Source of the DNA: an uncultured Myxococcales bacterium
GTDB taxonomy: Bacteria > Myxococcota > UBA4151
Reading direction: 5' to 3'
Assembly (NCBI GenBank): GCA_964013405.1
Contig: CAXGWI010000134.1
Location: 1-10,057 of the forward strand
DNA length: 10,057 bases
The notes beneath the pieces were generated by a model that searched no databases, was not told the origin of the DNA, and worked only from the letters and a program-made list of their open reading frames with translations. The position numbers and the translations under genes are program-made. Shown piece by piece: positions 1-10,057 of this stretch. The number at the start of each line of letters is the position of its first letter. Positions within the stretch are counted from its first letter, which is position 1.

Positions 1-12
1 GGACTGGTCTGA

Positions 13-1098
13 CTAGGGTACCGTCGCCTTGATCCGCACCTGAGTGGCCTCGCCCTTGGGAAAGTTGAGGGACTGGAGTTCGCCTAAGAGACAGGCTGCT
101 GAATACTCAGGTCCTGGGCGCCCGCTTCTCGAGCGGACACCGGTCACTTGGCCATTTGCCGACACCGAGATGAGAAAGGTGACCGTGCCCCGGAGACCGG
201 GCTTGGCGATCTTTGCACTTTTGAGACAACTCACGAACTTGGCCTGCCGTGTGGCGAGGGAGCGCTTCAACTCCGCTTGGCGGTCTGCGGACCGCACCGG
301 TGACTGTTCGCTTTTTTCCACCTTGTTCAGTGCTGCCTGGGCTGTTTTCGTATCTTCGTCTTCCGGGATGTTAACGACCCGGCGGGCGGGGGCCGAGGGC
401 TCGGGCCTGGCTTGGGCTGGCTTCGCCTTTTGCTGGGCCACCGGAGCCACTTTCTTTGGGGAGGGAGCAGGCTTTTTTGTTGCCGCAGGCGCGGTGTCCG
501 CAGGCACTTTGGTTGTGGGCCCTGCGTCGGGAACTGGCTCGGCGGGCGTTGGAGGTGCTGGCTGCTCGGCAGTTTGTGCCGTTGGGCTGGCTGGTGCACT
601 GGGCTTGGGTAAGCCCTCGGTGGGTTCGGGTTTTGAGATGAGATAGACAGCGCCGAGGGCGAGACCAGCGCCCATCACAAGACCCACGAGCAGGCCAAGC
701 CCGCCACGTTTGGGCTTGTCGGTCGAGCGGCGCCCCCTGTTGGATCGCCGCCGTTCGGGTTGGGGGTTTGCGGTGGGCTTTGGGCTGGCTTGATCGGGCC
801 CGGGGGCCTGTTGGGCCCAGGCAGGCTCATTGGGGATTTCGAGTTCGTCGGTGCCCTCCGGCGCCCGGAACTGCAAGAGGGTGCCGGTCATCTCCTCGTG
901 GACCTTGCTGGCTTCTCGGATCCATGCGGCTCTAGCGCTGTCGCCGACGGACTCCCAGCCGGCCATGCCCTCGGTCCAGCAGGCTTCATCCCCGCGCAGA
1001 AAGCCGCCTCGGGCGGCCTTCGCCAGATCGGCCCGACTGCCCTGCAGGACGATGGCCCCATCCCGAGCCAAATACCACGTTTGTTGCTCTTCGCTCAC
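13..1098 (-). CDS. GYF_2 (DUF4339)-domain inner-membrane protein with Pro-rich linker and C-terminal AgmX/PglI-C (TonB-C-like) domain
   Basis: N-terminal WYLARDG...CWTEGMAGWESV is GYF_2-like. A basic stretch RRRSNRGRRSTDKPKR precedes the TM helix GLGLLVGLVMGAGLALGAVYLIS, followed by a long P/A/K/E-rich linker. The C-terminal FVSCLK...PGLRGTVTFLISVSANGQVTGV...AACLLGELQSLNFP carries the Cys pair typical of AgmX/PglI-C. Start moved from 1134 to GTG 1098, which has GAGG 7 nt upstream; the 1134 GTG overlaps the predicted -10 box. Confidence 0.8.
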   Translation of the reverse strand: MSEEQQTWYLARDGAIVLQGSRADLAKAARGGFLRGDEACWTEGMAGWESVGDSARAAWIREASKVHEEMTGTLLQFRAPEGTDELEIPNEPAWAQQAPGPDQASPKPTANPQPERRRSNRGRRSTDKPKRGGLGLLVGLVMGAGLALGAVYLISKPEPTEGLPKPSAPASPTAQTAEQPAPPTPAEPVPDAGPTTKVPADTAPAATKKPAPSPKKVAPVAQQKAKPAQARPEPSAPARRVVNIPEDEDTKTAQAALNKVEKSEQSPVRSADRQAELKRSLATRQAKFVSCLKSAKIAKPGLRGTVTFLISVSANGQVTGVRSRSGRPGPEYSAACLLGELQSLNFPKGEATQVRIKATVP

Positions 1099-1126
1099 CC
1101 AAGCACCTCGCGCGACAACCGGCGCA

Positions 1127-1155
1127 AGTATCACCCGCTTGAGCTAGACTGGCAA
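1127..1155 (-). promoter_or_regulatory. Putative sigma70-type promoter for the GYF_2 gene
   Basis: Minus strand TTGCCA (1155-1150), 17 nt spacer, GATACT (1132-1127): 5/6 and 4/6 matches to consensus, within the 70-bp intergenic gap. Confidence 0.5.
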
Positions 1156-1168
1156 AAGAATGGTCGGC

Positions 1169-2233
1169 CTAGTTCCGGCCGGGCTCCATGCGCCAAGCCT
1201 CGTCGAACTCAGCATTCTCGTAGGCGAGCTTGGTTTCGACCATACCCCCGGCCGGGGCTGGCAGCTGGAACGTTAGCTCCATTTCCACATACTTCGTGTG
1301 GTGGGGCACGAGGGGGAGTTGACGCCAACCGATCGTGAGGCCCGGAGGAAAGTCCGCGATCTTATCCTGAGGCCGCTTCATGATGAAGTCGGGCTCTGAG
1401 GTCTCCGCTTGAATGATGCGTCGCCCCTCTTTGACGCAGAGGTCTTTGAGGAAGGCTTCCTCGTCCAAAGGAAGTTTGATCTCTCCGCCAAAGCCCTCAA
1501 GGTAAATGGATTCAAGGGGTTTGGAACGTTCCCGGTTTGCCCGAGAGACCTCGTCGGCTTGGTCTTGCTGATGCTCGACGTTGGACTTGACGATGTCGAG
1601 GGCCTCTTTACTCCAGGCCTCCCAGGACTTCATGGCTTCCTCTTTGTTGAGGTAGGTGTTGGGGCCCAGGCAAATGGTCGTGTCAAAGCCACCATAGGTG
1701 ACATCACCCGGGTTGCCCCAAACGACGTAATCAGCAAGGACCGTGTCGTTTCCACGCAGCTCCTCTTTACGAATGTTGAAGAGGTCCATGCGGTAGCCAT
1801 TGGCCGTTGCGGTCAGTTCCGGCTCGTAGTCACCACTCTTCATTTGGTCGAAGATTTTCTTCGCGAAGTCGTAGTATTCTTTTTGTTCGGAAAACTCTTG
1901 CTCCGTGATGGCAGCGCTCTCCTTCCGGGCCGTTAGCTTTGTGAGATAAGCATCGGGCTGATTCTCTTGTGCGAAGCCAGCATATTCGGGGCGCCGCTTC
2001 AGCATGCTCAGATCTTGGAAATAGTCCTCAAACCAGCCCTGAACATTGCGGGCATAATCGTCGGGTTCCGCCCGCTCAGCCAACCCCTGCTTCGCCATGT
2101 GCTTGAGGCGCAGTTCCCCTCGATCGAGGTAGTACAGTGCTCTTAACTCGGATTGGGCAGAGTCCTGCCAGTAGTAAATAGCACCGCCGGCCAGAGCGGC
2201 ACAGGCTACGAGAAATGGGGCGACGATCTTCAT
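1169..2233 (-). CDS. Hypothetical N-terminally anchored or exported protein (354 aa)
   Basis: Long ORF with protein-like composition, ATG preceded by GAAGGGA, N-terminal MK plus hydrophobic stretch (IVAPFLVACAALAGGAIYYW), helical N-half and beta-rich C-half. No recognisable catalytic motif. Confidence 0.85.
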   Translation of the reverse strand: MKIVAPFLVACAALAGGAIYYWQDSAQSELRALYYLDRGELRLKHMAKQGLAERAEPDDYARNVQGWFEDYFQDLSMLKRRPEYAGFAQENQPDAYLTKLTARKESAAITEQEFSEQKEYYDFAKKIFDQMKSGDYEPELTATANGYRMDLFNIRKEELRGNDTVLADYVVWGNPGDVTYGGFDTTICLGPNTYLNKEEAMKSWEAWSKEALDIVKSNVEHQQDQADEVSRANRERSKPLESIYLEGFGGEIKLPLDEEAFLKDLCVKEGRRIIQAETSEPDFIMKRPQDKIADFPPGLTIGWRQLPLVPHHTKYVEMELTFQLPAPAGGMVETKLAYENAEFDEAWRMEPGRN

Positions 2234-2278
2234 TGATTTCCCTTCGCTGGGGACTGCCTTCTAGAACCTGAGGCCAGC

Positions 2279-4240
2279 TCAGTCCAGCATGATGCTGCGC
2301 GCATTGCCCGATGGGTCAACGGCCCGGCAGCTTCGCAGACTTTTGACGAGGATTGCCAGGGGCGATGGGACCTCGAAGCGGCGGACCTTCGCATCGGCAA
2401 GTGCATCACTTGGTGTCAGTTGGATGGAGCGGCGTGGCGACTGGCAAGTGAGAGAGACCACCCGATCCTCATCTTCGGTATCGATCAATAGCTTGCCCTG
2501 CTTACGGTCCAGACGAACCACACGCATCTGGGGCGGGCTGTGGTCGACCTTGACCACAAGGGAGCGACGCATGGGGCTGCGGACGCCACTGCTATCTTCG
2601 GCCTGGACCTCCACTTGATAGCTCCCGCTTGCGATGGCGGAAGTTTTCATACTCCAATAGGGCCGGTCCGTTTCGACCTGCCGGACCAGGCGACGGCTAC
2701 CATCTTGACCAAGGCGATGGAGAGAGAGGCGGTACTGGAGCGGGTCCTTGTCCGGGTCTTCCGCTTTCCAGATCACACCCCGGTATCCCCGTTGCCAGCG
2801 GACCGATCCCCGCCGTTCTGGCTCGCTGGGTCCTGCGGCCCTCTGGGGGTCGGTCACATAATCGTCGAGCTTCAGGTCTGGAAGGGTGAAGCCCTTACTG
2901 AAATCGAAGCTGTCGGCCTTGTCTTCTAGGCGGGTTCCCGGTGCGAGCACGGTAATGCTGATCACCTCAGGAGGTCGGTTGAGGGGGCTATAGAACTGCT
3001 CGACTCGGGTGAGATGCCCCCCCGGCTTGAAGAGGATCTCGACTTGGGCATACCTGGCCCGGCCTCCGGGCTTGGCTTGCCACTGGGTCCAACCCTCGCC
3101 GGCCGAGTCCTCGCCGAAACGCCATTTGATCGATTGAATCCCCTTCGATTCGGTCCGCAGCGACCCCCAGTTGGCTCGGTGCCCCGCATCAAGAATCTTG
3201 CTACGATATCGATGCTGTTCTCCTGAGCTTTCACTGCGGCGCAGGCCCCCTCCATGGGCCAGGAGGCCCGCTTTGCTCTGGGCGAGACCCTCAATCGCTC
3301 GGCGGTCACGGACTCCGAAGCGCCTTTGGGCCCCTTGGGCGGCGAGGGGGGAACCATCGGCTCCCGCTCGGGTTGGAAAGCCATAGATATAGCCTAGGTC
3401 CGTACCCACGAGGATTTCATCGCGGGCTCTGATCAGCGTGAGTGGCGTCTCACCATCGGAGGACCAAAGGAGCGATTGCGGTTCCGATGGCCGGATGAAT
3501 TCCAGCGCACCGCCACCCCGACTGCGGGGGCTTGGCGGTGGGATCTTGCCTTCCTCGGAGCCGTCGGTGGACACGCTCATGGCGAAGAGCTGCTGATCGC
3601 CGATGAGGCTTAAGGCCATCACCTCTGGGTTGAGGGTTTGCCCAACCACCCGGGGCGTGGCGCTTGTTAGATCCCAGACACGCCCGGTGGTGAGCTCGCC
3701 CACAAACACGACGGATCCGCGGCTGACAACAGAACGCAGTCCCTCGCCCGGAAGGGGCACGGACCGCAGCACTTTCTTACCTTGGACGTGGTATGCAGCA
3801 CTCGGTTCAGCGGCGACGATCCAGGCCCCTTTGTCGGCGCCACAGTCGACAGCCCAGATTTGACCATGGGCTTTGGGGAGCGGAACCAATTCAAACTTTC
3901 GCCCATCGGCCGCAAAGAACAACTCGCCTTTGGGGCCAGCGACAACGTAGCGGGCAACGCCTTTTTGGCAGGCATCACCCAAGGCCTTGTGGGCGAGGTG
4001 AAGGATGGGCTTGTTTTGGCTGTCGAGCCAACGGAGGGGCTCACTGAGGAGCACAGAACCGTCGGGAAATGCTCGCAGGACGGCACCGGGAAGGTCGCCT
4101 GATTTGAGGAGGACGGGGGCCGTCTCGATGCGGCCCCGGGCTGTCACTGCCGTGCCATCGCTCTCGCCCTCAGCCAGGGCCGCCACACCTTGGAGGTCGG
4201 CGACCTGAGTGATGCTCAGTAAAAGAGGGAGAACAAACAT
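2279..4240 (-). CDS. Exported hypothetical protein with N-terminal beta-propeller-like repeats and C-terminal Ig/FN3-like domains (653 aa)
   Basis: True start is probably ATG 4240 (MFVLPLLLSITQVA), 2 nt after the stop of the upstream peptidase; the ORF extension to 4486 overlaps that gene. Blade-like repeats: GQIWAVDC, SVVFVGELTTGRVWDL, EVMALSL, EILVGTDLGYIY. Ig/FN3-like motifs: NRPPEVISITVL, WKAEDPDKDPLQYRL, SGSYQVEVQAEDSSG, VDHSPPQM. Confidence 0.8.
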   Translation of the reverse strand: MFVLPLLLSITQVADLQGVAALAEGESDGTAVTARGRIETAPVLLKSGDLPGAVLRAFPDGSVLLSEPLRWLDSQNKPILHLAHKALGDACQKGVARYVVAGPKGELFFAADGRKFELVPLPKAHGQIWAVDCGADKGAWIVAAEPSAAYHVQGKKVLRSVPLPGEGLRSVVSRGSVVFVGELTTGRVWDLTSATPRVVGQTLNPEVMALSLIGDQQLFAMSVSTDGSEEGKIPPPSPRSRGGGALEFIRPSEPQSLLWSSDGETPLTLIRARDEILVGTDLGYIYGFPTRAGADGSPLAAQGAQRRFGVRDRRAIEGLAQSKAGLLAHGGGLRRSESSGEQHRYRSKILDAGHRANWGSLRTESKGIQSIKWRFGEDSAGEGWTQWQAKPGGRARYAQVEILFKPGGHLTRVEQFYSPLNRPPEVISITVLAPGTRLEDKADSFDFSKGFTLPDLKLDDYVTDPQRAAGPSEPERRGSVRWQRGYRGVIWKAEDPDKDPLQYRLSLHRLGQDGSRRLVRQVETDRPYWSMKTSAIASGSYQVEVQAEDSSGVRSPMRRSLVVKVDHSPPQMRVVRLDRKQGKLLIDTEDEDRVVSLTCQSPRRSIQLTPSDALADAKVRRFEVPSPLAILVKSLRSCRAVDPSGNARSIMLD

Positions 4241-4242
4241 AA

Positions 4243-5856
4243 TCACTGGGCTCCCGGAAGGATATCGATGGCGGCGGAGAGGTGCCCGGTCACCGGACCC
4301 GGGTTCTGAATGATGGCTCCGCGGGCCACCCGTTGAAAGACGTGTGCTTTGCTGTCGAGACTGGGTCCGGCAAGGGCCTCGACCCGACCACTCGTCAGGC
4401 TGCCAACTTCGGCGAAGCTGCGGCTGTTTGCGCCTCGCAGTGCGACCAGGGCTAACTCGTGGGGGCCATGACGGGCATTGAGCCAATCCACGATGGCTTC
4501 GATGCGCCGGGGAGGCTCGCCGTGCCCAGCCAGGCGCTCCGCCTCGTCAAGCAGGGATCCAGTGCACACGTGGACGGTCAAAGGCCCCGGAGCCGTGCCT
4601 CGGGGAATCGGTAGCTTGAGTCGAATCTGTCGCTCGCCCCCTTGATACCTTCGCAGTCGAGCGACGACGACCACGTCTTCACCGGCCCGGACCCGGGGGG
4701 TCAGGACCCGGAGGTCGCGGAGCGTCTCGACTTGGACTTCGCTCTGGTGTTCGACCTTTAGTTGGAGGCCGGAGGGTTTCAGGCTGCCGATGGGATTGTC
4801 GATCAGCACGCTGAGGTAGCCACCGAGGGCTCGGGCAAGGGGGCCGGCGAGCCCCATAGACGTAGGATGCGCCGTCCATTCATCGAGCTTCAATGACCCG
4901 TGTTCAGTCGTAATCGTCCCAGTGAGTCGCAGGGTGCCGCCAGCCTCAAAGGCCTGACGTTCTTTGAGGGCGTTTGCGAGCACGGCTTTGGCGATCAATG
5001 GAAGGACCCGTCGATGCCAGGCCATTTCCACATCGTAGGTGGATGAGCCGACCTGGATCTTCAGGGGGATCGTTTGGGGCAAGGGGCCGATCTTACCACC
5101 GATGGCCGGCAGCCGATCTTGGGTCATGGTGCCGACCCGCTTGCCCAAGCGAGAAATTTTGAACGCGTGCATGGGACTGGGCAGCGTGGTGCTGATCCAG
5201 GCTGTGGCCACGGGGAGCTCGGATTGCCCATCCCCAAACATGGGGTGGCCGAACGCCAGGAAGCTCTTGCCATCGGTCCACGTCACGGTGCCGGTGGAGA
5301 AGATATCGACATCGCCTCGGGCTAGCTCAACCGCGATGGCACCACCGTTCACGAGCTCATCTGGCGTTCCTGCCGCACCGCTGCCGCCACCTAACACGGG
5401 CCGAACCCGCGGGTATCCAGCGGACTTAAAGCTCTCTCCCAATTCGTTGGCCACCGCCGGGTCGAGCCCGGCCGAGACAAGGGGAAGCGTCAACATCTGG
5501 GATGCTGTTGTCCCCCGACGGGTGGCGCCCTGACCGAGGAGGACCCCCCGCATCGCATCGATGGGCGTGATGCCTGCGATAGGCTCCCGGGAGAAAGAGC
5601 CCATTCGGTAGCCGACAGCGCCAATGAGTTGGCCGTCTCGATAGACGGGGGAGCCAGACATGCCAGCGATGACACCCGTGTGTTCGATACGCTCACCGGT
5701 CAGGCGGGCGAGAATCAAATCAAGGTCCGGACCGAGTCCCCGGGGGAGTCTGTCGAGAATGGTGACCCCGAAGCGTTGCGGTTGATCGCCTTCGTAGACG
5801 GTGATGCCGTGAACGGTCCCGCTGGCGAAGAGCAGGGCTGGGATGAAAGCGACCAT
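4243..5856 (-). CDS. SpoIVB-like peptidase S55 domain protein (537 aa)
   Basis: GVIAGMSGSPVYRDGQLIGAV matches the SpoIVB GIVQGMSGSPI...GKLIGAV nucleophile motif (Ser67). GTVTWTDGKSFLAFGHPM matches the SpoIVB GTxT...ALGH His motif (His204). GGAGG upstream of ATG; short hydrophobic N-terminus. Confidence 0.88.
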   Translation of the reverse strand: MVAFIPALLFASGTVHGITVYEGDQPQRFGVTILDRLPRGLGPDLDLILARLTGERIEHTGVIAGMSGSPVYRDGQLIGAVGYRMGSFSREPIAGITPIDAMRGVLLGQGATRRGTTASQMLTLPLVSAGLDPAVANELGESFKSAGYPRVRPVLGGGSGAAGTPDELVNGGAIAVELARGDVDIFSTGTVTWTDGKSFLAFGHPMFGDGQSELPVATAWISTTLPSPMHAFKISRLGKRVGTMTQDRLPAIGGKIGPLPQTIPLKIQVGSSTYDVEMAWHRRVLPLIAKAVLANALKERQAFEAGGTLRLTGTITTEHGSLKLDEWTAHPTSMGLAGPLARALGGYLSVLIDNPIGSLKPSGLQLKVEHQSEVQVETLRDLRVLTPRVRAGEDVVVVARLRRYQGGERQIRLKLPIPRGTAPGPLTVHVCTGSLLDEAERLAGHGEPPRRIEAIVDWLNARHGPHELALVALRGANSRSFAEVGSLTSGRVEALAGPSLDSKAHVFQRVARGAIIQNPGPVTGHLSAAIDILPGAQ

Positions 5857-5887
5857 GACCTGCCTGTCCTCCGTGTACGCAGAGAGG

Positions 5888-7654
5888 TCAAGTCTTCAGA
5901 GGATAGCCTTCAGCTGCGATGGCAGCATCACCGATCTCTCGGCCCAGCTTCACCACGTTGACTTGGTTGGGCCGTACCAAGGGCTGGATGAGGTCGAGGC
6001 TCTCTCCTGCGCCGAGATCGATCAGTTGCCTTTGGGCGATAGCTCGGGCTTCGTCGAGGGCAAGGGTCGCATAGAGATCGGCCATTTTGCCCATCAATTC
6101 GTCACCGCTCTGCTGCGCTCTTCGAGCACTGCTGTCGACCACATAGCTAAGAATCACGAGATCGGCGCATCCCACCAAAGACTCCTGCTCTCGCACCATG
6201 CCCGTGCCGTGCACAGCCCCGGCCATGCCCATGACATAGATGGCCAGTCGACGCAGTCGAGCGGCGGTCTCAAGGGCGACAGCACCGATGCCGTCGTAGC
6301 TGGGAAGGTCCAATTGCCCCGTCGCGAGGCCCTGCATCAGCTTTTGTTGCGCACCGACGATTTCCATCAGTTGGCCTTTCAGAGCCTTACGCATGATCGT
6401 GCCCGGGATGAGCATACGGTTGATTTCGTTGGTGCCTTCCCAAATTCGATTGATTCGACTGTTACGGTAGGCCCCCTCGGCGAAATAGTCCTCGATGAAG
6501 CCGTAGCCACCGTGAAGTTGCACGAATTCGTCAACCGCCTCGTCGAGGATTTCGCTGCCGAAGATCTTCATGGCGGCGCATTCGACCGCAAACTCCTCAA
6601 GGATTTTGACCTTCCGCTCGCCGTAGTCCTCGGCCACGGGGTCCAGTCCCTCAAGAGCTTTGTCGATTTCTCCAGAACACCGGTAGAGTGCACTCTCCAC
6701 GGCGAAGGTCTTCACGACGAGACTGCCAATTTTCGACCGGGTCAGGGCAAACTCCGCAATCGATTTGTTGAACTGTCGACGCTCGGAAACATAGGCGATG
6801 ATTTTGTTCAGGCCTTGTTTGACCCCACCGGCCGCCCCGGCAGCCAACTTGAGTCGCCCCACATTGAGCACGCCAAAAGCAATACGGTGACCTTTGCCCA
6901 CCTTGCCCAGAAGTTGGGGCGTCGGCACGTTGCAGTCGGTGAAGGTGACCGGGCAGGTACTCGAACCGCGAACACCCATCTTGTGTTCTTCCGGTCCGAT
7001 GTCGATGCCACCGTCTTCTTTTTTAGCGACAAAGCCTGTGAAATTACGACCCTGCTCCGCTGCCTCCGGGTCCACTTGACCGAAAACACAGAAGTAGTCG
7101 GCGAAGCCTGCGTTGGTGATGAACTGCTTGTTACCATTGAGACGCCAGCCCTCCGGCCCGCTGACTGCGCTGGTACGGGCTGCCATCGCGTCCGAACCCG
7201 AGCCGGGCTCCGTGAGGCAATAGGCACCGATCCATTCCCCGGTGGCCGATTTCGGTAAGATCTCGCTTTTGGTCTCGTGACTGCCGAAGAACACGACGGG
7301 CAGGGTGCCAATTCCCATGTGGGCCACGGCCGTCACGCTGAAGTTGGCCTCTCGGGAAAACTCCTCACCGACGATGGATGCGGTGGTGATGCCGAGACCC
7401 AGTCCGCCGTAGGCTTCGGGAATCTCGACCATCAGCAGGCCTTGCTCACCGGCTTTGAGCATCAGCTCTCGCATCAAGATGAGGTCCTTTTTTTCAAGAG
7501 CCTGAGCGTGGGGAATGACCTCCCGCTCCATAAACTCTCGAGCGACCTGTTTGAATTGGCGTTGTTCCTCGCTGAACCCCTCCGGGCTCGGAATGGGTCG
7601 GTCCAAGTCATCCACCACGAGGAATCCGGCGCCTCGATCAAAGGCATGTGTCAT
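5888..7654 (-). CDS. fadE: Long-type acyl-CoA dehydrogenase (B. subtilis FadE/YusJ- and VLCAD-like, 588 aa)
   Basis: ACAD motifs AYCLTEPGSGSDA, LNGNKQFITNA, EEHKMGVRGSSTC, ERRQFNKSIAEF, QLHGGYGFIEDY and RIWEGTNEINR (catalytic Glu406), plus the N-terminal RGAGFL motif and C-terminal extension of the long class. Start chosen at ATG 7654 (GGAG 9 nt upstream) because ATG 7696 overlaps the palindromic operator. Confidence 0.93.
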   Translation of the reverse strand: MTHAFDRGAGFLVVDDLDRPIPSPEGFSEEQRQFKQVAREFMEREVIPHAQALEKKDLILMRELMLKAGEQGLLMVEIPEAYGGLGLGITTASIVGEEFSREANFSVTAVAHMGIGTLPVVFFGSHETKSEILPKSATGEWIGAYCLTEPGSGSDAMAARTSAVSGPEGWRLNGNKQFITNAGFADYFCVFGQVDPEAAEQGRNFTGFVAKKEDGGIDIGPEEHKMGVRGSSTCPVTFTDCNVPTPQLLGKVGKGHRIAFGVLNVGRLKLAAGAAGGVKQGLNKIIAYVSERRQFNKSIAEFALTRSKIGSLVVKTFAVESALYRCSGEIDKALEGLDPVAEDYGERKVKILEEFAVECAAMKIFGSEILDEAVDEFVQLHGGYGFIEDYFAEGAYRNSRINRIWEGTNEINRMLIPGTIMRKALKGQLMEIVGAQQKLMQGLATGQLDLPSYDGIGAVALETAARLRRLAIYVMGMAGAVHGTGMVREQESLVGCADLVILSYVVDSSARRAQQSGDELMGKMADLYATLALDEARAIAQRQLIDLGAGESLDLIQPLVRPNQVNVVKLGREIGDAAIAAEGYPLKT

Positions 7655-7677
7655 CTTTTCTAGCTCCAAATAGGCAC

Positions 7678-7695
7678 TGAATGAGCGCTCATTCA
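7678..7695. promoter_or_regulatory. Perfect 18-bp palindromic operator (TetR/FadR-type)
   Basis: TGAATGAGCGCTCATTCA is its own reverse complement and lies 23 nt upstream of the ACAD start. Its outer 7+7 bases match the B. subtilis FadR box TGAATGA-N4-TCATTCA. Confidence 0.8.
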
Positions 7696-7722
7696 TTAAG
7701 CCTGACCGGGGGGAGATTGCAA
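7693..7722 (-). promoter_or_regulatory. Putative sigma70 promoter of the acyl-CoA dehydrogenase block
   Basis: Minus strand TTGCAA (7722-7717) followed 16-18 nt later by AT-rich CTTAATGA, which runs into the palindrome. The -10 register is ambiguous. Confidence 0.4.
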
Positions 7723-7831
7723 GAACGGACCCGCAAGATGGCAGCCTAAAAAAGGAGTCGAGGGACTTTCAATCGCTTAGCTCGGGGTTTGCGACGGGGG
7801 CGGAGGGCGGCACCCTTCCGTAGGAAAGGCC

Positions 7832-7860
7832 TTGCGGGCGGTGTTTTTCACCTATAGAGG
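7832..7860 (+). promoter_or_regulatory. Putative sigma70 promoter of rplS
   Basis: TTGCGG (7832-7837) then TATAGAGG (7853-7860; TAGAGG at 17-nt spacing), followed by a GC-rich discriminator-like CAGCCCCC and about 25 nt of leader containing GGAG. Confidence 0.45.
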
Positions 7861-7887
7861 CAGCCCCCGGTTAGCGGAGAAGAAGCC

Positions 7888-8250
7888 ATGAATATTATCG
7901 ATCAGCTCGAGCAGGAATGCCTACGAGACGATCTGCCCGAGTTTCGTCCTGGCGATACCGTCGTGGTTCACGCCCGGATTAAAGAGGGCAACAAGGAACG
8001 TGTTCAGGTCTTTGAAGGGGTCTGCATCGCTCGTCAAAATGGCGGCAGCCGCGAGACCTTCACCGTTCGCAAGATGGCTTCCGACCATGTGGGTGTTGAG
8101 CGGGTCTTTCCGCTGCACAGCCCGCGGATCGAAAAAATCGAGGTGCGCCGTCTCGGACGGGTGCGTCGTGCGAAGCTTTACTACTTGCGGGAGCGCAGTG
8201 GACGGGCCGCCCGGATCGCCGAGCGGATCCCTGGCAGCGGATCCAGGTAA
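7888..8250 (+). CDS. rplS: 50S ribosomal protein L19 (bL19)
   Basis: [56 protein letters not shown] signature; GGAG RBS. Confidence 0.99.
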
Positions 8251-8273
8251 CGGGTCGAACATCGATCTCACAC

Positions 8274-8303
8274 GGGGCAGCTTCGGCTGCCTTTTGTGTT
8301 TTT
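8274..8303 (+). terminator. Intrinsic terminator after rplS
   Basis: GGGGCAGC-TTCG-GCTGCCTT stem with a cUUCGg tetraloop, followed by TTTTGTGTTTTT. Confidence 0.85.
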
Positions 8304-8340
8304 GCTGGGGCCGCTTAGATGAGGTGCTCGGAGGCTGTGG

Positions 8341-9291
8341 TTGAGCAATATTTTTCAATTTGAGATTGAGCCGCCCGATGCAGGGCAGCGTCTGGATCGC
8401 TTTCTCGCGCTGGCTGTCCCGGCCCTAAGCCGTTCGGCGATCCAGCGCCTCATCCGGGATGGCGACGTGACGGTCGACGGCGAACTCACCGTGCCTAAAC
8501 TTCGGATTCAGACGGGCCAGCGGGTCAGTCTCAGGGTTCCACCCCCCCGGGCGGCGGCTCCAGAGCCGCAACAGATGGATCTGGTTTTCTTATATCGAGA
8601 TGAACACTTGGTTGTGATCGATAAACCGGCCGGACTCACTGTGCACCCGGCCCCTGGTCAAGGGGACCGGACGCTGGTGAACGGTCTGCTCTTTGAAGGC
8701 ATTGGTCTATCGGGCATCGGTGGTGTCCAGCGGCCAGGGATCGTGCACCGTTTAGATCGGGAGACCAGTGGCGTGATGGTGGTCGCGTGCCATGATGAAG
8801 CCCACCGCCACCTTTCAAAGGCCTTCGCATTACGAGAGGTGGAGAAGACCTACCTGTGTGTGACCGCTGGCAAGCCCCGCCAGCCGGAGGGGTTAATCGA
8901 TACGCCCTACGGTCGAGATCCGAACCACCGCCTTCGTTTTTCGGGCAAGGTCCGGTCGGATCGACGGGCTCGGACGCGCTATCGGGTTCTCGAGACTTTC
9001 GGTCCTTGCGCCCTCGTCGAGATCGATCTGTTGACCGGCCGTACCCATCAGATCCGAGTGCATTTGAGCGAGGCCGGTACACCCCTCGTGGGGGATGAAC
9101 TCTACGGGGGTGCCAATCGATGGAAGGGGGTAAGTTGGGCGCCGGCGAAAGAAGCGATGCGGGCCATGACCCGGCAGGCGCTTCATGCGAGCCGGCTCGC
9201 ATTCACCCATCCGATAACGAAGGAGGCGATGGTCTTCGAATCCCCACTTCCCGCAGACTTTCAGGGCTTGATCCAAGCCCTCCGAGCATGA
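8341..9291 (+). CDS. rluD: RluA/RluD family 23S rRNA pseudouridine synthase with N-terminal S4 domain
   Basis: S4 domain (GQRLDRFL...SRSAIQRLI), DKPAGLTVHP, RPGIVHRLDRETSG (catalytic Asp139), TGRTHQIRVH, RQALHA. TTG start with GGAGG 6 nt upstream; adjacent to yfiH as in E. coli. Confidence 0.95.
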   Translation: MSNIFQFEIEPPDAGQRLDRFLALAVPALSRSAIQRLIRDGDVTVDGELTVPKLRIQTGQRVSLRVPPPRAAAPEPQQMDLVFLYRDEHLVVIDKPAGLTVHPAPGQGDRTLVNGLLFEGIGLSGIGGVQRPGIVHRLDRETSGVMVVACHDEAHRHLSKAFALREVEKTYLCVTAGKPRQPEGLIDTPYGRDPNHRLRFSGKVRSDRRARTRYRVLETFGPCALVEIDLLTGRTHQIRVHLSEAGTPLVGDELYGGANRWKGVSWAPAKEAMRAMTRQALHASRLAFTHPITKEAMVFESPLPADFQGLIQALRA

Positions 9292-10037
9292 TGGCAGACC
9301 TACCCGTCACTCAGGCGAGCAACCTGGTGGCAGGGGGCTTCCAGCACGGTTTCTTTGGCTGCGGCCCAGCACCGGGCCTTCCCATGGTGGCTCGGGGGGG
9401 AGCATCCCCGGTTCGAGTGGCTGAGAGTCGAGGGCGAATCGTCCGTTATCTCGGCATTGTCCCCGAGGCCCTGCACCGAGCTCAACAGGTTCATGGGCTT
9501 GGGATTCTCGAGGTGAGCGAAGGGGACGATCGTCGCCGATGGGGAGAGACAGAGGGAGACGCTTTAATCGCCCGGGAACCCGGGGTCGCCGTGGGCGTTT
9601 TGACAGCCGACTGTGCGCCCCTGCTCGCCGCCGACTCGAGCAGTGGCTGGGTTGCCGCTGCCCACCTGGGTCGGCGGGGGGCCCTCGCCGGACTGGCCGG
9701 CGCGGTCGTGGGTCGTTTGCTTGAAAAAGGGGCCTCGCTGGAACATCTTCGTTTTGCCGTCGGCCCCCACATCCAAGCAGAGAGCTATGAGGTGGGAGAG
9801 GCCCTCTATCAGGAACTCCCAACGGTGGCCCAACACCGTGACCAGGCGGGGCGGGCCTGTTGCAACCTGCGAGCGATCATTGCAGCCGATTTGGCCGGTC
9901 ATGGGGTTCGACCGGAGCAGATCGAATGGAGTCCAGCGGATACGCTGTCCGATATGGGCTTCTTCTCCTACCGCCGGCAGGGGGATCAGGCCGGCCGTCA
10001 ACTCAGCGCAATCGTGGCTGGGGGTGCCCGTGGTTGA
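9288..10037 (+). CDS. pgeF: YfiH/PgeF (LACC1-like purine nucleoside phosphorylase / laccase-domain) protein
   Basis: QVHG (His69), TADCAP (Cys109), AAAH (His126), GPHI, YEVG, FFSYRR. The start at ATG 9288 or 9291 overlaps the rluD stop (ATGATG); the ORF extension to 9120 lies inside rluD. Confidence 0.93.
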   Translation: MMADLPVTQASNLVAGGFQHGFFGCGPAPGLPMVARGGASPVRVAESRGRIVRYLGIVPEALHRAQQVHGLGILEVSEGDDRRRWGETEGDALIAREPGVAVGVLTADCAPLLAADSSSGWVAAAHLGRRGALAGLAGAVVGRLLEKGASLEHLRFAVGPHIQAESYEVGEALYQELPTVAQHRDQAGRACCNLRAIIAADLAGHGVRPEQIEWSPADTLSDMGFFSYRRQGDQAGRQLSAIVAGGARG

Positions 10038-10057
10038 CTCCTTCCAGGATCCACCGG
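10030..10057 (+). CDS. Possible start of next gene (truncated by window edge)
   Basis: GTG at 10030 overlaps the pgeF stop, has a G-rich run upstream and stays open to the window end (MVDSFQDPP). Too short to verify. Confidence 0.2.

Follow-up and report, generated by a model that had tools for sequence, protein, structure and literature searches.

Our analyses of a 10,057-nucleotide stretch of DNA from an uncultured Myxococcales bacterium (contig CAXGWI010000134.1; hereafter the window) have identified a pair of adjacent genes which likely encodes a hitherto unstudied envelope protease. The peptidase of the pair is circularly permuted, with the barrel that carries Ser67 placed first in the chain and the barrel that carries His204 and Asp247 placed second, and it is almost certainly coupled in function to the beta-propeller protein encoded directly downstream. 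The direct observations in this work are the domain order, the invariance of three residues, co-occurrence, adjacency, fusion and congruent trees. The reading that we favour overall, to which we give an even chance, is that of a periplasmic housekeeping protease in which the partner's propeller stands in place of a PDZ domain. Present annotation calls the two genes no more than 'SpoIVB peptidase S55 domain protein' and 'hypothetical protein'; the present work gives a name to a single-copy protease system of 95 of the 101 sampled Acidobacteriota and of parts of several other phyla, whose peptidase is a natural barrel-swapped variant of an enzyme fold that ranks among the best studied.

The gene pair and its surroundings

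4243..5856, minus strand: peptidase P0001, 537 aa, an S55/clan PA serine peptidase in circularly permuted order and without a PDZ domain (model pLDDT 87, pTM 0.85)
4241..4242, minus strand: 2-nt spacer from the peptidase stop to the partner start
2279..4240, minus strand: partner protein P0002, 653 aa (model pLDDT 88, pTM 0.74)
5821..5856, minus strand: short hydrophobic N-terminus of the peptidase, residues 1-12, a likely signal peptide by hydropathy

Both reading frames lie on the minus strand and are joined by the sequence ...GCCCAG TGA TT ATG TTT, which agrees with the 2-nt distance between stop and start given in a preliminary description of this DNA. The same gap is present at two related loci (L200 and L201, in genomes G001 and G003), and translational coupling of the two genes is likely. 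Scans for promoters and terminators around the pair gave signals at chance level only. Two marine metatranscriptomes yielded a few short contigs, of which the three listed ones of at least 150 bases lie inside the partner gene at a depth of 2-3 and none spans the junction of the two genes; the presence of contigs in an RNA library is in itself no proof of transcription.

The N-termini of both proteins are hydrophobic, as had been noted earlier, with a best 10-residue Kyte-Doolittle mean of about 2.6 at residue 1. Because these stretches are short and have no basic n-region, we infer export, via short signal peptides, from hydropathy. Of the stand-alone peptidase homologues, 215 of 244 pass the same crude test, as do 77 of 89 fusions and 49 of 58 partners; the cytoplasmic control RluD also passes it once (2.1 at residue 21).

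Genes next to the pair are often envelope genes, and a search across phyla for a conserved third gene pointing to a substrate found none, the neighbours being variable. We ruled out the downstream gene of 354 aa as a third component, since it stands behind the partner in family f1 alone and its occurrence profile is different; used as a control, it is present in 69 of 101 Acidobacteriota genomes, including families that lack the pair. The source genome also encodes a normal DegP and the peptidase is hence not a simple DegP replacement.

A permuted relative of SpoIVB

5527..5823, minus strand: Ser barrel, residues 12-110, counterpart of the C-terminal barrel in proteases of the chymotrypsin fold (VIA, hhalign)
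5656..5658, minus strand: Ser67 in GMSGSP, predicted nucleophile (SpoIVB Ser378; aligned to 9LNF)
5083..5499, minus strand: His barrel, residues 120-258, counterpart of the N-terminal barrel in SpoIVB and trypsin-like proteases, here second in the chain (hhalign, VIA)
5245..5247, minus strand: His204 in AFGHP, predicted catalytic base (aligned to SpoIVB His236)
5116..5118, minus strand: Asp247 in TQDR, which would complete the triad
4744..5073, minus strand: middle alpha/beta domain, residues 262-371, of no named family (model secondary structure)
4258..4728, minus strand: C-terminal beta-rich domain with a helical insert, residues 377-533 (model; loop 478-503 of low confidence)

The Ser barrel is the better matched of the two halves. 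It superposes on residues 322-419 of SpoIVB structure 9LNF (Z 7.8, rmsd 3.3, 95 aligned) and on residues 152-254 of DegS (Z 8.9), model residues 11-110 superpose on the second barrel of many trypsin-like proteases (Z 7-9), and hhalign pairs the Ser half with SpoIVB at E 4e-16. The His half aligns with a set of 86 SpoIVB proteins at E 0.0017 and in register at the His; its score of 28.2 exceeds all 100 column shuffles (maximum 26.3) and the reversed profile (14.0), and taken alone the match is weak (hhalign probability 16%). Only one of 15 His halves matches PF05580 (E 0.07), the His-half profile found no SpoIVB match among PDB sequences (9LNF included) or NCBIfam, and the structural match of the His barrel to SplE is middling (Z 6.1, rmsd 4.1, 82 aligned). 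The permutation is seen in the alignment itself, where positions 32-109 of the family profile pair with SpoIVB 301-376 and positions 240-262 with SpoIVB 204-228, and Ser precedes His in the chain in all 356 of 356 family members. The two barrels are predicted to rejoin into one compact fold, given the pTM of the model and the covariation of residue 29 with residues 189 and 202 of the other barrel. A Foldseek search with the whole peptidase model returned no match at E<=0.001, as is expected of a permuted fold.

These matches place the protein in clan PA through both barrels (Ser barrel Z 7-9; His barrel Z 6.1 to SplE) and in S55 through the PF05580 score above gathering, which concerns the Ser half only, together with the hhalign match of the His lobe. 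The PF05580 match reaches 30.3 bits against a cut-off of 25 and is confined to residues 18-83, which pair with positions 126-192 of the 210-position profile; the SpoIVB model TIGR02860 gives 28.3 bits, below its cut-off of 305.25. No PDZ domain was matched by Pfam at E<=0.1, the C-terminal part is unaligned with SpoIVB (E 0.23), and the sole match of the middle domain among those listed is a designed protein (Z 6.3). The earlier label of a SpoIVB-like S55 peptidase stands as regards the family, for a permuted, PDZ-less relative that is not SpoIVB itself; that description had missed the reversed domain order and the probable conventional Asp.

Its choice of Ser67 as candidate nucleophile was the right one. 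This residue is kept in 356 of 357 family proteins, His204 in 357 of 357 and Asp247 in 356 of 357, the Asp lying 43 residues past the His in 347 of 356 members. Ser67, His204 and Asp247 form a predicted triad for cutting proteins, and it is very probable that the peptidase is an active protease.

The partner protein

3221..4120, minus strand: WD40-like beta-propeller, residues 41-340, probably of seven blades, judging by its size and best matches (VIA)
2981..3202, minus strand: conserved beta-sandwich, residues 347-420 (model strands), kept in the shortened partners of family f9
2531..2980, minus strand: Ig-like domain 1, residues 421-570, in which N421, D495, D499 and D549 are conserved (Pfam, strands)
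2288..2530, minus strand: Ig-like domain 2, residues 571-651, with D616, D642 and N646 (strands, conservation)

The propeller proposed earlier is confirmed by the model as a closed fold of about 300 residues (VIA Z 27.6, rmsd 2.8, 267 aligned), and the Ig label is backed by weak Pfam matches (Big_13 at E 0.04 in this protein; E<=0.01 in 6 of 58 family members) and the strand pattern. The sandwich is likely completed by N-terminal strands 12-40, which would pair with it, and its residues R374, W384, W387 and Q399 are conserved at 140-142 of 142. Conservation is weaker in the propeller than in the sandwich. Conserved at the blade starts of two-gene members are W129 (55/57), His at 167 (45/57), E206 (57/57) and Gln at 315 (43/57), of which E206 is not retained in fusions; some of these residues are missing from the propeller of the window itself (Gly167, Ala315).

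Co-occurrence, fusion and tree congruence

Among 301 genomes of the window's phylum the peptidase is present in 53 and the full partner in 51, all within those 53 and directly downstream in 44; with a shortened partner in genome G107, 52 of 53 peptidase genomes have a partner and none of the 248 others does. Among 101 Acidobacteriota genomes the identical 95 carry both genes and the identical 6 carry neither. Where no partner lies near the peptidase, five of six genomes tested have it elsewhere; the peptidase is present and the partner not matched in G103 (96% complete, 270 contigs) and in G310, and the partner of G312 is in four pieces.

All 93 of 93 long homologues consist of the peptidase with a C-terminal partner, 89 of them including the part after the propeller, joined by a linker of 57-195 residues rich in Ala, Pro, Glu and Ser. 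We compared the trees of the two proteins for 86 pairs: of the 46 supported splits in the peptidase tree, 40 are found again in that of the partner and all 46 are compatible with it, a congruence that is expected of any neighbours inherited vertically. The fusions sampled (29/29) form a single clade in both trees and therefore count, probably, as one event. The statement in the preliminary description that similar pairs occur in non-sporulating diderm phyla is borne out by a conserved pair with near-perfect co-occurrence, congruent trees and one fused lineage. Covariation between the chains, calculated from 142 paired rows, was discarded: its top signals come from peptidase columns after about 495 misaligned onto the fused partner, and the rest is noise at Neff 75.

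Proposed function and alternatives

In the reading of a periplasmic housekeeping protease, the first gene encodes a PDZ-less chymotrypsin fold with the Ser barrel before the His barrel and a predicted Ser67-His204-Asp247 triad. The enzyme would likely work in the periplasm while bound to the partner, and a physical complex of the two, though putative, is quite probable. The propeller would likely take over the task of a PDZ domain, the picking or gating of substrates; we put its role as substrate adaptor or gate slightly above even. The earlier proposal of an envelope proteolytic system with the propeller/Ig protein as adaptor, scaffold, inhibitor or substrate is supported in part. The housekeeping role, which would be the turnover or maturation of envelope proteins, is suggested by the single copy, the near-universal presence in Acidobacteriota and the frequent adjacency of envelope genes. 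The HtrA proteases (HtrA/DegP/DegS, S1C) likewise have an envelope location, a need for a regulatory module and a Ser barrel that superposes at Z 8-9; they differ in having a His-Asp-Ser order and a PDZ domain on the same chain, whereas the peptidase has the order Ser-His-Asp and is likely regulated by a propeller protein on a chain of its own. Tricorn and prolyl oligopeptidase also join a protease to a beta-propeller, a possible substrate filter, but their catalytic folds (S41 and S9) are different, and peptidase and propeller are here usually two genes.

SpoIVB, the closest characterised relative, is described as a signalling (site-1) protease acting on a membrane regulator (PMC6242693), and the pair could act alike, the propeller sensing an envelope cue and the protease cutting a membrane regulator. 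In 50 of 58 partner family members there is a match to Reg_prop, a propeller known from hybrid two-component sensors, and 4a2l is among the structural matches. These are, however, generic propeller matches, and neither a sigma factor nor an anti-sigma factor nor a site-2 protease occurs among the 71 neighbours scanned (a subset of 158) or in the recurring neighbour clusters inspected; signalling appears unlikely. It is somewhat less probable still that the partner is a dedicated substrate, viz. a surface or scaffold protein matured by the peptidase. One-to-one pairing would suit a dedicated maturase, and the conserved Asn/Asp motifs of the Ig-like domains resemble those of calcium-rigidified surface proteins; yet the single-chain fusion has a linker without a conserved motif, family f9 has lost the Ig domains and still keeps the pair, and no anchor domain is among the Pfam families shown for partners. 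The partner is also single copy, steady in length and has a tree that matches that of the peptidase, unlike variable surface proteins.

Two further roles seem improbable to about the same degree. An inhibitor or folding chaperone, silencing the permuted protease or aiding barrel assembly, would agree with the downstream position of the partner, with its coupling-type gaps, and with its absence from every genome lacking the peptidase (301 + 101 genomes). Against this, the partner is large for an inhibitor (650-830 aa, four domains), a permanent fusion would require an internal release step, and the peptidase is modelled confidently alone. The other role is suggested by the first 420 residues of the partner, whose propeller and beta-sandwich share the layout of phage P22 gp10 and podophage tail hub and nozzle proteins. 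P22 gp10 is a hexamer, and the partner core may form a similar ring with the protease atop as a gated chamber. Podophage hub/nozzle chains are the top three Foldseek PDB matches (E 9e-11 to 1e-9, TMq 0.32-0.38), gp10-like proteins lead in BFVD (E 1e-13, TMq 0.39-0.40) above plain propellers (TMq about 0.33), and the shortest natural partners retain exactly the propeller and sandwich core. The tail hub matches nevertheless have an rmsd of 7-11 A and an identity of 8-11%, the best 50 VIA matches are plain propellers only, and no gp10 family of PHROGs was found for 58 partner members. Moreover, the partner differs from gp10 in having no phage context and in being a single-copy chromosomal gene product with a signal-like N-terminus and an Ig-like tail.

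Comparison with SpoIVB and its third catalytic residue

The peptidase shares with SpoIVB (S55, clan PA, PF05580, TIGR02860, PDB 9LNF) a homologous Ser barrel with GMSGSP and the His motif GTxT..GH, and SpoIVB is an exported serine protease, as the peptidase would be. It differs in its reversed barrel order, the lack of a PDZ domain, two extra C-terminal domains, a constant partner gene and hosts that are non-sporulating diderms. No Spo0A_C match was found in the 94%-complete source genome, the Bacillus subtilis control being positive, which accords with the earlier remark that nothing here suggests endospore formation. No publication on the peptidase family, its permuted order or the partner protein came up in our literature search, which covered a minority of subscription papers.

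The assignment of His236, Asp363 and Ser378 in SpoIVB reportedly goes back to Hoa et al. in 2002, a study that may already have tested Asn290. In the 2025 crystal structure the accepted Asp363 lies about 24 A from His236, and Thr393 was proposed instead (PMC12502668). Asp363 has no conserved equivalent among the conserved polar residues of the peptidase family, and the position of Thr393 is occupied by Ser in 184, Ala in 152 and Gly in 20 of 357 proteins. Asp247 stands where SpoIVB has its invariant Asn290, an alignment that is weak (low-confidence columns) and points to Asn290 as a candidate for the third catalytic residue of SpoIVB. We consider it rather doubtful that all of this holds together. 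In such a combined view, a natural permutation of the chymotrypsin fold would define an envelope protease of two subunits that belongs to the core equipment of Acidobacteriota and of several further diderm phyla; a tail-hub-like propeller, perhaps arranged as a gating ring, would stand in for control by a PDZ domain; and the conserved Asp would reveal SpoIVB to use Ser378-His236-Asn290 and not Asp363 or Thr393.

Organization of the peptidase–partner locus

The genome to which the contig C134 belongs is 3.9 Mb in size and 94% complete, and the window spans the entire contig. The names of homologues and a GltJ-like neighbouring gene point to a probable Myxococcota lineage. The following genes are located in it:

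13-1134, minus strand: GYF_2 / AgmX/PglI/GltJ-like gene (GYF_2 domain, hydrophobic segment, Pro-rich linker and a C-terminal domain whose AgmX/PglI/GltJ-like match scores below the cut-off)
1169-2233, minus strand: gene for a 354-aa product that starts with a hydrophobic stretch and matches no Pfam family convincingly
4240-2279, minus strand: partner ORF, 653 aa
5856-4243, minus strand: peptidase ORF, 537 aa
7696-5888, minus strand: FadE-like acyl-CoA dehydrogenase, just upstream of the peptidase
7888-10037, plus strand: ordinary genes (rplS, RluD-type pseudouridine synthase, YfiH/PgeF-type)

The 2-nt spacer between the peptidase stop and the partner start (between 4243 and 4240) is present as given in the preliminary description, and the hydrophobic start that it ascribed to both proteins is borne out by hydropathy (first ~12 residues of each), from which alone we infer their export. 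The N-terminal strand MPxxExRPGM of most family members is missing from the window peptidase and its closest relatives (P0003-P0010), and their signal-like segment (5821-5856 in the window) thus abuts the Ser barrel. Across family f1, the GYF_2/GltJ-like gene, whose predicted product is gliding-motility-like, is syntenic. The 354-aa gene follows the partner in this family only, and the acyl-CoA dehydrogenase gene, found directly 5' of the peptidase in f1 and also in genomes G010 and G019, is probably operon context rather than a component of the system. The genome contains a single PF05580 gene and also encodes a normal DegP; a search for Spo0A_C gave no match in this 94%-complete genome, in keeping with the earlier remark that nothing here suggests endospore formation.

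Circular permutation of the peptidase

The peptidase had been described as SpoIVB-like and as belonging to S55; its homology to S55 stands, while the family is without the defining features of SpoIVB. Profile, model and covariation evidence all agree that it is circularly permuted relative to SpoIVB. Both PF05580 and the SpoIVB crystal structure (9LNF) cover only its residues 12-83, which correspond to the serine-bearing C-terminal part of SpoIVB. Against genuine SpoIVBs (86 distinct after trimming), the family profile gives two matches in crossed order, viz. profile 32-109 with SpoIVB 301-376, and profile 240-262 with SpoIVB 204-228, the second match lying around the histidine. In profile-profile alignment to these 86 sequences, the Ser half matches at E 4e-16 and the His half at E 0.0017, the latter scoring 28.2 against a column-shuffle maximum of 26.3 (100/100 beaten) and 14.0 for the reversed profile; the same His-half register was recovered from smaller alignments (E 0.007). 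Taken singly, any one of these lines is weak evidence for homology of the His half. In the AlphaFold model (pLDDT 87, pTM 0.85), residues 11-110 resemble the second barrel of trypsin-like proteases (9LNF 322-419, Z 7.8; DegS, Z 8.9) and residues 120-258 resemble SplE starting at its N-terminus (Z 6.1), all middling scores, and residue 29 of the first barrel covaries with residues 189 and 202 of the second. The Ser precedes the His in all 356 family proteins in which all three catalytic positions are aligned, at a separation of 134-269 residues.

Predicted catalytic residues and a candidate third catalytic residue of SpoIVB

Among 357 family proteins, Ser67 is conserved in 356, His204 in 357 and Asp247 in 356, the last being located 43 residues past the His in 347/356, a gap similar to that between His57 and Asp102 in chymotrypsin. 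Asp247 aligns with an Asn 54 residues past the His in the SpoIVB of locus L112 (B. subtilis Asn290 by offset). Asn290, Asp363 and Thr393 are each invariant in 86/86 SpoIVBs, and conservation within SpoIVB hence gives no choice among them. At the positions equivalent to Asp363 and Thr393, the permuted family has, respectively, no conserved polar residue and Ser, Ala or Gly. In the crystal structure report, Asp363 lies ~24 Å from His236 and Thr393 is proposed instead (PMC12502668). The aligned sequences of the permuted family suggest Asn290 as the third catalytic residue of SpoIVB, which we offer as a prediction because the aligned columns are of low confidence and span a 10-residue gap.

Co-occurrence of the peptidase and its partner

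The family is large: it accounts for 5995 of the 7999 candidates scored after clustering at 90%, and clustering at 50% leaves 4589 representatives with E<=1e-30. Similar gene pairs had been suggested for non-sporulating diderm phyla, and conservation of the pair there is supported: among the best 80 of 599 GTDB loci (mostly Acidobacteriota; also Latescibacterota, KSB1, WOR-3, Gemmatimonadota, Sericytochromatia and Myxococcota), 31 have the partner next to the peptidase and 21 have it within 7 kb. It was not seen in 19 loci with full flanks, and a further 9 loci are truncated; whole-genome searches for 6 of these 19 located it elsewhere in 5, in one case in four pieces.

Of 301 genomes of the window's phylum (related genomes being included so that these and the following counts are not independent), 53 encode the peptidase; 51 of these 53 also encode the partner, directly downstream in 44, and a shortened partner in three small-genome members of family f9, including G107, brings the total to 52/53. 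At E<=1e-20 the partner is absent from all 248 genomes that lack the peptidase, and entire families are without either protein (f10, 0/141; f14, 0/45). Of 101 genomes in the phylum of the Acidobacteriota record G305, 95 carry both proteins and 6 carry neither, the searches for peptidase and partner picking out identical sets; one of the 95, G483, is an unpublished record on which the co-occurrence does not depend. The operon's third gene (354 aa) has a clearly different profile, with distant relatives in 69/101, including families without the pair. The peptidase family occurs in 9/151 genomes of the phylum of G307. Loci L059 and L029, titled Bifidobacteriaceae and Janthinobacterium, hold an Acidobacteria-like pair and are likely mislabelled bins, not cases of transfer.

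All 93 long homologues found (1225-3495 aa; source names Armatimonadota, Abditibacteriales and Obscuribacterales) are peptidase-linker-partner fusions. The peptidase and partner trees are congruent (86 of 142 pairs), and the 29 sampled fusions form one clade in both.

An FtsX/MacB-type (LolC/E-like) permease gene recurs in 28/80 loci and, among 14 loci scanned in the window's own phylum, 4 have LPP20 lipoprotein genes after the partner, a context only suggestive of an envelope role; the remaining neighbours are unrelated housekeeping genes. In many Acidobacteriaceae loci (L028-L035, L047, L056 and others), a zinc alcohol dehydrogenase gene is located right after the peptidase, often before the partner, and the FtsX/MacB permease and a gene that we take from its sequence to be ClpC-like come next.

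Partner structure and proposed function

The partner model (pLDDT 88) comprises a WD40-like propeller (residues 41-340, Z 27.6), a beta-sandwich (347-420), which strands 12-40 probably complete, and two Ig-like domains; conservation peaks in the sandwich and Ig domains. Podophage tail hubs rank top in Foldseek but at an rmsd of 7-11 Å, and the top 50 of VIA contains plain propellers only, so this resemblance is treated as a lead. Partner clusters in the Atlas carry automatic names only and are commonest in Acidobacteriota, Myxococcota and Spirochaetota.

We propose that the peptidase and its partner would form a two-subunit periplasmic serine endopeptidase, in which a predicted Ser67-His204-Asp247 triad is assembled across the swapped barrels and the propeller may supply substrate selection or gating, taking the place of the PDZ domains which select or gate substrates in SpoIVB and HtrA; its role would be in turnover or maturation of envelope proteins. 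Rival explanations are that the pair has a SpoIVB-like signalling role, that the partner is instead a substrate of the peptidase, or its inhibitor or chaperone, or that a ring-gated chamber is formed. A literature search that covered few subscription papers listed no paper on the permuted family; PMC6411480, PMC6581720 and PMC6242693 are concerned with SpoIVB itself.

In the small-genome family f9, a reduced partner consisting of the propeller and sandwich only is encoded apart from the peptidase (L216:4394-5884, L217:9438-10667 and L231), and this shortened form is a good minimal construct for structure work.
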